This document shows, one piece after another, positions 1 through 64,000 of a stretch of DNA of 64,000 nucleotides. The notes beneath the pieces are model-generated. The model ran no database searches. It saw only the letters and a program-made list of their open reading frames with translations, and had not been told where the DNA came from. How positions within the stretch are numbered: the first letter of the stretch is position 1; the number at the start of each line of letters is the position of its first letter. The stretch lies in the NCBI GenBank assembly GCA_010405405.1, contig MU004230.1, positions 1,398,627 to 1,462,626 of the forward strand, given 5' to 3'. Made by a program: the position numbers and the translations under genes. This DNA is from Microthyrium microscopicum (lineage: Eukaryota).

Positions 1-999
1 GGTTCCCAGCAGCGACCTTCCACGAATCCCATCTCCCGAGTTGGTGCTGCCCTACGATCAATTTACCAAATCTACCAAAGTTTGCAGCATATTGTTTAAT
101 TCCAGGAGCCGCTTCCCCCTTGGCTCACCTATAGCCAATCTGCGGCATCTACTCGGAGGGGTCTAGCGTTCCTAGCAACATGCCGCAATCAAGGTGAAGG
201 ACCAGCCTGATACCGAGGATCCCATCTAGGAATTTGGCCCTTTGTTCGCTGAAGTTGGGTATAGCGAGCTACGCCCTCGTCCATATGGACTTGGAGACAG
301 TTTGTACTCTCTTTCTGCAAAGTAGCCTGGGCGGTGTACAATTGCTCAGGGGTTGCAGTACACGTATTCGGTCAGACACCACGTTCATGAGCACATAAGT
401 TGTTAAGTCAGAGATGCGAATTGTGAATATGTAAATCGATATCAATGTTGTCATAGCCATCCACCAGGACAGAATTTAGGAACATGCACAGATTCCACAC
501 TGGCAAAGGCGTAGACGTTTGGTAGAAGACTCTGTGGGCAACGTCCAAGTGGCACATCCCGCTCTCATTCAAAAGGCTCGTGAGGCTTCCATCCACCTTC
601 TAGCGGGCTTCTAAAACTTCCGTAACGGCAGCCGCCAGGAAGGAGTGGTCAATGCTAAACGCCTCATCCGAAGCCTGTCATCGCCATGAACGCGACTTTT
701 GGGGCCTGTTCCCAGCCGCACAGTGGATGACAGTCTCACAGAAATTCCCTGCTCCGTTGATGAACATGAGGCTCCAACTTCAATGCGCTTTCTCTCATCC
801 AATCTTCCAGTTTATTTCTGTTGCACACGCTTGCCTCTCGGGCCTGCAGTTTCTAAAATGTCGCCAAGCAAAGGCAAGGGCCAAGTGGGGAGGGTTAGCA
901 GTTCAGATTCTGCTCTTTTCATTTGGCGATCTTCACCCAAAACGGCTAGTAGATCAGAACGAGTTTACGGCGCTAGAGCTAAGTTCTGGCGTCGTGAAC

Positions 1000-2590
1000 T
1001 TAATCTAAACTCCTTAAATTAGTTTAGTAGCGCTAAGATAGGACTAGCTTAATGTCTATTTAAATAATATTCTATTAATCCATAGATCTATAAGTCTAAG
1101 AATGTTGTTAGAAGAGCATATCCTAAAGGTGCTAAAGCTATTAAAGTTAATAAAGTTAAATAAATCTCTAGCATAGCTATAGGTAGTAAAATACTATATA
1201 AATCTATCTATATTATTAGCATATCTTTAAATCTATAATACTTACTAAATAATACTAATTCTTTACTAGTAGAGTTAATCTAGCACCCTTTATAATAGTA
1301 AGAATTATAAGAATAGCTAGAATCATAAGAATAGTAAGAATTATAGTATCTAGAGTTATTTAAGGAAGCCTACGACGTTAATAAGATAGCTCTTACGTAA
1401 ATACCCTATGGTAGAGCATATTTTAGCTAAAATCCTAACTTTAACTTTATAATAGGGTTATAGGCATAGGAATTAGGCTAAAGGACTAATTCTTAGTAAA
1501 TGCTATCGCTGTTACTATAGGATCTCTAGCCCTAACTATAATATAAGGATATACGCCAAAATAGTACTATACTACTATCTTTAGATTAGTTTATACTAAT
1601 ATCGCTATTATAGAGCTAGCTAGAGCCTTATTTACCCCTCTCTTTATAGTAAGTAGTTTCTACTATACTAGTACCTAAATTTCTTATTTTTATAACTCTA
1701 ATATCTTTATTACTAGTACCTTTAAGTAGGGGAAGGAAGTAGAACCTTAACTAGGGCTAGCTATTATTAATAATAGTATTATAGTATTATTTAGAGAAGA
1801 TTAATAGTTATAGTAGTATTAGTAGTAAAGTACTAATAGGATAGAAGACATAGTAGTAGTATAGTGTTTCTATCTTATTTAAGATAAAGAGAAATCTTAG
1901 TTAGGAATTAGGACTTGTAAGATTATCGTGTATAGTAGTAGTAGAGAGGGTAATTCTATAGCGAATAGTAGAGAGAGATAGTCCTTTAAGCTATAATATT
2001 CTATATAATAAGTTTTAATAGGCTCTTAATTAATTTAAACTTATGTAGACTTATTATAATAACGTTATTAAAGCTAAAAAGGATACCTCTAAAACTAAGA
2101 GGATATAGAAGGATAATAGTATAATAACTCGCGAGAATATTACTAAATAATACTTAGAGAAGGGCACCCTATTAATTAATATTCCTTTAGATAGCAATAG
2201 CGACGTTAAAGAATTATCTATAGAAACGTTAGCTAGAGTATAAGATATAATTAAATAGCCTAATCCTATAGGCTTAAGCGCTACCCCTTTAGTAATTCCT
2301 AGCTCTTTAACTTTAATAACTACTTAAGAATTAGGTTTACGTTTAAAGTATAAGAAGCTTAAATAATCTTATATACCTAAAGACGCTATTATAAGAATAT
2401 CTAATATAATTATTAAAGCTCTTAGAGACTATAATAAATAGTATAGTAGTATTACTAATAATTCTATAAGTAGTAGTAGTAGTAGTAGTAATAAAAGAAG
2501 TAAAGTTATAGGCCTAAGGGAAAAGGTAAATAGATTACACTTAGAGATAATAGAGATAAAGAAGTTATTAAAGGAGTCTTTAGGTTAATT
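1000..2590 (+). pseudogene. RIP-mutated second ORF of the Harbinger-type element; boundaries approximate
   Basis: The plus-strand frame around 2190-2588 still reads as protein with scattered stops (...KDAIIRISNIIIKALRDYNK*...SSSSSSS...GLREKVNRLHLEIIEIKKLLKESLG*). It is convergent with the transposase. Two ORFs are typical of this superfamily. Confidence 0.5.
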
Positions 2591-2709
2591 ATAGTTATAA
2601 AGGTTAGGCTAGTATTTCCTATATAAATTAGTAGTAAAGATAGAATCTAGTTTTTATAGAAATATTATAATAGATACTAAAAGCTTTAAAAGTATATAGA
2701 AGGGTTAAA

Positions 2710-4040
2710 TAATTAGCTAACCCTACCCTATTAATTCCCCTTCTTTAGTAAGAATATTTAACTTTACTTCATAACTTTAATATCTTTAATAAATATATAA
2801 CTATTCTATATTGTTTAAATCCTCTTATTAAAGCAATTCTAATAGTGTCTAGTTATTAAAGATACTACTAGGATTTAAATACTTATTAATTATTAGTAGT
2901 TTAATAGTAAATTAACTCTTAATAAGATTTCTCTACTATAAGGCCGTTTAATAGTTTTGAAGTAATACTAACATAGTTTAATAATAGATAATAGGCATTA
3001 AACTTATCCTTATATTATGTTAATAGTCTAACGTACCTTCCTACTAAGAGTTCTTTAATATTATAAATATCTACTTAATAGTAATATAGAATCTAGATTA
3101 TTTAAAGTTAAAATTCTACTACCAAAGTAGTAATTTAGTACCCTAGTATAGTAAAATAATTATATCGTTATATAGATATATAGCGTTGCTATATAATAGC
3201 TTTTTTGGACTATTACTAAATATTTGTTAAATCCTATCTTTAAGACCTAAGTCTATTAATATTAAGAGGTTATTTAAGGATCTAAAGTAGCTATAATTAA
3301 GTGCTAGCAATATCCTATTAGGTATAGTAATAGCTTATATTTTTATATAGTAGTTTTCTTTATAACTACTATAAAACTCCTACTATATTTAGTTACCCTT
3401 TAGTCTACTAATATTAATATAAGTTCTATTAATCTAGCCTTAAAATTTAGGTACTCTACTAGTATAATTAATAGCCTTAGTATATTATTTATATCTTGAC
3501 GCTATAAGGAGAGAATAGAACTATAATAGCGTCTCTATATATTTATTATATAAGTAAATTATTATAGCGTTAAAGTAGAACTTTATATATACTATACTTT
3601 GTCTAAAGTGCTAATAAATGTTAATATAGGTATAAATTTAAGTAAGTCTATAGTATACTATATAAAATAGGAAATGCTATTTATTTAGAGGTATAATTTA
3701 ATATAGTAAGGGGACGTTATTAAGATCTAGCTTCTTTGCTAATATTTATATTTTATGCTTCTTAAAACTATTATATACTAATTAATACTATAGGTATTAC
3801 TTTAAGCTAATTTAGTAGTATACTAATATTTAACTTTATATATCTAGCTAGATTTATCCTTAAGATTCTAATCATAGTAGTAGTACTTAATTATAGGCCT
3901 ATATTTACCTTCTTATTACTCTTCTTTTAGCAACTTATAAAGTAATATTACTAGAATACTAAGAGTAGCTATCTTAATATCGTCTTTAATAGTATCTATT
4001 TTAGGTTAGGATTAATAGAGATATGTTTAAGATACTATGG
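2710..4040 (-). pseudogene. RIP-mutated DDE (DDE_Tnp_4/Harbinger-like) transposase; boundaries approximate
   Basis: Minus-strand translation near 3445-3355 reads F*G*INRTYINISRLKGN*I**EFYSSYKK, which de-RIPs to FWGWIDGT..I.RP.....QQEFYSGHKK. Near 3200-3065 it reads LLYSNAIY...W**NFNFK*SRFYITIK*IF, which de-RIPs to LLYGDA.Y...QQ.FN...SR.RI.VE..F. These match the catalytic D..D..E motifs of Harbinger transposases. Confidence 0.75.
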
Positions 4041-6487
4041 AATTATGGCACAAAAAGCTACATAGGGGAAATTTATATGTAACGCATTATCCCTGCTTAA
4101 TACTCGTAGATCCAAGCGCTAATGCATCCTAATCCACATCTGGCTAGAAAACGCGTAAACGAAAAGAGCAGAATCTGAACTGCTAACCCTCCCCAGTCAA
4201 CCAGACTAGACGGATGACTATCGAGCACGTTTTTGAGGCCACGCTCTGAGCACGGTATCCGATTCCGTATTGCTCGGGCCTTAACCGCTTTTAGGATATT
4301 GTAGTTGGAAGTTTCGTACGTGACGAACAATAAGCCGTCTTCTACGCACCCACGGTGTAAGCTACCTATCTAGGAAATTCATGTCTATCGACTGTCAAGT
4401 TTCACAGTCAGTAGATACGTCAGATTCTCACAATTTAACCCTACATGAGAGAAAGAATTACTTGTCATCAATCTGTCCAGGAACCAACCTGATTAGCTCC
4501 TGATTTGTTCATTGCATTATAGGTTATGATTGGCCCGTAGTCTTTCATAGCCAAACAAAGAATAAGATATCATTTTGATTCGTCTGTCTGCAACGTGCCC
4601 TCTTCCAGCTAACAAGAGGCTTGTCCAAATTGTTTCAAGATACGATATTCCAGCTATCCTTGTTCGCCCTGGAAATCCCTTGCCAAAGGAGAGAAGCCGT
4701 TGCAGGCCAAGCCTTATGAAAGGCCAGGGAATAGGAAGGGCACTGACCGTAGAATTTATGGCTTGCATCATTATGCCCGAACCTTGCTGGGCTTTTCTCA
4801 TGGGTGGGCTTTCCATTTCCTCAACTAGAACATCCTTCTGGAAACTTGCCTATCTAGGACAAACTCAAGGCGCTTTGTGCATCAGCAGACCCCAGATGAG
4901 GCGGTTTCGCTGCATCAGAAAGACTTCAACTTCGAATGTTCAAACAAATCATAATTCGCGTTCATATCTCTTCTTTGCTTTGCAAACATGAGAGAGAGAC
5001 AAGTGAGGAAACCCCTAGCGCCCTGTCAACGTGGCCTCCCATCACTGCCATTTTTGACGAAAACCGTTTGTGAAAAAGATATATACCTATCTCTCACTTG
5101 ATACAGAGTACAATATTTGTTGTCTGTGTTCCTCACCAGCCACATATGCACATCATTTATGGTAAGGACGCGTCGTGGTCATCACCATCCACGTTGAGTA
5201 TTTCCTTCTTTTGGTTTTCACTAGCTTCAATATAGCCTTTTGGTAGCTGATACAGAACACACTTACAAGCTGTCACTGCTACTCTCAGGCTCAAAAGCTA
5301 AGATCAGGTAAAAATCTTGTCTGTAACCAGACTATTCACTCGCTACTCTGAATTCGGAATGATTTGCATCACCACTGCAGACTAGGTCAAATGTCCGCTG
5401 TGTTTACAAAATTTGGCCGAGGTGGTTTCCGACTGCATCAGATAAGTTTCTTACCTCCTTAACACGACAATATGAGCCGTCAGCGAGCGCATATTCGGGT
5501 GTCCCTAAATCTCTGAACCATAAACTAACCGGATGTGCCGTGAAATGAACCTTTTCACTGTAGGAAAACTACGCGAGCACGTTCCATATTGGATAACAAG
5601 CCTATAAGCCATGGCATATAGCGATCCAGATTGCCGGACTCTACTACTTTCTCCAATTGAATGAATTTATCCGGGATGCTTGTGATCACAGACCTAATGC
5701 TGCTACCTCACCCTGAAGACCCGAAAGAATGCTGTAAAGAAACGAATTGGAAATCATCTAGGATCCTTTTCCTAATCCTTTAACCTAACCTAAGGTAATC
5801 ACTAACCGAACCCAACAATCCAGGGCAATCCCATATCCCCCAGGGATTCTACATCTCTATTCTTCGTCGGTTGCAAGCCCGAGACGCTCTGAGGCACATG
5901 TCAATATCGTCTTTCAACTCCCGGTAGCCATTCCGAGAACGAGCAGAGTTGTCCAACTCTTGCTTTCCGTTCGTTGCAAAGTGCACACCAACATGCCCTT
6001 GACCACTCTATCGTCAATGCCGGAAGCGTGCCTCCATTTGGCGTCTGCTAATGTTGGGACAAGGGCAATTTGCCAATTCCGTTCTTCCCTGACCTTCTGG
6101 AAGATTCGCTGCTATCTGATGCCCAGTACAGAGCCGCATGCCCATAGCTCTTTGACCTTTCCTAGATCGCGCAAGACCACAAACATGGCCTAGCACCTGT
6201 TCGCAGAGACTCTTGCTGCGGCTAATCTCCCAAAAAGGGCTCCCTGCGCACACCTTACACACCATCCCCCCATGCCCAGGCTTTGCGGGTACGGCGCTCT
6301 GGTCAATGGCGTATTCTCTCCGAGCGAGCCAGAACTGGGCTGCTGGTTATGAGGCTCAAAACATTGAGCGGGTGTGCTCCGTGTTGCGATTGCGTTACTT
6401 GCGTATCAATGCCCAAAGCTGCCAGGTATGCGATGCGGCTCATTGCACAATCGACATTGAGCCCGTTCCCACTCCTCACGGCCCACT

Positions 6488-6880
6488 GGGGAGCGTTAGC
6501 AAACATCTTCCGAACATTTTTGAACTTTGAGCAGCTTTTGAAAACGGTATCCGAAGCCAGAAACTAAACTATATTAGGCCTTAGCTCAAGCCTTATTAGC
6601 TTAGCGTAAGCCTCAATCTTTTTTAGAACGAAGTCAAGCTAAGCTAGCCAAAAGATATAAGCCAATCGTGATCAAAGGCCAAGAGAGATAGTTCATGCTA
6701 GTCCATAAAAGGCTAGAAAACGCCCTTCCCGGGGCTAAAAGTCTGCTCAAATGCTGCTCCAAGGCCTTAAGCTAAGCTCAAGGCCCAGGAGCAGCTTTTT
6801 GGCAGGTTAACTTCTTTAGGAAGTGATCAAACATACCGGAAAACTCCGAGGTAGCAGGATTTGAGCAGCTAACCCTCCCC
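6488..6880. mobile_element. MITE related to the 887-4194 element, 393 bp
   Basis: Left end GGGGAGCGTTAGC and right end GCTAACCCTCCCC form a 12/13 inverted match. Both ends are flanked by ACT (6485-6487, 6881-6883). The right 28 bp match the large element's right TIR at 24/28. No coding capacity recognised. Confidence 0.85.
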
Positions 6881-8411
6881 ACTGCAAACAGAGATCAGGA
6901 GCGTTTACTTTCTACCGCGCGATCTGCCTCTCTGCTGGTGGAAGTTGCATGGTGCGGAATCCGATTGCAAGCTCGCTCTCGCCTTGTCGGCAAATATGCG
7001 GTTAGGATCTTCCATGCCACGGCTATCTCTTAAGACAGGATGACATATAAGAAGCGTTTTTGCATATGCAATTGCACACACTGTAAACTCTAAGCATGTA
7101 CTTCGGACAGCTCACAAATTGCACAATCGTTTGAGCAAGCGCCTACAACTTCAGTCTCTCTGCAGCCCAGCGAGTGCCGTTGGCTACTTTTGTTGAATCT
7201 AAATTGGCCCCTTCGCAGATATAGTGGTCGCAGCGTTTTTTAGCCGTTGCACCGTCCACCGGAGACCAGCCTTGTCGGCAAACCGCTAGACATTGTCGTT
7301 CGCTTTAGCCCTCTCCTTTAAAAAGCTTGACGTGGGTTTTGGTGTGGTAGATAGTTCGTGGCTGCTAAGATTGTCGTCCTTTCGTCTGAATGAGGTCTTC
7401 GTATGTAGCTGCAAGCGGCTGAAATTTAATTCTGCTCGCATGCTTATAGTAGAAGGTGTAGTTTGACTGAGACTTCTGTGATAAGTTCCTGGTCGATAGC
7501 ACACACGGCACTTCCGTTCGCTCGTTCGCTTACCGATAGGGCCAAGCTACTGGTGGGATAGTCACTGCGATCAATTGCGATCTGGCGATATGCGCACGAA
7601 GAATCAGAGACTATGGCGGTGGATTCCCGTGTGCTATGTCTTCGACTACCGGTGCTATCAACAAATTCGGAATGTTTTTACTCATTATTGCTATTTGTGG
7701 ACGTGGCCATGGTTAATGGACTGACTACATTCACATATATTATGCCTTCCACTACTGTTTTTTCACTATGATAGATGGTGTGAAGGGAAGGCAAGAATCA
7801 GCAGTACTGAGGACATGATCTCTGGATAATGTTCTAGAGAATATGACGAAAGGAGACAAGGCGTCTTCAGTTACACTAACTGGCATTTCTTTAGATTGAT
7901 TTGTCCAGTGTCGTGATGTATCACTGTGACGATTCCTCAAATGCGAATAATGAAAGGTTCGCGGCCCGTCATCTCGTTGAGGCTGGGTAGAAATACGAAG
8001 TGTCGTTAAAACTAGAGTACAGTTGAAGGCCAACAATATAGAGCTTGGAGCGTCCACGGGCAGAGCGGCGATGCGAGCTCTATCATCGTTCGGCACTCCA
8101 GCCGACGTAGCGTCTTTCCAAGTGGTCGTCGACCAAAGTAGATGCCCTGGCCGCATATTCTTGTCTTGCCAATGGCTACCGCGAGAGCTTATCGTCAGCC
8201 ATAAGCACAAGATTATGGTATCTTGGCTACAGGAGGACGTGTGGTACAATCTACTTGGAACATCTCACTCAGCAGCATCATGATAGTAGACGAGATCTGT
8301 TCGTCGTGATTGACGAGGCTTCTTTAAGTTTGGTAGTGTTGACATTGTGTCCTTCGAGTTGAGAATTGATTGCCTGAGCCTTGAACAAGACATGGACAAT
8401 CTCAATTGTGG

Positions 8412-10230
8412 TCATATGATATTAAACGTCTCAACTGGGAAAGGCATGATCTCTGCGTCTTCAAGACCTTGCAGCCAAGATCTGTCGTGGTCATCGTAAG
8501 TTGGGTCAGCTTTTTTTCTTGCTTCGATAAACCCTTGACCGTCCATATAGTTGTGAACGTAGCAATCGCCAACGAACGAGAACTTGCCGGTCATTTCGCT
8601 CTTTCGAATGAGATAAGGTACTTGACCTCCATTCAGAAGTACAACAATATCGCCAACCATTGCTGAAGAGTTTGCATTTCCTAGCAAGCCATTCTTAGTG
8701 CAGAAATATTTGCAACCATGCTTCCACTCTAACAAGCGCAAGATGTAGGTTACCATCTCGTCTGCGTTCTTCTGATTCAACAACTCGCGATCTTCGGAAT
8801 TCCATCGGACTGGCAGCGAAGAAAACTCCGAAACGTCGGCTTGGAGAATTTGGAGCAGTACATAGTGGCTGTCGTTCTTGAAGACCTCTACATCCCAAGG
8901 TTGCACATACTCCACGACACCGCAGCGTATTCCTTGGATAGTTAGCTGCATGCTGTCCTTGGATAATGTTGCTTTCGCCCCTGTTGAACCGGTGGCCCGG
9001 TATAGACTGGTGTGCGGAAAGCCAGACCATACGAAACCTGCGTGCGGTCGGCGATGTCGCCAATCCGGGACCCAGCTTGGGAGTTCGCTACTCGTAGATG
9101 CATCGATTTCAGACAGAATGGCCAGAGTATTGGAGTGCTGGATGATATGCATTGTTGTTGCGGCAAAGACCGACCCATAACTTTCATCATAATCCGGCAG
9201 AATGTCAGCCCCATCGGATGCTATTCCAAGCAGTGAATATACAAGGTCACTTGGATTGCCACATTTAGATCCACGTCTTTGTGCGAGTAGAGAAGATAGG
9301 GTCAATTTGTTGTTATTGCCATTGGTTGCGATCCATTCATTCTGACTGGTGAACGCCATATTTTCGTCAAGACATTTTGCGCTCAGATATCGTGCGTCTT
9401 CCGTGGCCACGAACAAAGTCATCAATAACCGCTGAACGTTGAAAATATGCCCTGGAGAGAGCGACCTTGAACCAATCCAGTATGTTTTACGTGAAGCCAG
9501 AAAGCTTTCTTGAAAGGTCCAGGCTCTGTAGAACCATGGCCTAGTGAAAAGGTCCTGCAGAGCATCAAAGCTTTTTGATCCAGGTTCTGGTATACCAAAC
9601 TCCATTCGTATATCTAGGTTGAGAAGGGCCATTCCTGTGGACTTTGTTTGTAATCTCATTTGATTCATATATTCCTCCTCCTTACTTGTCAGACCTTTCA
9701 CAAGTTTGTTCATCATGTCGATAGCAGCGGCAGTTTCCTCATACTCATTATCACGCCCGAGCCAGACGAGGACCTCAGTGGCCTGGCGGTAGATTGTTCC
9801 CATGATTACGACTTGCTTGTTTCGCTCCGGGATATTTCTTTGATTGATGCTTATGCTGTCAACCTACAGCTGTTAGCAATAGCCACGTCTCCAAAGGCCG
9901 ACTTACCCAAAGTAACTTTGCCTCATTTGTTCCTCGAAAGTGCCGAAGTGCTACGTCCAGATTCTGGGTAATGCTTACGAGCTGCCTTCCGCACTGAATA
10001 GAAGATCGTTCGCTTTCAATACCCCAGACGTACGATAGTGCCTGATATTCTGGAGGATGATGGACATCGATTTCAGAAAGGCTACACCTTAGCGGATCAT
10101 TATGATCTAAAGCGGGCGCGAGACAGACGATCCTGGTAGAGTTGTCAGATGTGAGAGGGACGTATCGATATTCATCTCCAGCTTCCCCTTCGCAGCTGCT
10201 TTGTCGACATTCAACCTTGTCTACAGTCAT
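8412..10230 (-). CDS. HET-domain (heterokaryon incompatibility, HET-6-like) protein; 1 intron (9864-9906)
   Basis: The spliced product carries HET motifs YQALSYVWG, LWVDSISINQ..ERNKQV..MGTIYRQA.EVLVWLG and RPWFYRAWTFQE. It also has LPSWVPDW and a C-terminal GDIVVLLNGGQVPYLIR..FVGDCYVHNYMDG block typical of HET-6-like proteins. Confidence 0.9.
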
Positions 10231-10864
10231 TTTTCTTCCTTATACCACGAGACTGTAAATCGAGGCAAGCTGGCGCAGATATCTTTGAGGCCGCAAACAG
10301 TATTGAATTAAAGTAGTAAAAAGATAAGTACATGCCCCTATCATGACAATGCCCCTGAAGGCTGTGCATGAAACGTGGCTGAGGCTTTGAGCACCTGGGC
10401 AGATTGGGGCGCTCCTGGCCCAGGTGGGAATCATCATAAGCCTCCACTTACGGTACAAGTGCTCTCAGTTCCAGTCAGAGAAAGACTTTGAGCGCTTCCA
10501 CAAGCTGTGAGATTGCAAACTTAGCGCTTGACAACGATCTCAAAGTCGGGAGTAACCTTGCTTGACGGTACAATGCGAAAATGGTGTTGATCACAAGCGT
10601 CTGTTACGCATATGTATCAATGGCTTGATGAGACTACTGGCTATCTTGTAGAACCAATGTCTTCTATTTGCCGATGAATCAATATTCCTCCCGTGACAAA
10701 CGCGGTCTTCCATGGAGGAAGGTAGACTACGGTTACTAGAGAGGAGTGCAAACAAGTACAAGATATAACGAAATAGCCCATGCGATGGTATAATATCATG
10801 AAATATTACAGCTGAGATCAAGATCGATAATTCATACATAAAATCGATAACAACTTCGCCTTTA

Positions 10865-13036
10865 TTAACCACCATTCAATATTTTGGAAAGTGGTACGGA
10901 TGCGGATCCAACAACAGCTTGGCCTGCTACAATACTTCCCAGACTAGGTAGCTTTTCCGTTGATATTAGTGGATTCAGATCATATTGGTCGATAGATGCG
11001 AGTGGTGTTTTGTCGTGAGATGAGCTCATACCTAACGTAAAGCTCACTACCGGTCCACTGTCGTTATTTGTATTCGTATGCAGAAGAATAGGATCGATGC
11101 GCATAACATTTGACGTCCCGTCGCGCAGAGCATTGGACGACGATCCGCCAGTATTTGCAGCAGCATTACTCGCTATCTTGTTCAGCTTATTCTGGTCTGC
11201 CCAATCAAAGATAGCGCGGCTTAGGTGCACACCCTCTATACTGGCATCGTCATCCTCGTCATCTAGCGACATGGATGAAAAGTCATCATGATCTGGCCAT
11301 CCACTGGTCAAAAGTCGTAGAGTGTTAGTATTTTCAGGCTGAGAGGTTGAAACTGGAGTTTTGGAAGACATTCGGTGATTCGATGGTGCGTTGGATGGCG
11401 TCAATATGTTGGACAAATCTGTTGGCTCTGAGGTCCTGGATGGTTGAGTAGATGTGGATATGGCCGCAGTTGCGGATATGACTTCTGATACATCCTCTCT
11501 GGGCTCTCGTAAAGCATCCTGAGGTGATATTTCACCTGCAGCATCTCTCAAAATGTCTTCTGATATGTTATCGGATTCCCCTTGTTTGGCTTTGTGAACG
11601 TAGCCTGCCTCTTTGAAGCGTTGTGGATAACGATTGCGAAATCGATCTCTTAGATCAGTTCTTGTTCGCTGTTGCAAGCCTAGATCTGGATCCATTTGAA
11701 TCTTCTTCCATTGCGCCGGGTACTTCAGAAACCCCTTCAAGAGGGCATCGTCTTCTTCAGCTGTGAAATTCTTCCGTTGTCGACGATCCTGTTTTGGAAA
11801 TGGCTGATGTTCTTTCAGGACACCCATCTTCTGAAGTTCTACAGTTGTTCTACCACCACGGCCTCGTCTCTTTCCCGTTGTCGTATCCAAATGGCTATCA
11901 ATTTTGCCCTTTTGAGACCCACTTCGACGGTACTCATCTGGAAAGCAAGTTCGAAAACGATCTTTGAGGTCAATGCTGTTCCGTTCTCCTTTGAAGTGGT
12001 AATCCTCGCACTCGAGAATCTTCTTCCAGTTGCCAATACCGAAGCGTTCGACACCATCAATCAAAAATTGAGTTTCCTCGGGAGTCCACTTGACCCTTTT
12101 TGAAGTTGCTCTCTTGTCTACTTTAGTCTTCGATTTTTCTGTTGTACCAGTATCTGCTACATTTGCATCTTCTTCCGTGATTGGAGCTATGGTGGAAGCA
12201 GCGACCGCTTCTGAAGGACCCGGCTGAGCATCTGCTGGCGAGATTTGCGCTGTAGTCTCTGACTGGACAAGGATAGTTTGAGCTCGATGGCTGGCTTCTC
12301 TTTCGTTCGTGGAAGTCGATTGGTGTCTCATTTGCCCTTGCAAGTCCGGAATTTTTGGCGCATCCGTATTCATGGAAGGAACTACCCTTGCGTCCACCGG
12401 TGGGTCATGCAATGGGGCTAAGAGTGGAGGAAGTAACTGATGGGTTTGCTGTCGCTTAGAGCTTTTTCTTGCAGTGGGTTTTGGTAATTTCCTGGTAGGT
12501 TCATCTAACCTTCTCCGCTTGGAACCAGGCGTGGGGCTTCTCGCGCTTCGAGCAGGCAAAGAGTGCGAGCCTGTGTCAATATTTTCAACAACCTGCTGAA
12601 GTGCCTGAACGTGAAGCGTGTCGAGTGCTCGAGGGTTGGCTTCTGGCGAAACTGAATTCAGAACTTCAGCTAAAGGAGCGCTATTCTTTACAACCCGATT
12701 TGTCACAACAGCACTTTTGCTGTTGCCTTGCAGAGTTTGCTGTATTGGAGGCAGCACTAGGCTGTCCAGTATGAATTCTCCATTGCTCGCCCAATCGCTC
12801 GGGTAGGCGCTGAGCTGATCTTGGGGTCGTCGCGACCTTTCAGAACCATTTGCGCCCGTCGTAGCATTTTCCAGCAGCGGGTCTATTGCGACAGTACGTA
12901 GCGGATCGAATGTTTGAGAGCGTATAGGAGCGAGAGTAGCTGTGAACGGCTGGGAAAGCGTGGTGGGATCCAAGGTTCCATTATTCGGAAGAGGGATCTG
13001 GGAGTCCCAGATAAGGTTGCGCAACCGCGGCTCCAT
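10865..13036 (-). CDS. Two-Myb (telobox-like) DNA-binding protein, Tay1/Teb1-like
   Basis: 723-aa ORF with two Myb repeats: KWTPEETQFLIDGVERFGIGNWKKIL..RNSIDLKDRFR and FTAEEDDALLKGFLKYPAQWKKIQ..RTRTDLRDRFR. Confidence 0.8.
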   Translation of the reverse strand: MEPRLRNLIWDSQIPLPNNGTLDPTTLSQPFTATLAPIRSQTFDPLRTVAIDPLLENATTGANGSERSRRPQDQLSAYPSDWASNGEFILDSLVLPPIQQTLQGNSKSAVVTNRVVKNSAPLAEVLNSVSPEANPRALDTLHVQALQQVVENIDTGSHSLPARSARSPTPGSKRRRLDEPTRKLPKPTARKSSKRQQTHQLLPPLLAPLHDPPVDARVVPSMNTDAPKIPDLQGQMRHQSTSTNEREASHRAQTILVQSETTAQISPADAQPGPSEAVAASTIAPITEEDANVADTGTTEKSKTKVDKRATSKRVKWTPEETQFLIDGVERFGIGNWKKILECEDYHFKGERNSIDLKDRFRTCFPDEYRRSGSQKGKIDSHLDTTTGKRRGRGGRTTVELQKMGVLKEHQPFPKQDRRQRKNFTAEEDDALLKGFLKYPAQWKKIQMDPDLGLQQRTRTDLRDRFRNRYPQRFKEAGYVHKAKQGESDNISEDILRDAAGEISPQDALREPREDVSEVISATAAISTSTQPSRTSEPTDLSNILTPSNAPSNHRMSSKTPVSTSQPENTNTLRLLTSGWPDHDDFSSMSLDDEDDDASIEGVHLSRAIFDWADQNKLNKIASNAAANTGGSSSNALRDGTSNVMRIDPILLHTNTNNDSGPVVSFTLGMSSSHDKTPLASIDQYDLNPLISTEKLPSLGSIVAGQAVVGSASVPLSKILNGG

Positions 13037-14008
13037 GCCTGGTGCGAGACGAGAGGATAAATCTCATGAGATGAGCGGGAGAAGGGTATAAATAATGGGA
13101 GCAAGTGGCAAGTGCAGAAATCATGGGCCCAAGACTCCAAGAGCATCAACGTCGCTGTGGAGTGCTGTGCCTGTTTTAGGTCTAGGGCACTCGGCGACAT
13201 CGTTTTCTGGACACCGCCAGCCATGGAGTACTCACTCCAGAACCGCTGACCACTTCTTTCCAGGTTAAGTCAATTAAACTATTCGGCTCACGCTCCCGAC
13301 CCAAGTCTTTAGTAACTGTTCATTGCTGGTTGAAGTGATGCCATGTGTTCGTTGCACCCGGGTACTGCTCCAGTCGCTCCATAAGACACCGGTTCATCCG
13401 TAGAGAACTTGTTCCGAGCTATTGATGTCTTTACTTCATCTATACTCAGCTCGAATGCCACAATACGATACATCCGTTTCACCAGTTATAATGAGCGACA
13501 TGGGCCTTGGGATGGTACAAGTCAAGCGATACTAGGTCGTGGCGTCTCACCAAGGCATGTTCGATCTCGCAATCATGAATCGTGGTATATTGAATTTTAA
13601 GAGTCCATTATCCTTCTGACGGAATCAGCATACTTGGCAAACGATTTTAAATTGTTCAATGATGAGAAATTCCCTACTTCGGATCTTGACCTCTCGTGCT
13701 CCAAGTTTCTGGGATACATCACGAGCGAGATTTGAAAGACTTTTAACTTGGAATTTTCATGGGCTTCATGTTAAGACATACCATACTCAGGTAAATGGCA
13801 TTTCGAATAAATCTCGACCTCAACCATACTGTAATGATTGAGACTATAGCCAGTGAGGTTTCACCAGTTGTATACCTTAGGTAGTAATTTCCATTGCGTA
13901 ATGAAAGCGAATTGCTTTCTATAAAGTAGTATTAAATACACCAGAATAGACTAACGGGATATACAATAATCGTAAACGATGGTGTATCTTACAAAACGCA
14001 CTTTACTC

Positions 14009-15753
14009 TCAATATTGAACTGAGTGTTCAATAACCTCATTGATATCATTGGCCGTTTTCCGGTTCGTTACAAATCGGAGTTTGATTTTCTTGGGACCAA
14101 TATGCTTTGTTTCCCATAACAGAATCGTTACCGGTGCTGACTGGTCTTTTATATCCAGTGATAATCTGTTGTATTGGCCGCGTTCAATCTCCATATGAGT
14201 CCTTGCAATTGCGGCAGCACATGGGCTGTCCAAGAGTCCTTCTTTTCGATTATGCCTCTGTAGCATGACAATTGCCTTCTCTCGCAGCGTATTGTTTCTG
14301 GAGTTCATAGCTACATTGAAGAGCGGTTGTACAAGGCCAAGTCCAACGCTGAATATTGGCCTAGAGCTCGCGTGTGATGAAAGCGAAGTCGTTGTTAACT
14401 TTTTCTCCTGGGATCTCTCCATGATCTGCATGGCTTTTTCAGCAAGGACCAAGACCTGTGCGAAGCTCAACTCCATTTCTGTGAAGATGTTGTAATCGGT
14501 GTCGCGAGAAACATTTTGAGCATTGTTGTCGAACCGGGCTGCGCACATGCGAAGAGCTATGTGGTTTGTCAACATGTACATCTCTGCGGTATAAAGCGAA
14601 GCTTGCGATATTGATTTGAGCTTGCTACTTGAAGATTTGAATTTGGTGAGGATTCCCTGGACCCGTGTATGACATTGGGAAAGGTTTCGGTATTGTTCCA
14701 GAAGAGAGTTTTTATCCTCGTGGTTCGATGGGTAGACCAGACTTGAGATAAGGACGAACACCTTGTTAGTCAAGTCGTCTACTACAGCACGAACGTTCTC
14801 TATGTTTTGTAGCTCTAGAGGAAGAGGAATTCGTAGTCGTTGTGTTGGGCGTCCAAAATCCCAGCCTGCCCTCGTTTCTGCATCCATAATAAGACGAGCT
14901 TGAACATCCCATGTCGTAAAGACCGTTCGTAGCACATTCCAATCGATGCATAACTCTTGACATCTTTGCTCGTTGATATGAGAATTGTTTGCCTTTTGGA
15001 ACCTTGCTGCTGTATCCTCAAGTAATGTCATTCCACTTCGCAGGTGGCTTATGGCCTGAATTTTGTCACCCTGAAGGCTGTCAAAGGCCATGAAGAGAAT
15101 GCATGATACTAAAGCAACTTCTTGTCGGCGGAGATAGTCTGTGTTCTCAGGCATTGCCATCAGGGATTTGATGGCCGCATTGCATTGTTTTAATGCGAAT
15201 GTATATTCTTCATCTAGCGCCTCGTCTTCAGAACTGGGCGAACTGCTTCCTTTTACTTCGTCCCTCAAGAATTTGGCATGCATAGCCCCGATAGCTGAAG
15301 CTGCATGACGAATCGCAGGATGCCTCTGAGCCGCTTGTAATACAGATGGCCAAAAGTCAAGATTGAACACGCCATGAAGGTCGATGAATGTGACGGTTTG
15401 GAAGAAATGGAACGACCGTTGCTCTTCGATAGTTCCAATAACAAGATTTGGTCCTCGTTCAGGGGTCGGAAGACTCTCAATTTGTCGCGTTGAGCATCTT
15501 TTATGCCTCGGTGAGGTTGTACTGCCGGATACTGATTCTTCAGCCTGGCAATTTGAATATGAGCAACTCCATCCGCTTCTCACACATTTGTTACACTCTG
15601 GTTTAGTCTCGTCACACTTGATTCTTCGAATCCTTGGAATTGTTAGCGCTGTTGTACCAAAGCAAGAAGAAGAAAGCCATACCGACAAACTGAACAGCCG
15701 GTTTTGACCTTCTTAGAGAAGCGGCGCCGCCGCTTGATGTTGTTAGATTCCAT
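14009..15753 (-). CDS. Zn(II)2Cys6 transcription factor; 1 intron (15633-15682)
   Basis: Splicing gives MESNNIKRRRRFSKKVKTGCSVCR|IRRIKCDETKPECNKCVRSGWSC, followed by a fungal-specific TF middle region (EQRSFHFFQ..FW..VLQAA..HPAIRHA). Confidence 0.9.
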
Positions 15754-16685
15754 ACCAGCCCAAGAGCCAACAGGGGTGACAATAGACGAAGAGTCAGGTC
15801 GCAGCTCTTTGATGATTCATCAGGCCTGTCACTACCATAATCGCAAAATGTTCAATATTAGTTCGCCTTTCTGCAAGTCTGTCCTTTGAGCCGCATCATG
15901 CTCCGTAGTCTTTGCCCGGGACACTGGATTATATGGCGCTTCGTCAGGCAAGTAGTGCCGAGGCGAGTAATTTGCTGGGCATGAAAAGCAAAAACGCCAC
16001 AAGCGAAGTTGGAGTTTTAGCAGCATGGATCTAGACCTTAAAAACGATGGCTTGTCCATAAGTGCAGCTCAAAACGCATTCAACGGAATCTTCCGATGAC
16101 ATTTAAACGAACAGTCCAATAAGGAGACTACATTGACTTTCAGCCTTGCGATTAGCGCAATAGAAGAGCAGCATAAGGTACATTTAGCAAGATCGATTGG
16201 AGTGGAATGTTCGTTAACATTCAGGAAATGGTTATGATATATCACCAATGGCAGTGGGTGCCCTCGATATTGTCTCAACCCATACATATATGAGCACAGT
16301 AATACCGTTGGGGATAAGTGTCCACATTGACCCAAAATCTCTTCTTGGACTTGAATATATCGATTGAAACATTAGTATTAATAATTCGTACAATGTCGTA
16401 CCACGGCACGCTTGCCCAGTTACCAGACATCTCTAAAAACCAAGCTAATCAAGAGGTCTCTTTTCCTGATCATGTCTAGCAAGCCTCAACCTGTGAAAGT
16501 GTCAAGAAGAAATGATCCCCAGCAAGTTAGTGTACAGATTTAGCTGGGAGAGAAAAACACCTTTCTGAGCTGCGAGGTGATGACCTTTTCGATGTTTCAA
16601 GAAGTACAGACAAAAAACATTACATTGATGAGCTAACAAGCGGCTATGTACAAAGTTCTTAGCATACATACAAGGATACAATCGC

Positions 16686-19600
16686 TCAAATCTCAGAATG
16701 ATGCGCAGCCGGACAGCGAAGATCGTGTCGCGCCTGCCCAGCCGCGGGTTGACTTGCCTCCAGCGTCAATTCCAAGCAGTCGCGATGCCAAACATGCCTA
16801 CACGCAAACACCACCAACGGCCGTGGCTTATCTGGCTTTTCTGGCACCTGCTCACCCTCTCCATCCTCCTCCTCCGTGTCAGGTGAGAGGGGATTCACAT
16901 CTGCCTCTTCCAGCTGCGGCGTCGTCGCCTCCTTGCCCTTTCCACGCCCACTGGCTTCTGAAACCGTGGAAAGCGTCCGCTGCAGCTGACGCGCTTGATC
17001 TCGTCGGCCGACGTTGGCCTGCCACTGGTCCCAGACAGCACCACCAACGCCAGGGCCCCAGACGCGCTTATTGCAGAATTCGCAGGTGTTACCGCGCGGA
17101 CGCCAGCCTTTTTGGCGGCGCAGCCAGGCGTCGTCGACGTGGGTGAAGACATCTTTGTCGAGGAACTGATTGGCAAGATTGAGGATGCGCTCTTCGTATG
17201 CATAGGCCTGGAAGATCTCACCTAGGACGGCGCGAAGGTCGGAGAGAGAGGGAGACGATGTTGCTGCGCGGGTGAGAAATGCGCGTAGAATGACGAGGAA
17301 TGATGGGTGTGGTTGCTTGGATGGTGCAACAACGTCTTCTGATGGCAGTGTAGGGCGGGCTGTTGACGTGAGTAGAGCAGTGAAGCACTCTTGCACGGCT
17401 GCTCGTATGCTTGAAGTAATACTGGAACGAGTCGCTTCGAATTCGTCAGGAGTAACAAGATCGGCTGATAATGCTGATATGTCTTTTGATAGATTGACAA
17501 TCGTGTCCACCAAATCTAGCCATAATAGCTCATCGAGGTCAAGATCTGACTCTCGAACAACTTTCTTGAGCGTTTTGGGAGTGCTCTTGCCTTTCGTTTC
17601 TCTTTCTTTCTGGGCAGCTTTTGTTTGACCCTGACATAACCAGATGCCAACTTTCGAGTATTTTTGTACGTCTGAGAGAAGGTCCTCAACACCCTCAGTA
17701 ATATTACTAACATCGGGGCTTTGGGATACGGCATTCATGAGTCCGGCTAAAGCAGAACCTAGAGTCTGGATGTGCTTCTTCAGCCTGTCCATTGCATCTT
17801 TGACAAGCCCATCTCGAGTAAGTAGGACGACGGCTGCATCGATGGCGCCGGAACTCTCAATTGCTGGCAGAACTTCAGAAAGTCGCAAGTCGCTGGTTTT
17901 TAGAACGTCAATGTAGCTTGCTACCCTGGATGGTTCGTAGGTACACATCAAGCGGACGTATTCCTCTCCAAATTGCTTGTGTAGCTTTTCTTCCCAAGGA
18001 GAATCGCTGAGATCTGACTTCTCTAATAGATTTTTCAGGAACATGAATCGTGCGTAGGAGTCCTCGTCCAAAGCCTCCAGGATTGGTTCTAACAAGTCAG
18101 GACAGCATGCTAGTACGGTTTGAGCCGCTCTTTCGTTGTTTATGCTGACCAGATCCTGAGCATTCTTCAGTATTACAGCTTGAACCTCTCGAATCTGTTT
18201 GGGGTTCAAATCAGATCCTGATCGCAAACAGTCTCCAATGCAGTCGAACACCGCTTCGCGGTCACCCAGGTCTTCAAAACACGTCTGGAGTAGCTGAGCG
18301 TAAAGTTTGGCGCCTCGATATATAGTTTTTAACACCCGGAAGAATCCGGCTTCTCGAAACATTGGTGTTGATCGAGCAATATCTGATGGATGGTAATATG
18401 ACAGCAAGTATTCCACACTGAGCTGACAGTCATCGGCTAGCTCGTCAGATGGATAGTCACACAACCGTTGTAGAACCTTTTCCAGAATATTGCCCGGTAG
18501 AACGATAAACTGGGGAAATTTTGGAAGATTTCGAGCAATGAACATGTCCAGATATATGGATTCGTCAGATTCAAAGTTTTCGTCTCCCATCACGTCCAGA
18601 AGAATGCTAAGGATGCTTTGACGGGTAAGTAAACGGCGAACATCTCGGGCACCGTTGGTAGTTGGCCCAACATCGCCATTTTCATCTCTATTCGCGCCGT
18701 TCAAAAAGTGATCCTCAAAAGCTTCATTCAAAACACTGAGGAAGCTGGCAGCATTGAATTGAAGAATCAAAGTGAGGTATGGATAATCCGGTTCCTCTTC
18801 CAGCTGATCAGTCGTGTGAAAGATTGTTTTGCTCCCTGGTGGCCAGGCTGTCGACTTTCCAGAGAATATGTAGCCATAGACATCGGCTTTGGCACGGAAA
18901 GCATCGGCTTCGTCCATCTCATTGCCACTGGGATACGACTTGCCAGTAAAAGTGTGAGCTAGATATGGAAACAACTTGCCAGCAGACGCAAATGTATTAT
19001 CCGAAGGCTCTGCTTCGGATGCAAGAATGGTCTTCACTAAGCCAAGCAACTCAATCAAAGGGGTTACATATTCCCCTATTGACTGATTCCAAACATATAT
19101 TAGAGCGTCGTACAATTGGTATCGTTTACAAATCGTTGCGGTCTGATCGATATCCATGAGTCGAACATCGAGGTGACAAATCACATTTTCAAGCTGTTGG
19201 GCTCTCTCGTCCGTGTTGTATTGAGCAACAAATGACTTGAAAACTTCCGTGGGAACGGCCGTGACCTGTTGTGACAGAATATAAGGCTCTAGAGTATTAA
19301 AGAAGATAGATTCGAGGCCCGCTTCTTGGAATGGATCGTACACGTCCTCAAACAAGAAATCCATATCTTGAATGGCCAGGCAGGAAGAGATTGTAGCAGA
19401 AGCTAGATCTTGTATCAATTCATCTCGAGTCTGAGGACTGTGTTCCCCGTTGGTAGTCCCATTCGTTGTTTGAAAAACATATTTTAGAGAGGCAGTCATT
19501 ATTTCAATGATCTTTTCCTGAACCATGGCATGTCTTGCATCATCATCTTCCGGAAGTCCCACGGTAATCCTATCAGTGGCTCCAGAGTAGTAAGCTTCAG

Positions 19601-21488
19601 CAAGACGTATCGCCTCAATGTACTCGCCCCCTTCAAGTAACGCTACTAGACGATCTGCCCAGTTTGAGAGCGTGCCAATGGATATGTCGTTGAATCCGAG
19701 CAGAAACAAACGTCCTTTGTATGCGCGGAAGCTCATGAAAAATGCATCCGCTACAACGCCGTGCATGGATTCGTCCCCCTCGTCTAAGCTCTCGACTGCT
19801 GTCTTGAGCTGCGATGAGAAAATGTCCTGATGGAAAATGTGCTTTTGTATGAGATCAAAGGAATCCGTCACTTGAAGAGACTTGTCCTCGAGTATTATGA
19901 GCCGTTGACTAATGGTAAGTATACCCAGCACAGAACGGCTGAGCCATTGGACTGCAACTATAGCTTCTTCACTGCGCCATCTACTCCGGGGGCGAAAGTG
20001 TAATACAGGGGGTCGCTCCTTTTCCTCGATTTTCTGTGCTTCAACATCCAAAATTGTAAGGACATTTGACCAGCAATACACTAGTTTGGTTTTGGAGACT
20101 TCTTCACCAGTATCAGGATCCGGCCTCCTCAACTTGACCGCTGGAAACCATGCAAGACATCCGCTCAAAGTGCTATGAGGGGCAATTTCCTTGGGACGAG
20201 GTGCCTTGAATTGGGTCTCTGCAATTGGAGTTGTCGATACCACTACTAGCAGATAGGGTGTCAACATAGCAGTGAGGCCAAGTCCATCTGTAAGGTGCTC
20301 GATATTTCCCAGAGGAAGAGGGGAGAACGCAAGTACAGAACTAGCTCTCTTGGGCTTTTCTTTGGACTTTGTCGGTGGTGGATATCGGCCAAGGACCCGA
20401 GCGGTCTTGACTGCTCGTGCTACTGATCCAAGACCTCGAGTAGCCAAATGTGAAAATGCCATGCCGTGGTTGTCAGCGGATACAAGGGCTGTATGTCGCG
20501 TTCCGAGGAATCCAACATGAACAACAGCCGACCCAGTGACATGTCCATCCGACCTTCGATCTTCGACCTGTTCTGCCGGAAGTGGGAAAACGTGGAGAAA
20601 AGGCTTCGCTGGTCGTGCTATTTCCCAAGTAAAAATATGTCCAGTGATATGGCCCACTGCAATGGTTGTATGATCCGCCGAGATAGCTAAAGCTGTAACT
20701 GCTCCACATTCTACTGCTTTTGTACCAAGTCCTATTGTTGCAGTGAGATTCTGGTGATAGTCAAAGACTAGTGCCAGGCCTTTCGATGTTCCAATGATTA
20801 TAGAGGCTCCGATGGCGACGCCCGTAGGTCTCCCATAGTTTCGCTTGCCCATTTCAGAGAACACGGAGCCAGTTATTTTCTTGAGTTTGCTCCATCTCAC
20901 AACCTCCCAAGGGGGCTGTGGTGTATCGGCTTCCTGATTCGGGATTATAGTGCTTGCCATTGATGATTGTCGCGAATGGCCAGGGCGATATCCAGAAGAG
21001 GGAGACGACACTCTAGGGAGAGTCAAAAACATGCCCGAGAACCTGCGATCGAACGGTTGGAGGGAACCTCGACGAGTATTTCGCAATGTTGAGTTCTGAG
21101 ACGATATCCGCGCACTTCCTGGTGAAGAGGCCAACGACCCCTAGAGCATTTAGCTAATGAAGGCTTATACAGAGAAAGCCAAACTCACCTGTACGGATAT
21201 GTCTGGCTCTATAACCCTTTCAGGTGTTCTTATTGTCGAGCCATCATCATCTATTTCCACCTGAGGAGGCGTCTGATATCCTGGTGTTGGCAAGTCTATG
21301 CCAGACTCTGCCATTTCCAGCTCTTCGTCATCGTCCACATCGTCCACGTCCTCTCTAGTCCTCGTGAAGCTTTCGACATCGCTAACTTCGTCAACACCTG
21401 GTGAGGTTGCCAGCTGGGGCGATAAAAAGTCTTGATCGAGGGAACGCTCTTCCGACGCGCGGTGCGGCTCCTCCGTCTTGGAGGTCAT
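16686..21488 (-). CDS. VPS8: CORVET complex subunit Vps8; 1 intron (21141-21188)
   Basis: About 1580 aa. WD40-like N-terminal region (IIIGTSKGLALVFDYHQ, ALAISADHTTIAVGH), Vps8/CHCR repeats (LYDALIYVWN), and a C-terminal RING-H2 (CEFC...FACRHVWHRDCL..C). Confidence 0.9.
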
Positions 21489-21787
21489 CTGTGGGCTGTT
21501 CGAGCGAGCATAGCTCCCATATGCGGTCGCGCACTGAATTAGAGCTTGTGCAATGAGTGAGGGAGCATCAGTAGTGCAGGAAGTGGCTCGAAATATCTCA
21601 AAAAGGGAGTAATATTGCTGTTACTTTTGGCGTTTAGAGCTTCCAAGATCAGATGCCTTTCGCAAGTCAAGAAGCTTGGGGCAAGAAGCTTGGGGCAGGT
21701 TAAAATGCATCTTGATATATTCAACTTCAACACCACAGGCATCTCCATTCTTCCCTCTCATAACAAAATACCAAAGCAACCCACAAA

Positions 21788-22699
21788 ATGTCTTCCATAG
21801 GTCCATCCCTCCCACCACATCTCCTCGCCAAACGCAAACGACAAGACGATTCTCCCTCGACCTCAGATACTCAACGCAAGCCCGCAGCACCACCCTCACC
21901 CACCACCGACAAACGCCGCCGCACAGCAGGACCATCTCTCCCAAACCTACCATCACCATCCTCCAGAACCTCAGCACCACCATCCTCTCCCAGGAAGCCA
22001 ACCCGCACCATCGGTCCAGCCCCACCACCCGCTGCCCTCTCCGACCGACCATCCTCCCCGCCAAGCGACTCCGATTCAGACTCAGACTTTGGTCCCTCTC
22101 TGCCCTCCGCCACCCAAGCACAATCCGCCACACATACCACACCACCACCAGCAACCTCCGCAACCCATTCACAGGATGCCAGCAAACCGCAGCGCGAAGG
22201 CTGGATGACCGACCTCCCACCCGACAGTCTCCGCTCCCTCGACCCCGCGCGCCAACGAGCCCGCGGTTTCAACACCGGGCGCGCAGCCGCCGCCACACCA
22301 AGTGGTGGAGTCGGCGCAGCGTGGACAGAGACACCGGAGGAGAAGCGTACGCGGTTGGCCAATGCCGTGCTCGGAATAGGATCAGCGGGACCAGCAGGCC
22401 CAGTAGCAGGGCCGAAGGCTGGCGCGAAGGATAGCGCAGAGAAGGTACGGGAGCAAGAGGCGACGCGGCGGCGAATACGGGAGCATGATGCAAAGGTGCG
22501 AGGTGGAGAGAGTTTGATGGCGCAAGTGGCTGCAGCGAAAGGGGATAAAGGGGAGAAGGAGGATGATCCGAGTAAGCGGGGATTCGATTGGGAGAAGGAT
22601 ATGAATACGGTGGGCAAGTATACTGGGCAGGCGAAGAAGGAGATGCTGAATAAGGCGGCGGATTTTGGGGGACGATTTTCGGGAGGTGGGTTTTTGTAG
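21788..22699 (+). CDS. GPALPP-motif/DUF3752-like protein
   Basis: Repeated IGPSLPP/GPAPPP motifs, REGWMTDLPP, WTETPEEKRTRL, DDPSKRGFDWEKDM, and a C-terminal FGGRFSGGGFL. Confidence 0.85.
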   Translation: MSSIGPSLPPHLLAKRKRQDDSPSTSDTQRKPAAPPSPTTDKRRRTAGPSLPNLPSPSSRTSAPPSSPRKPTRTIGPAPPPAALSDRPSSPPSDSDSDSDFGPSLPSATQAQSATHTTPPPATSATHSQDASKPQREGWMTDLPPDSLRSLDPARQRARGFNTGRAAAATPSGGVGAAWTETPEEKRTRLANAVLGIGSAGPAGPVAGPKAGAKDSAEKVREQEATRRRIREHDAKVRGGESLMAQVAAAKGDKGEKEDDPSKRGFDWEKDMNTVGKYTGQAKKEMLNKAADFGGRFSGGGFL

Positions 22700-22870
22700 A
22701 AGAGGACCTCGGGAGAATAGACAGTGTGACAAGCAATTGAATCGATAGTTTTGAGATACCCAAAGGAAAAATCCAGACTTATTCACCATTTATATACTGC
22801 TACATATCACAAGAGTTTCATGTCCTTCGGCATGCTTTACATTCATATCGTTCCAATTTTGTTTCGATGC

Positions 22871-25800
22871 TTATTCAAGTTGCAGTTTGAGGGTGAGGAC
22901 TTCAAAGGCCCGCACATTGATCTCGACGGCATTCTTGCCCACAATTTCGAGTTCTTCTAGGTCGTCTTCCAACACGTTGGTGATCGCAACCTTCTTGACA
23001 GGTAAATCACCCCAGGTTAGCTTGCCCTGGGAGCGACCACCAAGTGAGTCAAACAGGCGAACGATGATGTTGCGTCCCTTCTTAGGTGGGAAGAGACCAA
23101 CTGCGATATCTTCATCGTCCTCAGCACGCTTGACGCAGTCAACAATGAGGCCTGGTGGACCTTCAATGCGGATGGCAGAGAGCATAGATGTGAGTTGCGC
23201 TGGATTTGGATGACGGTGCAACTTAAGTGGGTTGTTCAGGTTGTAGCCAGCGCGCACAGTGCGATGGTCGAGAGGGCCGGCGTGTGGCAAGATTGCATAA
23301 CGAATATGATGACGGCCTGGAAATTGTTAGTGGCTGCAAAAATGCTGAGAATGAACAACTAACCCATGTCAGCATGTGCATCTGGTGCCTTGGGAGCACG
23401 AAGCAAGCTGAGACGCATGAGGTTGCCAATCGTGGCAAATCCATACTTGGAATCGTTGAGAATAGAAACACCATAGTTGGACTCGGATAGATCGGCCCAC
23501 TTGTGACAGCAGACCTCAAACTTGGCCATATCCCAGCTGGTATTGTAGTGAGTTGGGCGACGAACAATGCCGTATTGGCTTTCATATGACGCTTCTGTAT
23601 TGACGACATCGACAGGAAACTCGACCTTGAGGAATTTCATGGTCTCGCGCCACTCCACTTCGGTATCAACAGTGATCATACCATAAACATCGTCGACAGT
23701 GGCATCAAGGCTGATGGTGGACTTGAGCCAACTCTGGCTGCTGATCTGTGTTTCGGTAGTAACGCTGACACGGTGAGGGCCAGTCTCAACCGCGTAGGAT
23801 TTACCAGGCTTGAGTTCTTTGCGGGATTCGAAGTGGTACACTTCAACGTCCCAGGCTTGCCAATACAGTGGCTTATCATCAAAAATGACAAACTGATTGG
23901 CCTTTGCTCCCTTGGCCAAAACTTCACGCTTTGCTTCCTTATCGAAGAGAGAAGTGATGACACCGTCCTCGACCAAGACTTGAAACTTGGAATTGCTCAA
24001 TTGGAAAACTCCCTTCTCAAGCTCCTTGATTGAGGCTGGGCGATCAGTGGCTGCAGTGAGCTCCGAGACCTGCATAGCGCCGGTTGTTCCAGAAGCGATA
24101 GCATATTTTGGTCGTTCAGACTTGATGGGCAGCTGGACAAGTTCCGTCCGGTTCCATGGTAGAGTGTTGAGTGCCACAAGTTCGGTGTCCAGGTCGTCCT
24201 TATCTTTGAAACCAAGTTCCTTAAGGGCATCGATCGTGGCAGTCTCGCCAGCCTTGTATATCTTTTCGTACAACTCATCGGAGTCATCATAGCACATTTC
24301 AATGGAGCTACCAGGAAGACAATCGTGGAACTGGCAAAGAAGTACTCCCTCCCACATAAAGTCAATATCCTTCTTGGGATACTTATATTTAGACTTTCGG
24401 CTGGTGGTGTCGTCCTTTAGTAGATCCTTGATACTGGCCAGAGTTGATAGGTATTCAACGTCTCTCAGTAGAAACTCTGACTGACGATTGTTGCGTTTGT
24501 TGTTGGCTTGCGTTGTGTATGTACCACGGTGAAGCTCAAAGTAAAGCTCACCATACCAAGTCACAAACTCAGTTCCTTCCGCAGCCTTCTTTTCCAAGTT
24601 AGCAAAGAAGTCGTCTACAGAGGGACCTAGCTTAACGCGAGGCAGCAATCCAACGGTGTCGGCAATAGCTCGCTCGCGTCGCAGCTTTTCAATGTGCTCC
24701 CAGGTAGGTCCACCACCACCATCGCCCTTGCCATATACAAGCAGCGAACTGGCGTCTTGATCAAGAGATTTGTGGTTCTCAACACTCCGCTTTAGATCAC
24801 CAAAGTGTGCTTCGGCAGTGTATGTTTCAGCGGGTGTCATGTGGCACATAACTTGACTACCATCCAAGGCAACCCAGTTGAACGTGGTGTGAGGGAATTT
24901 ATTGATGTTATTCCAGCTGAGTTTCTGGGTAAAAAATCGAGTCATCCCAGCCAAGCGGCAGATTTGAGGTAGCTGTGCAGAGTAGCCAAACGTATCGGGC
25001 AACCAGAAAGTTTGACATCGTTCTCCAAAATGGCTTTCGAAAAATCTTTGGCCGTACAAGAATTGACGTACCAAGGACTCTCCACTAGGCATATTGGTAT
25101 CGTGCTCTACCCAACTGCCACCAATGGGATGGAACGTGCCCTTCTTGACCTTTTCCTTGACTCGATCGAAGAGCGATGGGTAGTATGTCTCAAGCCACTT
25201 GTACTGTTGGGCTTGGGAGCAACAAAAGCGGTATTCCGGATAACGATCCATAAGGTCACATTGATTGGACCAAGAACGGGCAACCTTTCTCTTCGTTTCT
25301 GCCCATGGCCAGAGCCAACAGGTGTCAATGTGACATTGGCCAATGGCGGTAACGAGGTAAGGTTGATCTCCTTCATATTGCTTCGAGGTATCCACCAGCT
25401 TCCCAAGATACTCCTGGGCAATTTTTCTGCATTCTTTGATGCTGTCTTTCGATCCCTCTGCAGCGATGAAGGTGTTCATGATACGGTTACAAACGTCGAA
25501 TGCTTTATGTGACTCCCAGGAATTCTCAGGGAATTCTCGGGCTGCGTCGCCGACAATCCAATAGTCTATATGTAATTGTCGTGCATCAAGGTTAACAGCG
25601 ACGATATCAGCCTTCCAAAGTTGGTAGTAACGGTCCTTTGGTGGTGGTTGGATGTTGTCGCCAAAGGCATTGCCAAACATGTGGTTGCAGGCCATCTCGA
25701 CGTAGAACACATGTGGCTTTCCGTCGTACCAGGACTTTGGAAGGATCCATTCAGTTCGATCGCCTCCTCCAGTCAAGCCATGAACGATTTCGCCCTTCTC

Positions 25801-26333
25801 AGTCCATATCATTCCTTCATTGTTGGCATCCCATTGAAACTCGAGGTGATCCTTCTTTTGAAGATCTTCGGGGACGGTCAAAGTGACTCTGAACCAATGT
25901 GTCGACCAACTGGGGCCGAACGACTCTCCCACATGTGTTTCTTTGAATTTGTGAGATGTAGCGTCTTTAAAAGTAGGGCGAGTAAGATCTGGGGGTGAGT
26001 AGACTTCAAGGGAAACCCATTTGTCTCCTGAAGCTCTACCTTCGTTGATTTTGCTGAAATCATGTTAGCTTTGTATAAGTCGCAGGGGTGGCAAAGCTTC
26101 ATACTCTTGAAGGTTGTATTTCTCGTACTGTCCACCAGCATCGAACTGTCGCAATCGATCATAGTAGATGCCGCGGATCTAGATCTAGTTAGGATTCATC
26201 ATCAAAGCTTAGGCTTCGACGTTAAAAGCCTCAAATGAAGTAAAGAGCTTACCTTTTTGCCGACTGGACGCTCTACGAGCTTGGGGTACTCCTTGGATGA
26301 TGAAGACATGATGTCTTTAGACTCGCCGCCCAT
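22871..26333 (-). CDS. AMS1: Vacuolar/cytosolic alpha-mannosidase (GH38), multi-exon
   Basis: Motifs GQCHIDTCWLWP, FWLPDTFGYS, WYGELYFELHRGTYT, QFHDCLPGSSI and LSLLRAPKAPD. Start MGGESKDIMSS at 26333; two 5' introns and one 3' intron. Confidence 0.93.
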
Positions 26334-26825
26334 AATTCATAAAGCTAAGAGAGGGGATCGGATTGGCGGGGAGAGGTGGAGCTTTAATAGAGCTCCTGAA
26401 GATTGCACAAACAATTGCAAGGCGGGAGTGAGGAATGAGATTTGAGATCAATGACTTTATACAATGGTCATGGAAGAAGTAGAGATGTAGGCACTGGGCA
26501 AGATGAGACAGCCAGGAGCTTGCTGGTCAGCAGGTGCTGTTCAGGTGGAGCTCAACTGCAGTTTGCAGCGCAGCAACGAGGCTGGGCCGGGGTGTGTGTT
26601 TCGCTCCTTCCCCACCTCCGTCACTGATCTTGCCCACCATTGGCGCGAGCTTCCTTGCCGCCCTGGTCTAGTCTTCTTGCATCCTAGCGTTACCTTCATG
26701 ACTTCTTTCCCAATTGGGACGTGATGATCTCGACTTTTCTGTGCTCAGTACATCCATTTGCACGAGTTCTCATCTCCAGAGTACGAATTGCATGGCATTG
26801 AGGATATGTGGCTGCTCTCATAATC

Positions 26826-28440
26826 ATGTGGTTCCGTTCGGCCACTCTACTCTGGCGCAGAACTGCTCTACCAGCAGGGCGGCCATTTCCAAGATGTTAC
26901 TCCACACCCACACCCACATCTCCAGAACTCTATGATGTTGTTTGTGTTGGAGGAGGACCTGCAGGTCTAAGTCTTCTGGCTGCTCTCCGTAAGATAGCTC
27001 CACATGAAACTCCTCCACCTCTATACCCTTTTGCTGACGGCAACAGGTTCTTCTGCTGCTACATCCGGATTGAAAGTAGCTCTGGTTGAAGGACAGGATT
27101 TAAAGAAAAATGTTCTTCGTGACTCTACGCCCTCGACATTCTCCAACAGATGTAGCTCCTTGACTCCGGCATCCGTGCGATATCTCAAAGGTACTGTATC
27201 CACTCTTGGCTTTCATATGCTCATGAAGTAACTCACCATCTGATAGAAATCGGTGCATGGAGCTTTATTGATGAATCACGAGTTCAGCCATACCAAGGAA
27301 TGGAAGTCTGGGACGGCTTGTCTGGTTCAAAGATCACGTTTGACTGGGACGAAACTAACTCAGTAGCACGACGACCAAGCCGACATGATTCACAGACTAT
27401 TGCCTATATGATCGAGAACATCAATCTCACCACAGGACTCCAAAACTTTCTCAAGGCATTGGGTGGCATCACCATATTATCGCCCGCCAAGGTGGAATCC
27501 ATATCATATGGTGATTCCACAGGATCATCAAATCTAAGCACTTGGCCTGTCGTCAAAGTTTCTGGAGGACAAACTCTAGCTGCGAGACTTTTGGTAGGCG
27601 CCGACGGAGCCAACAGTCCGGTACGAACGTTTGCTGGAATTCAGTCTCGAGGATGGAGATACGAAAGAATGGGGATGGTCGCAACAATTCAACTCGAATC
27701 TGAACCTGTAAGAAAAATTGCTTACCAAAGGTTTCTCTCAACGGGGCCAATTGCCATGCTACCACTTCCAGGAAAGATGGCAAGTTTGGTGTGGTCTACT
27801 ACTCCAGAAAGAGCTGAGGTGTTGAAAGCATTGAGTGAAGAAGATTTCAGCGCCATGGTCAATGCTGGGTTCCGCCTGAGTGACCCGGACCTTCAATACC
27901 TCCATGGCCTTGAAGCTGGCCAAGCTAAGGAGGTGGAATGGCGGCGACGGCACACGCCGCAGTCCGGCGCCGTACCGACTACAGTTATAGGGGTTCAAGA
28001 GAACACTATCGCCGCATTTCCACTGCAATTGCGCCATGCAGATACATATACGGCAGAGCGGATTGCTCTTGTTGGGTAAGGATCATAACACATGTCTATT
28101 TAACATCCTAACAGAGAATAGGGATGCAGCACACACCATACATCCACTGGCAGGTCAAGGTCTTAATCTAGGTCAAGGAGATATAGCCTCTCTAGTAAGA
28201 ACTATCAAGTCTGCAGTTGAGAGCGGACAAGACATAGGATCCACACTTGCTCTCGAGCAATACACCAGTGAGCGATATGCGGCAAATAACACGGTAATGG
28301 GAGTCTGCGATAAGCTCCATAAACTATACAGCTTCCAATCCGCTCCAATAGTTGGTCTGAGATCTCTGGGATTGAGTGCTGTGGATAAGCTAGGATTTTT
28401 GAAAGGATTTCTCATGCGAAATGCCGCAGGGGGAGCATAA
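26826..28440 (+). CDS. COQ6: Ubiquinone biosynthesis FAD monooxygenase Coq6; 3 introns
   Basis: Mitochondrial presequence-like N-terminus, YDVVCVGGGPAGL, SNRCSSLTP, LLVGADGANSPVR, AYQRFLSTGPIAMLP and GDAAHTIHPLAGQGLNLG. Confidence 0.93.
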
Positions 28441-29041
28441 GACCATCTTGAACATCATGTACAAATATTCTATCTGTAAGTACTACTCGCCTTGGCACAT
28501 TACTGCACCAGAAATGCTCCCGTCATCTAAAATGTTTTGCTAATTATCATTCAGGTTCTTAGAATAAGTTAATGGAAGCGGCGGCAAATACCATTTTTTC
28601 GAACTAGTGAATCAAGCTTGCCGATGTAGGCAATCGAGTCAGTCAACTGTTTATTTCCATGGCCACGATATAGCCGCTGAAGCCTTGAAGCGCCTCAAAT
28701 CTGACGGAATTCATTCTCTTCCGCGGGTTCTAACTATTTACCCTTTCATGCAAACCGATACCGCATTTTAATACTAATTATACAGACCGCTTGCGGACCA
28801 AAGATGAACTTCTGCAGGTTCAAAGCTATCTTTTCCCCACAGTCGGGAAATCGGCTCAAGACTACCTAACTGCTAGTCACTAGTAGCTAAACAGCTCATG
28901 ATCTTGATCTATATATCCGGCCATGACCTATTCCCAGGTCGCTCTCTAATACATCTTCTAGGCTGGCGCTCTTCACTGCGGAGCTCAGGTTAGGCTTTTC
29001 CTCCATATTCATGTCTACACCTTTTATGACCAATCTCTCCA

Positions 29042-30560
29042 ATGTCGACAGAAAAGAGTACTGGCTTGACTGAAAGCCAAGAGGAATACTCAGAAACTAT
29101 ATCGCATCATATGGGGGATATCGAAAAGCATGGGAGTCATCATGGCCAAAATTCCGACAGTCTTTCGCGAACATCTACCAAACAGGAGGACATAGAAGAA
29201 ACTGAACACCCAGTTCAAGAACCAATTTCCAGAACAAAATCAATCGCTTCTCGTTTGGAAAATACAGTTCTCTCACGTTTGACGACACGCTCAATCGTTA
29301 ATCCAGGCCCTCCCCCAGATGGCGGCTGGAAAGCATGGCTTCAAGTCTTTTGTGCCTGGCTCGCTATCATGAACACATGGGGCTTTGTAAATTCCTTTGG
29401 CGCCTTCCAGACTTACTACTCAGAAATACTACCGCAGTCACCGTCAACTATATCCTGGATTGGAAGCATACAAGCATGTCTCATGTTCTTACTAGGAATA
29501 TTTTCCGGAAGAGCTTTAGATGCTGGCCTCTTTCTACCGACTATCATGGTAGGAATAGCGTTTCAGATAGTCGGGATTTTCACCATGAGCGTCTCTAAAA
29601 ACTACTGGCAACTTTTCTTGACCCAGGGCGTTTTAACCGGAATTGGTGGAGGCATCTTCTTTACCCCTTGTATGGGTCTGGTTTCTACATACTTCGCTAA
29701 GAAACGTGGCATGGCTCTGGGGATTGTCACAAGCGGCAATTCATTTGGTGGAATAATATATCCTCTCGTAGTCAGACAGCTGTTGCCAAAAATTGGATTT
29801 GGATGGACTGTACGAGGTAAGAACCCTCTGACATTGACAAGCGCGATCGATACTGACCATGCTTGTTATAGTTCTCGGATTCATGAATCTCATCGCTCTC
29901 GGAATAATCATCGCATTTATGCGGCCACGACTACCACCGCGCAAAGCTGGACCTATCGTAGAGCTCGCAGCCCTCAAAGACGTTCCCTACATTCTCTTTG
30001 TCGCCGGCATCTGCTTCTGTATCTCGGCCATATATTTCGTCTTCTACTACATCGGGTCCTTTGCACGCGATACCATTGGCATCTCATACATTGGCTCCCT
30101 AAACCTCGTCATTGTGCTCAACGGCGTCGGCATTCCAGCGCGAATCATCCCTGGTATAATCGCAGATCGATATCTAGGAGTCTTGAATACTCACATTCCA
30201 CTCATTTGCGCGTCCGTAGTGCTTCTATACTCCTGGACGGCTATCTCGAGTCTTGGTGGCTTTTATACTTTCACAGTGATCTATGGCATGATTGCGGGTG
30301 GTTGGCAGTCACTTTTTCCGACGGCTATTGCGAGCTTGAGTGATGATTTGTCAAGGGCTGGGACGAGATTAGGTATGGCCTTCTCATCGATTGCTTTGGC
30401 TGCGCTGGTTGGGGGTCCTATTGGAGGACAACTGATCGCGAAGGGTGATGGATATTGGCCTGGCATTGTTTGGTGTGCAACGACTACCTTGGTTGGATGC
30501 GTGTTTGTTATTGCGGCGAGAATTGTGAAATATGGAACTACTTGGAAGGTCAAGTGTTAA
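29042..30560 (+). CDS. MFS transporter, monocarboxylate/MCH-like; 1 intron (~29817-29871)
   Basis: PPDGGWKAWLQV, NTWGFVNSFGAFQTYY, SWIGSIQ and YFAKKRGMALGI motifs, with ~12 hydrophobic segments. Confidence 0.9.
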
Positions 30561-31222
30561 CATGTTTCTCTAGAGTACCGAAGGATCCACAAGACAGGCA
30601 AAGAATAATATATTATGATGAAAAGTACATTCACCATTCCACATTTTGTGAGTCAGCCTGTTAGACGGATTTCGAACAAAACTTTGAATATTACTAGTAC
30701 AAGACATCATAATCGTATCAAAATAAACCCCGAGTCTGTCCATTATTGAGGTTATAGAGCCAAATATAACACACATGGAACCAAAGTTCTCAATCCGATT
30801 GTACCCGTATAGTCTAGATCCTAGCACATGCATGCTCGCCATGATTTTCACATGTTTCTAAACTTACAATTATCTGCAGAAAACTACCTAGAAATACATC
30901 AAGACCCTTGCATGACTAGGCTCGAGGGTACTTGTCAACGGCGAGAAACGGCTCTGCTTGCATACTTGGTAATAGTAACTGCAGAGTCTTGCCTATCAGC
31001 CTATGGCTTCAGTGCGTGCAAACATGATACCATTAATCCTAGTCACTTCCTTCGACGTAAAGCGGTTGCGTGCCATATTCTGATAACGTGGGTTTCTAGC
31101 CGACCTTGAACATTTTCACTCTTATCGCCCACTCCATCTTCACAACCACATCATACTCTTCCTCCACTTGTTAAAGTCTGACTGTCATTTCAAACAGACC
31201 AGATACCAATCAATTACCCGTC

Positions 31223-32293
31223 ATGGCAGCTTCACCATATCAGAATCTACCAAGGAAAGCCTCCGTCTATTCTTCAAGTCTAAGCCCGGATTCGCTATCA
31301 TCTTCATTTTTGAGCCGCCTGATACGAACTCACCTTCCACGACTATCATCTAGAGATTTTGATAGCTCCTCCTCATCTTCTGGAGAATCCACACCATCGC
31401 ATACTCGGAGATGGAGTAGTAATTCCAGCTTTACCGGCACCCCACCACCTGTATATCGTTCCAAAGCTTCACTCGTCTCGGACGCAGAGGATGACTATTT
31501 TGACGCCTTAGAAAGCTCCAGACTTGGTGCTAGAGCTGGGCAGGAGAGCACATTGGGTGAGGGGTTGCCAGACGACTTTGAAATCCAAAGTGGCATTGAA
31601 TGGAGATATGCAAACCAAGGTACATATGACGACTGCCATTTACGAATCGCCGATTGACCTTTGGTAGCAATCAGTCTTTACAACCTAGCGCGTCAAGAAG
31701 GCCAGTCGCTGGCGGAGCCAAGTGGGGGTATACCATCGCTGACGAGGCAGCTCTATCTCCATGGCACCACATATGGACTCCGCGGCTTACCCAAGCAGCT
31801 CAGTAATGAGGAAATAATGAGTATATGGAGTTCTCTGCCTCCTGCAGTCCGGGACATTGCAGCAATCACAACACAATCTGACTCAAAAGCTTCCTTATCA
31901 TCGAGGCGATCAAGCCTCAGATATGCAGACGCACTCGATCATGACCGGCCGCCCTCAGTGCTGCACCGCGTAGTGGCGTTCTTCATCTTGCAACTGTTCA
32001 TGCTTCTTCAGTTTCTGGCGCCTTACATGCGGCTTCTGGCCATATATTTGGCCTCCTACGAGCGACAGAATCGTGTCAGTGAGCGGGTGCTGGGTCAAAC
32101 AATGCGAGCGGCAGATGGACTCGTCAAGTTTGGTAATCGTGTATGTGATATGAATGACGGACGTGTGGGACAAGCTCTTGGAGACGCGATGGTATGGTGG
32201 ATTCGTGGAGTTACTGGCGGTATAAGGCAAGGCATTGGTAGTGGTCTGATGGCTCTTGGGGTTGAAGGTCAAGGACAGGATGCTATGAGATAG
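31223..32293 (+). CDS. Hypothetical fungal protein; 1 intron (~31620-31666)
   Basis: Two ORFs join through a GT-AG intron (SGIEWRYANQ|AISLYNLA). The product has RQLYLHGTTYGLRGLP.QLS.EE and a hydrophobic C-terminal helix; function not recognised. Confidence 0.7.
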
Positions 32294-32663
32294 TTGATAT
32301 GAAGGACACAATAGATTTCATGACTACCTATATGACTCTAGAATAAATTGAAGTAACGAACCTCATCATGCTCATGCAGGTGTATGAAAAGATATTGAAG
32401 AATCTAAGATAAGATCGGATCAAGATGCGGCGAAAAACGTCCAAGCTTAAAAGTTCGCGCTAAGCCTGTTCAATAAAACATTTTGAAAGGAGAGGTCTCT
32501 GAAAATTCTCGATCCATCAATTCCCCATCATCCACTTCTTCTCATCAATTGCCTGCAATCAATTGTTGTTTTAAGGCTTTGATTCTGTTTCTATTTTCCG
32601 TCACTCCTTCTCTACTTCGAAACCAACGTTCACCCTTCCTATTAAGTCTTCCCCTTCGCTGCC

Positions 32664-34844
32664 ATGTTCAGCGCAGCTTTGCGCAGAGGAGCGACATGCG
32701 CCTCCCGCGTGATAACCTCGAGACCTGTTTCTAGATCTATCCCATCAATATCTGCTGTTACTAGAGTCTCTTTCCAACCCACGTTCACATCCCGAGGATT
32801 TCAACTCGCCACCTCACGACAGTATGAGAATGCATCGCATTACGGCGAACAGCAGCAACAACGGATTGATGAAGCACCTGGCGAGGATGTACCAACAGAG
32901 ACCGTTCAACCAAAGGAAAATGAGGCCGATGCTGAGAGGTTTCAAGATCTTTTAGACCGCAAGCTTGTCCACTCAAACATCATGAAAACCATCATGGGCG
33001 AGATGCGACTAGAGACAATGACGCCTGTTCAGCAACAAACACTGAATGCCGCCTTAAGTGGTCGTGACATGTAAGATATAGGCACTCGCAGATGGAAGGG
33101 AGTGAACTGACCCAATGGTGTAGCATTGCGCAAGCCAAAACTGGTACCGGCAAGACTCTAGCCTTCCTGATCCCTATCATGCAACACATCATACACCAAG
33201 ATCCATCTCTCGCCGTACCTTACCGCAGACGTGTTTATCCCGATGACATTCGAGGCATCATTATCTCACCAACAAGAGAATTGGCAGAGCAAATCGCCGC
33301 TGAAGCCATGAGTGTGGCAAAGCACACCGGCTTGAAGATTCAGCTGGCCGTGGGAGGTACCCAGAAAAATATGATGCTCCGGAAAACCCAAAATGAAGGC
33401 TGCCATTTACTTATTGGAACGCCCGGTCGATTAAAGGATATCCTTTCGGATCCGAACTCTGGCGTGAAAGCCCCAAATCTAAACACATTCGTTCTTGATG
33501 AGGCCGACAGACTTCTCGATCAAGGTTTCCTTCCCGATATCGAGCAAATCAAGCGATTGATCCCTGGTATGTCAGAGGGTGATCGACAAACAATGATGTT
33601 GTCCGCCACAATTTCACATGAAGTTGTCGATCTGGTTCGAACAACACTTAAGAAGGGATTCAAGTTTGTTCAATGTGTGGATCCAGATGAGGCACCTACT
33701 CATGCCAGAATCCCGCAGAATGTTGTTGTCACGAATGGTGTCGAAAACTTGACGCCAGCTCTATATGAGCTCGTTGAGCGCGAGATCAAAGCTTTCAAAT
33801 CTGGCGAAACTGACCGACCATTCAAGGCTTTGATCTTTTTCAACTCTGGAAATGAAGCCATCTTGACTTCCAACCTTTTCAACCAAATTAAGCGATCAAA
33901 CCCCGAAGTGCTTGGTCAAACCCCAATCATCCAAATACACTCAAAACTCACTCAATCAGCACGCACACAATCCTCTGAATCATTCCGCTTCTCTCAATCT
34001 GCTATTCTTATGTCAACAGATGTTACCGCCAGAGGTATGGATTTCCCTAACGTCACCCACGTCATCCAAGTCGGCTTCCCCAATCATGGCGGCCGTGAAT
34101 CATACATCCATCGCCTCGGTCGAACAGGTCGTGCCGGCAAGGAAGGAAAAGGTTTCCTCCTCATCCCACGCCTTGAACAAGACAAAGCCCAGCGCGAGCT
34201 TTCTGACATGCCACTTGTTGTTGACAAAAGCCTGCAGACTGCTCACGTCGATCTCGCGCTCGCAGACAGTCTACCGCAGGAGGTCGTTGATAAGATAGAG
34301 GTTGTCAAGAAGGCGTTCAAGTTCGCTATGTTTGGCGATCTTGCTGCTGTGTACAAAGCATATCTCGGTGTCTATCAGGGTGCGAACAAGCAGCAAACTA
34401 TCGACTCGCTCAACCGCATGGCTCAATTCACTTGGGGTCTGCAACGCCCACCGGCTGTTTCGCACAAGCTTGCGAGCATGCTAGGCTATGGTAACGTTCG
34501 TGGTCTTGAGATCGAGGATCGAGGCGCCGGCGGGTTTGGTGGAGGAAGCCGCGGCGGATATGGAGGTGGTGGCTTCGGTCAAGGAGGAGACCGAGGCGGA
34601 TATGGTGGTGACCGTGGTGGTGGATTTGGCGGAGATCGGGGTGGTTACGGAGGCTCGCGAGGAGGAGATTTCCAGCGAAGCGGCGGGTATGGAGGAGGAG
34701 ATAGACGTGGTGGTGGAGGAGGAGGATATGGTGGAGGTAAGCCACGAGATACCGCCTCTGCCTTCTAAGTTTCTGACCAGAGATCTATCAGGGTATAACG
34801 ATCGAGGAGGCTTCGGCGGGGGCCAGAACAGCTCTTGGTCGTGA
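32664..34844 (+). CDS. MSS116: Mitochondrial DEAD-box RNA helicase (Mss116/CYT-19); intron 33071-33123, plus optional 3' intron 34737-34791 (stop at 34768 if retained)
   Basis: Presequence, Q motif (MTPVQQQT), AQAKTGTGKT, PTRELA, TPGRL, DEAD, SAT, TDVTARGMD, HRLGRTGRAG and an RGG-rich tail. Confidence 0.88.
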
Positions 34845-35788
34845 ACGAGCCTTTCCGTTTTCCTCCCCCTACCGTCTCACGACACCTTTCCTGGACACTT
34901 GTCTGTCCTTTCCCGGCATTCTCATCTGCCAATCGCGAAAGACCTCTTATGTCTCTTTTCGCTGTACATTACTTACTGGCACTGTCTGGAAATACCCGTC
35001 TCACGAGGATTCTGTCATTTTATCAAGGAATGCTAAAAAAAGCAGGAGTAACGAAGTTGCATCTAGATGGCCGGTGTTTTTTGTATGGGTACAAAATTTC
35101 CACTCAGATTAATCTTGCATTATAACATTGCTGCTTCAGTCTTGTCTTTGTCTGGCTAACTTTCTGACGTTCATTTTAGTGCAAGTTCTTTTATGTTATG
35201 TTGAAGATACAGCTAGAAAGCCATTTGTACAGATGTCTTTATGCATATTAGAATACAGACACATAAGACTCTACTCTCTTCAATTTTGGAAGATGATTTC
35301 ATCTCCATGAACAAGAGAGATGATGTTGAGATAGTTTTAAGAGTGGTTCTACACTTCAACACTCAAGCTCGGATCGATAGCCGTTCTAAGAATCTCTGGT
35401 CTCTTAAAATAGCCAAAAAATATCTGCTTTACTCACTCTTCTTGTGCCTGAACATTTAATAGGCGTTACAAGTCTCACCTCATGGATTGAGGTGCTCAAT
35501 GGCTGTTGAATGTTTGGAAACCTGCCATGCGTTTCACATTAAACATTCAGACAAGGCTGTTTGCTTCTGGGACCTGGATTGGATATGGGGCACCTCGGTC
35601 GGGTATTCCGTCAATAGTAGCTATCTCTAGCTTTAATTCGAATCTAAATTTGTTCAGATTGCAAGTTTGGGAACGTGCTCTAAAAGTGTCGTCCAAAATT
35701 GTTATTGAACTTGACTTATATGTCTTAGTCTTAGCTCGTCAATCACACTCATTTCTTGGATTTACTCTGTGCATTGAAGTCCTCAGTC

Positions 35789-37165
35789 ATGGCGATTCTA
35801 ACCCAGATCACGCTGTTTTTACTGCCTATACTGGCGAGTGCCGCTGAGAGTGCTGATGCGCGATCACTGCATAGGCGAAGAGGCGGCTTGCAAGCGTTTG
35901 GTGGGCGATGCACAGTATCTGACTTCTCAGAAGTGGCAGATGCTGTCAAGTCGTGTACTGAGATAGGCATCAAGGACATGAAGGTGCCGGGCGGACAAAC
36001 GCTGGATCTTAAGAAGCTGAAAGCGGGTGCCAAGGTGACATTCTCAGGTCGCACTGTGAGTTATGTTCTTTAAAGAGATAATTTGATACTGAGAGATATA
36101 GACATTCGAATTCGCGGACGAAGATGTCGACCTTATCCAAATCTCTGGCAGAGATATCACGATCCAAGGCACACCTGGTCACGTCTTGGACGGCAATGGA
36201 CCGGCATGGTGGGATGGCATTGGGTCAAATGGCGGAGCTACGAAGTAAGAACCGAATGACCTGCGAGTCGCGACTAGAGCTTACATTGAGATAGGCCCAA
36301 TCATTTCATTGCGCTGAAGAAGGTGGTTGGAAAGAGTATAGTCCGTGATTTATACATCGAAAACTACCCTACACACTGCTTCTCAACTACGGGCGCACAA
36401 GGTCTTATCATGGAAAATATAGTTCTCAACAACACACTTGGAGATCAGCCAAACGCCAAGTCGAATGGAAAGCCTGCTGGACATAATTCGGATGGTTTCG
36501 GTTTTGGGTCGTCGGATCATGTTATATTGAGAAACTCGAAAGTCTGGAATCAAGATGATTGTGTGGCCATTACTTCTGGAACGAATATCACAGTAGAAAA
36601 TATGTTTTGCTCTGGAGGTCATGGACTCTCTATTGGTAGTGTTGGTGGAAAGTCAAACAACACCGTACGAGACATTACATTCAGAAATAGTGTCCTTGAA
36701 AAACAAGAGAACGGAATCCGTATCAAGTCCAACTCAGGAACAAAAGGCGAAATTAGAGGGCAAGTGTCGCGTTCCAACGAGCGAGTTCGCAACTAACAAT
36801 CCTAGAATCAAATTTGAGAACATCCGAATGGATAAGACAACTAAGTACGGTATCGTTATCCAGCAAGATTACCTCAATGGAGGACCAACTGGTAAGCAAA
36901 TATCTTGTTGGTAGTAGGTCATATTTTTACACATCTAGGTACTCCAACAAACGGAGTTAAAATTGCTGACATTACGATTAAAAATGTAACGGGAACCGCT
37001 GAATCGAAAGCAATGAATTACTACATTCTTTGCGGAGAAGGCTCTTGTTCCAACTTCAATATCAACGATGTGAAGATCACTGGAGGAAAGAAGGGTGATT
37101 TCTGTAATTTCAAAGCAGTTGGAAACTTTGATTGCCCTAATACGAGGCCTGCGAAGAGTAGCTAA
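35789..37165 (+). CDS. Secreted endopolygalacturonase (GH28); 4 introns, one GC-AG (36760-36805)
   Basis: Signal peptide and a basic propeptide site (HRRR). Motifs WWDGIGSNGG, GHNSDG, NQDDCVAI, CSGGHGLSIGS, GIRIKS and YGIVIQQDY. Confidence 0.93.
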
Positions 37166-37235
37166 ACAATGACTATCTACGTATGCTTTTCTCAACACTT
37201 TTCGTCTTCACCTCTAAATAATTACCTTTCAGTGA

Positions 37236-37278
37236 TCGCAAGGCTGAAGTCGCAAGGCTGACACGGTTAGCCAATCAG
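37236..37278 (+). promoter_or_regulatory. CCAAT box plus a short direct repeat upstream of eIF3d
   Basis: AGCCAATCAG (37269-37278) lies ~150 bp upstream of the ATG. It is preceded by two copies of TCGCAAGGCTGA (37236-37247, 37250-37261). Confidence 0.45.
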
Positions 37279-37421
37279 AGATAGATGTGCACCTGGCGCT
37301 CGTCCACTTCTTTGCCCCACTACAGCGCCCACCAAGCCCCACGAAATTATCATCTCAGTGTTGTTCCAAGGTCAACAACTTTCTCACTGTCAATTCCTCT
37401 GTCGAACGCGCAAAATCCATC

Positions 37422-39233
37422 ATGGCTCCGCAAACCCTGCTAGACCTTGTGTCGGCTCTGCCTTCGACAGATAGTTGGGGACCACCAGCATCATCCGAGA
37501 CCAATCTAAACGGCGTTCCATATGCACCATTCTCGAAAGGCGACAAACTTGGTCGCATGGCCGACTGGACTGAGGGCAAGGATAGAGACCGCCCAGGACG
37601 ACAACAGTATGGGAACAGAGGATATCGAGGTAATAAATATCTGTGAACAATCGCGACTGTGCTAAAATAATGCAGATGCGCAAATCTACGGTGCCCAAAG
37701 CAATCCTTTCGCCATCCAACAAGCCGAAGACGAGGCCTCCTTCTCCGTTGTCGACAACACCAAAACATCCTCACGAGGGCGCGGATTTGGTCGCGGCGGT
37801 CAGGTCTTCCGAGGCCGTGGCCAGCGCGGAGCCCAGAACCAACGTGGTGGCCGTGGAACATTTCAACGAGTTGGCGGCCGAGGTGGCCAGCAAGGCTATG
37901 ATAATCGCAACCAGCGTGGAGGTCGTGGAGGACGACGGTTTGGCTATCGTGATGACAAACCTCAACGAAATCGCGATGCTAGCATTCAAGTCAAGCCCGA
38001 TTGGAACTTATTGGAAGAGATTGATTTCTCACGTCTGTCCAAGCTTAACCTCGATACTGCCGATGGTGAAGACTTAGACACATACGGTTTCCTTTACTAC
38101 TACGACCGCGCATACGACAAACAACCGGGAGCTAAGACGTCGGAGAAAAAGCTGAATGTTCTTGAGCGTGCCGCATACAACGTGACTACATCTAACGATC
38201 CAATAATCCATGACTTGGCAGAGAAGGATGAGGGTACAATATTCACCACAGACAGCATCCTGTCTTTACTGATGTGTGCTCCACGAAGCGTTTATCCTTG
38301 GGATTTGGTGATCACAAAGCAAGAGGAGAAGCTATACATCGATAGAAGAGAGGGCTCCACTCTTGATATGGTCACCGTCAACGAAAACGCTGCAGATGCT
38401 CCATTAGAAACGTCCGAAGGGAACAAAGATACCATCAATAGTCCCTCGGCGCTGATGATGGAAGCCACCCACATTAACAACATTTTCCCTCTTCAGGTCG
38501 TGAAGGAATCAGAGTCCGCAAAGAAGGAAATGGAACACTCTCATCCCTTCTACAACGAACATGAGGAAACTGACCCACCTGCCTCAAAAGCCTACAACTA
38601 TCGGAGATTCGATTTGTCATTATCTCAAGACGAAGAGCCACTACACCTCATTGTTCGGACAGAACTCGATGCTGTCCTCAAGAACAGTATCACAAATGAC
38701 GACCAGAATATTACTATCAAGGCATTGAACGAATTCGACAGCAAGGCACAGGGTAGTGGTGGTGCTCTGGATTGGCGTAGTAAACTGTCGTCGCAGCGCG
38801 GTGCAGTTGTAGCAACAGAAATGAAGAACAACAGCTGCAAACTCGCTAGATGGACAATTCAGAGTATCTTGGCCAAGGCTGATATACTCAAGATAGGGTA
38901 TGACAAAATTTTGCATCTTTAGGACATGTTGCTGACTAGATCTTTAGATTCGTTTCGCGTGTCAATCCACGATCGCCGAATGATCACATTATCTTGGGTG
39001 TACTTGGATACAAACCGCGCGATTTCGCTGCGCAGATGAACTTGAATCTTGCCAATGGTTGGGGCATCGTTCGAACCATTGTGGACATGATTCGCCACAT
39101 GGACGATGGGAAGTACATACTTGTCAAGGACCCCAACAAGAGCGTCCTCAGACTGTATGCTGTTCCATCGGATTACTTCGAGGATGATGACAATGCTGCC
39201 GAGGCACCAGATCAAGATGAGGCTGACGATTGA
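37422..39233 (+). CDS. EIF3D: Translation initiation factor eIF3 subunit D; introns 37630-37675 and 38898-38947
   Basis: Motifs [71 protein letters not shown] and [17 protein letters not shown]. Confidence 0.95.
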
Positions 39234-39676
39234 ATGGGTGTACGATAAGGGATTTGGGATTGATTGAAGCATTGATGCGTGAGCAGGTAGATACAAAAGC
39301 ATTTCTTCCATTGCCAGCATAACTTATTTTTCTTTTAAAATGATCAGGCCTAGAAGCTGCATGCTCTCTGAAATATATTTTGATATATGAAGTTCTTGTT
39401 GTGGTAAAGCACAGTCCAACGTCATCATGGCAATGAACCTTGAAGCTGCAGCATTTTCATGCATCCAACGGTGACAATGACATGAACCACATGTTTTCCT
39501 TTGCACTCCACCTCCACCACATGGACCTCAACTCATCGTTCATCAGTTTCGTTTGTCCACCCACCTCCCAATTTTCATGAAATTCGCAATGATCTATTTG
39601 CGGCCACATCTTGTCATGTCGGAAGTGTGCTCGTTGAATTCGTCGTCTGCCAGACAAAGCTCGTAGACACTTCGCA

Positions 39677-41301
39677 ATGGCGTCCTCAGCTACGGAGCAG
39701 ACTCCTCTGCTCCCTCAACATGTTCAGCCCGCCAATCCCAAACCTCGCCGCACCGTCACGTTTGACAGTCACGTTTCCACGAGCGATGCACCGGAAATCT
39801 CCCCGAAACAAACACCACTCTCGACCGTTCAGTCTGCGCCGGCTGGACAACCGATTACAGATGCGGCATCTGTGATATCCACACTGAACAATAAACTGCG
39901 CCGGAGAAATAGTCAAGGAGCACCACAAGCTTATCCGAATACTCCAGTGCCTAAGATTGGGCCGCAACGTACCACAAAAGTCGCCGAGAAACTCAAGATC
40001 CTGCCAAACCCTGAACAGGGCGCAGAGGATGAGGAAAGTGGACGCGATGTATACGCACAATTCACTCGAATCAAAGACCCAACAGCCAGACGTGATGCCG
40101 CGCGATTGGGCAGAGAGGATCGTAGCAAACTACCTAGAGTAACGGCTTATTGCACAGCTGGGTCGTACCGCATGAACGAGCTAATGCGCTATCTCAAAGC
40201 TCGTAGCAGAGATCGCTACGCCTCTCCAAAATTATTTGACGAGTGCATCTATACGCCTTATAATTATGGCGACCCAAAAGCACGGAGTGCTCCACCACAG
40301 GAACAATCGGAACCTCATCAGCGGAGATACTCAGACTCTGTGGTGGAGATCGCCAATGAGCAGCAAAGAAGCGGCTTACTGGAGTACAATCAACATGGTA
40401 GTGACCTCGATTCGAACAATGTCAACGCGTTCTATTCCAATTATCAGCCAGAAGAGCTGGTTGATGCTGGGCCCGAACATGTTCCGCAGGAGTTGGATAT
40501 TGAAGTACACACCCCGGAAATCTTCCTCTTCAACTATGGCACTGTGGTCATATGGGGCATGACTCTACGAGAAGAACACCGCTTTCTTAAGGAGATTGCG
40601 AAATTCGAGGTGGAAAAATTGGCCAAAGATGACATTCAAACCGAGGATTTCAATTTCTATTATACTCGAGAGTACCAGGCCCGGATATACAACGACTTTA
40701 TTAGCTTGATGGACAAGAGAAATTACATGACGAAGCTAGCTATCAGCCATGCCCTGTCTCAAAGCGTCAAGGTGAGCATAAAAAGCCTTTCGGTTGGCAT
40801 GAATGCTAACATTATGTAAAGACATCGTTATATGAGGACCTCGTCGACAATACAATCGAGACGACCAAAGAGGTTCCGGCTCAAATAGCCATTACCGGCA
40901 AAGTCAAAATGACTCGTCGGGAAATTAATATGCAGATTGGAGAACTTTTCATCCTCCGTATCAACATCCATCTCCAGGGTTCGGTGCTAGATGCGCCTGA
41001 GCTTATGTGGGCCGAACCCCAACTCGAGCCTACATATTCAGCTGTTCGAATGTACCTTGAAATGGACCAGCGAGTCGCATTGTTGACTGAACGACTGAAT
41101 GTCATTGCGGATCTTCTCGCAGTTCTAAAGGATCAGTTGACACATACTCATGGCGAATATCTCGAGTGGATCGGTAAGGTTTCGCTTCGCCCCGCGAACT
41201 ATTCGATAGCTAACTTGATTCCAGTAATTGTGCTGATCGCGGCAGAGATAGTTGTGGCAGCAGTGAATATTCTGGTGGATTTGTATGCGGAGGTTGATTA
41301 G
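39677..41301 (+). CDS. RMD1: Rmd1-family (DUF155) protein; 2 introns
   Basis: Motifs GPQRTTKVAEKLKILP, LPRVTAYCTA, EIFLFNYGTVVIWG, KLAISHALSQSVK, INIHLQGSVLDAPELMW and HGEYLEWI. Confidence 0.9.
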
Positions 41302-42016
41302 AAATGCGATTGTAGCTTGGTGGTTCGGAGAGACCTGGGACGCTTCAAGTCCTCAACTTGTAGGAATAGTGACACTTCAAACAAGCAATTGTACAAGATA
41401 AAATGATCTTGACCGTGTGACATCCAATCATCGAATTGAAACAGTGAAAAGTTAAATATCTGGATTATCAAGTATGAGGGTGGAGCGGGACTCTCCGCCA
41501 ACCAAAAAAAGGAGTAGCTTCAAGCACAACAAGCTTTCCTCCGAATACCGCAAGTCATTACAAAGCCTCGACAAATATCATACCCCTTTTGCGTGGGTTC
41601 ATGTTGTTTGCTGATATCTCGCCCTCGTTTCGTCTGGGATCGTCATTGCTTGCCAGGGGACCCGAAGCTGCAAGGTCTTCCCTCGTGCTCCGAACCGTAA
41701 CTTAGACCCAAAGATCTTCCCCATCTCCCATCTGACCAACAACAACTACTCCCTCATTACGGACAATGCCAGTCAGTGCCTTGTTCCAATATAAATTATA
41801 CATCGCAACATAATCCTACCTCCCGCCTGGCCAATAGCTCCCAACTTGCAGCCGGAAGCAAGCTTCTATCTCCCTCTCATCATACCAAAATTTCTCCCTC
41901 AGCTGCAAAACCTTCGACGTCAAGTTCCCCGTACCCCACGACGCCACACGATGCCCACGGGTCTACAATCGCAATATTATTAATACTCCTCAAATGATAC
42001 CTTCTCGCCGTTCCCC

Positions 42017-45000
42017 ATGAGTTGGAATCTCCTGGAGCGCTTTCTGGAGAGCGAGCATTTCAAACAGGACACTTCATTGTGCATCCAGTACCTCTCGTGC
42101 GTTCTCGAACCTCAATTCTCAACATCAAAATAAAATTTTGGCTCACCTTTAAATAGGAGATATGCGGATCATGTAGGCATACAGTATGCGCTCTGCTCAA
42201 AGCTGCGCCAGTTTACATACGAGGAGCTGGAGTTTTCGCTCCCCCAGCTTTGCCAGCTCCTCGTATCCGTTGACAATGAGTCCATGGCGTTGGAAGAGTT
42301 CATAATGGACCTTTGTGAAGAGTCCGCCAATGCAGCTCTACTTGTATGACATGTTACTACTTGCTAGATATGTGCTAATATTGATTTTAGACCTTCTGGC
42401 TTTTTCAGACGTACCTGCACGACCTCTCATCGAACCCACAATCCGAGCATTTTAGAACATGCAGCCGCATTTATAATAAAATACAGCGAATAATATTCGG
42501 TGCGGCGGACAGTGTGCATAGAGAAAAGATAAAAACCAACATCCTGCCGATGACCGTTCTTGCGAGTTTGATACTGGCTAGTGTTGCAACACCGTTTCTC
42601 CCGCGACATGCTGGGCCTCTTGCCATCGCACAAGCAAGACGACCACGGCCACTGGAGGATGTTATTTCGGAAGCTGGACAGGAAAGCAAATTGGCTAGGA
42701 GCCACACTGTTTCTGGGTCTGGAGCTGGTGGTCATCCGAAACCGGGCAGAAGGAAGGCTCCAGCTGCCCCTAAAGACATTGATCCTGCTCGAGTTCGGCG
42801 TAAACAAGCACACTCGGCGTCTGCAAGCACTCCCACCATTGTTGTGGAGCAGAGCAAAGCTCCTGTTCACCAAGAACCTGTCAAGGCTGTCTTGGGATCT
42901 TCAGCAAATCCACCTGCTGAACCATCGTTAAGCTCTACTTCTCTCCCAGATACCATGCGACCCGTGGAAGAGACAAAGCTTCCGACACCTCCCGCGAGTG
43001 CTGGCTTACCCAGGCATGGTGATCGAAAAAGAAGACACACTCATTCTACCCGGCCGGTGGCTCCGTCAACGGTTCCTAGGGAGCAAAAGATACGAATGTT
43101 GCGATCTAACTACTTCCGGAGTCAAACCGCATTCCTGACTGCCCTCATGGACATTTCTAACCGCCTTGTGAATGTGGCTAAACCGGCGAGATTGAGCGCA
43201 CTCAGAGCTGAACTTGGACTGATTGCTCAAGATCTGCCGGCTGAAGTCGATATTCCAGTCATCTGCCCTGCAACTTTGGAAGAAGGTGCCGCAAGCAATA
43301 GCAAGCACCATCGGATCGTTCGTCTTAACCCGGCCGAGGCAACCAGCCTGAATTCGGCAGAGCGAGTACCTTACCTTTTAATGGTAGAGGTGATTCGAGA
43401 AGATTTTGATTTCAATCCAGACTCGGAAGAAAATTCTCATCTCCTCAGCCGCTTGCTCACGGAAAAAGGTCCGTTATCTAGAAGGCTTTTTGATCTCACA
43501 GACTCTGGACGAGAACAAGCTCGAGATGGCAATAACAATCTAGGAGAAGACAGCGTCCTTGAGCCCGCTGAAGGCGACTTGGGGAATGCTCCTTTGATAA
43601 ACAACTACCCCTACTCACCGGAAGAGGAGCTGCCGGTTCGAACCAAGTCGCCTCTGGTGAATGGGGTCACAATCTTACCGGCCGGAAGATCCTCTAGCGG
43701 TGCGACTGGACGATCATCCATGGCAGGCATTTCTACTCCACGATCCTCGCATACCGAGATTAGTCGCAACGGAAGTCCAGCACCACGCAAAGCTACAACT
43801 ACTGGAAGCAGATCATATGCACCAGACCAGCCAGACGTGTCTGCCCTAGCAACACATATGCGAACGGCTGCTCAAATGTTGGCCCAATTAGACCAAAGTA
43901 GTTCTAAACGACCTAAGCAAGAAGTTGCTGCAATCAAAGCCAAAATTATCGCTAGTATGCAATCACTGGAGGAGCAAAGCTTTTTGATGGACGACCCTAC
44001 TAACCCACCGACCTTTGATACCATCATGGCCAAATCAGATACAGAAAACCCCGATGTAGTGCAAGGTGTCTTTGACGACGAGAACCTTGACACCGATGCT
44101 GAGCGCACCATAAACTCTGGGGCTGGAGCGGCAAGAATGGAGAACGACCAGATTACTGGAGGTGTCAAAAGAAAGGGAGACCGAGATGATCCTAGTGCTG
44201 CAACCTTTGGTGAGGATTGGGAAGCCAAAAAGGATCGAATTCGTCGCTCCTCACCATATGGTTGGATGAAAAATTGGGATCTTATCAGTGTTATTGTCAA
44301 GACAGGCGCAGACTTACGACAGGAGGCCTTTGCATGTCAACTCATTCGGGTTTGTTCCAAGATCTGGACAGCCGTCAACGTGCCAGTTTGGGTCAAGAAC
44401 ATGCGCATTCTGGTCACTGGAGAATCATCTGGACTTATCGAAACAATCACGAATGGCGTGTCTCTTCACTCTCTGAAGCGCAGCTTAACTCTTGCAAACA
44501 TAGCGGCAGGGACCAACTCCAAGAAACGCATTGCCACGCTCAAAGATCACTTTGTTAAAACCTTTGGCGAACCTGAAACTGAAGCCTATAACACAGCTGT
44601 CGAAGCCTTCAGCCAAAGTCTCGCTGCCTACAGCGTCATTTCATACGTGCTCCAGCTCAAAGATCGGCATAATGGCAATCTTCTGATCGACAACTCTGGG
44701 CACATTATCCACATTGATTTCGGCTTCATGCTGTCCAACTCACCTGGCAGCATGGGTTTTGAAGCGGCACCTTTTAAACTCACTTACGAATATATTGACG
44801 TACTAGGAGGCATGACCTCGCCTGCCTTTGACAGCTTCAAAAAGCTGTGCAAGCAGGCTTTCCAAGCACTACGGAAAGATGCAGAAAAACTCATCAGCCT
44901 GGTGGAAATTATGGGCCGTCAATCTGCGATGCCGTGCTTTGCATCTGGTGGACATCAGGCAGTGAATGCACTAAGGGCACGATTTGTGCTACATCTCAGT

Positions 45001-45156
45001 AGAGAGGAGGCGGAGACATTTGTTGAAGAGCTGATCCAGAAAAGTGCTGGGAGTTATTATACTAGACTGTAAGTTGTTTACCCTTGGAGAAGTGAATATG
45101 CTAACTGGCAATTTAGTTATGATACCTTCCAATACCGCTCTCAAGGAATCTATTGA
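42017..45156 (+). CDS. PIK1: Phosphatidylinositol 4-kinase type III beta; 3 introns
   Basis: N-terminus MSWNLLERFLES and ELEFSLPQLCQLL. Kinase motifs LNSAERVPYLL, VIVKTGADLRQE, LQLKDRHNGN, IHIDFGF and GFEAAPFK; C-terminus YDTFQYRSQGIY*. Confidence 0.95.
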
Positions 45157-45817
45157 TTTCTTTTACATCGCTCCGCCGTTAGAGGTCAGCCTTTACAAGC
45201 TATTGATCGCGCCAGATAGATACCCATTTCGATGGACGTTTGAACAATGAAATTCATGACACGATCATGACTTTAAGTGCAATACGCCATCCGATGTCCT
45301 GAAGTGAGGTCCCAGAAGCTAACCTTAGACAACAGACCGCGAGAGGCATGTTTGAAGATCGTCATTATTCATTGATTGTCTAATGCTTACTTATCGTTCG
45401 GTAAATGAGCAATAGGCCATTACTATCAACATTTCTGGTATCATCTCAGTCGGCCATGCAAGCAAATCAATCTCCAGATCAATGCCCGCTGCTGATACAG
45501 TCGTCGGCTATGCGTGGTGTTTTCTTCAAGAATCAACATGTTTTAATGGTCACCTTGAAAGGTGATGAGAAATCGACAATTCAACAACCTCGGCTCAGTA
45601 AAGCTTCTCATGCAAGTAGCTCTCTAGCTTGGATCTGATGTCAGCTTAAAAAATGTTACACATGTATGAGGCGAGATTCGAGATCTCAATCTTCTTTGTC
45701 TCTTTTCTCTAATCACTGCCAATTATTGCTTTTCTCTCTTAGTTTTTCTAGCATACTGGAATATATCAGATTGGGTCATTCTCACTATTCGTACTCAACC
45801 GCCGTCCACACATCACC

Positions 45818-46841
45818 ATGGCCACCATTAAAGATCTCCTGGCCCTAAAGTCCACTGGTCAGGATACTTTCGAATCACTCTCCTTTCCTGACCGTATGGG
45901 CAATGCCGCTTTAATCGCATATGGTGGCTGCACTCTTGGTGTCGCTGCCCATGCCGCTTATCTCACTGTCCCGTCGACTCACCACGCCTACTCGCTACAA
46001 GGCGCCTTTCTGGGTCCAGCTTTAATCGACCGTGTCTACACCATCCACGTAACTCGTCAGCGCGATACACGCACATTCGCTACGCGCCTCGTGGATGTGC
46101 GGCAAACACTCGACGATGGCTCAACTCGTAGTTGTTTGACCTTACTGGCAGACTTCATGACCGCAGAACCAAAGGATTTGATGACATTTAGTGCGCCACC
46201 AACTCGGGATTGGGGGACACCAGAGGATGGACTGGAGTATCATGCTGCGAGGAAAAAGCTGTTGGATGAGGGAAAGATTGATGAGCGAACGTATAGAAGG
46301 GCGAGAACTATGATTGCGTTGGCACTGAGAACATTTGATATTAGTCACTGTCATGGGAGTATTATGACGGAGGTGTTGTATGGAGTTGCGAAGATGGCGC
46401 CGTCGAGTCAAGATGGGATGGAGTTGACAGATAAGGTTTCTGCTGGTAAGTGATGGTGTTCCTGGATGTTTGAAGCAGCAAGTGTGCTAATGAGATATAG
46501 ATTGGAACAAGTCTTCGACAAAGCTGAGTACGGAGGGCGAGCATGTTGGTGCGCTGGCGTTTTTGATGGATATGGCGACGTCTTTTATACATCTTTCGCA
46601 TGATCACAAGTTTTTGGATGATGCAGGCGCTTGTTCAAGTTTGGATTTCTCGCTTCGTCTGTTCTCGAACAATATCAACATCAATGAATGGCATTTGCGT
46701 GAGATGAAAGCAGTTGTGGCACGGCAAGGAAGAGCGTATAACGAAATTCGACTTTGGGATTCTGAGAAACGATTGACTGCTATCATGACACAACAGGGGA
46801 TTATGAGGCCTCCGCCGGAAAAGACAAAGTCCAACATATGA
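45818..46841 (+). CDS. Acyl-CoA thioesterase (TesB-like double hot-dog fold); 1 intron (~46446-46500)
   Basis: Motifs RMGNAALIAYGG, YSLQGAFLGP, RDTRTFATRLV, ALAFLMD, CSSLDFSLR and LTAIMTQQGIMRP. Confidence 0.88.
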
Positions 46842-48439
46842 GTCTTATGCAATGAATCTCAAGACTCTTGGGTTGCTATTGGGAGAATATGTAGATTGAC
46901 TCGCCGCTTACAAGTCCTAGAATGGTGGTTTATAGAAATGTCATTAGATCTCCAATAGATAGACGTTATGAAATGCCCTCGAAATAACACTGTTTTCATA
47001 AAAAAGGTGCAAAATTGAAGTCCTTGATATGGATCTTCCAGCTCAGGCAGAAGCATCAATATTGGCATTGGATACTACAATCACGCAAAGAAAAACACAC
47101 TAAACCACAAAATAACTTAGTAAGATAGAGAAAAACTAGACGGATTTGCAACTTTAGTTTATATCCTGCAGGATCACATAAAAACAACTTCTTTAGTCCT
47201 CCAAGACATATCTCATTTTTTCCATATGTCCATCTCAAGGCATTATTTATATTCTCAGCACATTTGAGTTCCGGCGGTCAGACCAACAAATTACTCCACG
47301 TACCCGGATATGCAAATATGAATTCGACATGCTGGTAAATATGCGAGTAAATAGCCCTCAAACATGAGTTTTTCAACACTCAAGGTAGTCCTCGAAGGTG
47401 TTCGCTGATCCAACGCTCCGGGTCGCCATACTGGGGATGTTGTGAAGTAATATATATAGCCTGGCCAGCGGTTGTTTCAGCCTGATACTCGAAGGTATGG
47501 ACCAGTAAAACGTCGGCTGTACTGTGCTCCCATGCAGCCTCAATCTGGGCGCGGACAATGAGCGAGTCAAATGTCGTTTTAAAACCGATTGAGTTCTCAC
47601 TAATCCTGGAATGAACCGCAGGATCTACGTTCTATATTTGTTTAACGTTTCTCGTGTTGAGAAAACTTCAACTTCAACTTTCTTCAACAAGTTTCAATTC
47701 TCAAGCTGTGAGATGTTCATGATACTTTTGGCAAAACGACTCTCGGAGCCGAAGAATGGAAGAACTCCACATTCCACGCCACGGCCCGATCGCGGCTTCG
47801 CGTTGACCTCCCTTTTGCATTTTTGACAGCTTGATATCACCAATTAGAATTGACGAACCTCAAGCGGCTTATTCGCTTTCAACACGGGGGATGTGGCGCT
47901 CTCGCTCTTTTCGGTGTCGCTTTACAAATTCAAACTGATCATTCAGCACTCTTTCGGTATTCGGTGTTCTATGACGGCCACCACTTGCAGCAATTGTAAG
48001 TTTCATCCAATCTGCGTCGTAGCAGCTCCAACCTCCCTGGCGTTTCGGCAGCTAGTGAGCAACTGCACGTCGCTTCTGATTCCTCATCGTGATTTTCTAA
48101 TTCGTTGTTGGCTGGAGTATTCGGATTTAACAGCCTGCATCGTTGTTACCGTGTGTCAAAAACGAGGTTTGTTTGGTCTGGTTTGAACCCCGTCCATCGC
48201 AACTATACCGCAACTGTGCTTTGTCCCGCCCGTACTTCCGAGATGGCCATGGTATGACACGAATAGCAGACAGAATAGTTTCAAGCGCGTTGATTTGTTG
48301 CGTTTATGAGTCCTCGGGTCGGGCCATTTTTGTTTAGCTCGGTAGCCTGTTTTTGTTCTTAAACTTTACTACGCGCATATCTGTGCCACCTCTTTTTGAC
48401 GTCTCGTACCGTCGACTTCACATCATCGATATAATCATA

Positions 48440-50505
48440 ATGTCTTCACCACTCCGGAATGAATTAGGCGGGGACCAGACGAGCAAAGGATTGGATAGAA
48501 CACGACCTACCCCATTATCAACTCAACATGAGACGGATTTAGAAAAAGAAGATCACAAGTCAGAAAAGTCGTTGCCTTCACCAACATATCCACCAGCAGC
48601 TGTTTCGCCTACCGCAGACGCAGAAGAGCAAGATGTCGAAAAGGGAGAAATCAAGCCAACTCCATCAAATGTTTCTCAAATACCGGAACGAAGCAGAGCA
48701 AAAACCGCAATTCTTATGTTTGCACTTTGCATGTGTGTATTCCTTGCCGCGCTCGATGTCACCATCGTAACAACCGCACTTCCAACAATTGCAGAACATT
48801 TTCACTCTTCTTCTGGATACACATGGATTGGCTCAGCATACCTTCTTGGAGCTGCTAGCTCGACAGCGATATGGGCCAAAATCTCCGACATTTTCGGTCG
48901 CAAGCCCATTCTGCAAACAGCTAACGTCGTCTTTTTCGCGGGATCTCTCATTGCCGCGCTTTCGACCAGCATTTCTATGCTCATTGCTGCTCGGGCAATC
49001 CAAGGTATTGGAGGAGGCGGATTGATCACTATGGTCAATGTATCAATTGGAGATTTGTTCTCCATGCGGTAAGTCGAGTAACCGACACCTTTTACTAGTA
49101 TCTGATGAATTTTCTAGCACACGAGGCATGTACTATGGATTGGTAGGATTTGTGTGGGCTAGTAAGTATCCTTGAGTTCATTACAATTGCAATATCTAAC
49201 AGTTCTGCAGTTGCCAGTGCAATTGGACCTCTCCTTGGTGGAGTTTTCGCCCAGAAAGTTACCTGGAGATGGATCTTCTATATCAACATTCCGTTCCAAG
49301 GAATATGTTTCCTGATTACGACGTTTCTACTCCATATCCACAAACCCAAAACGGCATTCCTTGCCGGCTTCCTCGCCATCGACTGGGTTGGATCCATACT
49401 CATTGTTGGCGGTATTATCATGTTCCTTCTCGGCCTCGAGTTTGGTGGCGTATCTCATCCATGGACATCAGCGATTGTCTTGTGTCTAATTATATTCGGC
49501 GTCGCTGCCGTCGTACTCTTTGGTATCAACGAATACTTCATCGCTAAGTACCCAATCATCCCTCTCCACATCTTCAAGTACCGCTCCAACGTCGCCGTCT
49601 TCATCGTCTGCTTCTGCCACGGTTTCGTCTTCATCGGCGGCTCCTACTACCTGCCTCTCTACTTTCAAGGCGTCCTCGGCCACGGCCCAATCATCTCTGG
49701 TGTTCTTCTACTCGCCAACGTCCTCCCGCTCTCCTTTATGTCCACGGCCTCCGGGTTCTTCATCCGCAAAACTGGTCTCTACCAGCCACCCATCTGGTTC
49801 GGCCTTGTTTTCATGACTATCGGCTACGGCACATTCATATCCTTCAACGCCAATCCCGGTCTCGGCAAAATCATCGGCTTCCAGATCCTGGCCGGTCTAG
49901 GAACGGGTCCAAACTTCCAAGCGCCACTCATCGCGCTCCAGTCCCTCGTCCCACCTGGAGACATTGCATCCGCGGTAGCAACCTTCCAGCTCGTGCGCAA
50001 TGTCGCGACATCCATGTCCGTCGTAATTGGCGCCGTTGTCTTCCAAAACTCTCTCAAGAGCAAGACTGGCCAACTCAAAGCCGCTCTAGGCGATCAGTTG
50101 GCCAACCAGCTATCTGGCTTCAACGCAGCGGCGTCTGCGCAGGTCATCACGTCACTTCCGCCGGCTCAGCGAGACGTTGCACGAAATGTGTTTGCGTCTA
50201 GCTTGCGGGACATGTGGATTATGTACACGGTGGTCGCTTTCGTTGGACTATTGGTTAGCTTCTTCATTACGCGCCAGCAGCTAGACAAGAAGCATGCGGA
50301 GACGAAGACTGGTCTTAAAGCGGAGGAAGAGAAGCGGGTGGAGCGTGAGGAACGACGCAAGTCTAGACGGGAGAGCAAACAGGCTGCGCGATTGAGTGGC
50401 GGACCGAGAAGTCCTGGAATGGCCAGTGTGGATGGGGAGAGATCTTTGGCTTCGCCTTTGGGTTCGCCTACAGTTGCGAAAGCTGGTGATAAGGAAACGG
50501 TATAA
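48440..50505 (+). CDS. MFS drug:H+ antiporter, DHA2 (14-TMS) type; 2 introns around a short exon
   Basis: Motifs FLAALDVTIVTTALPTI, WIGSAYLL, KISDIFGRK, ARAIQGIGGGG, GPLLGGVF..WRWIFYINIP and YYLPLYFQ. Confidence 0.92.
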
Positions 50506-50645
50506 AGAAGCTTTGCTCTTGTGTGGTTAAAATGTTAGAAGCGTGGTGTTGTAGACTTGGTACTTAGTCGTAATGTGATAATCACTCCTCTAGGAGGTTT
50601 AGGGACATTTTGCTCGATAATGTTTTGAACAAGAATTGCATTTCA

Positions 50646-53352
50646 TTATGCTATTGGTCGACTGAAATCTTGAAGCTCATCGTCCAAGTGCGCCACCACG
50701 TTGTCATATACAGCTTGCCGAAATGCATCGTCGTCCAAGTCGTAGTTACGGATTCGCGGATCCAAGTTACAGTATAAACAGCTTTTCACTACACTCTCAT
50801 ACCTCATACCTGCTTCCTCCATCAACAGTCCTGACTTGACGAGTCGAACTGCAGTCGTATAGTCTGCATAAAGTCCTTTGTTTCCAGCTTCTGCGATGTC
50901 TTCGGCTGTCCTGAGCTGCTTTATAGACTGCCCAAAGCAGATCTCGATCAAGGTAATACCGAGCGCAAAAAGTGTTGTATTATGAATAAACGACGGCTTG
51001 TTGGCTTCTATTGTTATTACTTCGCTGGACAGATCTCGAAGTACGAATAGTTGTTTGAATAGAGATGGTGCTTCCTTCCTGTCCAGAAGTGTTATATCGT
51101 GGCTTCCAAAGTAGGAACTAACCCAGGGCGATTTGTATAGATATAAAATGGCGTTTCCTAAAGCCGCAGACATGGAGAGCTTGTCTATCCGCCTTGGTGC
51201 TGGTGTGTTAGGGAACTTCCGTTGTAAAATATCATCGAAAGAGTATATTGATTCAGGCTTGGTAGCGTATGATCTGCAGAGAGAGATGTCAATTTCGATT
51301 GAACCGTCGGCGATGGACCCGATATAATTTGACGACTTGACTGCAAGTTGGTTTTCTTTGAACATGGCGCATATGCTCTGAATGGCGACCTTGGTCATTT
51401 GCTGCTGAGATATCACAACCGAGCTGTTATTTGAAGCCTGTGGCACAAGAGTGGAGGAACTGGATGATTTCTGTTTCAATCCGGGATGGGTTGTCCATTG
51501 AACCTTTTTCTTGACAGGCCGATTCGAAATTTGAGTTGGGTTTTGAGCTCCCGTTGTGGCTTGTTGCTCAACAGGTCGGATTCTACATGTAGTTTCTGTC
51601 CACATGCCTAGGAAAATGTCAGTATGAGACGCGAAACAGTGTTTTCAGAGCCAAGACGAGCTGAAAGGATCGCATGATCTTTTTGGTAAGATATTCCATC
51701 GTATGTGATGGGCGCCATCGAATGCGATGGGAGCCACTGCGTGCTTTGGTATTGACAGATATTGTGAAGACATAGATAAAAACCATATCGTCAACGCCGT
51801 CACCAGAAAAGCCGACTTGGTCTACCTACTCATGGTGATCCTCCATCGCACTCCATGGTAGCCATCGAATCCAATGGCGGCCATCGAGTGCTATGGGAGC
51901 CATCAGATGTGATGGGAGTTGTCAAGAACTAGAAAAACGTGGATCGGTCGCTAAGGGGGCCTTACCGGGTGCCTTCTGGTGTGATATAAACGCAATCTTT
52001 AACGAGTTGTCCGAGTCAGTTGTGTCTTCTTGATATCGACAGAGCTGGAGAGCAACCATGTGTTTGTCGACACCGCAGGTGCATTGCATCGCTTTGACAG
52101 CACGATACAGGCTTTGCGCATAATTTCGAAGGCCCTTAAATCGATCGCCCTGTGATCTCTTCCGGCGAGAGCTCTGTAAAACGGATGTCTGCCTCGTCAA
52201 CCCCTGAAGAGCTCTGTTGTGTTCTCGCAATCGCTGTACCAGTTCTTCATAAGAACTCTTGCTCAGACTGAATCGACCTAGAAATAGTCAGTGCGGTTAC
52301 GAAGTCGCATCAGTCAGATCATATTTTCCACTGATGGTAAAATTGTAAAACCATTCTACGGGAGCCGGCGAGAGCGATAGAAATATCTCTCCAGATCAAT
52401 ACCTATTTTGATAAATCCAGGCGAGTTCAAGATACCTCTAGACATTCGAAAGACTCATATGGGGACCATCGCTTTCGATGGCTCCTATAGAGCGTGTTTC
52501 TGATAGACTGATATGGTTACCATAATGAATTGGTAGCCAGTGAATGGTGTGTTGTAACATAAACGTATGCTGTCAGTAAAAATGTTGGCTTACCTATCTT
52601 CCAAGCTTTTTTGAAGCTCATATCAGGTGTTGTCATCCAGAGAATTGCTCCATCGTCATCTAGATCAAGTTTATCTTTAAACTCGTTCACGGCATCTTCC
52701 ATGGCACATATTCGTTCCAGATACACCTTGTAGGCAAGAGCCAACCGCTTTTCGAGCTTATTTTGAATAATAGGATCATCCCAAGCATCACCTAACGGTT
52801 ATCAGATTGTTCCACATCACGTTTTGTGATTGAGCTGGACTTACCTCCTGGCGCGGCAAGCATTATTTCCATCTCCTTGGAGCTAGCGATGCCATCGAGC
52901 AGCATCTCACAAGTATTGCGATACGTGATGCTTTCTGTTTCCAGTTCCAGAATCAGAGTTTTGAGTTCCCATTTGTAAGTCAGCATGCGTCGAACTGTAC
53001 GCACCCCATCGGCATAGTGCTCCAACGCTGAGATCACCAATGGAATGCCTGACATCGTTAGTTTAGACTCTCCAGATCGATGAGTAGACGAAATAGTTGG
53101 CAGCTCCCATCAAACACGTTGTCTACCATCGCACTCCATAAAGAGAAGCAAATGTGACCAGCGTATCCCCGAAGAAGATATTGAGCAGTCCGTGTGAAGT
53201 GTATCAAGGGTAGACAATGCACCTCAAGGAGCGTTTCAGTCAGATTTCGACCCGGTATGATAGGTAACAAGCAGAAATAGAAATGACCAGAAGTGTAAGA
53301 TAGATGGCGCCTTACTTCCTAAAACGGCACCTGCCACCTCAAGACCGGACAT
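50646..53352 (-). CDS. Hypothetical protein with a HeLo-like N-terminus and a degenerate kinase-like C-terminal domain; introns 53049-53315, 52792-52844, 52278-52593, 51608-51965
   Basis: All four introns have GTAAG donors, branch-point-like motifs and YAG acceptors, and they join in frame. Spliced product: MSGLEVAGAVLGSIPLVISALEHYADGV...APGGDAWDDPIIQNKLEKRL...KIGRFSLSKSSYEELVQRLREHN...APGMWTET...LGNAILYLYKSPWV...LFALGITLIEI...YESVVKSCLYC. Confidence 0.8.
51696..51918. repeat. Intronic tandem arrays of a 19-bp palindromic unit, CCATCG-N4-CGATGG-N3
   Basis: Two units at 51696-51733 and four units at 51843-51918, each with exact 19-bp period. Further copies lie at 52466-52484 and 53107-53141. 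Confidence 0.8.
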
Positions 53353-53763
53353 ATTTCGTAATATTCACTAAGAAGTTGAGTTTGAAAGAGTATATGACAA
53401 AAGACTGGTGGCGGAACACAATCTGGCGTGATCAGCTCAGCGTTGGCGTTCTCAGACTACAAAGCCGAAAATGACAGTATAATAGCCAGTCCTTTGATGG
53501 TAGTTTTGGACAACATACAACAGACAGATTCAAAATATAGGAAGTCTTTGGGAAGCTTTGCAGCAATACGAAAAGGAGGCGGGATACAAGACTCCAGGAA
53601 TAGAAATACCCCTCAGTGATATGCATGAAGGCGTATCAAAATGAGGCTGACCGGTCACAAACCCAAAACCCCGTTACATAACCTGAGTACAAGAGCAGTA
53701 ACTCGGAAACGTCGATTGCTCACTGCCAAAATCCAGGAACTCAGGATCAACCCTCTTTCAACC

Positions 53764-56700
53764 ATGCTTATATCAGATCAGGTCGAGGACTGTCTCAAAT
53801 GTTTCACGTCTCTTTTGCATGTCCAGGAAGACGAAAGCTCTCAGGATGTGGCATCCAACTTAGACTTGATCGAGACGTTCGATCGCTTCAAAATATGGAT
53901 GAATAACATAGGTGCAGGCCGAAAAGGCCCAGCTTCATTAGATCACAGGCTACGCGATGCATCTCACGTCCAGAGTCTTGCTTCGACTCTCTTGAGCAGT
54001 ATCACGGATGCTTTGAAGGAAGCAATCTCAATTGCAAAAGGAGAAGCAGAGACTTTGGATTACGAAGATGACGACAGCTCAGACGAGTCAGACGCAGGAG
54101 AACTTGGTATTACAGCGCGACCTTCGGAGCTCGAGCAAATTATGGCACATATATCAAATTCGACTAAATGCCTTATGAGACTTTCTGTAGCCATTCGACA
54201 TCCGGCTCCACATGACAGGTTTATGCGATCTGGAAACATTGATACCTCAGCATTTGAACCCTACGACATTGCTCACGTTCGGCACAAGTTCCCAAAAGCC
54301 GAGAATTTCTTGATCGATCGTCTCGGAAAGGCAATATCAAGGCGGCGCCTGTACTTGAAGTATCGAGCAAACCATAAGGAGAAACTCTTAAGGGACCACA
54401 AAGGCGAGGATCAAACCGTGGCTTCTTCTCTACCGTCGAAGATTGAAAGCTTGAACATTAACGACTTACAAGAGTTCAAAGATACTCAGTCCGAAGCTGG
54501 ACTGTCTATGACATCCTATGCGACTACCAAGGCGGATCAAAACACCGTGCTTTCAGTACCAAAGATGCCTGAGGAAGGCGGTGCTGACGATCCCTTCGAA
54601 TGCCCTTATTGCTTTGCAATGACCGTGGCGAGTAGTAGGCCCGCGTGGAAGTAAGTCTCCCTGATCAGCTCTAATTTGATTCGCTCTTCAGAGTCATGAT
54701 GTTCTTCAGAACAACTGACTAATTGTAAACTACGGTAGGAGGCATGTCTTCACAGATCTACAACCACATCTTTGCCTTATTGAAGGTTGTGTTGGCCCGG
54801 ATCGAATGTACTCTCGACGGCATGACTGGATATTACACCATAACACTCACAACGATAGTCGATTTGCTTCTCAGTTGACATGTCCTTTATGCCAACAGCA
54901 ATCTCCTAGTCTTGATCGTCTCTTCAAGCATGTTTCAGGCCACCAAGAGCAACTTGCATTGTTCGCGCTTCCGATGAGTGACGATGGTCCTCATGCTTCC
55001 GATGAGGAGGAAGACGAAGAAGAGGATCTTGAACCCGCAAGTTTATTCCGAGATCAGCCTTACTCCTGCCGCTTTTGCGGGCAGGACTATGTGGACGCGG
55101 AAGATTTTGCCTCCCATCTTACACCAGGTGGCCGTTGTGAACGTGGTGTAGTTTTAGGACGAGCGGAAGACGATCAATTCGACATAGTAGAAGAGGCTAA
55201 GAAGTTAGATGGCGAAGTCAAACACTCAAGCCCAGATGATGATATGCTGCAGGCGCCAATCACATTCAAAGACGCTGTTGGTCGTAAATTCAGTTTCCCA
55301 TGGCATCTATGCAAGTCATGGAAGGTATGTTGTCCACCTATTAAGACGATTCTGATCTACTATAAGAATACTAATGCTCATGTAGGGTATGGAGCAACTC
55401 GTTCAGCAAGCATTTTTACAATTCGGCCCAATTAGTCAGCATGTCGTAGACGGTCACTTCGATCTGATCAGTTCAGACGGTAATGTGATTCTTCCTAAAG
55501 TCTGGGAAATTATGGTCAAGCCCGATATGGCGATCAGCATGCACATGTGGCCCACCGCTGAGCCGCTTGTGACGCAGTTACTTGACCAAAAACCAGATCA
55601 AGATGGTAAGTCAGCCTACACTCAGTCAAATTATTCACGATAGTTCCGAGCCAAAACTGTAATTATATTGTTCAAGGCTCAAGCCTCAGGCTATTGCAGT
55701 TCGGCTCAAGATCAAGTTTCTCCTCTAGAATACCCCGGATCTAGCGCTTGTTCTGTCAGGGGAATAGGAACTTATGAATATGATTCTAGTTCACATCGCG
55801 TGGTGTTGGAATTCTCTTCTTGCTGACCATTATTGCTAACTTCTCGAATCTATAGCGTTGTCTGAGATTCGGAACCTACCTAGGTACCTATATAGGAGTG
55901 AGAGGGAGGCACCAGCGAAGGCCAACGAAAAGTACGAGGCGCACAATAGACCCGCCTACACGATGTATTATGACTCCCAAACAGGAGAGGAAGTACCTGA
56001 TACTCGGAGTACAGGCAACATCACGAGCGAACGAGCAAGATCAACATCAGGATCGCGATCTCCAAGGTTTAGTAGTCCGAGTAGAGAACAGTCAAATGAA
56101 TGGGCTCGTGAGCGGCCCATTGCTACTGCTACTTGGGAAGCCCTTGCTGTTAGGCATGACGAGCAAAGCTCCGGTGATCTTGAAAAGGGAAACCTCCCAC
56201 CAGATGCCCGTTGGACAAAAATCGACCGAACGCTGGTCAATCCAGAAGCGCTTCTCGAAGCGAATGAAAGATTCGAGGAGCGCTTGGATTGTGTTATTGT
56301 ACTGCGGGTACTCACAAAGCAGGAGATCCAAGACCTAGCAGATCGCACAGAGAGAATACGTGCCAACCGCAATACGGACTCCCAAGCTGCACCTGGTAAG
56401 TATCATGGAAATGCGAGGAACGCTGACATAGCCAGCGGGAGGGAGTTGCCCGAATCATCAAGGTGGAGATCTCGAACAAACCGAAGGTCAAGCAGCGAAG
56501 AGTCATATGATCGAACTCGTGAGCGACACCTTGCTGCTGGTGCTCTTGCTGGCGCCAGCGCTGCTGCTATTCTCAGAAATGTCAACTTTACCCCGGAACA
56601 AGAAAAAGCGAGATTGATGTCCAGATCAAGATCAAGGTCAAGATCCCCCAGACTCAGCAGCCGAGGCGTGGACGCCTCTAATGATCAAAATCGCGCCAAG

Positions 56701-58181
56701 CGTCTGGCTGCCGCTGCCATTGCAGGTGCTAGTGCTGCTGCTTTTGCCGCTGGGCGCCAGAAACAAGCGGACCTCCCACTTCAATCAAATATTGGGCCAC
56801 CATCTTCTAAGATGCTTCGAATGCTACCTGGTTCCCAAACGACTCCGTCTAACCCCCATGTTGGTGGTGAGGAATTACTAGGGAAAGCAGATGATCCTTA
56901 CCCCAGAGACCAGCGCAGACGCACTGTTGAAATTGGAGACACGACTTGGGGCGGCGGCCCTCCAACAGCTGTTGCACTCGACCGATATAATGATCGTATT
57001 CGCGCAGAAGAAATGAAGCAACAGGAAGCCGCCGTCAGCAGTTCTACCGAGCTGGAGGCTGGTCAAGAACAGCCGACTCAGAACTCGAGACGTAGGTCCC
57101 AAGATTCAAATGATGAGGCATATTCGTTCACGAATCCGTTGGAGATGTATCGAGATACGGAGCCGCGTGGCCCTCGACATAAAAGCAGCCGCTTAACTGT
57201 AGATGACGATTCGGTTGATCCACTTGACCTAACACTTTTACCACGATCACCTGATATCTCACCACCCAGAAGGATGTTGGAACACCGTGTCACTAGAGCT
57301 AAGGCTCCAAAACGACAAGCGTACTACGAGTATGACCGGATTCAACAAGAACCGGTGCCTGTTAGCGATACAGTGCATCGGTATCGATGCTTAGAAGACT
57401 GGGATTGCAAGAAAGGGGCCAAAGGATTTTCTCGGTACAATGACTTGAAGCGGCATGTGATGCGGGTTCACAGCAAGACATCGCAGGAGTTTGAGCAATT
57501 ATTTCCCAGAACAGGGCAGGTCAACGTCTTGCAACTCAGTCAAACACATCGGTACTCAATTTCTGGCGATAAAGCGGACAGTATTGAACCTTCGTCTCCA
57601 AACCCTAACGTAACGCGCCCGACTGGCCACGGAGAACCAAACGAGGATGATGCTCCTAGAATGTACCCCGGCATGGGCCGTGAAGCCGCGCAAGCTGCTT
57701 CAACTGGAAGACCTCGCTTGCAAAGTTACCCAGATAATGCTCTAAGGCTAGAAGGAGGAGGAGGTTCTTCAATTCCTATAGAGCGTGAGCGTACGCCTTA
57801 TGATCCTATAGAGCGTGAGCGTAAGCCTTATGTTCCTATTGAACGTGAGCGTAAGCCATATACAGTTGTTCAGGGCAGCGCAAAGTTATACGAGGATGCA
57901 GTGTTGCAACCATTATCCAATACACCCGGACGGCCACCACGGCGTCGTGAAGCACATACAGCTATGCCGTGCGTAAACTGTACGAGAGCCAAACTAAGCT
58001 GTGATGAAGCGAGGCCATGTAAGCATTGTGTATCTACTCATCAAGAGGCAAGTCTAGTCGTGTTTGAGGTCAAGGGTAACACTAACTTCATGAATAGGCA
58101 ACATGCGTTGACATAGAGCACAAGAAGCGTGGCCGACCAAGAATACAACCCAAGCCAGAAGTCAGAGTCGAGGATTTCTGA
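53764..58181 (+). CDS. Large mosaic protein: helical N-terminal domain, C2H2 fingers, ubiquitin-like domain, further fragments, C-terminal Zn2Cys6; introns 54651-54738, 55325-55385, 55606-55855, 58048-58097 (GC-AG)
   Basis: Exons join in frame. Segments in order: FKIWMNNIGA..SLDHRLRDA; FECPYCF..WK|RHVFTDLQPHLC; PITFKDAVGRKFSFPWHLCKSWK|GMEQLV; ARWTKIDRTLVNPEAL; YRC..C..GFSRYNDLKRHVMRVH; PCVNCTRAKLSCDEARPCKHC..|ATCVDIEHKKRGRPR. Confidence 0.75.
57775..57864 (+). repeat. Coding 30-bp tandem repeat, 3 copies (PIERER[T/K]PY[D/V/T])
   Basis: CCTATAGAGCGTGAGCGTAAGCCTTATG-like units start at 57775, 57805 and 57835. Confidence 0.9.
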
Positions 58182-58817
58182 CATAAACTTGGGGAACGGC
58201 GAGAAGCTGAGGTCGAGGTTGGTGGCTTTGGCATCCGAAGAGATCCAAGCGAACGTGACGAGCGGCGTCACGACCTACAGAGTAAAGCCTTGAGCAGCCG
58301 CGAGGCACCGAGTCGCTCGAGTGCGCTATACGAAGAGGATTATCGTGGGGTTGGCATAAGAACAAGCTCAATAGAGAGCAGTGAGGAGCGTGGCAGAGAC
58401 AAGTCACCTGCTGACAAACGAAGTTTGTCAACGGAGGGCTTTGGTTCAAGATGGGAGGGAACAAGGAGGCAGGACGCCGAAGAGTTGGCCTAGACTTATG
58501 CTCTTTATATTGCCGACAAGAAGAGGGAGCAATCGTAGTGGGTGTTGTCAAAATATATACCACTAGCAATAATATTAATACAATGCTGAGGTAATTCCTA
58601 GAGAGTTCAAAAGGACTGTCGCGTTTTCGAGGGATAGTTAATCTCTAAACTGACCTAATGAATAGAGTGCTCTTTTTCTGGTAAATTGCGTTTAGGATTC
58701 ATGGTTTTGTAGGAGACAGCGGTGGATCTATCTCTTTCATTTGATACCCCATAAATGTGATAGCCCCCTTCTTTGTGAAGAAACATCAACTCTTTGCCAG
58801 CCATTTGAATGCCTAGC

Positions 58818-59542
58818 CTAGTCGATGAACTCATCAACCCAGAACTCCTCACATGCTTCACTCAAGGTCGGGTCCGCAACTCGAGACATCAACTTTTCAG
58901 CTACATAGCTGGAACGCGCCATCTCAGATACGTCGGCAAGATTTGAGAACGCATCGGACAGCGCAGTGAATGTGTTCTGATCCATGGGCTGAGACATGGT
59001 GCAATAAGGCAAGATATCTATCGCTGCTCGAGGAATTGCGGGTTCTGGGAGAGGCACATTTGTGTCAGCACTGGCGAGATATGACTTGATCATGGTAGGC
59101 ACTGAACGAGCATCTGGCGCGAGGAGCAATGGAATGAGACAATTCGATTTGATCAGCAATAGTTGAAGGTCGTAGAAGCATTGATGCTCTGATTGAACTT
59201 CAGGCCCTTCACTGTGAGCTTGGCTGAGAAACATCATGATCGAGTTCTTGCCGCCCGAAAGTGCAACGATATGCTGAACTCTGTCAATGAGCGAATGGCC
59301 TTGGTTCAGCGAGGAGTTGGTGAGAACGAGAGCGCGGAATGCTGTGTTTTGTCCTGCACATGGGATTGGCACAGCAATATCATGAGTGCGAAGAGAATTC
59401 TCTAGGAGAAGAAAGGTTAGATTCTTCAATTAGAACAACAATTGAAGTTGAAACCTCGCAAGTGTAGTTCCGTTGAGTCCAGCATGGCTTGGAGCAGTTC
59501 CTGGCATGATTTGCGCTGGCGCAGACTGGCACAGAACGACAT
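58818..59542 (-). CDS. Hypothetical fungal protein; probable intron 59402-59454, start uncertain
   Basis: A ~195-codon exon is preceded by a CTAAC...TAG acceptor. Upstream exon MSFCASLRQRKSCQELLQAMLDSTELHLR joins in frame through a weak GTTTCA donor. Confidence 0.6.
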
Positions 59543-60247
59543 GGTGAGGTTCTCAAAGGGTTCGAAGTTCCGGTATTTTCGCTGAATTGATCACGGGCGC
59601 GGCAATTGTATGCTATCAGCGCAATACAATGCCAACTGAATAGCAGTGGATGAGATGAAGTTGGAGGTAATGGAATAAATAGGAAGGCGGAGCATGGCGG
59701 ACTTGGGAGGCCAAGACTTCCCTCTAAGGCAGGTGCGTATGGTGGATCGTGCGGAAGGCATCATGATGGATGGTCACTGCCTTTCTTGGCATTGCTTCTT
59801 GATGACTTCTTCAACGACCTTTGACTTTCTTTGCCCAACATTCAACCTCTCACCCTCATCTCACCTTCTCCTGCTGCTCTTCTTGTCTTCTTTTACCATT
59901 CTTGTTCCTGTCTTCGGATCTAGTGTCCTACAATAGAAGGTACGCTACCCTTGGTCTCCCATCAAAGCCACCGCTCAACTTGCTTTCGTCTGTTGATCAC
60001 ATCACATCAACCCGCCCTTTAATTATCAACATTCGACTATTCCCCCTCATCCACTGACTCCTCTATCAAGCAGACAGTTTTCCTTTAGTCTTTGTATTTC
60101 TATATTTCTTCCTTACCTTCTATTCGACTATTGGCTGGACCGTCCTACTTGTCATCATCATTCAGCCGTCGACCAGTCCACGACGACGCTGCAGCGGGCC
60201 GTTGCCACGCACTTCCCTCGGCACCCGACAACTCACACCTCTACATC

Positions 60248-62407
60248 ATGCCTACCCCACATCGTAAGGACCTTGTACGGCAACGACGACGGGTTCAAGA
60301 TGATGGTGACGATGACGCATCAATCATTACCGAAGCCATCGACGATTCTCAAAGCGAAGCTTCACTCCCAAGCGATGCCGACGACGATGCCGATGCGGAC
60401 TACAGTGATCTTAGCGACACTGACGCAGCAGAAATCGCTAATCGGGGTATACGGCATGTGAGATCGAACGGCTCTGCGAAAAAGGGTATTGCTAGCTCGC
60501 CAATCGCCGGGACAGCTATAGAGACACCAAAACGAGCATCATCAGAGCCATTGACTTTCGAGTCTACGAAGGAAACCGAAGCAATGATGAATGGGCTGAA
60601 GATATCGCAGGATGAATCAAAGGCTGAACCTCTAGACTATGAGTCTGTAAAGTCAACATCAGAACCGGTAGCGGGTGAGGGCTTGACTGGAAAAGCCGAA
60701 ACATTGGCAGACAAACGACGGAAGGCACATGAAGAATACAAGAAGAAGCGTGATTCAGATCCGGCATTTATACCCACTCGTGGCGCCTTTTTCATGCACG
60801 ATCAACGCAACTCATCCGCTGCGGGGGGTGGCTTCCGTGGAGTTGGTCGCGGACGAGGGAGAGGTAGGGGGGGTGTTGGTATGCCATTCTCTCCAGTCAC
60901 GTAAGTTCTACTGCTTTTCTACGATCATCAAAAGGTATCCCCATCATTAGCAACTAACATCGTCATGAACAGCGCTCCATCTCTCACCAATGAGCCCACC
61001 AGTTCAACATGGTCCCACGATCTCCATGAAACCCTGCTTGAACCGGCTGCCACTTCTTCAGCTCCCCCCAATGCCCCAAGTGGCCCATCAAATGTCTCCG
61101 GGACAGGTATACCTTATCCATCCGGCGCTACCAAGTCTTTCTCTACGACGCAGGTTCTAGGAAAATTGCAAATTCGAGTTCAGCTTCCAGATATGAAGTC
61201 GCCCATCTCGTTCCAAGACGTTGCTGTCAAAAGATATACCAAGTTGCCAAATCATCGACCCCCGCTTCGTCGCGACAAACCTGTTCGAGTGTCGTTGCCG
61301 GACCATCCCGTTAAATATGTTTTTCCGTCGATGGAACGCTCCTTCGTCTTCATACCTCGTGCTCTCCGGCCCAATCAACAAGGCTTCGGTAGAGGACGAG
61401 GCAGAGGCGTTGGATCCTTTGGAGGGCTCTCGAGTCGGCGAACCAGCATATATGGAGGAAGTGTCTACTCACCCAGCATAGCGATGAGTCGTCGATCTTC
61501 GATGGCTAGAGATGGGATGGCGTCACCCGCAGGATCTATGATGTCTAGTCGGCCTATCGTACGGTTACCCGGTCCTCATCATCAACATACTGGTAGTGGT
61601 ACACCGATTCATTCTGCAGCTATATCTACTACCGGTACTCCCGTCTATGGTATGCCTCATGGTCCAGGTATGATCCAGCACCCAACATATAGGGAAAATT
61701 GGGCAGGAAACATGCACATGCACCAACCACGTCCACAGAAGACCATATCAGTCACGGGAATAGAAACCCCAGCTGCTGGCATGACCTTCCAAGGCCCATC
61801 GGCTGTAGGAGAGCAACCTCATTACTCGCAAGCATTCCATCATCAAATGCCTCCTCAAATGAATGGAATCTCGATGCAAGATCAAAATGGCTATGGCCAC
61901 ACTCGACAGCCCTCTTATCCTATACAACCAACCGCTGGTACCCCTCTCTCCAATATTCCAGAGCGAGCAATCCATGCGCAGCCTTTCCAACCATATCAGC
62001 AGGCGGGTTATCCTGCACAGTATGCTGCCCAGCCACAGACAGGCTACTATTATCCTGGCGCTAATCCCACAACTGGACAATTTCAACCTGGTACAATGAT
62101 GCCACCAGTGTTTATGCAAGCTCCTCAACAGACTGGCTACATGATGCCGACTATGGCACCTGCCGCCCCTCCCCCACCTCAATCCAGTGCTACTCCTGCG
62201 CCTGCAGGATTGGTTGCTCATGAACAAAACGGAATGGTGTATTATTTCGACCCATCTCAAGTATACACTGCTCAGGAGGGATATCAACAACAGCAACAGA
62301 GCAATTATGTTCAAGCAGCCCCGATGGGCGGGAACATGAACCCCACTTCCGAAACTTATTACTATCCACAGGCTCCGCCTGGAGCCGTGTATTATCCCAC
62401 TCAGTAG
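60248..62407 (+). CDS. Btz/CASC3 (Barentsz, eIF4AIII-binding) domain protein; intron 60901-60972
   Basis: DPAFIPTRGAFFMHDQR...RGRGRG...WSHDLHE matches the Btz/SELOR motif. The C-terminus is P/Q/Y-rich low complexity. Confidence 0.85.
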
Positions 62408-64000
62408 CTCTACATGGGAAGATCTGCTAGCGAAATCCATTTCGAGCACCAGAAATATCTGTGTTCAACTCCATATCCTGCACATGCAAGCCAGTTCGCT
62501 CAGGCTAGACAAAACCATATCGAGCAACAGAAATTTCTGCTTTTAAATGCTCACCTTCAACAAAAAAGCCAATCCGATTCACATCCCACCAAGTGATTCG
62601 GTTCGACTGGAAGACCCCAACTTCACCTCTTTGTAAGGCCTGGTATGCTATGCTTGCCGGAGTTTTTGCCAAGTCTTTCGGTTCTTTGTTCAATCGAAGG
62701 ATGTCCTATTTGCAGACGGAGTTTTTGCGATATCTGGGGTCTCTTTATCTCTTCATCAAGCTAAGGCGTTTACGAGTTTTTGCTATTGGATGTCTTCCAC
62801 CTAGGCTCTTTCGGAGTTTCTTAACCCTTGGGTTGTATCATTGCTCCCTTTTGTTCAATTTATCCTGGATTTTTTTTGGGAGCTGTATCTTCTCCCGGAC
62901 TCTTTCACTTATCATTGGAGAGGTCGAAAAAACCTACATCACTATTACCCAAACTACTATCCAAGCAATTTTACTGCTGTACGTACGAGAGGGACAGGCA
63001 GAAGGATCGTTCAGGTTCAGGCTTTTATTCAGGAATGCCTCCGTTTTTTTCGGTGCATAGCTGGCGTGGGGGAATAGAATTTAGCATTAATTGCAAAGTT
63101 CCCTTGAAAACATAATAACTGTATTTTGTCTTTCATTCGTGCTGTTATGGCGGATTGTCACTGCGATCTCCATCATCTGTTGACCAACATGAAGTCTGTG
63201 TAGACTTTGTACATCGAGTACGGCCATATCCATATGATTGAAAGTACGACATTACTATCGAATACTCCCGAATTGCATAAGATAGCCAACGGCATGGCAA
63301 AATTAATGACCTTCTCCCATCAACTCTGATGCCTACCACCAACGCTCTTAAGCAAAAGGTGCTCCCATTAGGCCAACGAGGTTGATGGGAGCGCGCCAGT
63401 TATTTTGCCGACCTGTTGATAGCTCCAACCACACACTCGGCTGGGTACTTGAATCGGGTTAAACCTTTCAAATGTTCAAATGTTGCCCGTGGTCTTCGGG
63501 ATTTCGGTGTGGATAATCGGCAACACTCTGTTTTCAGCTTTGCAATGCGCTGAGGCCGGTGGTATCAAACTTTAGGACCTAAAATTGGCTTTGTTTCAAG
63601 GCAGCCAGACTTGTAGCCTGTAACATTCTGAAAATTTCCATGTTTGCCAATTCACCGGTCACCGAGGATCAGAGATTTTTCGCTCGCACTAATTCGATGT
63701 TGCGGATTATTATTTTGGGCTTACATGTAGCTTCAGCCTGATGAGATAAAAAGACACCGGCCACGTACTGATGCAGCTTAGAAGGGAATGCTAGAAGGGG
63801 CGAGATAAGCGTATCATGAGCACTGCATTTGGACAAGTACATTTCATGTGTTTCTTGTCGCTTTCTTGGATTGTGTGGTGCAACATGTGGAGGCAAACCA
63901 CGCGTGGTAGGCGGAGGCGAGGCTGAGGTGCACCAAGGCGAATGATGGAAGTGGCTTCTTTGGTTGATCCCCTGGTCTTGCGGACCAAGGGATTACCAGG

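What the first reader, a model, noticed from the sequence alone, without database searches (positions are those of the whole stretch)
50646..58493. Head-to-head pair: HeLo-like/pseudokinase-like gene facing a mosaic multi-domain gene (candidate fungal sensor-executor module)
Seen in sequence: two non-housekeeping genes are divergently transcribed with ATGs only ~410 bp apart (53352 and 53764), between core genes. The minus gene starts with the hydrophobic, Gly-rich helix MSGLEVAGAVLGSIPLVISALE. It ends in a domain keeping kinase C-lobe-like elements (LGNAILYLYKSPWV..GSHDI, LFALGITLIEI, YESVVKSCL) with no recognisable HRD/DFG. Established knowledge: HeLo/HELL domains kill via such an N-terminal helix, MLKL is a helical bundle plus pseudokinase, and fungal cell-death effectors are often encoded next to their activator. 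Inference: this may be an MLKL-like executor paired with a modular sensor, i.e. an undescribed two-gene non-self-recognition or cell-death system.
Basis: partly seen in the sequence, partly recalled or inferred. Interest (0 to 1): 0.8.

Follow-up and report, generated by a model that had tools for sequence, protein, structure and literature searches.

The report
Conserved fungal pseudokinase–partner gene pair
Two back-to-back fungal genes, one built like the animal cell-killing protein MLKL and one a modular zinc-finger protein, turn out to be an ancient linked pair whose products are predicted to bind each other, which points to an undescribed two-protein signalling or cell-death module.

Summary

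RNA-derived contigs show that the plus gene is one spliced transcript (1322 aa). It carries an AcuF-type N-terminal module, ULD_2, DUF8035 and Zn2Cys6.

The main new result is the linkage. In 80 metagenomic loci holding a relative of the minus gene, 67 have a relative of the plus gene's first ~375 residues head-to-head upstream, and 2 have it in tandem. Only 2 loci with more than 1 kb of upstream DNA lack it. The two proteins are predicted to bind: ipSAE 0.76, best control 0.00.

Elsewhere the partner's C-terminus is swapped for HET, caspase, RhoGEF, ARID or PHD in the same ORF. NACHT/NB-ARC repeat regions lie directly downstream, with the join unproven.

HeLo membership of the bundle is unproven, and killing is untested. 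Verdict: a real, apparently undescribed two-gene module, with its function inferred.

The parts
50646..53352 (-). Minus gene, 570 aa. Exons: 53352-53316, 53048-52845, 52791-52594, 52277-51966, 51607-50646 (stop included).
   Evidence: Model built; all four introns are GT..AG. All four appear as joints in RNA-derived contigs. The database protein P0001 is identical except for 20 residues.
51966..53352 (-). N-terminal helical bundle, about residues 1-210, starting with the hydrophobic Gly/Ala-rich helix MSGLEVAGAVLGSIPLVISALE.
   Evidence: AF2 model with alignment A1: helices 3-35, 37-63, 87-122 and 153-209, with pLDDT mostly above 90. There is no Pfam hit. In the ESM Atlas, 7 of 30 feature hits are HeLo clusters, score 0.94.
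50667..51398 (-). DUF7580 (PF24476) match, a degenerate kinase fold. The Pfam domain starts further upstream in full-length relatives.
53353..53763 (.). Shared 411-bp intergenic region (bidirectional promoter). It holds TCAGCCTCA/ATGAGGCTGA and AACCCCGT.
   Evidence: Gap measured. Comparable gaps of 259-586 bp occur in 30 distinct loci. Two k-mers are enriched across 48 such regions.
53764..58181 (+). Plus gene, 1322 aa. Exons: 53764-54650, 54739-55324, 55386-55605, 55856-58047, 58098-58181.
   Evidence: Model built. Joints skipping 88, 250 and 50 nt are seen in RNA-derived contigs, and one contig joins the ULD_2 exon to the DUF8035 exon. The 61-nt intron rests on a loose end only.
53764..54980 (+). 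Conserved partner module, about residues 1-375. It contains the RFxVWxGNIGA, SLDxRLRD and AIRNPAPHDRF motifs and the first C2H2-like fingers (AcuF type).
   Evidence: This is the only part of the plus protein found next to DUF7580 genes in other loci. In the Atlas, 22 of 30 feature hits fall in sets carrying PF26082 zf-C2H2_AcuF. It holds the predicted interface.
55250..55556 (+). ULD_2 ubiquitin-like domain, split by the 61-nt intron.
   Evidence: Pfam PF22893: 36.9 and 64.5 bits on the two exon pieces, cut-off 24.5.
56209..56361 (+). DUF8035 core (RWTKIDRTLVNPEAL...VLRVLTKQEIQ).
   Evidence: PF26118 is precomputed on P0179, the ORF-only database model of this exon. 208 homologs match this short stretch.
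57964..58140 (+). Zn2Cys6 cluster, interrupted by the GC..AG intron at 58048-58097.
   Evidence: Pfam Zn_clus scores 19.1 bits, below the cut-off of 21, on the unspliced ORF. Splicing restores the sixth Cys. The joint is seen in RNA contigs.

Best explanation
The locus is one copy of an ancient, co-inherited two-gene module of Pezizomycotina.

Gene 1 encodes a protein with MLKL-like architecture. It has an N-terminal helical bundle whose first helix is hydrophobic and Gly-rich, a long connecting helix, and a catalytically dead kinase-fold domain (DUF7580).

Gene 2 encodes a modular protein. Its conserved N-terminal ~375 residues (AcuF-type module) are the cognate partner, and its C-terminus is freely exchanged between lineages. 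In this window the tail is ULD_2 + DUF8035 + C2H2 + Zn2Cys6.

Shown here: the fold, the linkage, transcription and splicing of both genes, and parallel divergence of the two genes.

Predicted: the partner module docks across the bundle (helices 2-3 and the long helix) and the pseudokinase C-lobe.

Inferred: this contact holds or switches the bundle, as the pseudokinase does in MLKL. The partner's variable tail supplies the input. Where that tail is an NLR, HET or caspase domain, activation or oligomerisation of the partner would release or cluster the bundle, which then attacks a membrane (regulated cell death or non-self response). The two genes share a ~400-bp promoter and so are made together.
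For: Fold:
- AF2 with 100 relatives gives pLDDT 85 and pTM 0.79.
- Foldseek's listed rows are all kinases, E 1.0e-3 to 3.9e-3.
- No catalytic motif except the HRD-position Asp is conserved.

Linkage:
- 64 of 80 loci have the partner head-to-head by tblastn. An HMM adds 3 more, and 2 loci are tandem.
- Of 61 loci with at least 1 kb upstream, 58 have it.
- The 64 collapse to 47 distinct pairs.
- No third conserved gene is present.
- Pairwise identities of the two genes correlate: r 0.84 over 561 pairs of 34 loci, with 0 of 2000 permutations as high.

Binding:
- ipSAE is 0.76/0.75/0.76, and the best of 3 controls is 0.00. The mark was reached by 51 of 78 solved complexes and 2 of 108 mismatched pairs. 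The runs share at least 81% of contacts, and partner pLDDT is at least 62.
- The partner's interface residues are more conserved than the rest of the protein: 2.91 vs 2.49 bits, p 0.003.

Immune flavour of the partner:
- HET (L069), caspase (L079), RhoGEF (L032), ARID (L001) and PHD (L002) lie in the same ORF as the conserved part.
- NB-ARC+TPR, NACHT+ANK, NACHT+DUF7791 and SesA+ULD_2 lie directly downstream on the same strand.
- zf-C2H2_AcuF is listed with HET among the most copy-number-variable families in N. crassa strains (PMC13412767, passage seen).

N-terminus: 7 of 30 Atlas feature hits are HeLo clusters, score 0.94 with 179 of 256 shared features.

Expression: both genes are spliced in run X1.
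Against: - The bundle is not a demonstrable HeLo/HELL/SesA member. None of 43 full-length relatives gives a significant Pfam hit; there is one weak HeLo hit, E 0.13.
- hhalign against one SesA domain gives probability 0.2%.
- The A1 profile finds no HET-s or MLKL N-terminus in the PDB.
- The Atlas structure search gives no HeLo cluster; the best TM is 0.49/0.63, to an unnamed cluster.
- The fold searches barely tested residues 1-197, because the kinase domain filled the lists.
- No kinase is part of the module, so MLKL's phosphorylation switch has no counterpart.
- Many partner tails are DNA- or chromatin-binding: Zn2Cys6 in the window; ARID and PHD in the same ORF as the conserved part (L001, L002); Zn2Cys6 and Myb in downstream same-strand ORFs whose join is unproven (L057, L068). 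This fits gene regulation.
- Interface residues of the DUF7580 protein are not more conserved than the rest: p 0.075 with A3 and p 0.96 with A1.
- The complex was folded without alignments, and the calibration for eukaryotes is weaker: 39 of 65 solved pairs and 2 of 126 unrelated pairs reached the mark.
- The loci were picked by two N-terminal peptide patterns and come from unnamed metagenome contigs with duplicates.
- Run X1 is labelled RNA only as a guess; its RNA origin rests on the spliced joints.
Confidence: 0.5

Rival explanations
1. A regulatory pair without killing. The partner is a transcription or chromatin factor (C2H2 fingers, here also Zn2Cys6), and the DUF7580 protein is its dedicated pseudokinase scaffold or anchor that controls its location or activity. 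The shared promoter is autoregulated.
For: The conserved core of the partner contains C2H2-like fingers. Partner tails include Zn2Cys6 (the window; also a downstream same-strand ORF in L057, join unproven), Myb (downstream ORF in L068, join unproven), ARID (L001, same ORF) and PHD (L002, same ORF). ACCCCGC/GCGGGGT occurs in 23 of 48 intergenic regions against 2.0 expected, mostly sense to the partner gene and 110-330 nt upstream of it. From my own recall, GCGGGG-type sites are typical of C2H2 factors such as CreA/Mig1. Predicted binding fits this reading equally well.
Against: It does not explain the HET, caspase, NACHT/NB-ARC-repeat and SesA tails, nor the hydrophobic Gly-rich first helix and the HeLo-like language-model signal. 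The finger spacing is non-classical and no DNA binding is shown. The Zn_clus score is below Pfam's cut-off on the unspliced ORF.
Confidence: 0.3
2. An allorecognition or toxin-antidote type locus. The pair is kept together because one product neutralises the other, and allelic or copy-number variation causes incompatibility between strains.
For: The linkage is tight with parallel divergence and binding is predicted. AcuF-type genes are copy-number-variable in N. crassa alongside HET. One DUF7580 gene without a partner sits alone in AT-rich, gene-poor DNA (L015).
Against: No population data were examined. The window copy lies between ordinary genes, and no extra copies occur in the window or in any locus. 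This is a special case of the main explanation rather than a separate mechanism.
Confidence: 0.12
3. Two functionally unrelated neighbours that merely share a bidirectional promoter.
For: Neighbouring genes alone often score in complex prediction: 7 of 44 blind neighbours reached the mark in the tool's own test.
Against: Adjacency survives divergence to 17-40% protein identity in 69 of 80 loci, including two loci rearranged to tandem order. The complex score is 0.76 against 0.00 for controls.
Confidence: 0.05

Closest known systems
MLKL (animals) and plant MLKLs (AtMLKL1-3)
   Different: Sequence similarity is undetectable: the best PDB profile hits are E 0.049-0.13, and to other pseudokinases. 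The N-lobe is reduced and carries a ~70-residue disordered insert. The family has invariant Cys/His residues. There is no upstream kinase; instead there is a dedicated non-kinase partner encoded head-to-head. Killing is untested.
Fungal HeLo/HELL effectors with adjacent NLRs (HET-S/NWD2, HELLP/PNT1)
   Same: Both are two-gene clusters in filamentous ascomycetes. A helical N-terminal domain with a hydrophobic first helix lies next to a gene that can be an NLR (review PMC12881547: passages and section 18 read).
   Different: No amyloid/prion-forming motif was looked for or seen. The effector ends in a pseudokinase, not a prion domain. Coupling is predicted to be a folded heterodimer interface. 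Most partners are not NLRs. HeLo/HELL HMMs do not match.
Fungal 'HELL domain plus kinase/pseudokinase' proteins, mentioned in one sentence of PMC12881547
   Same: The review states that some HELL domains are part of proteins with a kinase or pseudokinase domain, reminiscent of MLKL.
   Different: That sentence names no family, partner or gene pair. DUF7580 and PF24476 were found in no paper. I cannot tell whether the review means this family.
Pfam DUF7580 (PF24476) and zf-C2H2_AcuF (PF26082)
   Same: The minus protein is a clear DUF7580 member. The partner's nearest Atlas clusters carry zf-C2H2_AcuF.
   Different: Both are only names without function. Their pairing, the kinase fold of DUF7580 and the predicted complex appear in no paper that my searches reached.

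Membership tests
Pfam DUF7580 (PF24476) | HMM match above the gathering score | tested here: met
   70.8 bits on the last exon and 72.8 bits on P0001, against a cut-off of 27.
Protein kinase-like fold | Two-lobed kinase fold recovered by structure comparison | tested here: met
Active protein kinase | Conserved Gly-loop, beta3 Lys / alphaC Glu, HRD..N and DFG | tested here: not met
   Columns at least 90% conserved in 100 relatives include none of these. The exception is D401, which is invariant in A2 and A3 and lies at the HRD Asp position.
MLKL family | Pseudokinase domain preceded by a helical bundle and a connecting (brace) helix | tested here: met
   The AF2 model has helices 3-209 followed by the kinase fold at 198-550. 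This shows architecture only.
MLKL family | The N-terminal bundle is a 4HB/HeLo-superfamily domain | tested here: inconclusive
   7 of 30 Atlas feature hits are HeLo clusters. Against this, 0 of 43 relatives give a significant Pfam hit, hhalign against a SesA domain gives probability 0.2%, and the fold search did not cover this part of the model.
MLKL family | Membrane permeabilisation and cell killing, switched by an upstream kinase | not testable with these tools
   No experiment was done. No kinase gene is conserved in the loci.
Pfam HeLo (PF14479) / Helo_like_N (PF17111) / SesA (PF17107) | HMM match above the gathering score | tested here: not met
   None of the 43 full-length family members scanned reaches it. 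P0089 gives HeLo at E 0.13 and 12.5 bits, against a cut-off of 23.2.
Fungal NLR/effector amyloid-signalling clusters | Shared short amyloid motif at the effector C-terminus and the NLR N-terminus | not tested
   No motif search was run. The effector ends with the folded C-lobe helix at 524-546.
zf-C2H2_AcuF (PF26082), partner | HMM match | not testable with these tools
   The model is not in the Pfam copy held here. Indirectly, 22 of 30 Atlas hits fall in sets carrying PF26082; the row shown lists it on 16% of its members.
ULD_2 (PF22893), partner | HMM match above the gathering score | tested here: met
   64.5 and 36.9 bits on the two exon pieces, against a cut-off of 24.5.
Zn2Cys6 (PF00172), partner | Six Cys in CX2CX6CX5-12CX2CX6-8C spacing; HMM above cut-off | tested here: inconclusive
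   19.1 bits against a cut-off of 21 on the unspliced ORF. The spliced reading restores the sixth Cys, but I did not scan the spliced protein.

The most novel reading that the evidence does not exclude
Filamentous ascomycetes carry a widespread MLKL-like death executor (helical bundle plus zinc-stapled pseudokinase, DUF7580). It is controlled not by a kinase or an amyloid but by a dedicated heterodimeric adaptor encoded head-to-head. The adaptor's exchangeable tail (NLR, HET, caspase, transcription-factor or GEF domains) acts as sensor or integrated decoy. This would be a third, previously unseen way of wiring receptors to a 4HB-type pore former, and it would suggest that the MLKL bundle-plus-pseudokinase design is far older or more recurrent than thought.
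Probability: 0.3. Interest if true: 0.9.

Novelty: new variant of a known kind. Interest (0 to 1): 0.8.

Why it matters
Fungal regulated cell death is known mainly from HeLo/HELL effectors triggered by amyloid templating and from gasdermin/protease pairs. A bundle-plus-pseudokinase protein with its own conserved, physically coupled partner would add a new signalling logic. It would also give a function to two large 'unknown' families: DUF7580 has 1444 clusters at 50% identity, and the other family is zf-C2H2_AcuF.

The module is only two genes with a predicted interface, so it is directly testable in yeast, Neurospora or Podospora. It also bears on how MLKL-type architectures arose in animals, plants and fungi.

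Tried and rejected
- Folding the DUF7580 exon alone without an alignment failed (pLDDT 32).
- phmmer of that exon against PDB sequences gave nothing better than E 1.
- The word-index search for longer relatives of the last exon found none. The exhaustive search then found the family.
- No whole genome is held for this window, so paralogue counts and genome-wide linkage in this species could not be done.
- The search for related loci rejected alignments A1 and A2 for lack of a conserved stretch. An 8-sequence alignment worked.
- hhalign of the bundle alignment (A5) against the single SesA domain of L073 showed no relation. One template gives low power.
- The fold searches could not speak for residues 1-197, because the kinase domain filled all rows.
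- The Atlas structure search for residues 1-212 found no named fold.
- RNA: only one run was listed, labelled 'RNA?' as a guess, and no holder is on record as RNA. I treat it as RNA-derived only because 8 joints coincide with introns. Depths are not used to rank expression.
- I considered whether the enriched intergenic words are coding sequence (an N-terminal extension from the in-frame ATG at 53641). I rejected this because their positions and strands vary between loci, and the start at 53764 aligns with the starts of relatives.
- I considered splitting the plus gene into two genes, as the database ORF model P0179 suggests. I rejected this because one contig joins the exons across the 250-nt intron.
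- Earlier findings of this scan: four look-ups returned nothing.
- Papers: DUF7580 gave 0 papers. acuF + aculin gave 0. DUF8035, PF24476, AcuF-like and PF22893 gave 0, and PF26082 gave 1. Supplements were not read.

Full report
**What is there**

The window comes from the dothideomycete Microthyrium microscopicum. The name comes from database protein P0001, and the lineage was checked.

On the minus strand I built a five-exon gene: 53352-53316, 53048-52845, 52791-52594, 52277-51966 and 51607-50646. It encodes 570 aa, and all introns are GT..AG. Contigs of one public run (X1) laid on 50600-58500 show joints that skip 267, 53, 316 and 358 nt at exactly these introns. X1 is labelled RNA only as a guess. 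I treat these contigs as RNA-derived because they are spliced.

The database model P0001 (550 aa, 'DUF7580 domain-containing protein') is the same protein without 20 residues, VALQLCRYQEDTTDSDNSLK. No joint for that extra 60-nt intron was listed. The removed segment aligns with a conserved strand of relatives. I therefore prefer the 570-aa form.

**The plus gene is one gene**

Its exons are 53764-54650, 54739-55324, 55386-55605, 55856-58047 and 58098-58181 (1322 aa). Joints skipping 88, 250 and 50 nt are seen. One contig carries 216 letters of the ULD_2 exon joined to the DUF8035 exon and runs on to beyond 58500. The last intron is GC..AG. The 61-nt intron is supported only by a 14-letter loose end with one mismatch.

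The database holds an ORF-only model of the large exon (P0179, 717 aa). The spliced contig argues against that split.

Domains found: C2H2-like fingers and ULD_2; DUF8035, precomputed on P0179; and a Zn2Cys6 cluster that scores below Pfam's cut-off on the unspliced ORF and is completed by splicing. The CDS ends at 58181.

**The minus protein**

The last exon matches Pfam DUF7580. An exhaustive search found 1444 cluster representatives at E ≤ 0.001, with the best non-self hit at 38% identity. Full-length relatives share both the N-terminus (MSG[LF]E[VI]AG..PL.ISALEHY) and DUF7580.

With 100 relatives as the alignment, AlphaFold2 gave pLDDT 85 and pTM 0.79. The model has:
- long helices at 3-35, 37-63, 87-122 and 153-209;
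- a disordered insert at about 228-297;
- an alpha/beta domain.

A profile of the family weakly hits the plant pseudokinase-type domains SIRK1 (E 0.049) and NFR5 (E 0.13) from alphaE to alphaF. That alignment places the invariant D401 on the HRD aspartate. No Gly-loop, Lys/Glu pair, catalytic Asn or DFG is conserved. Instead C212, C214, H219, C310, W392, G447, Y500 and C507 are invariant or nearly so.

**The N-terminal bundle**

No Pfam family matches it in any of the 43 full-length relatives scanned. The only signal is one weak HeLo hit, E 0.13. The language-model search on residues 1-212 put HeLo clusters in 7 of its 30 hits (score 0.94, 179 of 256 features). Its structure search named no family. 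hhalign against one SesA domain was negative. The fold searches did not cover this part. HeLo-superfamily membership is therefore open. What is shown is a confident helical bundle with a hydrophobic, Gly/Ala-rich first helix in front of a pseudokinase.

**Linkage, the main result**

A scan of metagenome contigs used two N-terminal peptide patterns from the eight closest relatives. It matched 349 stretches; 198 encode a relative, and the best 80 were kept.

Counts over the 80 loci:
- tblastn with the spliced plus protein found a relative of its residues ~1-375 directly upstream on the opposite strand in 64.
- An HMM of the partner alignment added 3 more (L045, L049, L071) and showed 2 loci (L052, L078) with the partner downstream on the same strand.
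- Of the 11 remaining loci, 8 have under 350 bp upstream and one has 506 bp.
- Only L015 and L053 have ample upstream DNA and no partner. L015 is a GC-normal island in AT-rich, ORF-poor DNA. L053 has a divergent N-terminus and other neighbours.
- Of the 61 loci with at least 1 kb upstream, 58 have the divergent partner.

The 64 collapse to 47 distinct pairs at 90% nucleotide identity. The gap between the first aligned codons is 259-586 bp in 30 of them, against 411 bp in the window. No third gene family recurs. Neither gene has a second copy in any locus or in the window.

Pairwise identities of the two genes correlate (r 0.84, 561 pairs of 34 loci, 0 of 2000 permutations as high). This shows parallel descent. 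It does not by itself show co-evolution.

**The partner is modular**

Only residues ~1-375 are conserved. This stretch holds the RFxVWxGNIGA, SLDxRLRD and AIRNPAPHDRF motifs, RLGKAISRRRQYLKYRE, and then the CPxC..H fingers. Its nearest Atlas clusters carry zf-C2H2_AcuF (22 of 30 hits).

Tails in the same ORF as the conserved part:
- HET (L069)
- Peptidase_C14 (L079)
- RhoGEF (L032)
- ARID + DUF2408 (L001)
- PHD (L002)

Tails in downstream ORFs on the same strand, where the join is not proven:
- NB-ARC + TPR (L069)
- NACHT + ankyrin (L058)
- NACHT + DUF7791 (L064)
- SesA + ULD_2 (L073)
- Zn2Cys6 (L057)
- Myb (L068)
- BAG (L005)
- an ATG8-like piece (L024)

The window's own tail (ULD_2, DUF8035, Zn2Cys6) is thus one of many. 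DUF8035 recurs only in L037/L039/L040, which are one sequence seen three times. ULD_2 recurs in L073.

**Predicted binding**

P0001 with the partner's first exon (295 aa) scored ipSAE 0.76, 0.75 and 0.76, and the best of 3 controls scored 0.00. The mark was reached by 51 of 78 solved complexes and 2 of 108 mismatched pairs in the tool's calibration. For eukaryotes the figures are 39 of 65 and 2 of 126. The runs share at least 81% of contacts, and partner pLDDT is at least 62.

The interface covers:
- on the DUF7580 protein: 36-76 and 164-177 (bundle), and 369-371, 490-500 and 541-550 (C-lobe);
- on the partner: 36-49, 66-83 and 119-154, which are its most conserved motifs.

Interface residues are more conserved than the rest in the partner (p 0.003) but not in the DUF7580 protein (p 0.075 and 0.96). 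This supports binding but does not show it.

**Shared promoter**

Across 48 intergenic regions, ACCCCGC/GCGGGGT occurs in 23 against 2.0 expected. The highest count for any 7-mer in 100 shuffles was 13. GGCTGAG/AGGCTGA occurs in 15-16 against about 3 expected. The first word is mostly sense to the partner gene. The second often forms an inverted pair 40-110 nt apart. The window has TCAGCCTCA and the near-match AACCCCGT.

**Interpretation**

Shown: architecture, fold, transcription and splicing, and ancient linkage. Predicted: a heterodimer that bridges the bundle and the pseudokinase C-lobe.

Inferred: the partner controls the bundle the way MLKL's own pseudokinase and RIPK3 do. Its tail provides input, and the output is membrane attack where the tails are NLR, HET or caspase domains.

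The main rival is a non-lethal regulatory pair of a transcription factor and its pseudokinase scaffold. The DNA-binding tails and the promoter motif support that reading.

**Literature**

A 2025 review notes in one sentence that some HELL domains sit in proteins with kinase or pseudokinase domains (PMC12881547: passages and section 18 read). Wojciechowski et al. describe MLKL-like N-termini of fungal NLRs (PMC9815663: passages only). A N. crassa pangenome paper lists zf-C2H2_AcuF with HET among the most copy-number-variable families (PMC13412767: one passage).

Searches for DUF7580 and for PF24476, DUF8035 and AcuF-like found no paper. I found nothing on the gene pair itself, though I ran no search for the pairing as such. 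Supplements were not read.

**Verdict**

The bundle's HeLo membership and any killing activity remain to be tested.

Noticed in passing
window 52507-52594 (minus strand): An alternative joint skips only 86 nt from the exon-3 donor. Read through, it gives a stop after 7 more codons, so the product would be a 153-aa bundle-only isoform. It could be non-productive splicing, or a short form lacking the pseudokinase.
   Followed up: partly
window 51997-52056 (minus strand): The database model P0001 removes 60 nt (20 aa) as an extra in-frame intron. No such joint was listed in the RNA contigs, and relatives have a conserved strand there.
   Followed up: partly
window 51690-51915, inside intron 4 of the minus gene: Two arrays of a 19-nt unit (CCATCGAATGCGATGGGAG-like) are present. 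Contigs diverge at 51714/51717 (loose ends), which suggests a dispersed repeat sitting in the intron.
   Followed up: partly
window 58182-58493 (+): A 103-codon Arg/Glu/Ser-rich ORF lies in frame directly behind the TGA stop of the plus gene. The transcript contig runs through it unspliced. It may be a recent nonsense change, read-through, or chance.
   Followed up: no
window 53641 (+): An upstream ATG lies in frame with the plus gene: 41 codons with no stop. The main transcript contig starts at 53740, and relatives align from the ATG at 53764.
   Followed up: partly
P0001 residues 212, 214, 219, 310, 507 (window minus gene, exons 4-5): C212, C214, H219, C310 and C507 are invariant or nearly so across the family. 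This suggests a structural metal site tying the reduced N-lobe to the C-lobe. I had no coordinates to check distances.
   Followed up: no
intergenic regions of 47 loci and window 53353-53763: The enriched words are ACCCCGC/GCGGGGT (23 of 48) and AGGCTGA..TCAGCCT inverted pairs. They are candidate shared regulatory elements.
   Followed up: partly
L015:1-16048: A DUF7580 gene without a partner sits as a 45-48% GC island in 31-40% GC DNA. In the flanks scanned (about 5.5-10 kb upstream and the 4 kb downstream) there are no ORFs of 120 aa or more.
   Followed up: partly
window 2001-4000: A 2-kb stretch has only 23% GC, far below the rest of the window at 44-53%.
   Followed up: no
window 57780-57860 (+): Three tandem copies of a PIERER(T/K)PY(D/V) peptide unit lie in the plus protein, just upstream of the Zn2Cys6 cluster.
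   Followed up: no

Follow-up and report, generated by a model that had tools for sequence, protein, structure and literature searches.

Gene structure and splicing

The gene described here lies on the minus strand of a 64-kb stretch of DNA from Microthyrium microscopicum, which in the following is called the window. Exon 1 (53316–53352) carries the ATG, and its translation, MSGLEVAGAVLG, agrees with the annotated protein P0001. It is followed by exon 2 (52845–53048) and exon 3 (52594–52791), which are both supported by record 13 of run X5 and by translation, and by exon 4 (51966–52277), which is likewise supported by translation and is spanned gap-free by X5 record 11 (51965–52280). The last exon (50646–51607) includes the stop codon, encodes a DUF7580 domain (Pfam PF24476, E 2e-19), and is spanned by X5 record 9 (50600–51606) with 0 differences.

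The public runs X2, X5, X6, and X7 were compared with positions 50600–53400 of the window. The label 'RNA?' of run X5 is a guess, and the run was treated as RNA in view of its exact GT..AG joints: contigs of X5 bridge four of the four introns precisely, with CT..AC ends that correspond to GT..AG on the minus strand, and on account of these four exact joints X5 is taken here as spliced RNA. Within the exons, X5 records 9–15 show 0 differences from the window. All four introns are located on the minus strand. The 267-nt intron (53049–53315, GT..AG) is bridged by a joint from 53047 to 53315 that skips 267 nt (cut +1, depth 881), and the 53-nt intron (52792–52844) by a joint from 52789 to 52843 that skips 53 nt (cut +2, side 196). 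For the 316-nt intron (52278–52593, GT..AG), the joint from 52275 to 52592 skips 316 nt with CT..AC ends (cut +2, depth 513), and for the 358-nt intron (51608–51965, GT..AG), the joint from 51606 to 51965 skips 358 nt, again with CT..AC ends (cut +1, depth 913). A preliminary description of the locus, made from the letters of the DNA alone, had given the intron lengths as 267, 316, 358, and 53 nt; these lengths are right, as they coincide with the exact X5 joints and agree with P0001, and an RNA-seq check of the intervals within 51608–53315, which that description had called for, finds all four introns spliced in X5 contigs.

The three long introns are thus 5–7 times as long as the 53-nt intron of the same gene. 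The 358-nt intron is nearly always removed (depth of the retention contig 3.6 vs 913), and for the 267-nt intron a retention contig (X5 record 14) with a depth of 99.7 stands against 881 for the spliced joint. P0001 (550 aa) contains the same four introns plus an extra 60-nt intron in exon 4, which is absent from X5 record 11.

In the 316-nt intron, an alternative 86-nt intron (52508–52593, minus strand) uses the same donor and an upstream acceptor; it is documented by X5 record 12, whose joint from 52507 to 52594 skips 86 nt with CT..AC ends. This splice leaves 230 nt of the intron in the RNA, including the perfect repeat unit at 52466 described below, and a check of the reading frame gives an early stop at codon 154. 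The depth of the 86-nt splice in X5 contigs is 434.6 vs 513 for the full 316-nt splice; contig depths are a rough and poor measure of isoform level, and no more is read from them than that both splice forms exist. Nothing connects the alternative splice to the repeat.

The encoded protein

A Pfam search of the whole protein with E values up to 1 returned DUF7580 alone, and no HeLo-type Pfam domain was found at the N-terminus at this threshold. In an Atlas feature search, residues 1–225 lie near HeLo clusters (0.94, 178 shared features), which is a lead and not a membership. The idea, raised in the preliminary description, that the gene could be toxic stands solely on this language-model proximity to HeLo clusters and is a lead only. 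A homologue search with the last exon gave five proteins, namely the window's own (100% identity) and four with 29–32% identity; a separate search with the last exon for longer homologues found none. Two of the homologues, P0002 and P0003, align ungapped across the position of the 358-nt intron, an observation from which nothing firm follows. The source name of P0001 points to a Dothideomycete.

The 19-bp palindromic unit and its copies in the window

The three long introns have in common a palindromic unit of the form CCATCG-N4-CGATGG-N3 with a period of 19, the consensus being about GAG-CCATCG-AATG-CGATGG. The 358-nt intron contains two arrays: array A (51696–51752), composed of two clear 19-bp units and a decayed one, and array B (51843–51918), composed of four units. 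Both were recognized by pattern and by TRF, and both are matched by other genomic contigs (51694–51736 and 51843–51914, respectively). They are 90 nt apart, have a common short left flank, and are only 72–80% alike. In the 316-nt intron a lone perfect unit, CCATCGCTTTCGATGG, with its spacer occupies 52466–52484 (profile match 52465–52492, E 0.0022, minus orientation). A 24-nt stretch at 52355–52378 is a decayed inverted partner of this unit and its flank; it is 79% complementary to 52468–52491 at a distance of 89 nt and is paired with it in the predicted MFE fold. No target site duplication (TSD) was seen at this inverted pair, and the depth in X2 corresponds to about one other contig there. 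The 267-nt intron contains two decayed units (53105–53144; profile match 53105–53136, E 0.035), which include a 14-mer equal to 51843–51856 and are matched by another genomic contig at 53104–53147.

The units quoted in the preliminary description at 51696, 51715, 51843, 51862, 51881, 51900, and 52466 were all found in the sequence at these positions, and the 14-mer CCATCGCACTCCAT is the same at 51843 and 53126, letter for letter. The units placed there at 53107–53141 are present as well, but they are far more decayed than had been implied. The short 53-nt intron gave neither a pattern nor a profile match and so lacks the motif, as had been noted, and the remark that there are no clear arrays elsewhere in the window also holds, since TRF period-19 arrays and profile matches (E < 0.8) are confined to the three long introns.

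The presence of the motif in all three long introns is real and greatly exceeds chance. When two mismatches at most are allowed, CCATCGNNNNCGATGG has 12 matches in the 64-kb window vs 1.75 expected (sd 1.51), a number reached by none of 100 shuffles, and seven of the 12 fall in these introns. The looser pattern CCAT-N8-ATGG occurs eight times in the window, seven times of these in the introns, and CCATCG occurs 26 times, 10 of them within 51608–53315 vs 0.7 expected by length. Period-19 arrays were reported by TRF only at 51696–51736 and 51843–51904 (2.2 and 3.3 copies, respectively). A two-unit profile was trained on the arrays of the 358-nt intron alone and then run over the 64-kb window; its only independent matches with E < 0.8 were 52465–52492 (E 0.0022) and 53105–53136 (E 0.035), that is, the other two long introns. 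This profile places the units of the 358-nt intron in one orientation and those of the 316- and 267-nt introns in the opposite one. The distance of the arrays from the splice sites varies between the introns, and the units grade from perfect to barely recognizable.

Two further candidates in the window were rejected. A weak unit-like intergenic stretch at 63314–63405 is not a copy (blastn E 0.4–0.6, profile E 16), and a 14-mer common to the 316-nt intron and a 30-bp tandem at 57774–57861 was judged to be chance, the tandem being coding.

Outside the units, no likeness was detected among the three introns by blastn with short words or by MAFFT in both relative orientations; the alignment of the three introns with each other, as suggested in the preliminary description, yielded only unit-sized matches. 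A repeat search of each intron plus flanks revealed no terminal inverted repeat (TIR) or TSD at the intron ends, i.e., no inverted pair joining the ends and no flanking direct repeat, and neither feature was found for any copy of the unit within these introns.

Pairing and RNA structure

For the assessment of pairing, ten units were aligned in the RNA sense, a small set of low power. In this alignment CCAT and CGATGG are conserved; variation is found at the centre and at the inner positions that bear CpG. Paired cells amount to 86.7% vs 84.7% in shuffles, 81 of 500 shuffles being as high, and among 60 cells a single compensatory one was present, a double change in unit 51900. Pairing maintained by covariation, as expected of a conserved RNA hairpin, was thus not detected in these ten units. 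Arrays of tetraloop RNA hairpins, one of the proposals in the preliminary description, are not upheld, as the pairing does not exceed that of shuffled controls and the loops are without consensus; what remains is the inherited palindrome. Rfam returned 0 matches over 51400–53500 with E values up to 5, and the idea of an intronic snoRNA was dropped for lack of such a match. The z scores of the whole-intron folds were −3.55 (358 nt), −1.90 (316 nt), and −0.15 (267 nt). We read the units as an inherited palindrome in decay and not as a maintained hairpin: they decay without detectable constraint on pairing, and the gradation of the units in combination with pairing at the level of shuffles is what is expected for neutral decay.

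Copies elsewhere in the genome

The DNA run X2, from which this DNA may have come, has 23 contigs that match, namely the locus itself and 22 partial ones. Among the partial pieces listed, six of seven lie on arrays (51694–51736, 51843–51896, 51864–51914, and 53104–53147), and these six have 5–9 differences, corresponding to 80–90% likeness. Their depth of about 950–1070 is that of single-copy sequence (locus, 1031). The remaining listed piece covers 51537–51578 in the last exon and is accompanied by a small depth excess in the bins 51446–51633. Almost all extra depth in X2 is found in bins that overlap the arrays; estimated from the excess depth, about 10 contigs belong to array A, eight to array B, one to the unit of the 316-nt intron, and three to the units of the 267-nt intron. 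The extra contigs and the concentration of depth on the arrays indicate a family of short arrays scattered through the genome; outside the arrays, each intron is unique sequence. Since the count in the runs took in copies with a likeness of 80% or more, the family could be larger.

The units are arranged head to tail and their arrays occur at several loci, as in a dispersed minisatellite, whose tandem unit measures 10–100 bp. Longer or inverted arrays elsewhere are represented by two kinds of joint in X2 ('goes back 41' and 'opposite strands') and, in X5, by a loose end consisting of more 19-nt units. No larger common element could be inferred in the flanks of the other copies, where the agreement of loose ends (0.58–0.73) is close to that of unrelated sequences. 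Other loci match array A at 86–88% and are thus closer to it than array B is, a pattern like that of a family and not of recent duplication within the gene.

In run X5, 11 of 20 matching contigs originate elsewhere, and the summed depth over 51858–51876 (~3200–3700) is well above that of the exons of this gene. At least one other copy of the array therefore seems to sit in abundant RNA, and array-bearing RNA of high depth argues against the family being restricted to introns that are efficiently removed.

The four arrays within 1.7 kb at this locus stand against about 21 other matching contigs genome-wide. This clustering in one gene is extreme and beyond random insertion; the arrays could have a function or could have arisen within the gene. 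In metagenome data, a two-unit pattern matched three loci, which were discarded: two are identical, GC-rich, and chance-like, one is an unrelated two-copy tandem, and none is fungal-looking. Among the accessible papers, none was found that describes this repeat or introners of this species.

Origin of the repeat and alternative explanations

One gene harbours the copies in three of its introns, which are genuine spliceosomal introns, and splicing removes the copies with them. With a confidence slightly better than even, we regard the repeat as a palindromic minisatellite with copies scattered over the genome, which probably descends from a small mobile element of the foldback type and at this locus is a passenger of real introns. 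The preliminary description had considered RNA hairpins, sites for dimeric proteins, and the remnant of a small intron-targeting mobile element; of these three options, the last stands in so far as a repeat or mobile relic fits best with the X2 contigs and with the depth on the arrays. The family is probably low-copy and derived from a small, non-autonomous, foldback-like element, and the repeat is most likely passenger DNA and not a special splicing signal. Mobility is putative, neither a TSD nor a TIR having been found for any copy in these introns.

The repeat may have been inserted as DNA, either way round, and its targets would have been introns that already existed or other non-coding DNA in which it was tolerated. 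The opposite orientations favour entry at the DNA level, because copying through spliced RNA keeps the orientation. Flanking material that is now unrecognizable would have come along with the repeat, by which the introns could have grown long, and the four arrays in 1.7 kb might have arisen by local spread in a gene tolerant of them, either by reinsertion or by recombination of neighbouring copies. Self-pairing of the arrays would fold part of the long introns and may help a spliceosome used to short introns to handle introns of 300 nt.

The clustering is left unexplained by this passenger origin, and three alternatives are for this reason kept alive. The three long introns could be old, degenerated introner-like elements (ILEs); an element carrying the repeat would then have created the introns, and all that can still be recognized of this element is its structured, palindromic portion. 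The source name of P0001 makes the organism a Dothideomycete, and ILEs were described from this class (PMC3609843); the introns have several times the length of the 53-nt intron, and one of the predicted folds is stable (z −3.55), but the introns are not near-identical to each other or, arrays aside, to any other genomic contig. Moreover, the arrays of two introns are opposite in orientation to those of the third, the distances to the splice sites differ, TIRs and TSDs are lacking at the junctions, and deeply covered RNA contigs with arrays suggest that not all copies are spliced out. We consider this origin unlikely. It is very unlikely, in our judgement, that the introns became similar by duplication or gene conversion within the gene, i.e., that one repeat-bearing intron was copied or that nearby introns exchanged sequence. 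Duplications of introns in the same gene are documented in fungi (PMC3609843), all copies in the window belong to one gene, and the 358- and 267-nt introns have an identical 14-mer; against this, similarity ends with the units, two introns carry them in opposite orientation, and array A is closer to other genomic loci than to array B.

A functional role of the arrays as cis-elements, either as hairpins in the pre-mRNA or as DNA sites for dimeric proteins that tune splicing or expression, e.g., the choice between the 316- and the 86-nt splice, appears improbable. Constant arms with variable centres, the compensatory double change in unit 51900, and the clustering of four arrays in one gene are what such elements would show, the 86-nt splice retains a unit and ends the frame at codon 154 (depth 434.6 vs 513), and the 24-nt inverted pair in the 316-nt intron could hide or expose splice signals. 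Yet pairing is at shuffle level (81 of 500 as high), the units of the 267-nt intron are nearly gone and its fold is unremarkable (z −0.15), and the intron richest in units, that of 358 nt, is hardly retained (3.6 vs 913); in addition, Rfam gave no match, no known motif was identified, and contig depths are a poor gauge of isoform level. As a counterpoint to the repeat being passenger DNA, an unproductive 86-nt splice of similar contig depth suits a regulatory reading.

As it stands, the locus contains an ordinary species-specific short repeat lodged in introns, and it is an example of how passenger repeats can make fungal introns five to seven times as long as usual with splicing unharmed. If the arrays marked lineage-specific introns, they would represent a new type of introner in the class where ILEs were found, and the case would also matter more if they steered a putative cell-death gene towards its unproductive splice.

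Comparison with known systems

Foldback elements and REP/BIME elements, the latter bacterial, are arrays of short palindromic or inverted sub-repeats dispersed in non-coding DNA. Their likeness to the present repeat, for which a transposase, defined ends, or mobility are not demonstrated, is an analogy only. Carried further, the unit itself could be a mobile module, a eukaryotic counterpart of the bacterial REP/BIME-type units, which would spread as bare hairpin arrays outside any larger element, with a preference for non-coding DNA that is transcribed and with local reinsertion; it might then seed or lengthen introns in a HeLo-like cell-death gene, and its hairpins might sway the choice between a productive and a truncating splice just past the N-terminal domain. 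We consider this quite improbable.

Introner-like elements of Dothideomycetes were reportedly the subject of work by van der Burgt et al. in 2012. ILEs are whole introns that are near-identical in many genes, exist in tens to hundreds of copies, have about twice the regular intron length, are structured, and degenerate quickly (PMC3609843; Collemare et al. 2013). The introns described here resemble them in the fungal class, in a length several times the regular one, in canonical splice signals, in being spliced, and in a repeat common to the introns, a stable fold being predicted for one of them. In contrast to ILEs, which are alike over their whole length, only the 19-bp units are common here, their orientation varies, and the remaining intron is unique; near-identity of whole introns was found neither by blastn among the three introns nor in X2, where intron pieces and depth fall on the arrays alone.

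Introners derived from DNA transposons carry TSDs and TIRs at the intron–exon junctions and supply one splice site (Huff et al. 2016, as described in PMC11282704). Like these and like MITE-derived introns, the present repeats are short, non-coding, and of inverted symmetry within introns, but they differ in that TSDs and TIRs were not found at the junctions. The symmetrical sister (stw)introns of Hypoxylaceae have terminal inverted repeats of 45–55 nt and high similarity over the whole length (PMC8469720). They are comparable in being fungal, in their strong internal symmetry, and in the absence of flanking duplications, whereas the symmetry in the present introns is that of internal 16-bp palindromes.

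Repetitive elements inserted in regular introns have been mentioned for Rhytidhysteron, Fusarium graminearum, and Sclerotinia, with no detail given (PMC3609843); of the systems described, these come closest to the present case. In both, a genome-wide repeat in ordinary introns makes these introns look related; the difference lies in the repeat unit, which in the present gene is palindromic, tandem, and very short and occupies three introns.

Alternative splicing and exon structure

The 316-nt intron (52278-52593) is also spliced in a second manner, in which its donor is used for an alternative 86-nt intron (52508-52593, minus strand), and 230 nt of the longer intron consequently stay in the RNA. 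This form encounters a stop at codon 154, directly past the HeLo-like N-terminal part of the protein. Its contig depth, 434.6, is close to the 513 of the productive joint, contig depths being a rough measure of isoform level.

Our model of exon 4 retains 20 residues, VALQLCRYQEDTTDSDNSLK (around 51997-52056, minus strand), that are absent from the annotated protein P0001, so the annotation takes out a further 60-nt intron. This splice was not seen in contig record 11 of X5, the run treated as RNA, because the record spans 51965-52280 ungapped.

Matches in other sequencing runs

X6 and X7, two runs with a different organism code, contain pieces identical to the window at 51611-51823, 51952-52170, 52120-52316, and 53084-53286 at a depth of 2-5, so that sample probably contains a low level of the same fungus. 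Within the last exon, 42 nt (51537-51578) align with three differences to a single contig of the DNA run X2 (1462 nt, depth 312), which may represent a paralogue fragment or a repeat.

Other repeats in the window

In apparently intergenic DNA at 63314-63405, a stretch with CTCCCATCAACTCTGATG and CCAACGAGGTTGATGGGAG weakly resembles the unit (blastn E 0.4-0.6, weak statistics) and may be a very decayed array. An AT-rich block at 2001-4000 (GC 0.233 versus about 0.47 elsewhere), which contains numerous short AT-rich tandem repeats, looks like a RIP-degraded repeat. At 57774-57861, a 30-bp tandem repeat (2.9 copies, 91% matches) appears to encode a 10-residue repeat (IPIERERKPY-like) directly upstream of a cysteine-rich, Zn-cluster-like stretch.

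Domain layout of the protein

Residues 1-225 (exons 1-3, 53316-52594, minus strand) were placed near HeLo (prion-inhibition and propagation) clusters by the Atlas feature search (0.94), which provides a lead rather than an assignment to the family; Pfam gave no match for these 225 residues. A putative HeLo-like N-terminus followed by DUF7580 is a layout which we take to be reminiscent of the killing-domain-plus-kinase-like architecture of necroptosis-type proteins.
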